A stretch of DNA of 7,222 nucleotides. Source: a virus. Its lineage: Duplodnaviria > Heunggongvirae > Uroviricota > Caudoviricetes. The stretch is taken from IMG/VR virus record IMGVR_UViG_2582580934_000004, positions 1 to 7,222 of that record; one strand, given 5' to 3'. How positions within the stretch are numbered: position 1 is the stretch's first letter; each line of letters begins with the position of its first letter. Both the position numbers and the translations under genes were made by a program. Of the stretch, positions 1 to 7,222 are shown in pieces. Under the pieces are notes generated by a model. It worked only from the letters and a program-made list of their open reading frames with translations, was not told the origin of the DNA and searched no databases.

Positions 1-57
1 CAGCAAGAGCTGCTGCAACGCATTGACAAGGTTTTTGATTTTTTTCTGAACCAGTAA
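1..57 (+). CDS. 3' end of an upstream ORF (partial; ...QQELLQRIDKVFDFFLNQ*), function unknown
   Basis: Frame 1 is open from the window edge to TAA at 55-57. Only 18 codons are visible, too few to identify. Confidence 0.25.
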   Translation, partial: QQELLQRIDKVFDFFLNQ

Positions 58-179
58 GAAACCAGAACATGCACACACAAAAAAACCGCTTGCCATGCCG
101 CAATCAGTCAGGTTACATTTCCGCTGCACCTCACAAAACGGGTGCCGGGTTTCGCAGCCTGCTGACTACACAAGCGCAC

Positions 180-201
180 AACCGCGCCAGCGGTTTTTTT
201 G
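180..201 (+). terminator. Putative rho-independent terminator
   Basis: Hairpin aaccgc (180-185) / gcggtt (190-195) with 4-nt loop gcca, running directly into a run of seven T (194-200). Confidence 0.5.
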
Positions 202-255
202 TGCGTACTGTATTGCCACGTTTTTTTCGCGTCAGAATTATGGCGGGGCGTACGG

Positions 256-290
256 GGCCGACTTCGGTCGGGCCGGATTCTTTGCTCTCC
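256..290 (+). terminator. Hairpin with a UUCG-type tetraloop followed by a U-rich tract; possible second terminator or structured leader
   Basis: ccgac (258-262) / gtcgg (267-271) around loop ttcg (263-266), extendable with one bulge; followed by ggattctttgctct. Confidence 0.3.
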
Positions 291-396
291 GGTGTTCTTG
301 TGTAGCCGGTACTGCGAACCTCGTACGTCTCGCCACCCACAGTTTCGCAGCTCTGGATGGTGAGTTTTCACAACTTACTACACAAGGGGCCACACC

Positions 397-627
397 ATGG
401 CAAACCGCAAACCACAGCGCGCATACGCTGCGCGTCGTCACATCCAGACTGAAATCAACCGTAGACTTTTCCGCGCATCACGCGTCGCGCAAATCATGCA
501 CATCAATATGCTGCATGAGCGCAGCCACGCGCTATCGAACATCTATTCCGCCTCTGTTTTCAGCTATCTGGCGGATGATCTGCGCGAGCTGCAACAACTC
601 TTCCAGCAGCAAAACAAACTCCATTAA
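397..627 (+). CDS. Hypothetical small basic protein (76 aa)
   Basis: ATG at 397 preceded by aagggg at 383-388; clean ORF with no overlap from another credible gene. No family recognised from the translation. Confidence 0.5.
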   Translation: MANRKPQRAYAARRHIQTEINRRLFRASRVAQIMHINMLHERSHALSNIYSASVFSYLADDLRELQQLFQQQNKLH

Positions 628-699
628 TTCCTGTTCCGGGCCTTTCCTGCACCTTGCGGCGGGAGGCCTTCGCACATCTGTAGTAAAGAGAATTGCAGC

Positions 700-1089
700 A
701 TGATTGACGCTCATGACTTCACAAGATGGGTGCGCACACAGGACACCCGTCTGGCTCCCGTTCTTCAGGGATTATTTGATCTCTACATCCGTGGTCGTGA
801 CAACAGAGCACGCACCACAAAACCGGAGAATGCAGACACCCTTTATTTCACAGTAGACGACTGCTACCGCGTGGACTTCACACCACACGGGCTGGCGTTG
901 CACTGCCTGACACCACACGGCGAATCACTACTGGCGTATTACGACTCCCCGGCCTCCGTATTTGCGGCAATGCTGGCGCATCGCACTGCTGGCGGGTGTG
1001 CCTCGCTGAGTGAATACACCGCTGAATTTGACCGCCTTTCCGCCATAACCGCCTTTCCGCCCTCTTCTCGCAGGAGTGGCAGCGCGTGA
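700..1089 (+). CDS. Hypothetical protein (129 aa) immediately upstream of the replication gene
   Basis: ATG at 700 with aagag 8 nt upstream; stop at 1087-1089, 14 nt before the gpA ATG at 1103. The 3' end contains a 14-bp direct repeat (see 1031-1064). Confidence 0.45.
   Translation: MIDAHDFTRWVRTQDTRLAPVLQGLFDLYIRGRDNRARTTKPENADTLYFTVDDCYRVDFTPHGLALHCLTPHGESLLAYYDSPASVFAAMLAHRTAGGCASLSEYTAEFDRLSAITAFPPSSRRSGSA
1031..1064 (+). repeat. Direct repeat accgcctttccgcc x2 with a 17-bp period (14/17 identity between the two 17-bp units)
   Basis: Exact 14-mer at 1031-1044 and 1048-1061, separated by ata. Lies in the last codons of ORF 700-1089. Confidence 0.85.
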
Positions 1090-1471
1090 CGGGATACCAG
1101 CCATGAGTGCGTTTGCATGGAGCTGGAATGAACCACGACCAGCTATTGATCCGGCCAGATTTACGGAGCGCAGGCAGGAAACTGAAACCGACCTGCAACG
1201 CGCCATCCGTTACTACCTTGAGGCGGACAAAAGGGCACAGGAAGAACAGGAAGCGAAGGAAGAAGCCTTTTTCGCACAATCCGCCATGGGTAAAAAACTC
1301 ATGGCATCCCTTGAGGAAGCCGGACAGCGTGAAAAGCTGGCTCAGAGCATCATCAGTAAGCGCCGGGCAACAGAACAAGACCCGGTAGCCCGTGCCTTTG
1401 CCACACTGAAGGCGCTTCCCGTTTATCTGCGAGAACCTCTGAGCCGCCACCTCTCTTTCCTGCGCAAAAAA

Positions 1472-1523
1472 CAGGAAGCCGATCGCCGGAAAGGAAGCAG
1501 GAAGCCGATCGTCAGAAAGGCAA
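1472..1523 (+). repeat. Imperfect tandem duplication, 2 x 26 bp (22/26 identical)
   Basis: caggaagccgatcg is exact at 1472-1485 and 1498-1511. Deleting one 26-bp unit joins gpA frame 2 to frame 1, giving ...LRKKQEADRQKGKKSWQAERY... Confidence 0.85.
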
Positions 1524-2895
1524 AAAGAGCTGGCAGGCGGAACGCTATGCACGCGGAACCCTGCGCAAAATATTCGAACGTCTGGACCGCACCGACAGCC
1601 GCTGGCTGACACCGGGTTATCGCTCCCTTGCCGGACGCGAACGCCTGGATGATTTGCTTTACCTGCCGCAGCTCAACAAGCACCAGATACAGACGCTGGC
1701 CACCATGACGGCGGCGATGTTCAGCAGCACCTTCGAAAAACTCTGCGATGGCTTTGGCGCGACCGATGGTGAGCTGACCATGGAGGTGGCACTGAAGGCG
1801 TATCAGATGCTGGCCCGCATGGCGTTACACCTGCACGCCATGCCTCCACATTATGACGCACTGACAACAGACAAAGACCGCAAGAACGAACCGGACACGG
1901 AACTGCTGCCGGGCGCAATCCTCCGCCTGACCTGTGCGGAATGGTGGAAACGCAAACTGTGGCTGTTACGTTGCGAGTGGCGGGAAGAACAACTCCGCGC
2001 CGCCTGTCTGGTTTCCAGAAAAACATCGCCCTATCTGAGCCAGGACGCGTTAAGCGAGTTTCGCGCACAGCGCGAGAAAACACGCGATTTCCTGAAAAGT
2101 TTCATGCTGGAAAACGAAGACGGGTTCACGATTGATCTCGAGACGGTGTATTACGCGGGAGTAAGTAACCCGGTTCACCGTAAGGCAGAAATGATGGCCA
2201 CCATGAAGGGGCTGGAACTTCTGGCCGAAGCCCGTGGCGACAGAGCGGTGTTTCTGACTGTCACCTGCCCGTCAAAATACCACGCAACAACGGAGAACGG
2301 TCATCCGAATCCCAAATGGAACGGGGCCACTATGCGCGACTCCAGCGATTACCTGGTTAACACGTTTTTTGCGGCGGTCCGCAAAAAACTGAACCGCGAC
2401 GGCCTGCGCTGGTATGGCATCCGCACGGTGGAGCCTCACCATGACGGCACCGTGCACTGGCATATGATGGTCTTTGCTCATCCGGAAGAAATCGACAGCA
2501 TCGTGGCCATCACCCGCGATATTGCCATTCAGGAAGACCGCCACGAGCTGGGCAATGATATTACTCCGCGCTTTAAGGTGGAGTATGTCGACGGCTCAAA
2601 AGGCACACCAACCAGCTACATCGCCACCTACATCGGAAAGAACCTGGACAGCCGCGCCGTGGATGGCATCGACCCAAAAACGGGCAAGCCACGCGTTGAC
2701 CACGAAACCGGAAAATCAATGGCCGAGAGCGTGGAACGCGCCATCGGCTGGGCGCGCCTTCACCGGGTCCGCCAGTTCCAGTTCTTTGGCATTCCCTCCC
2801 GTCAGGTGTGGCGTGAACTCCGCCGCCTTGCCAGCCAGATGGCACGCAACCCGGAAGGCCCGCAACGGCTGAAGGATGACGCAATGGATGCGGTA

Positions 2896-2927
2896 CTCGC
2901 TGCCGCTGATTCTTGCTGCCGCTGATG
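2896..2927 (+). repeat. Imperfect tandem duplication, 2 x 16 bp (14/16 identical)
   Basis: gctgccgctgat is exact at 2899-2910 and 2915-2926. Deleting one unit joins frame 1 to frame 2, giving ...DAVLAAADAGCFATYIEKQ... Confidence 0.85.
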
Positions 2928-3239
2928 CCGGGTGTTTTGCCACCTACATTGAAAAACAGGGTGGCGTACTTGTTCCGCGCAAGGACTACCTGATTCGCAC
3001 AGCCTACGACCTCGCAGATGAGCTGAACGATTACGGCGAACAGAGTGTACAGATTTACGGGATCTGGTCGCCACTCATCGGGGAATCCTCCCGTGTGTGC
3101 ACGCACCCGGATAACTGGAAGCTGGTAAGACGTAAACCGGAAGCGGAAGACAGCACCCACGAAAATGGTTTTGACCTTCAGGGCGGCCCTGCCGCCCCTT
3201 GGACTCGTGGCAATAACTGTCCCCGTGTACAGGAAACGG

Positions 3240-3297
3240 ACAACAACGGGACAGAACAGCCGGAAGAAACAACAACGGGACAGAACAGCCGAAAGAA
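3240..3297 (+). repeat. Imperfect tandem duplication, 2 x 29 bp (28/29 identical)
   Basis: acaacaacgggacagaacagccg at 3240-3262 and 3269-3291. Deleting one unit joins gpA frame 2 to frame 1. Confidence 0.85.
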
Positions 3298-3940
3298 CGG
3301 CCAGCACCGTGGCCGCAGCTCCCTGACGGCGTTGAAGTGAACGAATGGATGCGCTCACTGAAACGGCACGAACGCCGGGCGCTGATGCGTTCGCTTCGTG
3401 ACAAACAGGCAAAAAACAGCAGTGATGAAATGCAGAGCTGGACACAGAGCCGCAAACAGCAGCGGCCTTTGCCTGATAACCACGAATTACTCGCTAAAGA
3501 ATGGCGGGAATCTGCCGAATCTCTCGGCCTGCATATCGGTGAACAGCAGATGCAGCACCTGTTACGGGGCGGCAGCCTGTACGTTGACGGCAGCATCATT
3601 GCACCGCAGGGATTTGAAATTGTACGCAAACCGGATACCCGCCCGGACAGCCGGATCACGCAGCTCTGGCAGCGCCTGAGCCGTAACCACGGCGTAAGCA
3701 GCACGGAGATCCGCCATAACCCGGTCGCCAGCTATCTGGAACAGCTGGGGGCATCAGACCCCGAAGCCGCCGCACGCCTGGCATCCACACTTCAGCAGGA
3801 CCAGAACACCATGAAAACACCCGTTACCGTGCTTTCTGACATGCTGCGCGCCATCCGCGACGCAGAGCACGCACAGAGAATCAGTGAAACCACTGAACGC
3901 GCCCGCCGCAAAGCAGACCTGCTGCGGGGTGGCCTGACCA

Positions 3941-4060
3941 GTGGAAACAAAAAACAGACAGAAACGGGATTCACAAATCCCGTAAATGAGCAAAAAACGC
4001 GCCGCGATATATGAAGCGCGCATAAAACAGGCAAAAACGGGATTTCAGAATCCCGTAAAC
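3941..4060 (+). promoter_or_regulatory. parC-like region: two related ~40-bp units, each with a 20-bp hairpin palindrome, directly upstream of the parM-like gene
   Basis: acgggatt-caca-aatcccgt at 3964-3983 and acgggatt-tcag-aatcccgt at 4037-4056 (perfect 8-bp arms, 73 bp apart), each preceded by an aaaacag..aaa motif. The first lies inside the last codons of the gpA frame. AAGGA RBS at 4078-4082. Confidence 0.4.
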
Positions 4061-4090
4061 GATTAATTAATCAACATAAGGAAAAGCGAC

Positions 4091-5073
4091 ATGAAAATTT
4101 GTATCGACGACGGCTCCACCAACATCAAGCTGGCATGGACTGAGAACGGCGAACGCCGCAACGCCATCAGCCCGAACAGCTTCAAGTCGGAATGGTCTGC
4201 GCCGTTCGGTGGTACGCAGCCCGCGAACTACATGCTTGATGGCGTGCGCTATGGTTTTGATCCGGTCAGCGATCGCTTTGTCCAGACGACCGACACGCAA
4301 TACCAGTACAGCGATGTGAATGTCATTGCCATTCATCACGCGCTGGTCAAATCAGGCATCACGCCACAGGAGGTGGATGTGGTTGTCACCCTGCCACTGA
4401 GCGAGTATTTCGACACAAACGCACAGCCGGACATGGCCAACATCAGCCGCAAAAAAGCGAACGTATCAACCGCAAAAAAGCGAACGTTATGCGCCCGGTG
4501 GAGTACCAGAACGGCGAAGCATTCACTATCCGTAACGTACGGGTTATGCCTGAATCCATTCCGGCTGGCTTTAAAGCACTGGCTGACATGAGTCCGTTTG
4601 AATCCCTGCTGATTGTGGATTTGGGCGGAACCACGCTGGATGTGGCAAAGGTTCAGGGGCAACTGGCAGGTATCAGCCAGGTGTTTTGCGATCCACACGT
4701 AGGCGTTTCTCTGATGGCCAATGCCGTACTGTCGGTGATGGCCACTAACGGTATGCGCACCAGTCACCACATCGCCAATACCATTATCGAACATCGCCAT
4801 GATGAAGCCTGGCTGCGCCAGCACATCCACAATGACGCGCATTACGACAGCCTGATGGCGGTTATTCGTGAAAAGGAAGAAACACTGAAACAACGAGTGA
4901 TCCGCGCGCTGGCGGGTTTTTCGGGTTACGGGCGGGTGATGGTTGTCGGTGGCGGGGCGGAGATTGTGGCACCCGCTATCCGCGAAGCCTGCGGAGTTAA
5001 TGCGACTTTCATCGCGGACGGGGTGCCACAGTTTGCTCTGGTTAATGGGCTGTACGCAATGGACAAGGAGTAA
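4091..5073 (+). pseudogene. parM: ParM/StbA-like actin-family segregation ATPase, split by one frameshift
   Basis: Translation matches plasmid R1 ParM at recalled conserved blocks: ICIDDGSTNIKLAW, ISPNSFK, YSDVNVIAIHHAL, RKKANV, VMPESIPAG, LIVDLGGTTLD, VMVVGGGAEI, FALVNGLYAMDKE. Frame 2 (4091 to about 4464) switches to frame 1 (about 4465-5073) at a 23-bp tandem duplication. Without the duplication the product is 319 aa, about the size of R1 ParM. Confidence 0.8.
4442..4487 (+). repeat. Imperfect tandem duplication, 2 x 23 bp (22/23 identical)
   Basis: atcagccgcaaaaaagcgaacgt / atcaaccgcaaaaaagcgaacgt. Deleting one unit gives ...ANISRKKANVMRPVEYQNGEAFTIRNVRVMPESIP..., colinear with ParM. Confidence 0.9.
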
Positions 5074-5077
5074 ACCA

Positions 5078-5389
5078 ATGACGACACCAACCAGACGGAT
5101 AAGTTTCTATCTGAAGCCCGTCGCCGTCAAGAACGAAGGCGAAGCATGCGCCTGGCTGGACAGCCTTACACCAGAAGCCCGCAAAAGCGGCCAACGTGTG
5201 GCTTTTCTGGCCGGGCTGGCACTTCTGAAAATGAATCCGGCAGAGGCTTACCGACTGGCTGCATGGGCTGACGATGAGGCGTTATCAGTGACACAAACCA
5301 GGACAGAACGCCCCGCGTCACAGCCAGTACCAACCACACAGATAACCAGTCGGATGGCCGGAAATATCAGGGCGTTATTTCCCGAATAA
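5078..5389 (+). CDS. parR: ParR-like centromere-binding adaptor (103 aa)
   Basis: ATG at 5078 preceded by AAGGAG at 5065-5070, starting 4 nt after the parM stop (TAA 5071-5073). RRISFYLKP....RVAFLAGLALL resembles the N-terminal DNA-binding region of R1 ParR (recalled). The ORF track extends this frame to ATG 4943 inside parM, which is unlikely to be the real start. Confidence 0.6.
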   Translation: MTTPTRRISFYLKPVAVKNEGEACAWLDSLTPEARKSGQRVAFLAGLALLKMNPAEAYRLAAWADDEALSVTQTRTERPASQPVPTTQITSRMAGNIRALFPE

Positions 5390-5394
5390 CACAA

Positions 5395-5418
5395 CATCAG
5401 GGCGCATCCGCCCTGATG
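5395..5418 (+). promoter_or_regulatory. Inverted repeat with 10-bp arms (catcagggcg / cgccctgatg) between parR and the next gene; operator or weak terminator
   Basis: Perfect 10-bp arms around a 4-nt loop. The core ATCAGGGCG also occurs as a direct copy at 5366-5374. Followed by actttaat, which is only weakly U-rich. Confidence 0.35.
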
Positions 5419-5452
5419 ACTTTAATCCGGGAACATAAACAAGGGGGACACA

Positions 5453-5785
5453 ATGCAACACATTGACAGAGAAAAAGCGCAGCGACTGATTGAGCGGATG
5501 GAAGCGCTGGCGAAAGAAGAAAATGTCAACATCCAAAAAATAGCTGAATGTGGCCAGATAGTTCTTCGTCGTGAAAAAGACCTCAAACAACTGATGTCTG
5601 GCGAAACCAGCAAAACATGGACTTCAGGCGAGGAGACGATTTATTGCAGCTTCTGCAATAAATCTCAGTACGAAGTCACAAAGGTGATTGCCGGACCGTC
5701 TGTTTGCATCTGCAATGAGTGCGTGGATTTGTGCAATGAAATTATCAGGAGAGAAGTGACAGACAAAAAGGGAAAAAACGCATGA
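5453..5785 (+). CDS. Small protein (110 aa) with a C-terminal ClpX-type C4 zinc-finger (ClpX N-domain-like) and an unrelated ~60-aa N-terminal region
   Basis: ATG at 5453 with aaggggga RBS at 5441-5448. Residues [39 protein letters not shown] closely resemble the E. coli ClpX zinc-binding domain (recalled as [40 protein letters not shown]), including all four Cys. No AAA+ domain follows. Confidence 0.75.
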
Positions 5786-6120
5786 ACAGAAAACAAAAAC
5801 AAGAGTTGAAATACTTTTTACGTAAAGAAATTGCCAGGCTTGAAGATGCAGAATCACAATCATCAGAAATTCCGTTCGGAATGGATATCAACGACGCCCG
5901 TATGCTCCAGGCATACCGCATAGCTCAGGCTGCACTACAGGCAAAACCGTCAGATGGACTGGTTAGAGCAGTACGATTCTATGAACTGGTAAAGCGTGAG
6001 AATCCGCCAGCCGAAACCGGAGCATGGAAAGACGCTGTTGACTGGGTACTCAAAGAGGCTTGTCAGGTTGTAAACACTGGCATCAAAGGAGACCTAGCCC
6101 AGCCTGCATCAAAGCTATAG
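5782..6120 (+). CDS. Hypothetical protein (112 aa), translationally coupled to the ClpX-zinc-finger gene
   Basis: ATG at 5782 overlaps the upstream TGA (5783-5785) as ATGA; aaggga about 8 nt upstream; stop TAG at 6118-6120 followed by a strong terminator. No family recognised. Confidence 0.6.
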
Positions 6121-6130
6121 AAATGAGCCA

Positions 6131-6160
6131 AAACGCCCTCTTCCAGGGCGTTTATTTCAA
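6131..6160 (+). terminator. Rho-independent terminator ending the + strand cargo operon
   Basis: Perfect 9-bp stem aaacgccct (6131-6139) / agggcgttt (6145-6153), 5-nt loop, then atttcaa; begins 11 nt after the stop at 6120. Confidence 0.7.
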
Positions 6161-6190
6161 TGCACAATAGTGCACAAATTTGCACAATTT
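6161..6190. repeat. Three helically phased TGCACAA repeats (10-bp period) followed by a T-run
   Basis: TGCACAA at 6161-6167, 6171-6177 and 6181-6187; a fourth copy at 6253-6259. Confidence 0.8.
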
Positions 6191-6230
6191 TTTTGAACGA
6201 CTTTTTGCCCTTCCGGCCCGCGTGGCAGTT

Positions 6231-6249
6231 GGATCCGTCAAGGATCCGT
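6231..6249. repeat. GGATCCGT direct repeat x2 (11-bp period)
   Basis: ggatccgt at 6231-6238 and 6242-6249; the same 8-mer recurs inside the portal gene at 7082-7089. Confidence 0.6.
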
Positions 6250-6310
6250 GCGTGCACAAAAAAACGCGCTTTTTCTGCGCGCAGGTGACGGGGGAACAGC
6301 CCGCGTTTCA

Positions 6311-6318
6311 GGGGGGGG
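6311..6318. repeat. Homopolymeric G8 tract adjacent to a small hairpin (gggaa-tagcg-ttccc)
   Basis: Eight consecutive G at 6311-6318 in non-coding DNA; gggaa (6316-6320) pairs with ttccc (6326-6330). Confidence 0.85.
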
Positions 6319-6362
6319 AATAGCGTTCCCTTAACGATGTCGCAGCGACACGACAGAATGGC

Positions 6363-6393
6363 CGTATTTCTCACGCTGAGCGTGAAAAATACG
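6363..6393. other. 31-bp near-perfect palindrome (14-bp arms, one mismatch, 3-bp centre)
   Basis: cgtatttctcacgc-tga-gcgtgaaaaatacg; the reverse complement of the left arm differs from the right arm at one position. Confidence 0.8.
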
Positions 6394-6561
6394 TGAGGGA
6401 TTCTGGTTTGATGGGGTGAAAGGTAAGGCCGTCAAAATCGCACTGAGGCGGCGAGAACATGCAGTCAGCGCAGTGGGATTGCGTAAGAGTCTGACCGTCG
6501 ATGATGGCAATAAGCAGGAAAGCGTCGTGAAATTATCTGACTGATACAGGAGCTGGAGAGT

Positions 6562-6586
6562 CGGGGCATAAATTTTTTATGCCCCG
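6562..6586. terminator. Inverted repeat cggggcataaa / tttatgccccg downstream of the portal gene; weak candidate terminator
   Basis: Perfect 11-bp arms with a 3-nt loop; GC-rich base and AT-rich top; no clear U-tract after it on either strand. Confidence 0.3.
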
Positions 6587-6636
6587 GCGAAGCAGCAGAC
6601 AAGCGAAGCGCGTCAGGATGTGGGCTGGGTGTCCAG

Positions 6637-6710
6637 CAGTGCATAAGGGTTAAAGCGGATCACCTCTATCTAACAGTGCGTAAGGGTTAAAGCGGATCAC
6701 CTCTTCGCCA
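6637..6710. repeat. Imperfect tandem duplication with a 37-bp period across the 3' end of the portal gene
   Basis: cagtgcataagggttaaagcggatcacctct (6637-6667) against cagtgcgtaagggttaaagcggatcacctct (6674-6704), 30/31 identical. The - strand stop codon (6650-6652) lies inside the first copy. Confidence 0.85.
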
Positions 6711-7222
6711 AGCCAGTCATTGATGTGCTTCATGGCCTCCATGACGGGCATCAGCTCGTTAATTGCGTAAACCCGCGCGGCCTTCTCCACATCACCAAAC
6801 GCACTTTTTTCACCCGGCATCGCCCCCATCAGTTGCGGCGGAACGCGGTGCGCAGCCAGTACATCATCACGGGATGCCGCCTTAACATTCATGAACTCAT
6901 CCTTTGCGGTGATCTGCTGGAACGGCAAAATTTGCACACCTTCTTTGCCCCCGTTGGGCGCATGAATGAGCACGTTTTTAAACGCACCACCACCACGTGC
7001 ACCCTGTAACGTTTCTTTCAGGGAGTCCATGCTTTCGCGGTTTACCTGCGCTGCACCGATGTAGATGATGCACCCGGCGTGGGATCCGTTGTCGTAGTAC
7101 AGTTTTCTGAACATGTCCGCCGAATGAGAAAGGCTGGCTGAGAGTAATGCGCCAAGATATTCCGGCATGCCGTAGATTTCCTGGTTAATATCCGGATTCA
7201 TCAGGTGGCACACTTTGCCAGG
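6650..7222 (-). CDS. Portal protein (P2 gpQ-like), 3' portion; the 5' end lies beyond the window
   Basis: The - strand translation (NPDINQEIYGMPEYL...YYDNGSHAG...SRDDVLAAHRVPPQLMG...FGDVEKAARV...NDWLGEEVIRF) resembles P2-family portal proteins as recalled. It is convergent with gpA, as expected for the A-cos-Q arrangement. The C-terminal codons run through the 37-bp duplication. Confidence 0.7.
   Translation of the reverse strand, partial: PGKVCHLMNPDINQEIYGMPEYLGALLSASLSHSADMFRKLYYDNGSHAGCIIYIGAAQVNRESMDSLKETLQGARGGGAFKNVLIHAPNGGKEGVQILPFQQITAKDEFMNVKAASRDDVLAAHRVPPQLMGAMPGEKSAFGDVEKAARVYAINELMPVMEAMKHINDWLGEEVIRFNPYALLDRGDPL

Follow-up and report, generated by a model that had tools for sequence, protein, structure and literature searches.

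Imperfect tandem duplications in a P2-like prophage contig of Escherichia coli: probable joins of overlapping natural alleles

Short stretches of DNA stand twice in succession at several places of the window, by which we mean the whole stretch of 7,222 bp that was analysed, and most of them shift the reading frame of the gene in which they lie. The two copies of each stretch are similar but not identical. This raises the question whether the repeats record a mutational process in the prophage or were introduced when its sequence was put together.

The window and contig AYJZ01000063.1 (7,222 bp) of the E. coli draft assembly GCA_000511465.1 are identical over their whole length. A synthetic or planted sequence was considered as well and rejected, because the window is exactly this public contig. 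It represents a P2-like prophage region, with a gene order that matches annotated prophages carrying integrase, terminase and capsid scaffold genes. The shared order is an isrK-like RNA, C4 RNA, a derepression gene, a 129-aa gene, gpA, ParM, a ParR-like gene, a ClpX zinc-finger gene, a 112-aa gene and the portal gene.

The repeats and the genes they affect

An initial annotation had described six imperfect tandem duplications in the window, with units of 17, 26, 16, 29, 23 and 37 bp. All six were found again, offset by 0 to 7 bases depending on the register chosen. By direct comparison, the copies are identical at 15 of 17 positions for the repeat at 1031 (17 bp), 14 of 16 for that at 2896 (16 bp), 28 of 29 for that at 3240 (29 bp) and 22 of 23 for that at 4442 (23 bp). 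The 26-bp repeat at 1472 shows 22/26 identical positions, or 23/26 in its best register, which starts at 1469, and the 37-bp repeat at 6637 shows 31/37, or 33/37 when started at 6630. A seventh event of the same kind is located at 279-312; its unit has 17 bp and its copies are only 10-11/17 identical. This event, which is absent from the initial annotation, lies in the non-coding C4 antisense RNA gene.

With its usual scoring, Tandem Repeats Finder gave a clean report of the 29-bp and 23-bp repeats only, since their shortness or divergence puts the others beyond its reach. Therefore direct comparison was used together with a custom scan for units of 15-45 bp with an identity of at least 82%. 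The repeat density in the window is far above chance: the scan returned six matches in the window and three in 951,570 bp of related prophage loci (0.023 per 7.2 kb), all three being a single unrelated 33-bp repeat, and 200 shuffles of the window contained a mean of 0.02 repeats. There are no runs of N at the junctions, which is a point against an origin in assembly.

The seven sites are referred to below as junctions 0 to 6; no strand is assigned to them. At junction 0 (279..312), two divergent alleles overlap by 17 bp within the C4 antisense RNA gene (RF01695; 236..340, plus strand). The junction fuses two different C4 RNA loop alleles into one gene, which is thereby lengthened to 105 nt. 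The C4 RNA in the window scores 73.9 bits (gathering score 45) and covers model positions 1-87, with 21 nt replacing 4 loop positions; intact 88-nt alleles from the relatives L003 and L001 score 83.2 and 78.5 bits, respectively.

The gene placement given for the other six was also correct, namely three repeats in gpA, one in parM and one each at the 3' ends of the 129-aa gene and the portal gene. Junction 1 (1029..1062) is a 17-bp overlap, TGACCGCCTTTCCGCCA followed by TAACCGCCTTTCCGCCC, at the 3' end of the hypothetical 129-aa gene (700..1106, plus strand), and because of it the open reading frame in the window stops early at 1089. The gene for the gpA-type replication endonuclease (1103..4014, plus strand; PF05840), whose relatives are annotated as a 946-aa replication endonuclease, is split into four open reading frames by junction 2 (1469..1520, a 26-bp overlap), junction 3 (2894..2925, 16 bp) and junction 4 (3240..3297, 29 bp). 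Junction 5 (4442..4487, 23 bp) lies in parM and leaves two open reading frames of the ParM-type segregation ATPase (4091..5073, plus strand; PF06406 and PF21523). Junction 6 (6630..6703, 37 bp) is situated at the 3' end of the phage portal gene, of which only the 3' part is contained in the window (6613..7222, minus strand; PF04860), where it runs off the contig end; the C-terminus of the product is altered. It is true, as was claimed, that none of the six units is a multiple of three, but with a chance of (2/3)^6 = 0.09 this has little weight alone.

Collapsing the junctions yields a sequence of 7,057 bp in which every gene is restored. The 129-aa gene regains its native end, gpA becomes a single open reading frame of 946 aa and ParM one of 319 aa, and the portal protein acquires a C-terminus (...ALLDTQPTS) that is identical to that of L001. 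Between the collapsed sequence and L001 there are 86 synonymous and 30 non-synonymous codon differences and no stops, and only 8 of 6,859 bases are private. The genes show the marks of purifying selection that has lasted to the present.

Comparison with related prophages

In comparison with all relatives examined, each repeat is an insertion. The seven changes in length are gains without exception, deletions do not occur, and every one of the seven insertions duplicates the adjoining homologous sequence; junction 0, for instance, is a 17-bp insertion with respect to both L001 and L002. The sole other indel with respect to the relatives is a single G.

None of the 86 relatives fetched, of which 34 to 85 span each site, carries a duplication. 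Among 5,426 complete E. coli genomes, none crosses any junction, and the best alignments end exactly at the boundaries of the pieces; exact junction scans of viral, genome and metagenome collections gave 0 matches. The same was seen for the junctions individually. The sequence of junction 0 was found neither in the viral collection nor in the best E. coli matches, and junction 1 is crossed by no genome examined. E. coli genome alignments end at junction 2, which has no exact matches elsewhere, and the exact scan for junction 3 found no other occurrence. At junctions 4, 5 and 6 the alignments end at the junction and the exact scans were without a match. To the right of junction 3, many E. coli genomes match the piece 2910-3268 with 100% identity, and they do so over exactly positions 16-374 of the query.

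P2-like E. coli prophages with a ParM/ParR module (for example those of O55:H7 CB9615, NCTC9022 and O145 strains) have the same gene order as the window and are 96-100% identical to it piece by piece, but the seven junction duplications are absent from them; only this record has them. Likewise, the frameshifted products are on record from contig AYJZ01000063.1 alone. Repeats native to this phage family, such as binding sites or iterons, are therefore extremely improbable: the mere presence of repeats is all that speaks for them, they are missing from all spanning panel relatives and from the complete genomes, and the homologous genes are intact without them. The independent contigs L005-L007, which share the 225-aa gpA fragment, were considered as possible carriers and rejected, as they are without duplications and owe their split gpA to a separate 1-bp deletion.

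The nearest relative of the window changes from piece to piece. L076 is a perfect match for the interval that opens with copy 2 of junction 3 and closes with copy 1 of junction 4, and it diverges on either side. In a haplotype-switch test that used the flanks only, with the overlaps excluded, the mean T at the junctions was roughly double the value for random positions, but no more than two junctions were individually extreme. This result is suggestive at most, because mosaicism is natural in this family and both flanks of a junction are often matched by a single panel relative. Within the pieces no fine-scale chimerism was apparent, the nearest-neighbour distances being within the range found among natural relatives; this, too, is a point against an origin in assembly. 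As a whole, the comparison with the closest related prophages, a check that the initial annotation had named, points to an assembly error.

Allelic identity of the two copies

At all seven junctions, each copy is identical to a different natural allele from other P2-like prophages. At junction 0, positions 279-295 correspond to the allele of the L001/L074 type and positions 296-312 to that of the L003/L075/L023 type. Copy 1 of junction 1 is the allele of E. coli AVS0756, and copy 2 is an allele present in 12 panel relatives. In gpA, the copies of junction 2 (3 inter-copy differences) are alleles found in 23 and 14 relatives, those of junction 3 (2 differences) in 47 and 16 relatives, and those of junction 4 (1 difference) in 66 relatives and 1 relative, each time for copy 1 and copy 2, respectively. 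The single difference at junction 5 separates an allele of 1 relative (copy 1) from one of 53 relatives (copy 2). At junction 6, copy 1 is the L002-type allele and copy 2 the L001-type allele at all 4 differing positions, with 5 relatives for each type.

Altogether, 19 of 19 inter-copy differences are known natural polymorphisms, and they are in phase. The chance for a random substitution to match a natural variant is 0.09, and with 11 of 11 matching this gives P ~ 4e-12. The initial annotation had presented the repeats as a recurrent mutational signature. A reading as prophage decay through duplication and later substitution is not supported, because the inter-copy differences are pre-existing alleles and not new substitutions, and nothing else in the region is decayed.

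These findings also bear on genuine duplications of the slippage type that arose in a decaying prophage and were followed by point mutation or, in a variant of this explanation, by gene conversion of one copy from a second prophage. Copies made by slippage are identical at birth and later diverge by random mutation. The repeats of the window resemble the products of replication slippage in that a short unit is repeated head to tail and the frame is shifted if the unit is not a multiple of three, as in the six that lie in protein-coding genes. They differ from them in that every difference is a pre-existing allele, even at junction 0 with its poorly matching copies, and in that the divergence between the copies exceeds that of the lineage. 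It amounts to 8.8-11.5%, whereas the window differs by 2.5% from its nearest relative, which is without the duplications; duplications younger than that split could not have diverged so far. Together with the absence of other decay, this makes slippage very unlikely. A high divergence of the copies is, on the other hand, what one would expect if overlaps stay unmerged only where they contain mismatches.

The allele-coincidence test separates mis-joins of allelic overlaps from true duplications when the reads are not at hand. It is a simple and reusable diagnostic, which asks whether the differences between the copies coincide, in phase, with alleles of the population.

The same signature, with natural alleles in both copies, is predicted by a process that generates real DNA, namely recombination out of register, or template switching (copy choice), between two related P2-like prophages that reside in the same genome. 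Re-annealing 16-37 bp upstream on the other template at each switch would leave the allelic overlap duplicated. The occurrence of several P2-like prophages in one genome is common; many E. coli genomes contain more than one related prophage of this kind, in up to 8 places per genome. However, template switching would take seven events in 7.2 kb, all of them gains with 0 losses, in a region that has no other lesions and whose genes have remained under purifying selection. Moreover, the thousands of relatives include no further genome or contig with the junctions, and the sequence is a lone 7.2-kb contig with an end inside a gene, a usual sign of an unresolved repeat. To our knowledge, no such template-switch mechanism has been described for P2-type rolling-circle replication. 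We consider template switching very improbable, and it is likewise very improbable that the junctions are real in the sense that two co-resident heteroimmune P2-like prophages underwent repeated imprecise copy-choice exchange with re-priming 16-37 bp upstream on the other template. If this were true, one burst of copy choice would have put the C4 RNA, gpA, ParM and the portal gene out of action together.

Assembly as the probable origin and similar errors in other genomes

Inferred from the sequence, the repeats are very probably assembly artefacts in which allelic overlaps were joined end to end. The sample would have contained a P2-like prophage in at least two related but non-identical versions, in all likelihood as two co-resident prophages, possibly as a mixed template. 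The occurrence of two allele types within one contig, and of several P2-like prophages in many E. coli genomes, would be in line with this, though only indirectly. In this repeated region the assembler would have produced short pieces, either sub-contigs or reads, with ends that overlapped by 16-37 bp. Where the overlapping ends came from different alleles, the overlaps were presumably too short and too mismatched to be recognised as such. The pieces may then have been joined end to end, so that the overlapped stretch was left in the sequence twice, once in each allelic version. Each join of this kind would mimic an imperfect tandem duplication and shift the frame of the gene that it hits. Such a course of events would also imply that reads did not span the junctions.

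Two more specific models of the assembly process were rejected. A de Bruijn "k-1 overlap" model does not fit, as the overlaps are imperfect and of unequal length. If the arms of bubbles had been placed in tandem, the two junctions with a single SNP, which differ in length (29 versus 23 bp), would probably require different values of k.

The initial annotation had listed an assembly or consensus error, template switching and deliberate or experimental modification as possible explanations. The first of these is supported by the comparison with the relatives, template switching persists only as a rival of low probability, and the third found no support. Joins of overlaps from two alleles do resemble failed products of overlap assembly, as might be expected of a construct made from shuffled or overlap-assembled DNA. 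Yet the record is an ordinary whole-genome shotgun contig of E. coli, it contains no vector or engineered sequence, and a literature search found no paper that names the accession or describes such a construct. A deliberate or experimental construct is thus most unlikely.

The repeats are almost certainly not mutations of the bacterium but, as far as the sequences tell, stitching errors in the assembly. The biological importance is low. Neither prophage decay nor a new mutational process can be read from the apparent burst of frameshifting duplications. In practical terms the importance is modest: seven false insertions would stand in a public GenBank/RefSeq contig, where they give gpA, ParM, the 129-aa gene and the portal gene a broken appearance and corrupt the C4 RNA gene, and protein databases would be seeded with sequences that exist nowhere else.

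Errors of a similar class are known from larger genomes. In vertebrate assemblies, false heterotype duplications (Ko et al. 2022, Genome Biol 23:205, PMC9516828), a class defined by read depth and k-mers, also consist of an allele-specific pair, are tied to incorrect joining or gap filling and lead to false annotation. Here the scale is far smaller and the outcome would be false frameshifts rather than false gene gains. A second counterpart is the error class of "duplicated overlapping contigs", in which haplotype divergence causes a false segmental duplication (Kelley & Salzberg 2010, Genome Biol 11:R28, PMC2864568). Our case differs from it in that the alleles presumably stem from paralogous prophages or a mixed template in a haploid bacterium and not from homologous chromosomes, and in that the overlaps have 16-37 bp instead of kilobases and are joined without a gap. 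As far as the sequences tell, facing ends in both cases carry alternative alleles, remain unmerged through their differences and are both placed adjacent to each other, so that the duplication is illusory, and merging them gives back consistent gene models.

Gene content and repeats

The window is the early, replication and partition region of a P2-like prophage. Its plus strand carries an isrK-like small RNA (126-200; 64 bits), a C4 antisense RNA (236-340), a 76-aa 'derepression' gene of family PF25738 (397-627), a 129-aa gene (from 700), a gpA-type replication endonuclease (from 1103), ParM (from 4091), a ParR-like gene (5078-5389), a ClpX zinc-finger gene (5453-5785) and a 112-aa gene (5782-6120); the 3' part of the portal gene, on the minus strand, runs off the window end. 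The sequence is identical to contig AYJZ01000063.1 (7,222 bases) of the E. coli draft assembly GCA_000511465.1. Thus the window is an entire small stand-alone contig of a draft genome, ending within a gene. In an exact-sequence look-up, each of the frameshifted products was recorded from this one NCBI contig. Among about 15 billion proteins, the exact sequences of the 76-aa derepression protein (WP_025672421.1) and the 103-aa ParR-like protein (WP_025672423.1) are likewise recorded from this contig alone; they differ from common alleles by 1-3 residues, at sites polymorphic in relatives.

The initial annotation had described six short imperfect tandem duplications. Direct comparison of the copies confirmed all of them (junctions 1 to 6: 1029-1062, 1469-1520, 2894-2925, 3240-3297, 4442-4487 and 6630-6703), with identities of 15/17, 22-23/26, 14/16, 28/29, 22/23 and 31-33/37, depending on the register. 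A scan for units of 15-45 bp with at least 82% identity gave six matches in the window. Across 951,570 bp of related loci it gave three, all one unrelated 33-bp repeat (0.023 per 7.2 kb), and in shuffled sequence a mean of 0.02; six repeats are far beyond chance expectation. When the window was aligned to the two complete E. coli genomes closest to it, NCTC9022 (L001) and O55:H7 CB9615 (L002), all six were insertions in the window, and the alignment contained no deletions. The remaining length differences were a 17-bp insertion at 296-312, a seventh site missing from the initial list (junction 0, 279-312), and a single G at 6311. The latter lies in a run of eight G (6304-6320), where bases 6317-6318 of the window are private as well (GGGGGGGGAA vs GGGGGTAAA); this could be sequencing error or a private variant. 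The run is part of a non-coding spacer of 490 bp (6121-6612) that separates the 112-aa gene from the portal gene and in which TGCACAA also recurs, with three copies at a period of 10 bp (6161-6188). In the related locus L003 the same spacer has an additional 525-nt hypothetical ORF. The spacer may be a cargo hotspot or the location of a protein-binding site.

Natural alleles in both copies

After 80 related loci had been fetched from the viral collection, the single-copy allele of each repeat region was tabulated in every relative spanning it. None of these relatives was duplicated at any of the sites. This comparison with the closest related prophages, which the initial annotation had proposed, refutes the idea that the repeats are native to the phage family.

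Both copies of each repeat occur as natural alleles. At junction 1, copy 1 (left; TGACCGCCTTTCCGCCA) matches the E. coli AVS0756 allele exactly, and copy 2 (right) is the allele of 12 relatives. Copies 1 and 2 were matched by 23 and 14 relatives at junction 2 (26 bp), 47 and 16 at junction 3 (16 bp), 66 and 1 at junction 4 (29 bp), 1 and 53 at junction 5 (23 bp), and 5 and 5 at junction 6 (37 bp). At the four differing positions of junction 6, copy 1 has the L002 base and copy 2 the L001 base in every case. At junction 0 the window follows the allele of L001 and L074 to 295 and then that of L003, L075 and L023, restarting 17 homologous bases earlier. These copies are identical at only 10-11 of 17 positions, yet each is a natural allele; the insertion is the same kind of event as the other six, in a more divergent region.

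All 19 differences between copies are natural polymorphisms, in phase. The chance of a random substitution matching a panel variant is 0.09, and for the 11 of 11 natural differences at junctions 2-6 alone P = 4e-12, with phase left out of the calculation. The reading as a recurrent mutational signature is thus not supported, as the differences are pre-existing variants. Moreover, the copies diverge by 8.8-11.5%, compared with 2.5% between the window and relatives without duplications, which rules out duplication followed by mutation. The allele test also contradicts slippage, whether combined with mutation or with gene conversion, and we regard that reading as scarcely credible.

Removal of either copy at each junction yields a sequence of 7,057 bp in which the 129-aa gene, gpA (946 aa, the length annotated in relatives) and ParM (319 aa) are intact, as is the portal C-terminus, which is identical to L001. 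Codon differences from L001 comprise 86 synonymous and 30 non-synonymous changes and no stops, and the window has a private base at only 8 of 6,859 comparable positions. The genes are otherwise sound, with no further decay. The C4 RNA gene has 88 nt in both natural allele types (83.2 and 78.5 bits) and 105 nt in the window (73.9 bits), where 21 nt replace four loop positions of the model; its 5' part is of the L001 type and its 3' part of the L003 type. Together with the isrK-like RNA and the Derepression family gene it forms an immunity-type module (126-627). The loop alleles of relatives fall into two classes, L001-type UUCUUUGCUCU and L003-type UUCUUGUGUAG, which might mark different immunity specificities.

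Junctions and haplotypes

The window was divided at the junctions, so that a piece starts with copy 2 of one junction and ends with copy 1 of the following one. Each piece, extended by 15 bases across the junctions, was searched against all 5,426 complete genomes of E. coli, and the best alignments invariably ended exactly at the piece boundaries. Best identities were 97.0% for 1-1044 (17-bp gap included), 98.9% for 1045-1494, 98.1% for 1495-2909, 100% for 2910-3268, 99.2% for 3269-4464, 98.9% for 4465-6666 and 99.5% for 6667-7222; for 2910-3268, many genomes were identical across exactly query positions 16-374. No exact match was found to any of the seven junction sequences in the viral collection, to junctions 4 and 5 in the species-representative genomes, or to junctions 2 and 4 in the metagenomes.

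The nearest relative changes between pieces. The related locus L076 matches perfectly from exactly where copy 2 of junction 3 begins to exactly where copy 1 of junction 4 ends, and has 47 and 35 mismatches in the adjoining pieces. With the overlaps left out of account, a statistic on whether a single relative can fit both flanks was about twofold higher at junctions than at random positions, with two junctions individually extreme; this is only suggestive of a haplotype switch. Mosaicism within pieces is no greater than among natural relatives. Thus we claim switching at the junctions and not a finer-scale chimera.

Split genes also occur elsewhere. A 225-aa gpA fragment is common to three independent contigs without duplications, in which gpA is split into two ORFs: L005 (604-3425; ORFs of 715 and 225 aa; Logan SRR30896348), L006 (2-1395; ENA metagenome ERZ28579687) and L007 (172-849; Logan SRR12170231). 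The cause of the split differs from that in the window: it is a 1-bp deletion, in L005 at nt 2036 of the L001 gene. It could reflect a frameshifted lineage in natural circulation or else a homopolymer error that recurs. In L005 (3502-4397) and L006 (1472-2123) parM stops after 133 aa at an A-run equivalent to window 4456. The sequence beyond this point is different: in L005 it codes for a protein of the XF1762 family (NF045478, 205 bits), and in L006 another ORF lies downstream. Junction 5 coincides with this natural mosaic breakpoint.

Origin of the repeats

The simplest account of the repeats is an assembly artefact, an alternative already listed in the initial annotation. It is strongly supported by the finding that both copies are natural alleles and by junctions unique to this record. 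The sample would have held two allelic versions of the prophage region. Many E. coli genomes contain several P2-like prophages, at up to 8 places per genome, and the presence of two C4 loop alleles would be consistent with heteroimmune prophages residing together. In such a repeated region an assembler would yield short pieces; facing ends overlapping by only 16-37 bp with allelic mismatches could go unrecognised, and the unmerged pieces would be joined end to end. The retained overlaps are all imperfect, as perfect ones would merge unnoticed. The model also accounts for the findings that every junction is a gain, that overlaps are enriched in allelic differences, that the non-coding RNA and four genes are struck indiscriminately, and that no other decay is present. 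Two variants were rejected: k-1 overlaps, as the overlaps are variable in length and imperfect, and bubble arms placed in tandem, as the two single-SNP junctions are unequal in length.

An identical sequence signature would result if two co-resident prophages had really undergone out-of-register template switching. Yet seven gains would have to arise simultaneously, unaccompanied by any loss or other decay, in a lineage not seen elsewhere and on a contig typical of an unresolved repeat, and we consider this reading very unlikely. A deliberate construct found no support.

The repeats are in all likelihood not a real biological feature, and the only value of the finding is as a data-quality flag on a public entry and in illustrating a simple allele-based test for false duplications. 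As assembly artefacts, they would be a small-scale bacterial counterpart of the 'duplicated overlapping contigs' of Kelley & Salzberg 2010 (PMC2864568), and likewise of the false heterotype duplications that Ko et al. 2022 (PMC9516828) linked to wrong joining or gap filling.

Follow-up and report, generated by a model that had tools for sequence, protein, structure and literature searches.

The gpA-type replication gene on a short piece of Escherichia coli prophage DNA cannot be read in any single frame as deposited, and the question that this locus raises is whether the interruptions belong to a decaying prophage or to the deposited sequence only. The preliminary description of this DNA had located three frameshifts in gpA, each at an imperfect tandem duplication, and had concluded that the replication initiator is non-functional and the prophage defective, unless the duplications were artefacts of assembly or sequencing. 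The window that we analysed, meaning the whole stretch of 7,222 bp, corresponds to contig AYJZ01000063.1 in its entirety, from the draft assembly GCA_000511465.1, and both of its ends lie inside genes.

The DNA comes from the early region of an E. coli prophage of the P88-like type (Xuanwuvirus, P2-family). An isrK-like RNA and a C4 antisense RNA are followed by a derepression gene (397-627), a 129-aa ORF (700-1089, plus strand), gpA (1103-4014, plus strand), parM (4091-5073, plus strand) and a partner partition gene, after which come a ClpX-type zinc-finger gene, a 112-aa ORF and the 3' part of a portal gene on the minus strand (6650-7222). Of 5,426 complete E. coli genomes, 1,782 share this arrangement, as does phage P88, and the nearest complete genomes are about 97.8% identical to the window over the aligned columns. 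The two RNAs lie upstream of the derepression gene on the plus strand, and both scored above the Rfam gathering score: the isrK Hfq-binding RNA (RF01394, 64.1 bits) at 126-200 and the C4 antisense RNA (RF01695, 73.9 bits) at 236-340. A 17-nt stretch inside the C4 match (296-312) is missing from E. coli NCTC9022 and unchanged in E. coli O145 RM8988, and its presence in the latter marks it as natural variation.

The identification of the interrupted gene as a P2-type gpA was borne out. The translation of the ORF at 1654-2925 matches the profile PF05840 (Phage_GPA) over its full length (positions 1-321 of 321) with E=3e-131 and 437.7 bits, the cut-off being 31.4 bits, and it carries an HUH motif (GTVHWHMMVF) and a double-tyrosine motif (SYIATYIGK), which are taken to be catalytic, as in the P2 A protein. 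The latter is encoded in part by a 12-bp tandem repeat at 2612-2635 on the plus strand (CCAGCTACATCG / CCACCTACATCG, giving SYIATYIG), which is in frame, is also present in the references and is not among the anomalous duplications. As deposited, gpA falls into four pieces, the ORFs 1103-1609, 1654-2925, 2876-3340 and 3337-4014, which run in frames 2, 1, 2 and 1 just as had been described, and the change of frame at each junction equals the length of the duplicated unit modulo 3. When one copy was deleted at each of the three sites, a continuous protein of 946 aa was obtained, 925 residues of which are identical to the gpA of NCTC9022 (WP_071813453.1), the intact homologue from a resident P88-like prophage, which is also 946 aa long. 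Within the P2 gpA family the gene is unremarkable; frame continuity alone fails as deposited.

The three gpA duplications proved real features of the deposited sequence; as a set, they were incomplete. Global alignment to NCTC9022 revealed six head-to-tail duplications in the window, three in gpA and three elsewhere (1030-1063, 4442-4487 and 6631-6704), affecting four different genes. Inside gpA (plus strand), a 26-bp unit at 1469-1520 causes the first frameshift (frame 2 to 1); its copies are identical at 23 of 26 positions in this register and at 22 of 26 in the register of the preliminary description, 1472-1523. The second shift (frame 1 to 2) lies at a 16-bp unit at 2895-2926 (14/16 identical), and the third (frame 2 to 1) at a 29-bp unit at 3240-3297 (28/29 identical); the lengths, places and identities given earlier for these two were confirmed. 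Upstream of gpA, a 17-bp unit (GACCGCCTTTCCGCCAT / AACCGCCTTTCCGCCCT, 15/17 identical) at 1030-1063 on the plus strand puts the 3' end of the 129-aa ORF out of frame. A 23-bp unit at 4442-4487 (plus strand, 22/23 identical) splits parM into two ORFs, 4091-4591 and 4489-5073, and a 37-bp unit at 6631-6704 (33/37 identical) lies at the 3' end of the portal gene. K-mers that span the six junctions include CGGAAAGGAAGCAGGAAGC, GCTGATTCTTGCTGCC, GGAAGAAACAACAACGGG, GCGAACGTATCAACCGC, CACCTCTATCTAACAGTG and CGCCATAACCGCCTT. The copies adjoin without a seam within the one contig, which is free of N runs.

The window, eight homologous reference loci (75 kb) and shuffled windows were scanned for head-to-tail repeats with a period of 14-45 and at least 85% identity. 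The scan returned six repeats in the window, none in the 75 kb of the eight loci and 0.03 per shuffled window; the duplications are far beyond what chance would produce. Deletion of either copy at all six sites brought every gene back to exactly its reference length: ParM became 319 aa long, the 129-aa ORF was complete and the C-terminus of the portal protein was identical to the reference. Besides the six duplications, no stop codons, 1-bp indels, IS elements or deletions were found in the coding sequence of the contig. Selection on the reading frame was also considered, as all six unit lengths are non-multiples of 3; the probability of this by chance is about 0.09, which is uninformative.

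Several other features of the sequence were recorded alongside. Two 42-nt direct repeats on the plus strand (3948-3989 and 4021-4062), 81% identical and 73 nt apart, straddle the end of gpA just upstream of parM, and each contains the 20-nt palindrome ACGGGATT..AATCCCGT; the pair is a possible parC-like centromere for partition by ParM. In the non-coding stretch that separates the 112-aa ORF from the portal gene, a terminator-like hairpin (6131-6153) is directly followed by three TGCACAA units with 10-bp spacing and an overlapping palindrome (6161-6191, plus strand). A run of eight G at 6304-6311 (plus strand, non-coding) is one base longer than in NCTC9022 and represents the contig's only 1-bp indel relative to that strain outside the first 400 bases.

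In intact homologues each unit is present only once; for gpA, this comparison had been named as a check in the preliminary description. Four of the duplications were tested by local queries, and none of the best matches among about 1,300 complete E. coli genomes carried any of them; the matching records spanned 426 positions against a query of 471, and 508 against a query of 551. The best whole-window matches in complete E. coli genomes likewise fell short of the window's length by 166 bp. Patterns specific to the junctions were scanned in one collection each (GTDB species representatives, JGI metagenomes or IMG/VR) and returned nothing related. Junction 21-mers did hit four MAG contigs and a soil metagenome contig, all of them unrelated; these hits had no similarity in their flanks and were rejected as chance matches. 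The six frameshifted protein products occur in this single contig only among about 15 billion catalogued proteins.

The differences between the copies are informative about their origin. With the six sites pooled, copy 1 and copy 2 differ at 13 of 148 positions (8.8%), whereas only 7 of the 7,222 bases of the window are private, that is, missing from a panel of 30 related loci (about 0.1%). The differences therefore cannot postdate the duplications. At 8 of the 13 differing positions both alleles are present in a panel of eight references, which had been picked for overall similarity only; the chance expectation is 0.035 per site, giving P ~2e-9. Once targeted IMG/VR scans were added, both bases were known as single-copy alleles of other prophages at 12 of the 13 positions. 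Entire copies match entire natural alleles in phase, and many of the changes between them are synonymous.

At the 1469 site, copy 1 is exactly the single-copy allele of the panel loci L006, L008, L009, L013 and L014, and copy 2 is exactly that of L002, L004, L011 and L016. The copies at 2895 read GTA CTC and GTT CTT, respectively, which are synonymous natural alleles. At 3240, GAA of copy 1 is the common allele, and AAA of copy 2, which is unusual, was found in single copy in four IMG/VR contigs; at 4442, AGC of copy 1 is present in single copy in seven IMG/VR contigs and AAC of copy 2 in most references. The copies at 6631 differ only synonymously in the portal frame (TAT/TAC, CTG/TTA, GAC/GAT), the allele of copy 1 occurring in 11 IMG/VR contigs and that of copy 2 in L001, L004, L007, L008 and L009. 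At the 1030 site the A/C difference is a natural polymorphism (L007), and the G at 1030 is the sole exception among the 13 differing bases, as no other sequence with it was found when IMG/VR was scanned.

The flanks of the duplications allowed us to describe the geometry of the events. After removal of copy 1 at the 2895 site, L013 and the window showed 0 mismatches in 416 positions, and after removal of copy 2 at the 4442 site L015 and the window showed 0 in 423; around the 1469 site the left and right flanks alike resemble L002/L004. Copy 1 is the foreign patch at 1469 and 2895, whereas at 3240 it is copy 2. Each event thus consists of one haplotype with an extra tandem patch that carries the alternative allele. 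At all six sites the microhomology at the junction is 0-1 nt, so that the joins are essentially blunt. A simple chimera, with haplotype A to the left and haplotype B to the right of a junction, was rejected, as the segments between junctions have no donor with 100% identity (the best reach 98.1% for 1495-2911 and 99.2% for 3269-4464) and the flanks on the two sides belong to the same haplotype. The proposal that the duplication at the portal site is a trace of the insertion of a 525-bp moron was also rejected, since L002, L005 and L006, the loci in which this moron is seen, have only one copy of the portal 3' end. The unit lengths of 16-37 bp and the positions of the SNPs give no fixed k-mer signature that would name an assembler.

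Compared with the panel L001-L031, the window as a whole is a fine mosaic of population haplotypes, for which a copying model required about 25 donor switches and only 7 private bases; this shows very frequent recombination among P88-like prophages. The region between the partition genes and the portal gene is a hotspot of cargo exchange, where other strains carry AAA ATPase/S8 peptidase, XF1762, DUF551 or the 525-bp moron.

Taken together, these observations favour the explanation that had been held only as a fallback, an artefact of assembly or sequencing in what is an entire 7.2-kb draft contig. With a probability of roughly 0.8, the duplications are absent from the real genome and are false "heterotype" duplications of a collapsed or mixed draft assembly. 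Six lesions of one type, made of natural alleles and with flanks of the same haplotype, point to two templates rather than decay. Two templates would thus have contributed to the deposited sequence, and we infer that both were present among the reads. In such a case, the sample would have held two near-identical versions of the P88-like prophage region, stemming either from two co-resident prophages that were collapsed into one contig or from a mixed culture. Patches in which the versions differ may have been left unmerged by the software, so that both alleles were laid end to end, possibly when a gap was closed or when contig ends were joined across an unresolved bubble. Each such join would add 16-37 bp, never a multiple of three, and four genes would consequently seem frameshifted. 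The shortness of the contig and its two ends within genes likewise agree with a collapsed repeat. Some features count against an artefact. From two haplotypes, a plain de Bruijn graph cannot make these junctions, as the junction k-mers are in neither allele, and a later joining or gap-closing step must be assumed. The junctions are seamless and no N run separates the copies, the G at 1030 was found in no other sequence and the unit lengths carry no fixed k-mer signature. In addition, duplications inside one contig are rarely mis-assemblies, since a route through both copies must have been available in the reads (Kelley & Salzberg 2010, PMC2864568).

The preliminary description had preferred a defective, decaying prophage, and this part of it did not survive the comparison. 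Under ordinary decay, slipped-strand events would have produced tandem duplications in gpA that later diverged by point mutation. The frameshifts do stand in the sequence as deposited and, taken at face value, would do away with gpA, ParM and the small ORF; however, the copies are 8.8% diverged on a contig with about 0.1% private changes, and their differences coincide with natural alleles (P ~2e-9) and are often synonymous. Furthermore, decay of a prophage should leave lesions of several types, whereas the six duplications are the sole lesions and all belong to one rare type, their ends lack microhomology and all relatives have a single copy. We regard this history as scarcely credible. A process at the level of reads has somewhat more in its favour, although we still hold it to be highly improbable. 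Chimeric molecules formed by template switching between two haplotypes during PCR or library preparation, and carried into the consensus, would likewise need two templates and would give blunt, non-biological junctions. Chimeric reads are, however, rare and randomly placed and should not win the consensus at six sites, and the six joins all lie exactly on patches where the haplotypes differ, which points to a systematic software step.

It is also conceivable, if unlikely, that the duplications are real and stem from exchange in vivo, in a cell with two P88-like prophages that differed slightly. Template switching or short-patch homeologous recombination would then have copied short stretches from the second prophage and inserted them in tandem next to their counterparts, which inactivated the prophage. 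Such an exchange would account for the alternative natural allele in each extra copy and for junctions that are seamless within the contig. This gpA was found at 1,541 places in 1,377 E. coli genomes, and about a tenth of the carriers have two or three copies. Nevertheless, flanks of the same haplotype would demand two switches within 16-37 nt per event, six times in 7 kb, and the microhomology at the junctions is only 0-1 nt, whereas in E. coli both template switching and slipped misalignment usually rely on short direct repeats. Moreover, neither about 1,300 related E. coli genomes nor any of the collections scanned yielded such a junction, and no other type of lesion accompanies the duplications. 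Were they real, the duplications would imply a mutational process not yet described in bacteria, the blunt tandem insertion of short stretches copied from a co-resident, slightly different prophage. Such a process would be a form of ssDNA patch insertion or of repeated homeologous double template switching and would silence the prophage; we consider it very improbable.

If the duplications are indeed false joins of two prophage versions, the "defective prophage" and the four pseudogenes do not exist, and the underlying gpA, parM and portal genes are most likely intact. This would also be a warning that frameshift pseudogenes in short draft bacterial contigs can be false duplications of collapsed repeats. 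The signature that would betray them can be read without access to the reads: imperfect head-to-tail copies whose differences are population alleles, often synonymous, with flanks of one haplotype on both sides, blunt junctions and no other lesions. If, on the other hand, the duplications are real, they would document an unusual recombination process between co-resident prophages.

Comparison with known systems separates the gene from its lesions. The gene itself agrees with the P2 gpA family and with Escherichia phage P88 in the full-length PF05840 match, the HUH and double-tyrosine motifs and the gene order, and the sole difference from intact members is that its frame is interrupted three times as deposited. 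The lesions resemble slipped-strand duplications of pseudogenes in being short, head-to-tail and frame-shifting, but real slipped-strand duplications begin identical and are bounded by short direct repeats, whereas the copies in the window are 8.8% apart at positions of population alleles and their ends share 0-1 nt. Thus, they fail the hallmarks of that class, namely boundary repeats and a divergence consistent with age. A closer likeness is found in assemblies of diploid organisms, for which duplicated overlapping contigs have been documented (Kelley & Salzberg 2010, PMC2864568), and in vertebrate assemblies, which contain false heterotype duplications, some of them joined when a gap was wrongly filled (Ko et al. 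2022, PMC9516828). In those cases, as here, two allelic versions stand adjacent instead of being merged, the differences lie only at allelic sites, relatives are single-copy and genes are falsely disrupted or duplicated. The published examples come from heterozygous diploid genomes, their length usually ranges from hundreds of bp to many kb, and as a rule a gap separates the copies, whereas here we deal with a bacterial draft in which two prophage copies or a mixed culture would supply the two "haplotypes", with units of 16-37 bp and with seamless joins inside one contig; a closed gap would leave no trace, and the missing gap therefore does not exclude a false heterotype duplication. On every feature that can be judged from the sequence, the lesions fit false duplications induced by haplotype differences.

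Follow-up and report, generated by a model that had tools for sequence, protein, structure and literature searches.

Here, we propose that the interval between the replication endonuclease gene and the portal gene of this virus is, very probably, the known gpA-gpQ accessory locus of a P88-type (Xuanwuvirus, Peduoviridae; P2-like) E. coli prophage, and that it is built in three layers. The first layer would be a lineage-fixed, R1-type type II partition cassette, the second, on the early-operon strand, a variable slot some 0.7 kb long, and the third a conserved packaging region. The identities of the genes, their distribution and their synteny are established by database searches. The locus is already known, being a published variable region that holds its commonest published occupant along with two small genes, and it is largely ordinary, since both the region and that occupant, a plasmid-style partition system, are well described. 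What is new here is the separation of the fixed parMR genes from the 0.7-kb variable part, the candidates for parC and cos, and an analysis of the domains in the two small ORFs.

The window analysed (7,222 nucleotides) is the whole of a stand-alone 7.2-kb draft contig. Its left flank is the gpA replication endonuclease gene (1103-4014, forward strand), which gene calling returns as four fragments (1103-1609, 1654-2925, 2876-3340 and 3337-4014). An intact relative of this gpA (L001 4069-6909, 946 aa) matches Pfam Phage_GPA at 2.7e-130, and P2 gpA aligns with the window at 33% identity (tblastn, E=1e-65). The right flank is the 3' part of the portal gene (6613-7222, reverse strand), identified by the PHROG portal family phrog_68 (4e-88), by a Pfam Phage_portal match and by alignment of P2 gpQ at 49% identity (tblastn, E=2e-61). 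The interval between the two contains parM, parR, ORFs for a ClpX-zinc-finger protein and a small helical protein, and some 490 nt of non-coding DNA. An earlier note on this DNA had placed 4015-6650, by synteny, in the P2 tin/old position between gpA and a gpQ-type portal; the flanks and the content that it described are borne out, and the synteny stands, in that the interval runs from gpA to gpQ and adjoins a putative cos. It was also right that no tin or old homologue is present: P2 Tin, Old and Orf91 all gave noise in tblastn against the window (E>1). An Rfam search gave no match inside the locus.

The gene parM (4091-5073, forward strand) encodes an R1-type actin-like segregation ATPase. 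The product of an intact relative matches Pfam StbA_N (7.8e-82) and the ParM C-terminal domain (9.9e-69) and aligns end to end with R1 ParM (1MWK; E=2.8e-92), with roughly half of the residues identical. Only 5 nt after the parM stop, parR begins (5078-5389, forward strand), encoding a centromere-binding adaptor of the parR/stbB type (103 aa; Pfam Plasmid_stab_B, 2e-23; PHROG 2515 "partition protein", 7.8e-58) for which a sequence search turned up no solved relative. The locus holds the genes for two elements of a type II (ParMRC) system, a ParM ATPase, as judged on the intact relative, and a ParR directly downstream of it. The parM-parR pair is a partition system, not a defence system.

A candidate parC, or ParR operator, precedes the cassette at 3948-4062 and consists of two 42-nt direct repeats, each holding one copy of the palindrome ACGGGATT-N4-AATCCCGT (3964-3983 and 4037-4056). 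Of the two, the proximal copy, 35 nt upstream of where parM starts, is kept in 8 relatives, while the distal copy, which is within gpA, varies. In the window there are exactly two copies of the palindrome, where 0.02 would be expected, and a whole 34.5-kb P88-like genome likewise has exactly two, both of them upstream of parM. How might such a cassette serve an integrating phage? We envisage that ParR binds both palindromes, repressing the operon and marking the DNA, and that ParM filaments then push apart sister copies of the circular phage DNA. Partition would stabilise the extrachromosomal genome before integration, after excision or in a rare plasmid state, and this would be its benefit to a phage that integrates. 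Against this, the plasmid lifestyle is rare at best, because parM is chromosomal at 1427 of its 1429 places (>99%); a single circular 34.5-kb record, deposited as a plasmid, is a complete P88-like genome.

The gpA-gpQ hotspot of E. coli P2-like prophages has been catalogued by Rousset et al. (2022; PMC9122126), and both its variation and its anti-phage systems are published (PMC9122126; PMC13586616), in agreement with the earlier description of this position as a hotspot for such systems. System #1 of that catalogue (StbA + Plasmid_stab_B) is the top published occupant, at 4592 of 18150 loci (PMC9122126, Table S5A/B). Among the entries of Table S5A (PMC9122126) is also "StbA + Plasmid_stab_B + zf-C4_ClpX + hypothetical", the very arrangement seen here. 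In our survey of 5426 E. coli genomes, the 3' end of a P88-type gpA was found in 1372 (1534 places) and parM in 1291 (1429 places), so that parMR is essentially fixed in the P88 (Xuanwuvirus) lineage. To call the content of the interval unrelated cargo was therefore an overstatement where parM and parR are concerned. True variation is limited to a slot of about 0.7 kb, at roughly 5478-6146. The left edge of this slot falls after about 5444-5477, where homology to some relatives ends; a GC-rich hairpin 3' of parR (5395-5418, from a repeat scan) lies inside the conserved left flank. Across related prophages, at least 7 different fillings separate parR from the conserved right flank, and the ClpX-ZF gene with its neighbouring ORF was seen in only 72 genomes (at 80% coverage or more), compared with 1291 for parM. 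The expectation of conserved flanks with differing gene content between related prophages is thus confirmed, but with the variation confined to this short slot.

In this window, the slot would hold a free-standing mimic of the N-terminal zinc-binding domain (ZBD) of ClpX and a protein whose C-terminal domain is shared with ead/Ea22-like proteins, two small genes that we interpret as accessory genes of the "moron" type. The 110-aa ClpX-ZF protein (5453-5785, forward strand; Pfam zf-C4_ClpX, 2.9e-16) consists of an N-terminal helical hairpin (residues 6-49), a linker and a C4 zinc-binding domain (residues 60-109). Over residues 57-104, identity with the ZBD of E. coli ClpX (1OVX, E=3.8e-18) is about 75%, the zinc cysteines C65, C68, C87 and C90 are conserved, and the AF2 model has an overall pLDDT of 80, rising to about 90 in the ZBD. 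The AAA+ module of the ClpX unfoldase is absent: the protein ends after the ZBD helix, and its NCBIfam clpX scores of 48.5 and 45.8 bits are far under the thresholds of 370.75 and 359. For the N-terminus, 1.84 billion representatives yielded only 11 relatives, and the full-length family is restricted to E. coli, E. albertii and Salmonella.

The second slot gene (5782-6120, forward strand), whose start overlaps the ClpX-ZF stop (ATGA), encodes a 112-aa all-helical protein. Its AF2 model has four helices (pLDDT 69) and found no match in Foldseek. Its C-terminal 45 aa form a near-invariant domain common to ead/Ea22-like and many other prophage proteins, and the ORF has 591 homologous clusters with variable N-termini. 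A segment of the gene (5950-6092) is 88-93% identical at the nucleotide level to genes of unrelated phages and phage-plasmids. A Pfam search with the protein was empty, PF13935 included; membership of that family was rejected, as the C-terminal 45-aa domain is all that they have in common.

The third layer is the non-coding stretch, which had been counted as cargo and is instead, probably, a conserved packaging region. It extends from 6121 to 6612, the right-hand end being set by the true portal stop, which in relatives corresponds to 6613-6615. The stop at 6650, previously taken as the right limit of the interval, is only apparent, because a 37-nt imperfect tandem duplication in the portal gene (6630-6666 / 6667-6703) shifts the frame. 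The description of this stretch as repeat-rich reduces to the same duplication, three 10-bp iterons and a few short repeats. On the left, the packaging region would be bracketed by a terminator of the early-strand genes, an intrinsic-terminator-like hairpin on the forward strand (CGCCCT-CTTCC-AGGGCG followed by TTTATTTC, 6134-6158) that was read from the sequence and is not among the hits listed by the scan. On the right, the bracket would be a portal terminator, a perfect 11-bp hairpin found by the repeat scan (CGGGGCATAAA-TTT-TTTATGCCCCG, 6562-6586) that sits just downstream of the true portal stop, in a position resembling that of the tQ terminator annotated in P2. The three TGCACAA iterons (6161-6190, TRF score 35) open the conserved right flank. 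They are almost identical in Enterobacter phage phiT5282H (Novemvirus), which has no annotated parMR in its slot, and can also be aligned with the TGCAT repeats found upstream of P2 cos; we regard them as probably part of the packaging (cos) recognition region. A putative cos cohesive-end sequence, GGTGACGGGGGAACAGCCC (6284-6302), is suggested by its agreement with P2 cos (GGCGAGGCGGGGAAAGCAC) at 13 of 19 positions and by its conservation in phiT5282H, while part of it differs among P88-like phages.

The portal duplication is one of six short imperfect tandem duplications, of 16-37 nt, that break gpA, parM and portal. Frameshifting insertions fall in gpA at 1487 (26 nt), 2899 (16 nt) and 3269 (29 nt), and a 23-nt imperfect tandem duplication (4442-4487) splits parM into two ORFs. 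As deposited, the cassette would not work, because parM, like gpA and portal, is frameshifted in the contig. Should the contig be read as a truly decaying prophage, with gpA, parM and portal as pseudogenes? Six frameshifting insertions would fit such a reading. A broken parM is also seen in one or more phage deposits, that of phage 503458 aligning in four pieces, and ParM-fragment fusion proteins occur on 143 contigs. We nevertheless consider decay unlikely. All six lesions are of one odd type, there are no comparable deletions where the alignment is at 95% identity or above, and the substitutions resemble ordinary polymorphism. The parM duplication is absent from every one of the 1291 complete parM-carrying E. 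coli genomes, and a stand-alone draft contig is typical of a collapsed multi-copy prophage region, relatives having up to 4 copies per genome. The six duplications are probably assembly artefacts. A separate question is whether an intact cassette need serve a plasmid state at all, for ParMR might position or separate replicating genomes during lytic growth, or displace elements that share its centromere through partition incompatibility. ParM is 95-99% identical across phage isolates even though nearly all of its copies are integrated, which speaks for selection in an integrating phage, and the integrase is kept in all sequenced P88-like phages. Even so, we hold such a role to be rather improbable, as the nearest relatives whose function is known, R1 ParM and D6 StbA/StbB, serve plasmid stability and one complete P88-like genome has been deposited as a circular plasmid. 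Stabilisation of the extrachromosomal genome is the role that we favour.

In light of the slot lying in a documented defence hotspot, could the ClpX-ZF gene and its 112-aa neighbour together make up a novel system of anti-phage defence or superinfection exclusion? At the same place, other P88-type prophages have candidate defence or addiction cargo, including a DUF4760 protein (Rousset system #3) with a neighbouring reverse-strand hypothetical gene, an ietAS-like AAA + Peptidase_S8 pair, and phd-doc. In this locus, however, a recognisable defence system is absent. PADLOC (PADLOC-DB v2) gave no hits for gpA, ParM, ParR or ClpX-ZF, and its sole match, of the 5782-6120 ORF to PDC-M28C (E=0.013, 12 bits), does not rise above noise; the earlier view of these genes as good candidates for new defence or exclusion functions thus found no support. 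The two are co-oriented with the early operon and do not form an obligate pair: ClpX-ZF occurs in one relative without the 112-aa ORF, beside phd-doc, and an ORF related to the latter occurs in relatives without ClpX-ZF. Each gene is short and sits on the early-operon strand, with no enzymatic or effector domain in its product. The conserved domain of the 112-aa ORF is common to ead/Ea22-like early proteins across many phages, a pattern that fits accessory genes of the phage life cycle better than prophage-expressed immunity. A defence role is accordingly very unlikely.

The most interesting rival, and one compatible with our main explanation, is that ClpX-ZF mimics the host ClpX N-domain in trans and reprogrammes ClpXP proteolysis for the phage. 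It might heterodimerise with ClpX N-domains or titrate N-domain-dependent substrates and adaptors, with outcomes such as a stabilised phage regulator or antitoxin, or a blunted protease-dependent host response. Isolated ClpX ZBD is dimeric and inhibits N-domain-dependent degradation in trans, and P1 Phd is a ClpXP substrate; the adjacency of ClpX-ZF to phd-doc in one relative would suit such a role. The likeness to the ClpX ZBD retains the four zinc cysteines and the ECVDLCN helix, and the model shows a confident ZBD with no AAA+ module. DNA-level similarity to clpX is absent, the ClpX-ZF region being matched in only 708 of 5426 genomes at megablast level, so that with no recent copy of clpX detectable we read the protein likeness as held by selection. 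Against the mimic, a search of the available literature found no report on stand-alone phage ClpX zinc fingers, the allele in this window reads SVCIC against the SVYIC of ClpX and most relatives, with Cys in place of Tyr, the orphan N-terminal domain is left unexplained, and the gene is dispensable, given its narrow family and its presence in only about 5% of P88-type prophages. We therefore offer the mimic as a tentative possibility. With the same reserve, ClpX-ZF may be a phage decoy or adaptor that retunes ClpXP in P88-type development or lysogeny, its targets possibly lying in antitoxin or regulator turnover. If true, this would be a previously undescribed kind of phage modulator of a host protease, in a defence hotspot.

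How does the locus compare with known systems? Both small proteins depart from their likenesses. Over 48 residues, including the helix ECVDLCN(D/E)II, the C4 treble-clef of ClpX-ZF has about 75% identity with the E. coli ClpX N-domain (PDB 1OVX, 2DS5-8), but unlike ClpX it is prophage-encoded, lacks the AAA+ unfoldase module and has an orphan helical N-terminus of 55 residues. The 112-aa protein has the C-terminal 45-residue domain in common with the ead/Ea22-like early proteins of lambdoid phages (PF13935), with 88-93% nucleotide identity over 5950-6092, and lacks a central segment that is present in most relatives. At the level of the locus, Rousset system #1 (PMC9122126) has the same flanks (replication endonuclease and portal) and a cos-proximal position that would be the same, its Table S5B example sequences are almost identical to the ParM and ParR found here, and we see no substantive difference. 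The tin-old locus of P2 (NC_001895) likewise follows gene A, precedes cos and the opposite-strand gene Q, and includes, upstream of Q, TGCA-type repeats as well as a G-rich cos. Its cargo runs leftward from its own promoter, whereas the cargo here is co-oriented with a gpA that is only 33% identical to P2 gpA and about 185 aa longer.

With the ParMRC systems of R1/NR1 (parM/stbA, parR/stbB, parC), the locus shares the parM-parR order and an upstream repeat-bearing region. The replicon here is an integrating phage with a predicted partition function, and the candidate site comprises a pair of 20-bp palindromes at a distance of 73 bp, one of which lies in gpA, in contrast to the short direct iteron array of R1/NR1. 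Among 50,697 phage records, the only other phage with the P88 type of ParM is D6 (47.5% identity), a 91-kb circular phage with P1-like genes, in which the StbB gene also follows a ParM of this type. Upstream of stbA, D6 has arrays of short TCTCA-type iterons, compared with the two palindromes of the P88-type candidate parC, a difference that counts against this candidate. D6 is said to persist as a plasmid prophage, whereas the P88-type phages integrate.

Here, we find that the replicase-to-portal interval of this P2-like sequence (4015-6650, the tin/old position of P2) is a genuine accessory locus whose limits had been drawn correctly, and that its largest component is a lineage-fixed and already published partition system rather than novel cargo. 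The flank calls and the synteny argument of the earlier note both hold. The left flank, gpA (1103-4014, + strand), matches the Pfam family Phage_GPA at 2.7e-130 on an intact relative, with P2 gpA and the window sharing 33% identity, and the right-hand ORF (6613-7222, - strand) matches the portal PHROG at 4e-88 and aligns with P2 gpQ at 49% identity. In P2 the gpA-gpQ interval contains orf91, tin, old and cos, whereas tblastn with P2 Tin, Old and Orf91 found no homologue in the window. The gene calls are likewise borne out: ParM (4091-5073, +) matches the two Pfam domains of ParM and can be aligned end-to-end with R1 ParM (1MWK, E=2.8e-92), ParR (5078-5389, +) matches Plasmid_stab_B (Pfam, 2e-23), and the third ORF (5453-5785, +; 110 aa) carries a ClpX zinc finger (Pfam, 2.9e-16) and is called ClpX-ZF below. 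The fourth ORF (5782-6120, +; 112 aa) was without any match in the Pfam search. The suggestion that defence or superinfection-exclusion genes might reside here found no backing, as no defence signature was seen and PADLOC on all cargo proteins gave nothing significant, its sole match being at noise level. Rfam placed no RNA family within 4015-6650 and a tRNA search found none.

Hundreds of E. coli prophages, along with phage P88 (Xuanwuvirus, Peduoviridae), match the window at 94-97% identity, and its relatives can be present in up to four copies per genome. One gene order is common to the annotated relatives NCTC9022, P88 and FDAARGOS_1288: a derepression protein, a hypothetical protein, the replication endonuclease gpA, ParM, a ParR-like “plasmid partitioning/stability” protein, a ClpX C4-type zinc finger protein, a hypothetical protein and about 490 nt of non-coding DNA, followed on the opposite strand by the portal and large terminase. 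At the left end, Rfam places two RNAs directly 5' of the derepression protein ORF (397-627; Pfam PF25738), namely an isrK Hfq-binding RNA at 126-200 (+; 64.1 bits) and, at 236-340 (+; 73.9 bits), a C4 antisense RNA. Together with the ORF they resemble an antirepressor module under antisense control in the style of P1/P7 immI, here within the early region of a P2-like phage.

Compared with its close relatives, the window has six short insertions, each an imperfect tandem copy of adjacent sequence, at about 1041 (17 nt), 1487 (26 nt), 2899 (16 nt), 3240/3269 (29 nt, spanning 3240-3297), 4442/4465 (23 nt, 4442-4487) and 6630/6667 (37 nt, 6630-6703). Their lengths, from 16 to 37 nt, are never a multiple of three. 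They interrupt gpA three times, leaving four ORFs, divide parM in two, alter the end of ORF 700-1089, and disrupt the portal C-terminus such that its apparent stop lies at 6650 instead of 6613. Of the 1291 complete E. coli genomes carrying this parM, none has the parM duplication, and an exact search of GTDB species genomes and JGI metagenomes for the duplication junctions returned none. Since the 7222-base window, as an exact-protein look-up showed, is the entire contig AYJZ01000063.1 of draft assembly GCA_000511465.1, a stand-alone 7.2-kb piece, the duplications are likely assembly artefacts of a collapsed repeat. The other differences from relatives look like ordinary polymorphism.

How much of the interval is variable cargo? 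Gene content does differ among relatives, as the earlier note held, but the truly variable slot is far narrower than 2.6 kb. In a survey of 5426 complete E. coli genomes, the P88-type gpA 3' end was found in 1372 genomes (1534 places) and the parM segment in 1291 (1429 places), so that in about 93% of copies this gpA lineage is accompanied by parMR; the segment holding ClpX-ZF and the downstream ORF was present in only 72 genomes at >=80% coverage. Homology to some relatives breaks off at about 5444-5477 and resumes at 6110-6162, and the gap may be filled by one 135-aa ORF, by a reverse-strand pair encoding a DUF4760 protein and a hypothetical protein, or by ClpX-ZF with ORFs carrying DUF551, ASCH or XF1762 domains. 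In the E. coli RM10740 locus (L016, 2564-3817), a phd-doc toxin-antitoxin pair on the reverse strand takes the place of the 112-aa ORF after ClpX-ZF, an adjacency made notable by P1 Phd being a classical ClpXP substrate. An ietAS-like AAA + Peptidase_S8 pair is another filling, listed in a published table (PMC9122126). Thus, the real cargo slot in the window is about 0.7 kb, and ClpX-ZF and the 112-aa ORF are not an obligate pair. With parMR a fixed lineage module, screens for new cargo in P88-type prophages need only cover the interval from parR to the TGCACAA iterons.

These iterons, three copies with 10-bp spacing (6161-6190), lie within the non-coding stretch (6121-6612), which starts with a terminator-like hairpin (6134-6158) and has a perfect hairpin (6562-6586) just after the true portal stop. 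Only the block 6154-6305 remains alignable with Enterobacter phage phiT5282H (73% identity), a Novemvirus that differs in holding other cargo in the slot, with no annotated parMR there. In a four-way MAFFT alignment that included this Novemvirus relative and was used to line up cos, the iterons align with TGCAT repeats upstream of P2 cos, and the G-rich sequence GGTGACGGGGGAACAGCCC (6284-6302), a cos candidate, aligns with the P2 cohesive end at 13/19 positions; a direct BLAST of the stretch against the P2 cos junction gave matches at the portal end only. From the iteron and G-rich alignments, we read 6121-6612 as a probable packaging region with terminators, and as neither cargo nor a partition centromere. 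The iterons had also been considered as the ParR centromere, a role rejected in view of both their conservation in phiT5282H, where the slot is without annotated parMR, and their alignment with the repeats upstream of P2 cos. Just to the right of the cos candidate is an eight-G run (6313-6320) with a 1-nt length difference from relatives, which falls in the most polymorphic part of the region (6227-6472). The nominally non-coding stretch also contains a 42-codon GTG-start ORF (6416-6544, +), for which the annotations of P88 (gp22), P88_4B11 and RM10740 give a hypothetical protein.

A candidate for the ParR operator/centromere lies on the other side of the cassette, where two 42-nt direct repeats just 5' of parM each contain the palindrome ACGGGATT-N4-AATCCCGT, the distal copy within the end of gpA (3964-3983) and the proximal copy upstream of parM (4037-4056). 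The window has exactly two occurrences of the palindrome (0.02 expected), and a complete 34.5-kb P88-like genome likewise has exactly two, in the same place; eight relatives keep the proximal copy, and the distal copy is variable. From this distribution we infer that the palindromes are a candidate parC. ParM of this type is very rare among phages, occurring in 50,697 phage records only in P88-like phages (Xuanwuvirus; 95-99% mutual identity) and in phage D6 (47.5%), making a parC comparison through divergent phage ParM loci impossible; D6 itself has TCTCA iterons upstream of stbA, unlike the paired palindromes seen here. ParR found no relative among solved structures, and literature searches on P88 partition returned nothing relevant. 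As to lifestyle, 1427 of the 1429 parM places in the E. coli survey are chromosomal. Just one deposited circular “plasmid” amounts to an entire P88-like genome: NZ_CP148288.1 (34,461 bp), from an E. coli isolated from a cat, which includes the integrase, parMR and the full set of structural genes. This record might represent either a prophage in the plasmid state or a replicative form that had excised and was caught by assembly. A plasmid lifestyle for P88-type phages is thus only weakly suggested, by a single 34.5-kb circular record. With the candidate operator palindromes, it becomes testable why a phage that integrates, and that about a quarter of E. coli genomes carry, should retain partition genes of the R1 type.

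Within the cargo slot, ClpX-ZF was modelled with AF2 (mean pLDDT 80): residues 6-49 form a helical hairpin at the N-terminus, which a disordered linker joins to a zinc-binding domain (pLDDT about 90). Over residues 57-104, identity to the ClpX N-domain of E. coli (1OVX, E=3.8e-18) is about 75%, with the four cysteines and the ECVDLCN helix retained, and the protein has no AAA+ module. Its DNA is not clpX-like, and the region has a megablast-level match in only 708 of 5426 genomes; because no recent DNA-level copy of clpX is detectable, we take selection to be what maintains the protein similarity. An exhaustive search of 1.84 billion representatives with the N-terminal part gave 11 relatives, all of the same family, which makes this part an orphan, and the full-length family is confined to E. 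coli, E. albertii and Salmonella. The literature that was searched gave no relevant report on phage ClpX zinc-finger proteins. As a working idea, ClpX-ZF may be a decoy or adaptor acting on ClpXP, in keeping with the established behaviour of the isolated ClpX N-domain. In a phage, a zinc-binding domain that stands alone and is highly similar to that of ClpX is an uncharacterised possible ClpXP modulator. At codon 85 (5705-5707), the window allele encodes Cys (SVCIC) in place of the Tyr (SVYIC) found in E. coli ClpX and in almost every family member; this variant is not a sequencing error, as FDAARGOS_1288 has identical DNA across the gene.

The 112-aa ORF has an all-helical AF2 model (pLDDT 69) without a Foldseek match in the PDB at E<=0.001. 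Its last 45 residues are near-invariant over 591 protein clusters with widely varying N-termini, some annotated ead/Ea22-like, and the roughly 140 nt encoding this C-terminal domain (5950-6092) are 88-93% identical to genes of T7-like podophages, lambdoid phages and phage-plasmids of 50-100 kb, which suggests frequent exchange of the domain among unrelated phages. As judged from sequence, such a pattern marks a shuffled early-gene module rather than a defence effector. In a further set of proteins (P0072-P0078), a ParM N-terminal (StbA_N) fragment is fused to the same C-terminal domain; one example, P0075 (191 aa), is on 143 contigs, implying a recurrent or widespread deletion derivative lacking most of parM, parR and ClpX-ZF.

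In comparison with known systems, the gpA-gpQ interval has been analysed in 18,150 E. coli P2-like loci and named a hotspot of anti-phage systems (Rousset et al. 2022, PMC9122126), and was named again in 2026, when thousands of P2-like prophages were studied (PMC13586616). In the former, “Plasmid_stab_B | StbA” is system #1 of Table S5B, with 4592 occurrences and example sequences almost identical to the window's proteins, and the arrangements of Table S5A include “StbA + Plasmid_stab_B + zf-C4_ClpX + hypothetical” (PMC9122126). The hotspot, its parMR occupant and the exact gene arrangement of the window are already catalogued. The locus itself adds little. Three small points go past the published catalogue: the fixed parMR module of the lineage and, both of modest interest, the part that ParMR plays in a phage that integrates, now with testable operator candidates, and an uncharacterised stand-alone mimic of the ClpX N-domain.

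Follow-up and report, generated by a model that had tools for sequence, protein, structure and literature searches.

A 7,222-nt stretch of Escherichia coli draft sequence (hereafter, the window) contains, at positions 3950–5420, an R1-type ParMRC module which, we hold with moderate confidence, is vertically inherited and selected in P88-like/P2-family temperate phages, lies just behind gpA where the early replication operon ends, and acts on extrachromosomal circles. Judged by sequence, the cassette consists of genuine type II ParM/ParR partition genes: ParM, once its reading frame is repaired, is homologous to R1 ParM over its full length and has a complete set of motifs, and ParR belongs to the R1 ParR/StbB family. 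A first-pass annotation of the window had proposed a type II (actin-like) ParM/ParR/putative-centromere cassette in a P2-like phage, and Pfam, PHROG, the R1 ParM structure and ParR alignments agree with this proposal. It had also taken the cassette to be unfamiliar in P2-like phages, which does not hold: RefSeq annotates both genes in P88 (gp17/gp18) and in 1,304 of 5,426 complete E. coli genomes (~24%), and a putative partition system has been reported between gpA and gpQ in about one quarter of E. coli P2-like phages (Rousset et al., 2022; PMC9122126). The system described in that study and P88 gp17/gp18 do not differ in kind from the window cassette and occupy the same locus; what sets the window copy apart is a 23-nt duplication in parM. 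The cassette is thus already known, and what is added here is the intactness of parM and its pN/pS, the duplications unique to the contig, ParM relatives in other genera, a conserved two-site putative centromere, and counts of chromosomal locations.

The window is a stand-alone E. coli draft contig of 7.2 kb that originates from a P88-like prophage (Xuanwuvirus, Peduoviridae). It is 96% identical to E. coli prophages over its whole length and has the same gene order, with gpA, parMR and the portal gene collinear. The cassette is 97.2% identical to P88 at the nucleotide level over 100% of its length, and repaired ParM is 99.1% identical to P88 gp17. P88-type phages are integrative, P2-like phages of 31–40 kb. 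Directly upstream of the par cassette, and on the same (+) strand, lies the gene for the gpA replication endonuclease (1076–4014), which is a single 940-aa CDS in the RefSeq annotation of P88 and is divided into four ORFs in the window contig; PF05840 is found in the product of 1705–2925. In P2, gpA is a cis-acting rolling-circle initiator that is expressed from a repressed early operon.

The parM gene (4091–5073, + strand) encodes an actin-like ATPase and is 960 nt (319 aa) when intact; in the window contig it is 983 nt and frame-shifted. Deletion of either copy of the 23-nt duplication restores a 319-aa protein, which matches Pfam StbA_N (4.3e-82) and ParM_C (2e-68), as well as PHROG 691 ‘partition protein’ (8e-90), and which aligns end to end (residues 2–316) with R1 ParM structures (PDB 1MWK; E = 9.4e-93). 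The nucleotide-binding motifs DDGSTNIK, PESIPAG, DLGGTTLD and GGGAE are present in the repaired protein. The frame is intact in 85 of 87 relatives, and parM has a pN/pS of 0.06.

The parR gene (5078–5389, + strand) encodes a predicted centromere-binding adaptor of 103 aa and is translationally coupled to parM, in line with the coupled RBS of the first-pass annotation. The ribosome-binding sequence AAGGAG (5065–5070) lies inside the 3′ end of parM and the parR ATG lies 4 nt beyond the parM stop codon. ParR is a member of PF10784 Plasmid_stab_B (2e-23; 82.4 bits against a cut-off of 25) and of PHROG 2515 ‘partition protein’ (7.8e-58). ParR aligns with the ParR proteins of R1 and IncI/K, sharing with R1 ParR the N-terminal residues R6, F10 and P14 and a C-terminal tail of the form N-I/A-x-x-L-F/I. 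The two termini are also the constrained parts of the protein, with a pN/pS of 0.15 in the N-domain and 0.04 in the C-tail versus 0.59 in the linker; the C-terminal N-I-x-A-L-F-P is kept among otherwise divergent ParR alleles, and the R1 and IncI/K tails have the motif too. An AF2 model of ParR built from 28 sequences is of low confidence (mean pLDDT 53.8), with residues 1–17 unstructured and helices at 20–29, 32–52 and 54–61; this model is compatible with an RHH fold whose strand would form only in the dimer. Comparison of the ParR sequence with the PDB gave no match beyond chance antibody entries.

The description of the cassette as complete fits the family, in which parM is nearly always intact, but is untrue of the window contig as written because its parM frame is interrupted. 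The interruption is an imperfect tandem duplication of 23 nt (4442–4487, + strand) with copies at 4442–4464 (ATCAGCCGCAAAAAAGCGAACGT) and 4465–4487 (ATCAACCGCAAAAAAGCGAACGT), which splits parM into ORFs 4091–4591 and 4489–5073. The duplication occurs in none of 86 relatives, and each copy alone is a natural allele (copy A in six loci, copy B in 72). Altogether, the 7.2-kb window has seven imperfect tandem duplications that are absent from all 86 relatives. These insertions are 16–37 nt long, with lengths that are not multiples of three, and hit parM, gpA (three breaks, coinciding with duplications at ~1487, 2899 and 3264), an upstream ORF, the C4 RNA and the portal 3′ end.

So many interrupted elements in a single contig might be taken to mean that the cassette is a decaying, non-functional remnant in a defective prophage. 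This is unlikely, as the insertions are confined to the window contig, parM is otherwise intact and under strong constraint, and P88, phiSM and further carriers are viable as isolated phages. Moreover, a fresh tandem duplication should give identical copies, yet the observed copies differ at 1–13 positions, in a contig that is less than 4% different from its relatives. At three of the duplication sites both copies occur as natural alleles in other prophages, which fits merging of two related prophage copies by the assembler. The best-matching relative of the contig switches from one segment to the next, a pattern that alternation of two haplotypes at the junctions and phage mosaicism would both give. 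The parM frame break is probably an assembly artefact rather than a biological pseudogene, and the apparent gpA pseudogene is probably an assembly error too.

The candidate centromere (parC) consists of two 42-nt direct repeats on the + strand, at 3948–3989 and 4021–4062, which are 81% identical and spaced by 73 nt. Each contains a 20-bp palindrome, and both palindromes are found where the first-pass annotation had placed them: ACGGGATTCACAAATCCCGT at 3964–3983, with the structure ACGGGATT-CACA-AATCCCGT, and ACGGGATTTCAGAATCCCGT at 4037–4056, with the structure ACGGGATT-TCAG-AATCCCGT. The pattern CGGGAT-N6-ATCCCG, with two mismatches or fewer, matches only these two palindromes in the window, against 0.26 expected, and with zero or one mismatch only the same two candidate sites in the 35.8-kb P88 genome; no extra putative ParR sites were found elsewhere in the phage genome beyond chance-level matches with two mismatches. 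The second repeat is followed by a segment (4066–4086, + strand) composed of a conserved box, ATTAATCAA (4066–4074), and the parM ribosome-binding site AAGGAA (4078–4083). The box is invariant in 59 distinct P88-type upstream sequences and is present also in loci L091 and L092.

The overlap between the first palindrome and the 3′ end of gpA, likewise pointed out earlier, is real: the gpA stop codon is at 4012–4014, repeat unit 1 lies within the last 22 gpA codons, and the RefSeq annotation of P88 has the same overlap. Even so, homology with loci in which another gene precedes the module (L057, L066) begins at 3950, 14 nt before palindrome 1, which indicates that the site is part of the par module and not of gpA. 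The dyads accompany parMR where unrelated upstream ORFs replace gpA, and the L066 upstream ORF and gpA have in common only the 21 residues that are encoded by module DNA. The upstream ORFs of L057, L066 and L092 were considered as a third par component and rejected, being mutually unrelated. In Plesiomonas and Hafnia relatives, two GGG-N10-CCC sites are present with matching offsets from the parM ATG, so that the dyad spacing across the three lineages is 73, 72 and 73 nt.

These features bear on the possibility that the palindromes are terminators, RNA hairpins or gpA/ori-related elements instead of a centromere. In a scan, both palindromes were called as terminator-like sites of the minus strand; each could fold into an 8-bp hairpin (-10.7 kcal/mol), and site 1 is located within gpA. 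However, the palindromes have no T-run after them on the + strand, and no gene of the minus strand is read into them. In the relatives from Plesiomonas and Hafnia, GGG-N10-CCC and the spacing are all that is kept, hairpin stability falling to about -4.5 kcal/mol, and where other ORFs take the place of gpA the sites remain next to parMR. That the palindromes are terminators, RNA hairpins or gpA/ori-related elements is highly improbable. Within the partition reading itself, the two dyads, as putative ParR sites, could be an operator only, R1 parC having as many as ten iterons. Within E. coli, no covariation of ParR allele with parC variant was found; both allele groups share the N-terminal 14 residues of ParR as well as the same sites.

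At the other end of the module, a perfect 10-bp hairpin (5395–5418, no strand assigned) located 3′ of parR probably ends the parMR transcript and marks the right edge of the conserved module. The number of P88-type loci sharing homology falls from 85–86 at 5150–5200 to 51 at 5400 and 24 at 5450, and a variable slot (5445–6150), occupied in ~20 of 86 loci, begins right after parR. Since the gpA–gpQ interval is a hotspot for defence genes and other cargo (Rousset et al., 2022; PMC9122126), and since the truly variable slot adjoins the 3′ side of parR, the cassette might itself be accessory cargo aimed at other elements, acting in exclusion of or incompatibility with related phages or plasmids or providing an anti-phage actin-like protein. 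Such a role is very unlikely. None of the four proteins scanned (ParM, ParR and the two encoded downstream) matches a PADLOC-DB model at E <= 0.01, and within the hotspot the cassette occupies the conserved side, accompanying ~92–94% of P88-type gpA copies (parM at 1413–1452 places versus 1540 for P88-type gpA). Unlike swapped cargo, it keeps its position down to 54% ParM identity, and it retains cis-acting candidate sites on the phage's own DNA. In addition, plasmid ParM and ParR proteins (at most 52% and 25% identity, respectively) are too distant for cross-talk.

Expression of the cassette most likely occurs together with the early operon, as can be reasoned from three observations: the phage is nearly always integrated, parC has no recognisable promoter, and there is no terminator between gpA and parM. 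A consensus scan found no sigma-70 promoter at parC of the E. coli-type cassette, and a PWM scan reached 3.2 at best, a score close to the random-window median, whereas the R1 control reached 11.2; this is a weak negative. A P2 late-promoter motif (TGT-N12-ACA) was not found at parC, nor was a terminator-like site on the + strand between gpA and parM in 3800–4091. In the Hafnia relative, a promoter-like match of moderate strength (PWM score 9.0) overlaps site 2, so that autoregulated expression in lysogens is possible.

Several lines of evidence point to an old phage lineage of these genes, and not to the recent capture from a plasmid that was considered at first. ParM relatives with 62, 61, 59 and 54% identity are found in Plesiomonas, Hafnia, Serratia and Enterobacter, respectively, in all cases in P2-like prophages, with gpA on one side and the portal gene on the other, and each has a PF10784 gene after it. 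Plasmid ParMs are at most 52% identical to the window ParM, and that comparison shows nothing between 52 and 95%. The ParM homologues of 49–50% identity that were examined are located in an integrated plasmid and an ICE. In a neighbour-joining tree, the phage ParMs form one clade (15 of 106 sequences) that contains no plasmid ParMs.

An episomal phage-plasmid lifestyle, also suggested at first, is disfavoured by the distribution of the cassette in complete E. coli genomes, where 1450 of 1452 places are chromosomal, a figure that describes distribution and not physiology. A facultative form of the idea is that the phage is usually integrated and that ParMRC, perhaps together with a hok/gef-type killer, allows a low-copy plasmid state when attB is not free or after excision, a reading in line with the speculation of Rousset et al. 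on a role in plasmid maintenance (Rousset et al., 2022; PMC9122126). ParMRC is indeed a classic stabiliser of low-copy plasmids, and the plasmid prophage D6 has a ParM that is 47.8% identical to the window ParM. One circular ‘plasmid’ record of 34,461 bp is a complete phage genome, to which a phage integrated in a sibling strain of that study is 99.9% identical, and P88 has a hok/gef-family gene; both this 34.4-kb record and the hok/gef-type gene are compatible with a plasmid phase. A facultative plasmid state is nevertheless rather unlikely. The phage has an integrase, a C repressor and Cox, P2-type gpA replication gives no obvious copy-controlled plasmid replicon, and parC is devoid of a recognisable promoter. 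In this lone circular record, the assembler could have captured an induced replicative form. The Shigella ‘plasmid’ match is a linear fragment interrupted by IS1.

The likeliest role of the module, as we infer it, is the moving of extrachromosomal circular phage DNA at infection or induction. ParR dimers would bind to the two GGGA-N8-TCCC dyads upstream of parM, and the C-terminal tails of ParR would catch the ends of ATP-driven ParM filaments, which, as they grow, would push circular copies of the phage genome apart. The substrate would be extrachromosomal circles, both those that follow infection and are not yet integrated and those that arise by excision or are being replicated, in a manner comparable to AlpA/AlpC of the prophage CGP3; the cassette would not serve to maintain a plasmid prophage. 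In the literature on ParM in P2-like phages, P88 and Xuanwuvirus, no functional study was found, and besides the plasmid-maintenance speculation the published mention is a listing under ‘fitness’ at the annotation level (PMC6456863).

The closest relatives of the machinery are the ParMRC systems of plasmids R1/NR1 (the parA locus; StbA/StbB), with which the phage module shares the order of centromere (a candidate one in the phage), parM and parR and the coupled translation. R1 ParM aligns over its full length, with about half of the positions identical by eye and with the nucleotide-binding motifs present, and R1-type plasmid ParMs have 46.5% identity to the window ParM (tblastn). R1 ParR likewise belongs to PF10784 and has in common with the phage protein the N-terminal R-x-x-x-F-x-x-x-P and the C-terminal N-A/I-x-x-L-I/F, but it is 116 aa long, whereas the phage ParR, at 103 aa, is without a segment of ~15 residues. 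R1 parC is also directly upstream of parM and also has two units, iteron clusters in R1 and dyads in the phage; it differs, however, in consisting of ten 11-bp direct iterons around a strong promoter, whereas in the phage region a pair of 20-bp dyads is spaced by 73 bp and a promoter is not recognisable. The replicons differ too, one being a low-copy plasmid and the other an integrative P2-like phage.

Among phages, D6 (P1-like) is similarly a tailed phage with an R1-type ParM, but its genome is 91 kb and its record annotates a StbA-type plasmid stability protein, in contrast to the 31–40-kb integrative phages of the P88 type. D6 lysogenises as a plasmid. By analogy, AlpAC of the Corynebacterium glutamicum prophage CGP3 would be the best functional counterpart of the proposed role. 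AlpA/AlpC are early gene products that act on excised circular phage DNA, and alpAC mutants have about 2-fold less circular DNA (PMC4446434). AlpA/AlpC/alpS and the P88-type module both combine an actin-like filament protein, a DNA-binding adaptor and upstream sites in an integrated prophage, these parts being predicted from sequence on the P88 side. The resemblance has limits: AlpC is a distant actin-like protein and not an R1-type ParM, CGP3 is an unrelated phage of an actinobacterial host, and the AlpAC function is demonstrated, while that of the P88-type module is proposed.

For the window itself, the lesson is that the pseudogene appearance of parM and gpA probably reflects assembly error and not biology. 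For the family, strong purifying selection maintains a plasmid-segregation machine in a lineage of integrative phages that is present in ~24% of complete E. coli genomes, and the machine occurs in related phages of at least four other genera as well. If dual lysogeny were true, a facultative phage-plasmid would be present in about one quarter of E. coli genomes. If the module works in the manner of AlpAC, it may be the first actin-based system for positioning replicating phage DNA in a Gram-negative host. Its role, once known, could reveal a step of temperate-phage life that has so far been unaccounted for, the candidates being partitioning of unintegrated genomes at lysogenisation, organisation of replication and packaging, and rescue of excised circles.

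The window is the entire contig AYJZ01000063.1 (7,222 bp) of GCA_000511465.1, a draft E. coli assembly. Phage P88 (Xuanwuvirus, Peduoviridae), at its early-operon end, and many E. coli prophages are collinear with it. Near its left end, an isrK/C4 antisense-RNA region (113-340) includes isrK (126-200; 64 bits) and C4 antisense RNA (236-340; 74 bits; match broken by a 17-nt duplication), both above the Rfam gathering score. These RNAs lie immediately upstream of a 'derepression' ORF (397-627; PF25738), and the arrangement resembles the antisense-RNA/antirepressor control of P1 immI, here within a P2-like phage. A hypothetical ORF separates it from the gene for the gpA replication endonuclease, which ends at 4014 and is followed by parM (4091-5073) and parR (5078-5389).

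Database searches confirmed the presence of a ParM-like actin ATPase and a ParR-like adaptor, as claimed in the first-pass annotation. When either copy of a 23-nt duplication is removed from parM, the repaired product of 319 aa matches the Pfam domains StbA_N (4.3e-82) and ParM C-terminal (2e-68), PHROG 691 'partition protein' and the crystal structures of R1 ParM (E 9.4e-93, residues 2-316), and contains the nucleotide-binding motifs. ParR (103 aa) matches PF10784 (2e-23) and PHROG 2515, and its start lies 4 nt past the parM stop, with AAGGAG ahead of it. The description of a complete cassette with a coupled RBS thus stands for the palindromes and both genes as placed, but parM is interrupted in this contig.

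Several ParR alleles exist, with an overall identity of only about 50%; MTTPTRRISFYLKP at the N-terminus and N-I-x-A-L-F-P at the C-terminus are retained in all of them, and the C-terminal motif is also present in R1 and IncI/K ParR. Values of pN/pS are 0.15 for ParR residues 1-65, 0.59 for the linker (66-92) and 0.04 for the C-terminal 11 residues, compared with 0.06 for parM. Conserved ends with a variable middle are what would be expected if a flexible linker joined a DNA-binding domain to a ParM-binding tail; an AF2 model of ParR, checked for an RHH fold, is of low confidence (pLDDT 54). At the sequence level the module has the attributes of a type II ParMRC system, with ParR–ParM and centromere binding predicted.

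The candidate centromere consists of two palindromes, ACGGGATT-N4-AATCCCGT, at 3964-3983 and 4037-4056, each within one of two 42-nt direct repeats (3948-3989 and 4021-4062) that are 73 nt apart. The core pattern occurs at these two places only within the window (0.26 expected), and at 0-1 mismatch is confined to the same two sites throughout the P88 genome. With its stop at 4012-4014, the gpA frame ends between the palindromes, and the RefSeq annotation of P88 has the same overlap, which bears out the earlier statement that the first palindrome is within the 3' end of gpA. In L057 and L066, two E. coli-type par loci, gpA of another type is followed by unrelated ORFs, and homology to the window starts at 3950, 14 nt ahead of palindrome 1. 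In L066 an unrelated 155-aa ORF shares with gpA only its last 21 residues, encoded by module DNA, so site 1 is part of the par module rather than of the upstream gene. The left recombination border of the module is sharp at 3950 (compare L057 ~4820-5000 and L066 4457-4924), and the upstream ORF, gpA in the window or the 155-aa ORF in L066, gains the tail KKQTETGFTNPVNEQKTRRDI by reading in.

General sequence similarity to the window is absent from the centromere-like regions of the Plesiomonas and Hafnia relatives, but in both the 200 nt upstream of parM contain two GGG-N10-CCC sites, no more, in a window-like placement, and the ATTAATCAA box is common to all three. The spacing is 73 nt in the window (sites 125 and 52 nt from the ATG), 72 nt in Plesiomonas (131 and 59 nt) and 73 nt in Hafnia (128 and 55 nt). 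Hairpin stability of the sites varies (-10.7 vs about -4.5 kcal/mol), which favors protein-binding dyads over RNA/DNA hairpins or terminators. That the palindromes are something other than a centromere is highly improbable, given that hairpin energy is unconserved while a spacing of 72-73 nt is kept in three lineages. ParR begins with TRRISFYLNP in Plesiomonas and TRRVSFYLKP in Hafnia; the Serratia and Enterobacter relatives have another N-terminus (NRKISFYLKP) and other inverted repeats. These joint differences in ParR and its putative sites are consistent with co-evolution.

The break in parM is an imperfect tandem duplication with copies at 4442-4464 and 4465-4487. It is one of seven insertions of 16-37 nt relative to the closest relative (near 296, 1029, 1487, 2899, 3264, 4442 and 6630), all imperfect tandem duplications and none of a length divisible by three (duplicated stretches at ~279-312, 1029-1062, 1461-1512, 2899-2930, 3235-3292, 4442-4487 and 6630-6703). 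They break C4 RNA, one ORF, gpA (three times), parM and the portal 3' end, as would be the case in a truly dead copy. However, none of the seven was found in 86 related loci, and an intact 319-aa ParM is encoded in 85 of 87 loci, making a dead copy in this genome quite unlikely. When a tandem duplication arises, its two copies are identical. Here the copies differ at 1-13 positions, in a contig about 96% identical to relatives, and at three sites, including parM, each copy alone is a natural allele of other prophages; these features, with the absence from relatives, argue against real duplications. As this prophage type reaches three copies per E. coli genome, the assembler probably joined reads of two related prophage copies and left the overlaps unmerged. 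In a check for alternating haplotypes, the best match among the relatives shifted along the window, a pattern that such joining or phage mosaicism could each produce. The parM frame break is probably not biological.

The ParM sequences of plasmids are at most 52% identical to that of the module, and among these the range between 52% and 95% is empty; the ParM of the plasmid prophage D6 is 47.8% identical. In a large protein collection, intermediates were found in Plesiomonas (62%), Hafnia (61%), Serratia (59%) and Enterobacter (54%), all four in P2-like prophages, in the gpA-to-portal position and followed by a PF10784 gene. In a neighbor-joining tree without bootstrap, these and the E. coli type group together (15 of 106 sequences). 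Of two chromosomal homologues at 49-50%, one belongs to an integrated plasmid and the other to an ICE. The low identity of plasmid ParMs, the relatives at the same phage position and the tree point to an old phage feature and counter the earlier suggestion of plasmid capture, at least a recent one. By these comparisons the module is an old, vertically inherited trait of one P2-family branch.

After parR, a 110-aa ClpX-zinc-finger-only protein (5453-5785; C4 zinc finger, PF06689, 2.9e-16) and an overlapping 112-aa ORF (5782-6120) occupy a variable cargo slot (~5445-6150) that only about 20 of 86 P88-type loci have; speculatively, a ClpX N-domain on its own might disturb the recognition of adaptors or substrates by ClpX. 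Other cargo fills the slot in the Serratia and Enterobacter relatives (L094 9450-10084 and L095 9411-10757): one has a HicA/HicB toxin-antitoxin, the other a KAP-family NTPase. Such swapped cargo fits the gpA-gpQ hotspot (Rousset et al., 2022; PMC9122126). PADLOC defense models matched neither this ORF pair nor the par module, and it is very unlikely that the module is cargo aimed at other elements. Next comes the cos-proximal region and, last, the portal gene, represented by its 3' part and lying on the minus strand. In cos-proximal non-coding DNA, the G-run at 6311-6318 contains an extra base compared with the closest relative (a single-base insertion in GGGGGGG), which could be a homopolymer sequencing error.

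The cassette is present in 14 phage records (including P88, PhiR44_2, P884B11, phiSM, Chuche, 520873 and 503458) and in 1,304 of 5,426 complete E. coli genomes, at 1,452 places, 1,450 of them chromosomal. P88-type gpA occurs at 1,540 places and parM at 1,413-1,452, indicating tight linkage of the two genes. Seven matches were found in the plasmid database. Five are records of 228 kb to 1.4 Mb, presumably large plasmids that contain a prophage or replicons with the wrong label, and one is a linear, IS1-interrupted fragment. The other, NZ_CP148288.1 (34,461 bp, circular), was submitted as a plasmid of E. coli but comprises a whole P88-like phage genome, integrase included, and a 99.9% identical phage sits in the chromosome of a sibling strain from the same study; the circular record may represent a replicative form after induction or a genuine episome.

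P88 carries integrase, C and Cox. A host-killing gene of the hok/gef family (MokW-like) is also annotated in it, at 34928-35068. The two stability loci of plasmid R1 are parMRC and a hok-type post-segregational killer, and P88 has homologues of both. This gene and the whole-phage circular record would suit a facultative plasmid state, but that state is unlikely in view of the chromosomal distribution and the presence of integrase, C and Cox. The module does not show the distribution of a phage-plasmid, and the location of the element does not support the episomal lifestyle first proposed: it is integrated nearly always. From the chromosomal places, the nature of the plasmid matches and the integration genes, an episomal lysogenic state is at best rare.

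The cassette is real, correctly identified, ordinary and previously described. RefSeq names parM and parR in P88 and E. coli genomes, 'partition protein' families in PHROGs cover both genes, the phiSM gene is listed as a putative fitness factor (PMC6456863), and Rousset et al. [quoted passage not shown] A functional study of it was not found in the literature on ParM in P2-like phages, P88 or Xuanwuvirus. What the present analysis adds is how deep the phage-specific clade goes, the conservation of the two-dyad candidate centromere, the selection pattern and the likelihood that the frame breaks are artefacts.

parMR lies directly after gpA on the same strand; a terminator between gpA and parM was not found, nor was a sigma-70 promoter recognisable at parC of the E. 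coli type, and a hairpin is present 3' of parR (5395-5418). These features and near-universal integration suggest that parMR would be expressed along with the early operon. In R1 parC a strong promoter is surrounded by ten 11-bp iterons; by comparison, the P88-type module has a minimal two-site arrangement. The adaptor sites of AlpA/AlpC, early genes of prophage CGP3, lie upstream of their operon, and circular phage DNA is down about 2-fold in deletion mutants (PMC4446434); this system is an experimentally supported analogue of the role that the sequence suggests for the P88-type module. The identity of ParM and ParR, selection on both and site-gene linkage are established by sequence comparison; beyond these, ParR would bind both dyads, ParM filaments would be captured by the ParR tail, and the filaments would push phage DNA circles apart after infection, after excision or during replication. 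We consider it fairly probable that the module is a functional partition cassette, expressed with the early operon, which would act on extrachromosomal phage circles.

Follow-up and report, generated by a model that had tools for sequence, protein, structure and literature searches.

A 23-bp tandem duplication that breaks parM in a P88-like prophage contig is probably an assembly artefact composed of two natural alleles

The window, the whole 7,222-nt stretch of viral DNA that was analysed here, carries a parM gene whose reading frame is broken by a 23-bp tandem duplication. The initial annotation had read this duplication as a biological inactivation of parM. This reading is probably wrong, since the two 23-nt copies correspond to the two natural alleles of the site. 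Based on comparisons with related sequences, we conclude that the duplication is very probably an assembly artefact, namely a small-scale heterotype false duplication, in which two versions of the same prophage would have been written in tandem. The window was found to be identical to AYJZ01000063.1 (7,222 nt), which belongs to the draft WGS assembly GCA_000511465.1. As it matches this record throughout, the window represents one entire short draft contig, and a sequence that was altered after deposition can be dismissed.

The 23-bp duplication reported for positions 4442–4487 is indeed present there, with 22 of the 23 positions identical. The two copies are arranged head-to-tail on the plus strand and a G/A transition is their sole difference. 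Copy 1 (4442..4464; ATCAGCCGCAAAAAAGCGAACGT) harbours the G allele, which encodes Ser118, while copy 2 (4465..4487; ATCAACCGCAAAAAAGCGAACGT) harbours the A allele, encoding Asn118. At the junction between the two units, GCGAACGT is directly followed by ATCAACCGC. Tandem Repeats Finder (TRF) described the repeat with a period of 23, 2.0 copies and a score of 85, and the pair was also recovered in a repeat search (family D5). For a contig of 7.2 kb and 50 periods, we estimated the chance expectation of such a 23-nt match at about 4e-7. The period-23 match stops exactly at the unit borders, and the repeat is therefore not flanked by microhomology. When the window was aligned to the intact prophage of E. 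coli NCTC9022, copy 1 was gapped out and copy 2 was the unit that aligned.

The parM gene, encoding an actin-like type II partition ATPase, extends over 4091..5073 on the plus strand. As written, its first ORF (4091–4591) encodes 166 aa, in which about 125 native residues precede 41 that are out of frame, and the truncation after about 125 residues that had been proposed is thus borne out. The remainder is found in a downstream C-terminal ORF (4489–5073, 194 aa), in which a gene was called at 4546–5073 (175 aa). Deletion of either unit restored a single 960-nt ORF of 319 aa, as had also been predicted. The repaired 319-aa protein matched StbA_N (PF06406, 1.8e-82, 275 bits with a cut-off of 24.6) and the ParM C-terminal domain (PF21523, 2e-68, 230 bits with a cut-off of 27.4), two domains that sit in separate ORFs as written. 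Together with a full-length match to the structure of R1 ParM (1mwk_A; E = 9.2e-93, query residues 2–316 aligned to residues 2–318 of the chain), both domains identify the product as a true ParM, in line with its first assignment. The actin-fold phosphate and adenosine motifs of the R1 ParM structures (PDB 1MWK/1MWM and others), IDDGSTNIK, DLGGTTLD and GGGAE, are conserved in the repaired protein. Moreover, its segment NI(N/S)RKKANV, which includes the variable residue, aligns in single copy with NIERKKANF of R1.

The databases contain the repaired protein with one of the two alleles. If copy 1 is kept, the resulting Ser-allele ParM is the same as an intact 319-aa protein on record in other E. 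coli. For the Asn-allele ParM no exact protein was found on record. For the truncated 166-aa product, AYJZ01000063.1 is the sole contig on record. Judged from the sequence, the real DNA probably encodes an intact 319-aa ParM, an actin-like filament-forming ATPase of a parMR-type cassette.

The initial annotation had also described a lesion of the same type in gpA, and three such duplications were found in this gene. To place them, we made a global alignment of the window with the NCTC9022 prophage, which showed 97.8% identity in aligned columns (2.2% divergence). Six extra tandem units in the window explain most of the length difference between the two sequences. Three of these are the gpA duplications, all on the plus strand, with units of 26 nt (1469..1520, copies differing at three sites), 16 nt (2896..2927) and 29 nt (3240..3297, also reported by TRF). 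The 23-nt pair in parM is the fourth. Outside gpA and parM there is one duplication of a 17-nt unit in the 129-aa ORF upstream of gpA (1030..1063, plus strand) and one of a 37-nt unit at the 3′ end of the portal gene (6631..6704, minus strand), the copies of which differ at four sites. No unit length is divisible by three, and all six pairs are imperfect. Upon removal of one copy of each, gpA (946 aa), ParM (319 aa), the upstream ORF (129 aa) and the C-terminus of the portal protein were all restored. As all genes reach the length of the reference annotation in this way, no other frame lesion is present on the contig.

Apart from the six units, we found no signs of decay on the contig: no stop codons, no single-base frameshifts and no IS elements. 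The codon changes relative to the NCTC9022 prophage were mostly synonymous, with synonymous to non-synonymous counts of 15:3 for parM and 67:22 for gpA. In gpA we also observed two compensating 1-nt indels relative to this prophage (a base missing at 1596 and an extra one at 1598), by which the frame is kept. The paired copies, on the other hand, differ at 13 of 148 positions (8.8%), a proportion roughly fourfold that between the contig and the NCTC9022 prophage (2.2%). These two values cannot be reconciled with recent duplications in otherwise intact genes.

Next we looked at the positions at which the copies differ in 83 related loci, comprising 80 IMG/VR loci that encode ParM relatives, each with an uninterrupted 957-nt parM match, and three annotated loci. 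None of the six duplications was present in any of the 83 loci. However, 11 of the 13 copy differences were found as natural alleles with the same bases at the homologous sites. The exact 23-mer of parM with the G allele (copy 1) occurs in single copy in 5 of the 83 loci and that with the A allele (copy 2) in 72. Counted by alignment column, 5 loci have G at this site and 78 have A. For the 26-nt unit, both three-site haplotypes occur in relatives (33 and 10 loci, respectively), and all four copy differences of the 37-nt unit are natural polymorphisms. The internal copy differences of the 16-, 17- and 29-nt units are natural alleles as well. The two remaining differences, G at 1030 and T at 2911, were not seen among the relatives sampled. 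Window-wide, natural alleles cover 10% of the possible changes and 20% of the transitions, and at p = 0.2 the probability that at least 11 of 13 differences are natural alleles is approximately 1e-6. The copies thus represent natural alleles at all six sites, and these sites are the only frame lesions, which points to an assembler having strung haplotypes together rather than to six independent mutations.

Furthermore, we searched for the parM junction in other sequences. No exact match was found in genome_contigs, viral_contigs or metagenome_contigs. When 5,426 complete E. coli genomes were searched with a 106-nt query from around the duplication, the best matches listed covered 83 nt of the record, in two pieces. 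At least 80% of a parM-parR query covering positions 4000–5400 is present in 1,278 complete E. coli genomes. The query measures 1,401 nt, as opposed to 1,378 nt of record in these genomes, which corresponds to one unit fewer. The comparison with ParM homologues, which the initial annotation had suggested as a check, showed a single copy in 1,278 E. coli genomes and in 83 of the 83 loci. The contigs encoding the exact Ser-allele ParM have about 97–98% DNA identity to the window and carry different cargo downstream of parR, and are for these reasons not from the same strain. A sequence that is otherwise identical to the window but lacks the duplications was not found among the searched sequences, in which no relative exceeded about 98% identity. 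We also checked whether the best-matching relative changes along the contig. It does switch between the duplications, but this mosaic test was uninformative, because P88-like prophages are mosaic anyway and switching at the junctions does not discriminate between explanations.

These data bear directly on the possibility that parM is a genuine pseudogene, in which a 23-bp slippage duplication arose in a decaying prophage and acquired a point mutation later on, while the other five duplications arose independently. The deposited sequence does carry the lesion and its frame is broken, and among frameshift mutations, short tandem duplications are nothing unusual. In addition, the six units are all non-multiples of three, and every large gene of the contig is affected. 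Nevertheless, we consider a pseudogene unlikely. At 11 of 13 sites, linked haplotypes included, the later mutations would have had to arrive at a natural allele again (P of about 1e-6). Not a single pair of copies is identical, and their divergence exceeds that from the relatives (8.8% compared to 2.2%). Other signs of decay are absent, substitutions are mostly synonymous and the unit borders show no microhomology. Finally, neither the three contig collections nor over 1,200 related prophages contain the duplication.

The origin of the contig fits an assembly artefact better. The window corresponds to the early part of an E. coli prophage of the P88 type (Peduoviridae, Xuanwuvirus). It encodes an isrK-like RNA and a C4 antisense RNA, followed by the genes for a derepression protein, the 129-aa ORF and the gpA-type replication endonuclease. 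Downstream of gpA we found parM, parR, a gene for a ClpX zinc-finger protein, a hypothetical ORF and, on the minus strand, the portal gene, of which only the 3′ part is included. The same gene order is found in Escherichia phage P88 (NC_026014) and P88-like E. coli prophages, running from the derepression protein through a hypothetical protein, the gpA-like replication endonuclease, ParM and the partition protein to the ClpX zinc-finger protein, a hypothetical protein and the portal gene on the opposite strand. The nucleotide identity of the window to these relatives is 96–98%. In contrast to the window, they are single-copy at all six duplication sites and their genes are intact. Among the 5,426 complete E. 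coli genomes, 1,782 matched some part of the window and 416 matched at least 80% of it. The left end of the contig is located close to the end of a small upstream ORF and its right end lies within the portal gene. Both ends are inside the prophage and not at its boundaries, which is the pattern expected when a repeated segment assembles apart from its diverged flanks.

We infer that the assembler produced the duplications from two templates. In the culture, the early region of a P88-like prophage would have been present in two almost identical versions, derived either from two co-resident prophages or from a mixed population, and roughly a dozen positions over 7.2 kb would have distinguished them. 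During assembly, both would then have been collapsed into a single short contig. Wherever variants clustered, overlapping ends that disagreed at a SNP would have been left unmerged and written consecutively, and the outcome at each site would be allele 1 plus allele 2 in tandem. We suspect that the responsible software step was the handling of such unmerged overlapping contig ends disagreeing at a SNP. A fixed-k de Bruijn bubble was considered as well, but was rejected: it predicts units of 2k-1 with a central SNP, whereas the observed units measure 16–37 nt and have off-centre SNPs. The presence of two similar templates in one genome is not unusual, as co-resident P88-like prophages are common (1,451 parM places in 1,303 E. 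coli genomes). Among the loci fetched here, four IMG genomes each supplied two. What also counts against an artefact is that the pairs of co-resident prophages compared in this analysis are 95–98% identical, as opposed to the approximately 99.8% implied here.

False duplication of allelic sequence is a documented class of assembly error (PMC9516828, PMC7794651), and heterotype false duplication has been described for heterozygous genomes (Ko et al. 2022, PMC9516828; Howe et al. 2021, PMC7794651). As in the contig studied here, both allelic versions of one locus are incorporated into the same linear assembly, true polymorphisms are all that separates the copies, and a gene appears to be disrupted or duplicated. 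The published cases are mostly on the kilobase scale and come from heterozygous diploid eukaryotes, while the units of this bacterial draft contig are 16–37 nt long and directly tandem. Moreover, the haplotypes involved here would be paralogous prophage copies or members of a mixed culture, unlike the diploid alleles of the published cases.

Two co-resident prophages could also have given rise to real duplications, if template switching or aberrant recombination between near-identical copies had joined one allele from each. This would account for the presence of both natural alleles in each duplication, and co-resident P88-like prophages do exist. If true, it would represent a previously undescribed mutational signature of interaction between prophages, and recurrent template switching would have knocked out gpA, parM and the portal gene together. 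However, it demands six independent events within 7.2 kb, each exactly bracketing a difference between the templates, while nothing else is rearranged, and we know of no precedent for such micro-duplication events between prophages. The contig is short and isolated, like a collapsed repeat, and failure of the assembler at heterozygous sites explains the data without new biology. We therefore regard real duplications of this origin as very improbable. A functional arrangement, either a programmed frameshift or a phase-variable ParM switch by gain and loss of the 23-nt unit, can practically be dismissed: a repeat whose unit length is not divisible by three could, in principle, switch the frame, but there are only two copies and these are non-identical, a single copy is invariably found in the 83 loci and the 1,278 genomes without variation in copy number, unrelated genes on the contig carry the same type of lesion, and neither a slippery site nor a conserved structure supports recoding.

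The parM gene belongs to a parMR cassette of a kind that is already annotated in P88-like integrated prophages of many genomes. It is directly followed by a small parR/stbB-like partner gene (5078..5389, plus strand, 103 aa; Plasmid_stab_B, PF10784, E = 2e-23), similar to the type II parMRC system of R1. In relatives this partner is annotated as a plasmid partitioning/stability family protein. The R1 system is located on a plasmid, whereas parM of the window is part of an integrated P2-like prophage (Peduoviridae, Xuanwuvirus P88-type). Just upstream of parM we found two 42-nt direct repeats (3948–3989 and 4021–4062), which are 81% identical, lie 73 nt apart and extend across the end of gpA and the leader of parM. 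Each repeat contains the palindrome ACGGGATT-N4-AATCCCGT, and both of these 8-N4-8 palindromes were also flagged on the minus strand by a scan for terminator-like patterns. Of the 84 loci that were scanned, 61 contain this palindrome in one or two copies. The scanned set included the window itself (L004), and the count for independent loci is thus 60 of 83. The parC site of R1 consists of ten iterons, compared to the two palindrome-bearing repeats of the window. The region 3948–4062 is a candidate parC/ParR-binding region or operator.

Several other features of the window were observed outside the duplicated sites. Upstream of the derepression-protein gene, isrK Hfq-binding RNA (126–200, 64 bits) and C4 antisense RNA (236–340, 74 bits) were both detected on the plus strand above the gathering score of Rfam, and they constitute an immunity RNA module of the P1/P4 type. 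A stretch of 17 nt at 296–312, which is missing in the NCTC9022 prophage, falls within the C4 match. The ClpX C4-type zinc-finger ORF (5453–5785, plus strand, 110 aa; PF06689, 2.9e-16) has the zinc finger as its only part recognisable by Pfam, which found no AAA+ domain, and its product might be a decoy or an adaptor for host ClpX. In other prophages with an identical ParM, a 174-aa ORF together with an Ead/Ea22 gene takes the place of this gene and the next ORF. The intergenic stretch preceding the portal gene contains three occurrences of the motif TGCACAA, at a period of about 10 nt (6161–6188). A run of eight G at 6304–6311 has one G more than in the NCTC9022 prophage; either natural variation or an error in homopolymer length could explain this extra base.

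At first sight, the contig suggests a prophage that lost its replication, partition and portal genes to a single, unusual type of lesion. Instead, these lesions were probably created by the assembly at sites where two prophage copies differ. Findings of gpA or portal gene inactivation on this contig should accordingly be interpreted in the same way as that of parM. The allele test used here, which asks whether tandem copies are the two natural variants of their site, is a simple means of recognising such artefacts without reads, and its use would help draft genomes to avoid false pseudogene calls. The main value of this case is one of caution.

Follow-up and report, generated by a model that had tools for sequence, protein, structure and literature searches.

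A free-standing ClpX-type zinc-binding domain protein of P88-like Escherichia coli prophages, a candidate decoy for ClpXP

The window analyzed here, a stretch of 7,222 nucleotides of viral DNA, carries a small gene, ORF1, whose product joins a helical hairpin to a zinc-binding domain (ZBD) of the type found at the N-terminus of ClpX. We suggest that ORF1 is a single-gene phage accessory protein that acts as a stand-alone decoy of the ClpX N-domain, a reading to which we assign a probability of about 0.4 on the basis of sequence comparison and structural modeling. The broader proposal, that the whole ORF1 family (phrog_6797) consists of viral mimics of the ClpX docking domain that present a ClpX N-domain dimer in trans, titrate SspB, RssB or N-domain-dependent degrons and thereby let temperate phages and phage-plasmids (P2-like, P1/D6-like, SSU5-like and lambdoid) reprogram ClpXP, is put forward more tentatively still. 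The decoy mechanism is a reasonable hypothesis for a widespread single-gene family, and the phage protein probably interferes with host ClpXP proteolysis.

Positions 5390-6160 of the window are 99.9% identical to Escherichia phage P88 (Peduoviridae, Xuanwuvirus) and match five E. coli chromosomes at 100%. The window is a phage P88-like element of the Peduoviridae, that is, a P2-like E. coli prophage. The gene order is gpA (replication endonuclease), ParM, ParR, ORF1 and ORF2, followed by the portal gene on the opposite strand, with profile matches in the flanks to PF05840 (gpA), Plasmid_stab_B (ParR) and PF04860 (portal). The interval between gpA and the portal gene is the variable cargo slot of P2-family genomes; P2 itself carries tin and old there, with gene A on one side and the portal gene Q on the other. 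The first-pass annotation of this DNA had placed ORF1 and ORF2 in the tin/old slot of P2, and the flanking matches confirm this location. Both gpA and parM of this prophage contain frameshifting duplications.

The features of the locus are collected in Table 1. The stem-loop upstream of ORF1 (-19.6 kcal/mol, z = -4.0) was listed as terminator-like on the minus strand, and on the plus strand only a weak U-tract is found 3' of the stem; this structure may act as a partial terminator or affect the stability of the RNA. A search for sigma-70-like promoters gave none within positions 5390-5452, directly upstream of ORF1, and the two ORFs are therefore probably transcribed from upstream. ORF1 is preceded by a ribosome-binding site, AAGGGGGA, 7 nt 5' of its ATG. 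Downstream of ORF2, a 7-bp G+C-rich stem followed by UUUAUUUC forms a hairpin of -14.8 kcal/mol (z = -3.6; equal stability in 0 of 200 shuffles), in agreement with the strong terminator that had been noted at the end of the two genes.

Table 1. Features of the ORF1-ORF2 locus (positions refer to the window)
Feature	Position	Strand	Remarks
Stem-loop, perfect 10-bp	5395-5418		Between the parR stop codon and ORF1
ORF1, 110 aa, phrog_6797 member	5453-5785	+	N-terminal helical hairpin, flexible linker, ClpX-type ZBD
Family-specific helical hairpin, ORF1 residues 1-48	5453-5596	+	Helices 6-22 and 27-48
ClpX-type ZBD, ORF1 residues 61-110	5633-5785	+	Pfam PF06689 over residues 64-99
ORF2, 112 aa, mosaic small prophage protein	5782-6120	+	Type found in Ead/Ea22 gene arrays
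ORF2 residues 57-104, near-invariant C-terminal module ending (D/E)	5950-6093	+	48 residues, found with many different N-termini
ORF2 residues 105-112 (LAQPASKL) and stop codon	6094-6120	+	3' end of a different downstream gene, deletion fusion
Terminator-like hairpin with U-rich tail	6133-6158	+	3' of ORF2

The Pfam family zf-C4_ClpX (PF06689) matched ORF1 with E = 2.9e-16 and 59.5 bits, against a cut-off of 27, as had been expected from the letters of the sequence. No AAA+ module was detected in ORF1: the NCBIfam clpX model (TIGR00382) reached 48.5 bits against a cut-off of 370.75, and this match was confined to residues 60-106 (model positions 6-52). The N-terminal ~58 residues matched no Pfam family, even when searched alone, and among the PHROGs they matched phrog_6797 only (E = 6e-27); the complete protein matched this same family with E = 1.1e-57, residues 1-106 aligning over profile positions 5-107 of 107. 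These matches bear out the earlier description of ORF1 as a free-standing ClpX zinc finger that lacks the AAA+ ATPase and has a different N-terminus.

The top solved relative of ORF1 is the ZBD of E. coli ClpX (1ovx, E = 3.8e-18), with 30 of 41 aligned residues identical as counted on the alignment, or ~73% identity to ClpX residues 11-51. The best solved relatives were all ClpX proteins, headed by the E. coli chain and going down to 26 bits for 6vfs, and a search with a family profile returned the same list. The cysteine spacing (C-x2-C-x18-C-x2-C) and the succession of zinc ribbon and helix are those of ClpX. The predicted zinc ligands of ORF1 are C65, C68, C87 and C90, which align with the ligand cysteines of ClpX (C14, C17, C36 and C39 in the literature numbering). 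ORF1 also differs from ClpX in its architecture, since the ZBD stands at the C-terminus of a 110-aa phage protein, behind an unrelated hairpin.

An AF2 model of ORF1, built on 34 family members, had a mean pLDDT of 80.8, with values of 81-94 in blocks covering residues 1-40. The linker, at residues ~49-60, was disordered (pLDDT <50 at 54-59), and residues 61-109 formed a zinc ribbon followed by a helix, giving a predicted treble-clef zinc ribbon with a C-terminal helix. In Foldseek, this predicted model superposed on the ClpX ZBD structures 2ds5 and 2ds8 with an rmsd of 0.7 A over 40 residues at 72% identity (TM(target) 0.89 for 2ds5_A), and 2ds6 was matched as well. With the whole model as query, Foldseek returned ClpX ZBDs only, and no relative of the N-terminal hairpin. 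The superposed structure 2ds8 is a complex of the ClpX ZBD with the SspB tail (XB).

The ZBD of ClpX forms a dimer and docks the adaptors SspB and RssB as well as substrates such as lambda O. In ClpX, F16 and I46 make up a hydrophobic side pocket to which trigger factor, SspB and RssB bind and which overlaps with the site for lambda O (PMC7804408); RssB and SspB have been proposed to compete for the ZBD by means of an LKxh-like motif (PMC7226468). By alignment, the pocket residues that bind SspB, RssB, lambda O and trigger factor in ClpX are kept in ORF1 as F67 and I97, the counterparts of F16 and I46. F67 is invariant in the 34 family clusters, and the residue at the position of I97 is, with few exceptions, I, V, L or A.

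We propose that ORF1 forms ZBD-type dimers and binds ligands of the ClpX N-domain, which may include the XB-like motifs of SspB and RssB and degrons of the lambda O or MuA type. By binding such ligands ORF1 would compete with ClpX as a decoy, or anti-adaptor, and keep clients that depend on the N-domain away from ClpXP. This withdrawal might stabilize one or more phage or host proteins during early phage gene expression, and the N-terminal hairpin might stabilize the dimer or add a second binding specificity. We count in favor of the decoy reading the ~73% identity to the ZBD of E. coli ClpX, with the E. coli chain on top among the solved ClpX structures, and the fit of the predicted ZBD to the ZBD-XB complex 2ds8 at 0.7 A with the pocket residues kept. 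The recurrence of the family in several temperate-phage lineages with changing neighbors speaks for a function that ORF1 exerts on its own.

Database searches retrieved ~34 clusters of relatives (at 90% identity), 102-128 aa in length, from Escherichia or Salmonella and all of the same two-part architecture; an exhaustive search of 1.84 billion representatives yielded a handful of additional full-length relatives (P0307, P0373, P0381). All four predicted zinc-ligand cysteines are invariant across the 34 clusters, and the invariant ZBD columns of the family are C65, F67, C68, G81, I86, C87, C90 and V91. The N-terminal part is marked by the conserved motif EKAxxxlERlEALAxEE...LRRkxDxxxLxS. An XB-like LKxh motif in ORF1 itself (L44-K-Q-L) was considered as a candidate and dropped, as its Lys varies within the family. 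C85 of ORF1 stands at the position of ClpX Y34, which across phrog_6797 is Y, F, C or W; a Y-to-C lesion at this position was ruled out, given this range of residues in the family and the identical sequence in five genomes. The Cys at this position in the ORF1 of the window was counted against the decoy reading.

In pairwise Nei-Gojobori comparisons, dN/dS over the whole gene was 0.17-0.56 in 9 of the 11 computable pairs (range 0.17-0.82), and for the ZBD two of the three deepest comparisons gave 0.10 and 0.18, with small counts in both cases. These ratios indicate that ORF1 is a real gene under purifying selection. They also argue against the view that ORF1 is a decaying, functionless remnant of a captured clpX 5' end, which we consider extremely improbable: dN/dS values below 1 go together with a reading frame that is intact in 113 E. 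coli records, with at least 34 clusters (90% identity) that conserve the two-domain architecture, and with the presence of the family in the viable phages P88 and D6. Decay would fit with the frameshifting duplications in gpA and parM of this prophage and with the existence of deletion variants that lack ORF1. A recent capture from the host clpX was likewise unsupported at the DNA level: a 'distant' blastn search with ORF1 did not match clpX, and since it matched only 221 of 5426 E. coli genomes, ORF1 has no DNA-level similarity to clpX.

The 221 of 5426 complete E. coli genomes matched by this search include both allele types; 112 of them have a near full-length match, and the remainder match in the ZBD-coding part only. 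P88-type ORF1 was found near full length, with its reading frame intact, in 113 E. coli records. At the corresponding location, other P88-like prophages have an allele of 105 or 110 aa with ~45% identity, and downstream of it either a 169-aa gene together with Ead_Ea22 or just Ead_Ea22. In strain BCE049 a convergent Phd/Doc toxin-antitoxin pair lies behind the ZBD gene, and in strain ET358 a 174-aa gene and an Ead/Ea22 gene lie there. In Salmonella P2-like prophages the gene that immediately precedes the portal region encodes a homologue of 128 aa with 43% identity, and neither ParMR nor ORF2 is present.

Outside the P2-like elements, homologues of 107-119 aa occur in Ead/Ea22-type arrays of the SSU5-like plasmid p09EL50, of P1/D6-like plasmids and of a lambdoid prophage. 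Here, too, the homologue and the gene behind it overlap by 4 bases, but the genes behind it differ (173 aa, 236 aa, DUF4752). At least 85% of the ORF1 query was matched in the isolated phages P88, PhiR44_2, PhiR41_1, CMS-2020a and D6, and in one unclassified human-gut 'Bacteriophage sp.' contig at 36% identity. In the P2-like elements and the lambdoid prophage, the gene is located downstream of replication genes on the same strand. The family is common in E. coli prophages of clinical and veterinary origin and in phage-plasmids. Since its downstream neighbors differ between elements, the conserved unit is ORF1 alone. Deletion derivatives of the locus exist, namely a ParM-ORF2 fusion (P0075) found on 143 contigs and a circular P88-like record (NZ_CP148288.1) that lacks most of ORF1, which indicates that the ORF1 gene is dispensable. 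This dispensability was also counted against the decoy reading.

The first-pass annotation had described ORF1 and ORF2 as a two-gene cassette, with ORF1 possibly the sensor half of a two-component module. The overlap of the two ORFs (110 and 112 aa) is as it was described: the junction reads GCATGAAC, and the ORF2 ATG at 5782 overlaps the ORF1 TGA (5783-5785) by four bases in an ATGA arrangement. The comparative data speak against a dedicated pair. ORF2 adjoins P88-type ORF1 in only 73 of the 113 E. coli records; at the same position, other P2-like prophages carry instead the Phd/Doc pair, Ead/Ea22 genes, the 169-aa gene or nothing. The DNA of the C-terminal module of ORF2 alone occurs in 710 of the 5426 E. 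coli genomes, in 13 phage records and on 41 plasmids, and the module-bearing genomes mostly lack ORF1. The first-pass annotation had itself named a pair that is not conserved in other genomes as grounds for giving up its proposal, and because the pair is not conserved, the cassette reading falls by that measure. We therefore rejected the two-gene cassette on comparative grounds, namely the changing neighbors of ORF1 and the wider spread of the ORF2 module.

ORF2 belongs instead to a set of mosaic accessory genes. We found 591 homologues, nearly all in Escherichia, which have the C-terminal module in common. The carriers of this module are lambdoid, P22-like and Uetakevirus phages and phage-plasmids. 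In some of these proteins (P0157, P0161, P0180) the N-terminal part matches PF13935 (Ead_Ea22), and ORF2 itself has no match to PF13935. The statement that ORF2 has no recognizable family holds for Pfam (E<=0.1, and E<=10 for its halves) and NCBIfam, where no match was found; it does not hold for the PHROGs, where ORF2 matched three families of unknown function (phrog_26213, phrog_660 and phrog_250). In most prophages ORF2 has 104 aa and ends in GIKGD/E, with 1-3 further small genes behind it. Comparison with two such loci (L002, 4393-4707 with 4915-5256; L003, 4393-4707 with 4846-5106) indicates that in P88 and in the window a deletion has removed these further genes and fused codon 104 directly to the final eight codons of the distal one (LAQPASKL). 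An AF2 model of ORF2 showed four helices at moderate confidence (pLDDT 68.9); in a Foldseek search of the PDB the best E was 0.75, and a profile search of PDB sequences gave no match.

ORF2 resembles the Ead/Ea22 (PF13935) proteins in sharing with them the C-terminal module of 48 residues, and ORF1 homologues lie inside such arrays. In Ead/Ea22 arrays of lambdoid, P22-, P1- and SSU5-like elements, genes end in GI(R)IKGE-stop with an overlapping ATG; the two genes of the window differ from these arrays in that ORF2 lacks PF13935 and in that they are located in the gpA-portal slot rather than in the lambdoid early-left region. The ATGA junction is the usual translational-coupling joint of Ead/Ea22-type arrays, and ORF2 is not an ORF1-specific partner. 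Module shuffling may have placed an unrelated ORF2 of this array type next to ORF1.

These observations bear on the alternative, also raised in the first-pass annotation, that the two genes make up a two-component module for phage exclusion or anti-defence. The ATGA overlap, the common terminator, the location in the P2 cargo slot and the presence of both genes in 73 E. coli records could be read in this way. However, the pair is not conserved and ORF1 is much less widespread than the ORF2 module, junctions of the ATGA or IKGE-ATG form are a general feature of such arrays, and the ORF2 of P88 is itself a deletion fusion. In addition, the defence models of PADLOC-DB 2.0 gave no match for ORF1 and only a weak one for ORF2 (PDC-M28C, E = 0.013, 12.3 bits), which does not qualify it as part of a known defence system. 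Tin and Old of P2 are phage-exclusion proteins that are expressed in lysogens. ORF1 and ORF2 share their genomic position in a P2-family genome, but they have no homology to Tin and Old, only ORF2 has a (weak, E = 0.013) match among the defence models, and a promoter of their own was not found. Comparative data thus already largely refute the two-component reading, and we regard it as very improbable.

The decoy reading has to be weighed against two other functions of ORF1. A pure decoy model does not account for the conserved N-terminal hairpin, which counts against that model and leaves room for a pairing of ORF1 with the ZBD of ClpX itself. ORF1 would in this case form mixed ZBD dimers with the N-domains of the host ClpX and sit on the hexamer, either as an adaptor, handing the ligands of its N-terminal hairpin over to ClpXP, or as a poison subunit by which the function of the N-domain is blocked. 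ORF1 retains nearly all residues of the hydrophobic core and of the helix of the ClpX ZBD (I79, V84, I86, V91, L93, I97 and I98), and a conserved extra domain on a flexible linker is what an adaptor requires; Wojtyra and colleagues are also said to have described the ZBD in 2003 as a dimerization domain. Such conservation, however, is expected of homo- and hetero-dimers alike. Moreover, the ZBD dimers of ClpX are stable and tethered in cis within the hexamer, and exchange with a free domain may therefore be slow. We thus hold mixed dimers to be unlikely.

Alternatively, the ZBD fold may have been turned to a purpose that has nothing to do with ClpXP, for example the binding of a nucleic acid or of a protein of phage or host. 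The exhaustive search with ORF1 gave 11,491 ZBD-containing proteins at E<=0.001, and among the top 150 of these matches many are short or multi-ZBD proteins with no sign of an AAA+ module; re-use in ORF1 would thus parallel thousands of non-ClpX proteins that have the domain. Surface positions also vary within the phage family, and the arrays that hold the gene consist of accessory genes of unknown function. Against such re-use, the ~73% identity to the host ClpX ZBD and the kept pocket are much closer than retention of the fold would need, and similarity is highest for the E. coli ClpX chain and falls to 26 bits for 6vfs. We consider this alternative improbable, and the decoy reading is preferred over it here.

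A quick change of the ZBD surface is seen in the subgroup of 105-110 aa, where AGPSV is replaced by AGDDV or TGEGV, D41 and L42 vary, and dN/dS is 0.4-0.7. This change is compatible with an arms race or with a shift to another ligand. Given this rapid change, ORF1 could bind a ligand other than those of ClpX, which counts against a decoy.

Phages are known to modulate host proteases with small proteins: PinA of T4 and Gp4.5 of T7 inhibit the host AAA+ protease Lon. ORF1, if it acts as proposed, would resemble them as a small phage protein that modulates a host ATP-dependent protease, but the target of PinA and Gp4.5 is Lon and not ClpXP, their sequences are unrelated to ORF1, and they do not mimic a protease domain. 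A closer functional analogy may be offered by IraP, IraM and IraD of E. coli, small anti-adaptors that stabilize sigma-S by blocking the ClpXP adaptor RssB (PMC4428439, PMC3877760). Like them, ORF1 would be a small protein that alters degradation by ClpXP while leaving the ATPase and peptidase untouched. The Ira proteins have no similarity to ORF1 in sequence or fold and bind RssB by folds of their own, whereas ORF1 would act through mimicry of the ClpX docking site.

If the decoy function is true, it would add domain mimicry, a new mechanism, to the short list of phage protease modulators, and ORF1 would, judging from the literature searched, be the first phage protein to act through a copy of the recognition domain of a protease. 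A phage-borne copy of the ClpX docking domain would provide a simple and portable way of re-routing ClpXP. Possible payoffs of such mimicry are a protected replication initiator or antitoxin, raised sigma-S, or a blunted abortive infection triggered by ClpXP. The P2-borne defence system CmdTAC is ClpXP-dependent, and this dependence, together with that of antitoxins generally, offers a plausible selective context for a decoy. The proposal is easily tested, as ORF1 is a single gene of 110 aa and established ClpXP assays exist.

Full-text literature searches retrieved no study of a phage-encoded free-standing ClpX N-domain protein or of phrog_6797. The domain and its free-standing occurrence are nevertheless already catalogued: the PHROGs list phrog_6797 with the function label 'unknown', and family members are annotated as 'ClpX C4-type zinc finger protein' at NCBI or, wrongly, as 'carboxylate--amine ligase'.

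Immediately downstream of the replication gene gpA, this P2-family element carries a complete ParM/ParR cassette, an actin-type plasmid partition system. In addition, a circular 34.5-kb E. coli record deposited as a 'plasmid' (NZ_CP148288.1, comparison locus L024) is itself a P88-like genome. Taken together, the partition cassette and the circular record suggest that P88-like phages are phage-plasmids, able to maintain themselves as episomes. Two near-identical 20-bp palindromes lie on either side of the gpA stop codon, shortly upstream of parM; as candidates, they could represent ParR-binding (parC-like) sites or bidirectional terminators.

Both genes are disrupted in the window, with parM frameshifted by a tandem duplication and gpA split into several frames by a second tandem duplication and nearby indels. 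Both are intact in P88 and in strain FDAARGOS_1288, the latter being 100% identical to the window over ORF1-ORF2. This prophage copy looks replication-defective, unless the lesions are assembly errors.

Features of the window
Feature	Position	Remark
Indels near the gpA duplication	2892-2914	
29-bp tandem duplication	3240-3297	in gpA
20-bp palindromes, ACGGGATT-N4-AATCCCGT	3964-3983 and 4037-4056	two near-identical copies
ParM/ParR cassette	4091-5389	
23-bp tandem duplication	4442-4487	in parM
Three TGCACAA repeats, 10-bp spacing	6161-6188	non-coding, between ORF2 terminator and portal gene

The surroundings of ORF1, which encodes the ClpX-type zinc-binding domain (ZBD), and of its neighbor ORF2 vary between genomes. 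A 191-aa protein in which the N-terminal domain of ParM is fused to the C-terminal module of ORF2 (P0072-P0078 in our homologue search) was found on 143 contigs, and is a common deletion derivative from which ParR and the ZBD gene have been removed. In the P88-like prophage of E. coli BCE049 (L010 4003-4754), a Phd/Doc toxin-antitoxin pair takes the place of ORF2. The Phd antitoxin of P1 is a ClpXP substrate, so the placement of this pair beside a gene that mimics a ClpX domain could be meaningful or could equally be chance.

Short ZBD-only proteins are also encoded by other, unrelated phages, and whole ClpX homologues by jumbo phages, as seen in phage records including Caulobacter phage Cr30, Bacillus phage G and human-gut 'Bacteriophage sp.' contigs, and in the families phrog_12435 and phrog_5259. 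Free-standing ClpX zinc fingers may be a recurrent phage tool, extending beyond phrog_6797, the family of ORF1. Homologues of ORF1 are widely labeled 'carboxylate--amine ligase' (as in P88, KP063541 CDS AIZ95127.1, and many GenBank entries); we found no support for this activity in the sequence, and the label appears to be a propagated mis-annotation.

Many genes of the small-gene arrays, the runs of accessory genes in lambdoid and other phages, end in GI(R)IKG(E/D)-stop (window 6082-6093; L007 4348-4821 and 5143-5664; L002 4393-4707, the latter two being loci from other genomes). The AAA GGA GA(A/C) codons of this ending constitute the Shine-Dalgarno sequence of the next gene, often with an overlapping ATG; the ending looks like a conserved joint for module exchange. 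The TGCACAA repeats immediately follow the ORF2 terminator, in the region that contains the cos site in P2.

Follow-up and report, generated by a model that had tools for sequence, protein, structure and literature searches.

In the P2 family, the cos sites of phages P2 and 186 are defined by 19-nt 5' cohesive ends that have been experimentally mapped and annotated in their sequence records, and the ends of P4 have also been mapped. According to later summaries of Ziermann and Calendar 1990 (PMC3931495, PMC9594776), a conserved 55-bp cos core is sufficient for function. P4-like satellites are stated to share homology with P2-like phages only at cos, and the variable cargo adjacent to cos in P2-like phages is a known hotspot of exchange and defence (PMC9122126). 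In the literature that we searched, which did not extend to Ziermann and Calendar 1990 itself, neither a P88-type cos nor GCAY repeats were described, and the searched literature yielded no binding or footprint data for gpM-family proteins and no statement of the direction of P2 packaging.

The window, the whole stretch of 7,222 nucleotides that was analysed, is ~98.8% identical to phage P88 (Xuanwuvirus, Peduoviridae) over positions 5700-7222. The annotated order in P88 runs from a replication endonuclease through a ParM-like gene, partition genes and small cargo genes to a gap, followed by a convergent portal gene and the large terminase, and the gene order around the corresponding region of the window is the same as at the P2 and 186 cos. 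The 3' part of the portal gene, the homologue of P2 gpQ, occupies 6650-7222 on the minus strand, with its stop at 6650, and converges on the candidate cos; other features with an orientation are given for the plus strand. The cognate terminases of P88 are encoded outside the window and comprise a large terminase and a small terminase (gpM homologue) that matches PF05944 (E 6e-37) and is encoded ~5 kb from the cos region.

Two hairpins bracket the region. A terminator-like inverted repeat (AAACGCCCT / AGGGCGTTT, 6131-6153) closes the variable cargo genes and lies outside the conserved cos module, and a perfect hairpin with an 11-bp stem (6562-6586) lies between cos and the portal stop, at the position of the P2 tQ and 186 tW terminators. 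The sole Rfam match, to gyrA RNA at 6554-6607, overlaps this second hairpin but scores 22.2 bits, below the gathering score of 45 (E = 0.0065). We took the sub-threshold match as chance; it most probably reflects no more than the terminator hairpin of the portal operon. The portal gene itself carries an imperfect 37-bp tandem duplication at its 3' end (6632-6667 versus 6669-6704, 92% identical). Neither P88 nor any of the 78 IMG/VR relatives has the extra 37 bp (6632-6668), which are also missing from the E. coli prophages that match best. The added bases shift the frame such that the portal protein ends in NPYALLDRGDPL rather than NPYALLDTQPTS. Three bases distinguish the two copies, a pattern that would fit unequal recombination between two alleles or their mis-assembly.

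The predicted cohesive end and its flanks

The earlier note proposed positions 6161-6400 as a candidate cos or control region and could not recognise the P2 or 186 cohesive-end sequence by eye. We rebuilt the cos junctions of P2 and 186 by joining each record end to end and aligned these mapped junctions with the window and with phiT5282H, an Enterobacter phage (Novemvirus) that is the only more distant phage match to the window, being 73% identical over 6161-6305 and not elsewhere in the intergenic region. The alignment places the cohesive-end sequence at 6284-6302, where the predicted cosN GGTGACGGGGGAACAGCCC aligns column for column and in the same orientation with P2 and 186 and is identical to P2 GGCGAGGCGGGGAAAGCAC at 13 of 19 positions. 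The window, P2 and 186 have matching flanks, consisting of TGCAY with an A-run, a short GC dyad, the 19-mer and then YGCG, and P4 has the same sequence organisation at its junction. Scanning with the P2/186 19-mer alone was abandoned as a means of locating the site, because several unrelated sites in the window also matched at 13 of 19 positions. Since a match of this quality is not significant by itself, the cosN assignment rests on the flanks and the position, with nick positions estimated to within 1-2 nt.

Across relatives, phiT5282H shares the whole 24-mer GCGCAGGTGACGGGGGAACAGCCC with the window, and GGTGACGGGGGAACAGCC is unchanged both in this phage and in 21 Enterobacterales species. 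Intermediate 19-mers found at two IMG/VR loci, L163 (GGCGAGGCGGGGGACAGC) and L103, link the P2 and P88 forms. None of the 18 phage records that matched the window starts at 6284. By homology with P2, 186 and P4, terminase would make staggered nicks flanking 6284-6302, and the expected product is a 5'-protruding cohesive end of ~19 nt.

Repeat layout and extent of the conserved module

The sequence, a pattern search and a repeat finder all bore out the claim of the earlier note that three TGCACAA repeats at exact 10-bp phasing are followed by a fourth copy, with starts at 6161, 6171, 6181 and 6253. The count of this 7-mer is unremarkable on its own (five in the window, a number reached by 14 of 200 shuffles); three copies of any one 7-mer at a fixed spacing of 9-12 bp appeared in 0 of 2000 dinucleotide-preserving shuffles of the window. 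The repeats of the distal array (6161-6167, 6171-6177 and 6181-6187) start 123, 113 and 103 nt to the left of the top-strand nick that we predict. The proximal copy with its A-run (TGCACAAAAAA, 6253-6263) begins 31 nt left of the nick and is the homologue of the TGCATTAAAA of P2, 186 and P4, which begins 29 nt left of theirs.

Counted from the first base of the 19-mer, the TGCAC repeats of the window and of phiT5282H start at -123/-113/-103/-31, the TGCAT repeats of P2 at -123/-111/-101/-29, and those of 186 and P4 at -124/-111/-101/-29. The distance from the third distal repeat to the proximal repeat is 72 bp in all five. Absence of the array from related phages with a conserved cos had been named beforehand as the finding that would speak against a cos region; the opposite was seen, with the array present at the same offset in phiT5282H. 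This, together with the TGCAT version of the array in the mapped sites of P2, 186 and P4, supports the proposal of a cos region.

A search with the pattern of four repeats and their spacing only matched at least 120 IMG/VR stretches. Among the matches listed, a cos-like 19-mer (GG[CT]G...GGGG) follows the proximal repeat in 118 of 120, the exceptions being one locus with none (L197) and one incomplete stretch (L185), and the neighbours include a portal gene in 79 and a homologue of P4 psu in 32. To avoid circularity, a converse sample was assembled in which loci were chosen by the 19-mer alone, without the finds of the repeat pattern. In this sample, 74 of 79 P2-type and 70 of 71 P88-type regions were scorable, having at least two distal repeats plus the proximal repeat. 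Of the 74 P2-type regions, 56 have a distal-to-proximal spacing of 72 bp and 11 one of 71 bp; among the 70 P88-type regions, 67 have the 72-bp spacing. Repeats 2 and 3 are separated by the 10-bp step in 60 of 74 and 69 of 70, respectively. The 72-bp gap is kept in ~150 distinct cos regions chosen only by the 19-mer, P4-like satellites included. Across 76 cos-selected P2-type regions, conservation measured as information content is confined to two islands, -124 to -96 and -37 to +26; the window aligns through the second of these, and in the P88-type lineage conservation reaches about +30.

The P88-type 18-mer occurs 44 times in GTDB species representatives. All 21 matches in Enterobacterales carry three distal repeats at the same offset, one of them with a variant proximal copy (TGTACAA), and 20 of the 21 come from 11 or more genera. 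Distal repeats accompany 0 of the 23 chance matches in other phyla, which lie in unrelated G+C-rich genomes. In IMG/VR, a portal gene is on the expected side of 97 of the 98 18-mer loci with enough flank; the exception, a C-type 18-mer without a portal (L367), was set aside as a chance match inside a G+C-rich coding region. The remaining Enterobacterales match is in a 226-kb contig labelled Vagococcus sp. WN89Y (L402, NZ_JBQPOM010000071.1), whose P88-type cos is identical to the window over the stretches printed, which suggests contamination or mislabelling of an assembly labelled as a Firmicute.

Similarity of 14 or more phage records to the window begins exactly at 6161, and when 74 distinct IMG/VR relatives were aligned, identity was at background left of 6160 and >90% from 6161 on. 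Because identity begins there, the first TGCACAA is the left edge of the conserved backbone, and the DNA that precedes it belongs to the variable cargo hotspot next to cos in P2-like phages. Comparison of 21 P88-type regions from 11 or more genera delimited the module on both sides, with conservation from 6161 to ~6314 and background beyond either end. On the right, conservation stops in the flank of the core, GCGTTTCAGGGG (6303-6314).

Several other elements lie between the distal array and the nick. A T7 tract (6188-6194) directly follows the array and is strongly conserved in the P88-type lineage (21 regions, 11 or more genera). The block TTTTTGCCCTTCCGGCCCGCG (6201-6221), situated in the spacer that joins array and core, is kept in different genera, but only within the P88/Novemvirus-type lineage; its position is not conserved in P2-type cos regions, it has no counterpart in P2, 186 or P4, and it could be a second protein-binding site. 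The GGATCCGT doublet that had been reported is present at 6231-6238 and 6242-6249 and forms a 6-bp dyad, GGATCC N5 GGATCC (6231-6249). It is only partly conserved and probably no part of cos: the second GGATCC is kept across genera and the first is not, and the doublet is missing from phiT5282H. Beside the nick, within the conserved core, a GC-rich dyad (6264-6282; ACGCGC and GCGCGC around TTTTTCT) takes the position of the CCGCCC..GGGCGG dyad of P2. We considered a selected stem at this site and dropped it, because in P2-type sequences three pairs are near-invariant or G-U-tolerant and the fourth is mostly unpaired, leaving no clear covariation.

The G8 tract (6311-6318) and the 31-bp palindrome (6363-6393) are both present as described, the latter as CGTATTTCTCACGCT G AGCGTGAAAAATACG with 15-nt arms that are 93% complementary and with no T-run after it. 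Only the first bases of the G8 tract fall inside the conserved core. Its length is variable, with 6311 and 6317-6318 different or absent in most close relatives, and the run in the window is longer than most. The palindrome is kept only among close relatives (93% or more identical) and not in other genera with the same cos. The proposed interval of 6161-6400 was thus upheld as cos from 6161 to ~6314 and given up from ~6315 to 6400, where conservation is confined to close relatives; for this reason the palindrome and most of the G8 tract are probably outside cos.

The judgement that the region holds no credible ORF was also confirmed. Five small ORFs overlap it, three of which are not intact among 74 distinct close relatives; in the two that are mostly intact, variable sites are distributed over codon positions as [16,13,11] and [16,14,9], with no third-position excess. 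Small ORFs annotated inside the region in P88 and P88_4B11 were likewise rejected, as their substitution pattern is not coding-like. Length polymorphism of the G-run alters which small ORFs look open across annotations, P88 gp21 being an example.

Candidate readers of the repeats

GCAC-type arrays occur only with P88-type terminases (small subunit 60-100% and large subunit 75-100% identical to those of P88) and GCAT-type arrays only with P2-type terminases. The small terminases of P2 and P88 are 37% identical and both belong to PF05944. Both repeat classes are found in E. coli and the repeat type tracks the terminase lineage, which favours a phage-encoded over a host-encoded reader, although this covariation is confounded by shared ancestry because the data form essentially two clades plus a few hybrids. 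In one hybrid (L163), the array reads TGCAC/TGCAT/TGCAC and the terminases are about as distant from those of P2 as from those of P88; another (L103) combines a TGCACAA array with GGCGAGGCGGGGGAGCAAGC; and a third (L092) pairs TGCAT repeats in its distal array with a proximal TGCACAAAAA and with GGCGTGGCGGGGTCACGAT. These hybrids could help to assign which subunit reads which element.

P4-like satellites also keep the array, as seen in 32 psu-adjacent loci among the matches listed and in P4 itself, and their retention of the distal repeats is hard to explain unless the packaging machinery of the helper reads them. Among classifiable cos sites in IMG/VR (L091-L381), 24 of 101 P2-type and 0 of 84 P88-type sites are psu-adjacent (Fisher p = 1.5e-7, in samples that are non-independent and with satellites detected only by a P4 psu left of cos). 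We saw no P4-like satellite with a P88-type cos among the IMG/VR loci classified. The findings suggest that helper-satellite specificity may be set by the class of repeat and nick site. More tentatively, a switch of P88-like phages to the TGCAC/GGTGAC class may protect them from piracy by P4-like satellites.

Taken together, we consider it likely that 6161 to ~6314 is the cos of a P88-like P2-family prophage and that it carries a two-part recognition element for the small terminase. This reader is proposed because satellites keep the array, repeat type follows terminase lineage, and both classes coexist in E. coli. The element would consist of the three repeats on one face of the helix, spanning 123 to 97 nt to the left of the nick, together with the fourth copy, which is 31 nt away on the same side. 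An oligomeric small terminase would contact the phased repeats and the proximal copy, and the 72-bp spacer, ~seven helical turns, would be bent or wrapped such that the large subunit is positioned on the nick site, with TGCAC versus TGCAT setting which terminase lineage uses the site. We infer protein binding to the repeats, bending, the nick positions and a role in initiation versus termination from sequence comparison.

The 55-bp core excludes the array, so the distal repeats may be a packaging enhancer that is not strictly required. Longer DNA flanking this core, on a side that the source does not specify, raises P2/P4 cosmid transduction >1000-fold (PMC9594776), a gain consistent with accessory or enhancer elements outside the core. 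Only tentatively do we extend the reading to the whole P2/P4 family, which might possess an unreported two-part recognition element (three phased GCAY repeats and a proximal copy at 72 bp) in at least two specificity classes.

The region could instead be cos with the repeats acting as a cosQ-like termination signal, read by the translocating terminase before the terminal nick. In favour of such a signal, the repeats are confined to one side of the nick, with conservation on the opposite side ending within ~26-30 nt, and the cosQ of lambda is located on the last-packaged side of cosN. P2 reportedly matures circular monomers, a result credited to Pruss and Calendar, in which case one P2 cos serves both initiation and termination. 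Lambda cosQ, however, is a single short element near cosN rather than a phased array ~100 bp away, and a termination role for the repeats would leave the 63-bp core as the sole conserved candidate for an initiation site. We regard this explanation as unlikely.

A host nucleoid protein site or intrinsically bent DNA, serving as an architectural aid in the way that IHF does at lambda cosB, would fit the A/T tracts AAATTT, T7 and T5 that flank the repeats (6175-6205), the T-run between repeats 2 and 3 that is conserved in both repeat classes, and the fixed 72-bp spacing, which suits bending or looping. A host factor would be expected to select a single motif, whereas two classes exist within the one host E. 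coli and follow the terminase lineage, and the GCA core is conserved base by base instead of being merely A/T-rich, making a host reader very improbable compared with the small terminase.

The repeats might also mark the cargo edge as an operator, promoter element or recombination target and be linked to cos by mere proximity. The similarity of relatives breaks within 1 nt of the first repeat, the cargo is an exchange hotspot (PMC9122126), and in P2 the mapped starts of the old-tin mRNA follow closely downstream of the array. Against this, a promoter scan of 5900-6800 found no sigma-70-like promoter on either strand, both neighbouring genes end pointing into the repeat region, and the distances between repeats and nick are fixed despite unrelated neighbouring genes, when a cargo-linked element would vary with its cargo. 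We give such an origin a slim chance at best.

Least probable of all, a true P88-type cohesive end elsewhere, for example at 6206/6207, is suggested by the Xuanwuvirus P88_4B11 record (NC_049391), which starts at the equivalent of window position 6207 inside the conserved block 6201-6221, but we dropped this start as a physical end because the end and start of the record join seamlessly with no terminal repeat, as in a circular permutation, because position 1 was set relative to reference genomes after removal of assembly repeats and not by end mapping (PMC6969025), and because the block is lacking from P2, 186 and P4.

Significance and comparison with known packaging sites

The two-part small-terminase site that we favour would place cos for a very common prophage group, as DNA similar to the window is contained in 1146 of 5426 complete E. 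coli genomes and the group extends to 11 or more other enterobacterial genera. No cos site is annotated in the P88, P88_4B11 and phiT5282H records, and cos annotation is absent from the phiT5282H-type records examined. The alignments also set the exact left boundary of the cos-adjacent cargo hotspot at 6160/6161 and provide a testable map of bases and spacings for the poorly studied gpM-type small terminase. The layout is relevant to P2/P4 cosmid delivery, in which DNA beyond the 55-bp core alters transduction by this same >1000-fold margin (PMC9594776). Of these results, the two-part layout across the family and the lack of P4-like satellites bearing a P88-type cos most merit further study.

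Compared with lambda cos (cosQ-cosN-cosB), the window likewise has a predicted nick site and a separate cluster of candidate small-terminase repeats ~50-150 bp away, with putatively bent DNA between them, and the lambda site served as the model for the mechanism proposed above. The analogy is functional only, since there is no sequence similarity, the terminases belong to other families, and the repeats lie away from the terminase genes. In a lambda-type cosB, gpNu1 R-sites of 16 bp and an IHF site separate cosN from the small-terminase gene, whereas the repeats of the window are 7 bp.

Closer to the window are phiT5282H and prophages of Salmonella, Citrobacter, Kluyvera, Erwinia, Pantoea and other genera, which share its 18-mer, TGCACAA array and spacing, and thus its putative specificity class. 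They differ from the window in the DNA surrounding the module, which has other cargo on its left side and no detectable similarity past about +22 to +30 on its right.

The cos regions of P2, 186 and P4 occupy the same genomic position, between the cargo/replication flank and the convergent portal gene, in the same orientation and with a homologous 19-mer and flanks, and they have four repeats, with repeats 2 and 3 at 10-bp phasing and a 72-bp gap to the proximal copy. The portal, the large terminase (~45% identity) and the PF05944 small terminase (37%) are also homologous. In contrast, the 19-mer of the window differs from that of P2 at 6 of 19 positions (GGTGACGGGGGAACAGCCC versus GGCGAGGCGGGGAAAGCAC), TGCACAA replaces TGCAT(G) as the repeat unit, repeats 1 and 2 are spaced exactly 10 bp apart rather than 9-13 bp, the proximal repeat is 31 nt instead of 29 nt from the nick, the spacer contains an extra lineage-specific conserved block, and the distance from the nick to the portal stop is ~350 bp versus ~170 bp. 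By these comparisons, the feature in the window is a P2-family cos layout of divergent sequence, which we read as a different specificity class.

Follow-up and report, generated by a model that had tools for sequence, protein, structure and literature searches.

Does the portal gene at the end of the 7,222-nucleotide stretch of viral DNA analysed here (the window) truly encode a protein ending in RGDPL, or does this tail stem from a 37-nt duplication that may not be real? The earlier note on this DNA proposed that the portal C-terminus had been rewritten by the duplication, and cautioned that the tail depends on whether the duplication is real. The question matters, and the caution was warranted.

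The partial 190-a.a. portal protein scored 44.8 bits against the Pfam family Phage_portal (PF04860), above the cut-off of 39.1. At the nucleotide level, identity to P88-like phages (P88, 520873, Chuche and others) is 95-98% across the gene's 3′ portion and the spacer downstream of it; in these phages, the matching minus-strand gene is annotated as the portal protein. Plus-strand early genes for a replication endonuclease, ParM, a partition protein and a ClpX-type zinc-finger protein lie upstream. In the relatives, the portal gene is followed by the large terminase gene on the same strand and the capsid module is divergent; the window stops at 7222, inside the portal gene. By sequence similarity, the window carries a segment of a P88-like prophage (Xuanwuvirus, Peduoviridae, P2-family).

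The elements at the 3′ end of the portal gene are as follows:

6650..7222, minus strand: portal (gpQ-like) ORF as deposited, 190 codons plus a stop, its N-terminus cut by the contig end
6668..6704, minus strand: native-position unit (copy 2), contiguous with the portal body; RM9872/P88-type allele, encoding ...(E)VIRFNPYALLD
6631..6667, minus strand: extra unit (copy 1), nearest the native stop; CB9615-type allele of the portal's last in-frame 37 nt
6613..6615, minus strand: native portal stop TGA (...TQPTS and stop), placed by the end of the P88 CDS, the alignment and the de-duplicated translation

The two 37-nt units lie side by side at 6631-6667 and 6668-6704 in the best register and share 33 of 37 bases, and a repeat search of the window recovered the same pair as 6632-6667 and 6669-6704, spaced by 37. 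The chance expectation of such a repeat is ~2e-10 (binomial, over all positions and periods of 10-60), and the best match in shuffled sequence was 22/37 (n = 200 shuffles). Chance is not an explanation for the repeat. The earlier description of the repeat was accurate, although the coordinates given then, 6637-6710, lie a few bases off the unit boundaries, 6631-6704.

Translation of the portal minus-strand ORF ends in ...EEVIRFNPYALLDRGDPL and a stop, with the C-terminus LLDRGDPL; the stop codon, TAA at 6650-6652, lies within the first unit, just as had been proposed. When either unit was deleted in silico, the portal instead ended in ...EEVIRFNPYALLDTQPTS with the C-terminus LLDTQPTS and a TGA stop at 6613-6615, in agreement with the predicted one-copy stop at about 6614. 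The extra 37 nt amount to 12 codons plus one base, so the frame slips after ...ALLD and RGDPL with its stop replaces TQPTS; the present ORF reads copy 1 out of frame. The RGDPL tail therefore hinges on the duplication, as the earlier note had it, and is a frameshift by-product. The sequence of the junction is GGATCACCTCTATCTAACAGTGC, and its counterparts in single-copy contexts are GGGTATCTAACAG, GGGTGTCCAGCAG and CACCTCTTCGCC.

We then asked whether the RGDPL arrangement occurs in relatives. All 16 related phage records examined span 37-38 nt less than the window, and their alignment shows one unit. The portal stretch matched 1146 E. coli complete genomes, and among the matches listed all span 224 nt, not 261. 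A degenerate motif for the junction found no exact match in species-representative genomes, IMG/VR or a metagenome collection. The 36 natural portal tails inspected read TQPTS (27), EKTAP (5), TQLTS (2), PQPTS (1) and IQPTS (1). None of them is RGDPL, leaving the window alone among 37 sequences and without either family-typical C-terminus (...LLDTQPTS or ...LLDEKTAP). It had been suggested that the present arrangement would be native if homologous portals ended in ...LLDRGDPL; as none of the 36 do, that reading finds no support. The comparison indicates that the present arrangement is not native, and the real phage portal gene almost certainly ends in ...LLDTQPTS.

The same comparison bears on the idea that RGDPL is the new five-residue C-terminus of a functional, selected portal variant. 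The ORF would keep its length, an inferred 348 codons, with the last five residues alone differing, which speaks for such a variant. However, the RGDPL protein (UniRef UPI00046F6AFD, E. coli) is a singleton among 3683 cluster members as well as among the inspected tails, and an essential replication gene on the same contig is broken three times by like lesions, so that we regard selection for this tail as scarcely credible. A search of solved structures for a role of the portal tail returned the distant RcGTA portal alone, in an alignment that stops short of the tail. Separately, one sublineage (L004, L008 and L010, comprising phages 569R5 and PhiR44_2 and a prophage of E. coli RM8988) has a different portal tail, ...FNSYALLDEKTAP, and a 525-nt gene inserted immediately downstream of the portal. 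Its mosaic boundary falls inside the portal's last ~40 nt, the stretch that is duplicated in the window.

The two copies proved to be two natural alleles. All four differences between them (C/T, G/A, C/T and T/C on the coding strand, copy 1/copy 2) are synonymous in the portal frame. As a single copy, copy 1 is matched at 100% in many E. coli genomes and exactly in 11 IMG/VR contigs (CB9615-type), and copy 2 is likewise matched at 100% in many E. coli genomes (RM9872/P88-type). Furthermore, the RM9872 prophage (L007) is exact over 6316-6630 and 6668-6982, which flank the extra unit with 315 nt apiece, indicating that the extra unit is a foreign-allele copy set in a continuous backbone rather than a copy that drifted in place.

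These alleles weigh heavily against an in-place slipped-strand tandem duplication of the portal 3′ end with later divergence by drift, even though the head-to-tail arrangement with no spacer is what such an event would leave. Copies made in this way should be identical or differ by random drift only. Those in the portal are neither, since the four differences exactly match the allele of many other genomes and are all synonymous in the portal frame, a pattern not expected of drift out of frame or past a stop codon. An old event would also be inconsistent with the absence of the duplication from every relative. Slippage followed by drift is thus very improbable.

Three other readings were rejected. 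A repeat of the DGR (diversity-generating retroelement) type does not fit, as the differences are not adenine-specific and no reverse-transcriptase family appears among the contig's called genes. An integrase att-site or target-site duplication does not fit either: the unit excludes the gene's true end and breaks the frame, no element lies between or beside the copies, and five repeats of the same kind fall within other genes. A simple join of two phage lineages at the portal repeat is contradicted by RM9872, which is exact on both sides, and the segments between the junctions are not 100% matches to single lineages.

The portal duplication is not alone. Alignment of the window to the nearest complete relatives revealed seven insertions (17, 17, 26, 16, 29, 23 and 37 nt) plus a single base, and no private deletions in the window. 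One of the 17-nt insertions, at 297-313, was rejected as a duplication; it is a natural indel allele, with 297-416 exact in four loci. This stretch differs from NCTC9022 and CB9615 by the 17-nt indel and a cluster of substitutions, and the four loci with the exact sequence are IMG/VR L019, L023, L030 and L060. The other six are private imperfect tandem duplications with units of 17, 26, 16, 29, 23 and 37 nt, starting at 1029, 1469, 2895, 3240, 4442 and 6631, and none of the lengths is a multiple of 3. The five outside the portal gene are:

1029..1062, plus strand: tandem duplication, period 17, 2 differences; 3′ end of a 129-a.a. hypothetical gene
1469..1520, plus strand: tandem duplication, period 26; replication endonuclease; copy 1 P88/RM9872-type, copy 2 PhiR44_2-type allele
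2895..2926, plus strand: tandem duplication, period 16; replication endonuclease; two natural alleles, ACTC... and TCTT...
3240..3297, plus strand: tandem duplication, period 29, 1 difference; replication endonuclease; both alleles natural
4442..4487, plus strand: tandem duplication, period 23, 1 difference; parM; both alleles natural

Four of these five duplications, like that in the portal gene, pair two different natural alleles, giving five of six sites at which each allele is found as a single copy elsewhere. The junction 20-mers were found in none of 76 related loci. Across the whole window, only ~6 single-base variants are absent from the panel of related loci; with so few private variants, the contig looks like a patchwork of natural alleles rather than a noisy read.

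The duplications break the 129-a.a. hypothetical gene and leave the replication endonuclease gene in four ORFs and parM in two. In silico removal of the extra units yields full-length ORFs of 947 codons for rep and 320 codons for parM, both colinear with the relatives and free of internal stops. Synonymous differences from the relatives then outnumber non-synonymous ones in rep (47:12), parM (18:3) and the portal gene (3:0). On these patterns, the genes underlying the duplications look functional. The frameshifted ParM and rep fragments are each found on one contig only.

What, then, produced the six duplications? A look-up of the ParM fragment truncated by the frameshift gave an exact match that identified the window as contig AYJZ01000063.1 in its full length of 7,222 bp, from a draft assembly of E. 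coli (GCA_000511465.1). The contig breaks off within the portal gene, as a repeat-bounded contig would be expected to do. P88-like prophages match in up to 4-8 places per E. coli genome, and several per genome are common. When a genome carries several related prophages, draft assemblers collapse them and break contigs. The 37-nt duplication is probably an assembly artefact in a collapsed contig from at least two co-resident P88-like prophages. The strain would carry at least two such prophages that differ by a few percent, and the assembler may have collapsed them into one mosaic contig. At six joins, one prophage's version would have been placed directly before the other's with the overlap left unmerged, by the assembler itself or by a scaffolding or gap-closing step. 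Against this reading, a pure de Bruijn-graph assembler, to our knowledge, creates no such junction unless the reads contain it, so that the artefact needs a scaffolding, gap-closing or overlap-merging step. A search for a co-resident prophage pair from a complete genome that reproduces the contig yielded none, the best pair explaining 7005 of 7057 positions; an attempt to piece the contig together from two prophages of a single complete O145 genome was not decisive. The fine-scale mosaic of the contig could also reflect natural phage recombination. Literature searches on AYJZ and GCA_000511465 returned nothing.

The main competing account takes the duplications as real lesions in a decaying prophage, arising by template switching or illegitimate exchange between co-resident P88-like prophages. 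Short stretches of the other prophage's allele would have been inserted beside the resident one, inactivating rep, parM and possibly the portal gene. This account gains from the natural alleles carried by the extra units, which imply that a second P88-like template was present, from the frequent co-residence of prophages of this type, and from the fact that a de Bruijn-graph assembler, had one been used, would have required the junction k-mers among the reads. On the other hand, six independent events would have had to occur within 7 kb, every one a duplication, without private deletions, nonsense mutations or relaxed selection in the underlying ORFs. Read from the sequence, the portal junction shows no more than 1 nt of microhomology; when prophages undergo gene conversion, sequence is normally replaced and not duplicated; and among the matches listed, nothing similar occurs in more than 1000 related prophages. 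We therefore consider real lesions unlikely. Still more doubtful is the specific form in which the six micro-duplications record a burst of template switching that set the other allele head-to-tail without microhomology, which would be an undescribed mutational signature of prophage decay where a strain harbours several related prophages.

Two natural alleles, five more lesions and a contig that is a whole short draft piece, three points that the earlier note had not noticed, together make a biological rewriting of the portal C-terminus, as that note had it, unlikely.

Several features of the surrounding sequence were also recorded. The spacer between the convergent early-region and portal genes contains one strong hairpin:

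6562..6586, unstranded: inverted repeat, hairpin with an 11-bp stem and a 3-nt loop between the convergent early-region and portal genes; fold -26.4 kcal/mol, z = -4.3

This hairpin is kept in P88, 520873 and Chuche and fails a simple terminator consensus; a terminator and promoter consensus scan of 6300-6800 found nothing. A second strong inverted repeat in the spacer, at 6363-6393, has arms of 15 nt separated by 1 nt. The cos site of P2-type phages is located immediately beyond the portal gene. The two inverted repeats could have a role in termination or packaging. At 6305-6318, the window has a run of eight Gs (CAGGGGGGGGAATAG) where P88, NCTC9022 and CB9615 have CA-GGGGGTAAATAG; the eight-G variant is shared with the prophage of E. 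coli O145 RM9872, indicating a natural allele rather than a homopolymer error. In addition, ~140 nt (5945-6092) within a 112-a.a. hypothetical gene (5782-6120) show 88-93% identity to unrelated phages, including podoviruses such as vB_EcoP_PAS61, the lambdoid mEp460 and the ~79-kb phages 18-1-2 and 19-1-2, a distribution suggesting that different phage families share a small module.

The main value of the portal duplication is one of caution. The RGDPL-tailed protein and the split replication-endonuclease and ParM fragments probably arose as artefacts of annotating a single draft contig, and they should be taken neither for phage gene variants nor for pseudogenes. Were the junctions real, they would represent an unusual way for related prophages in one cell to damage each other, of moderate interest to specialists in phages and genome evolution.

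Finally, we compared the locus with known systems. With the P88-like phages, in which the gpQ homologue is the counterpart of the portal gene, the window shares the same early-gene neighbourhood; their portal tail is TQPTS, whereas the window's is RGDPL, owing to the extra 37 nt, and is common to no relative. Slipped-strand or microhomology-mediated duplications resemble the window in the short head-to-tail unit and the frameshift, but in the window the copies differ by natural synonymous alleles and the microhomology at the portal junction does not exceed 1 nt. A further parallel is the false heterotype duplication, a documented class of assembly error in which two diverged alleles end up next to each other in the assembly (Ko et al. 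2022, PMC9516828). The documented cases are kilobase-scale, come from diploid vertebrates and are often separated by gaps (PMC9516828), whereas the units in the window are 16-37 nt long with no gaps, and the part of the 'haplotypes' would be played by prophages sharing one haploid bacterium. As in that class, both copies in the window are allele-specific (at five of six sites), the duplications are absent from independent assemblies of the relatives, gene structures that are probably false are created, and several duplications lie together in the window.
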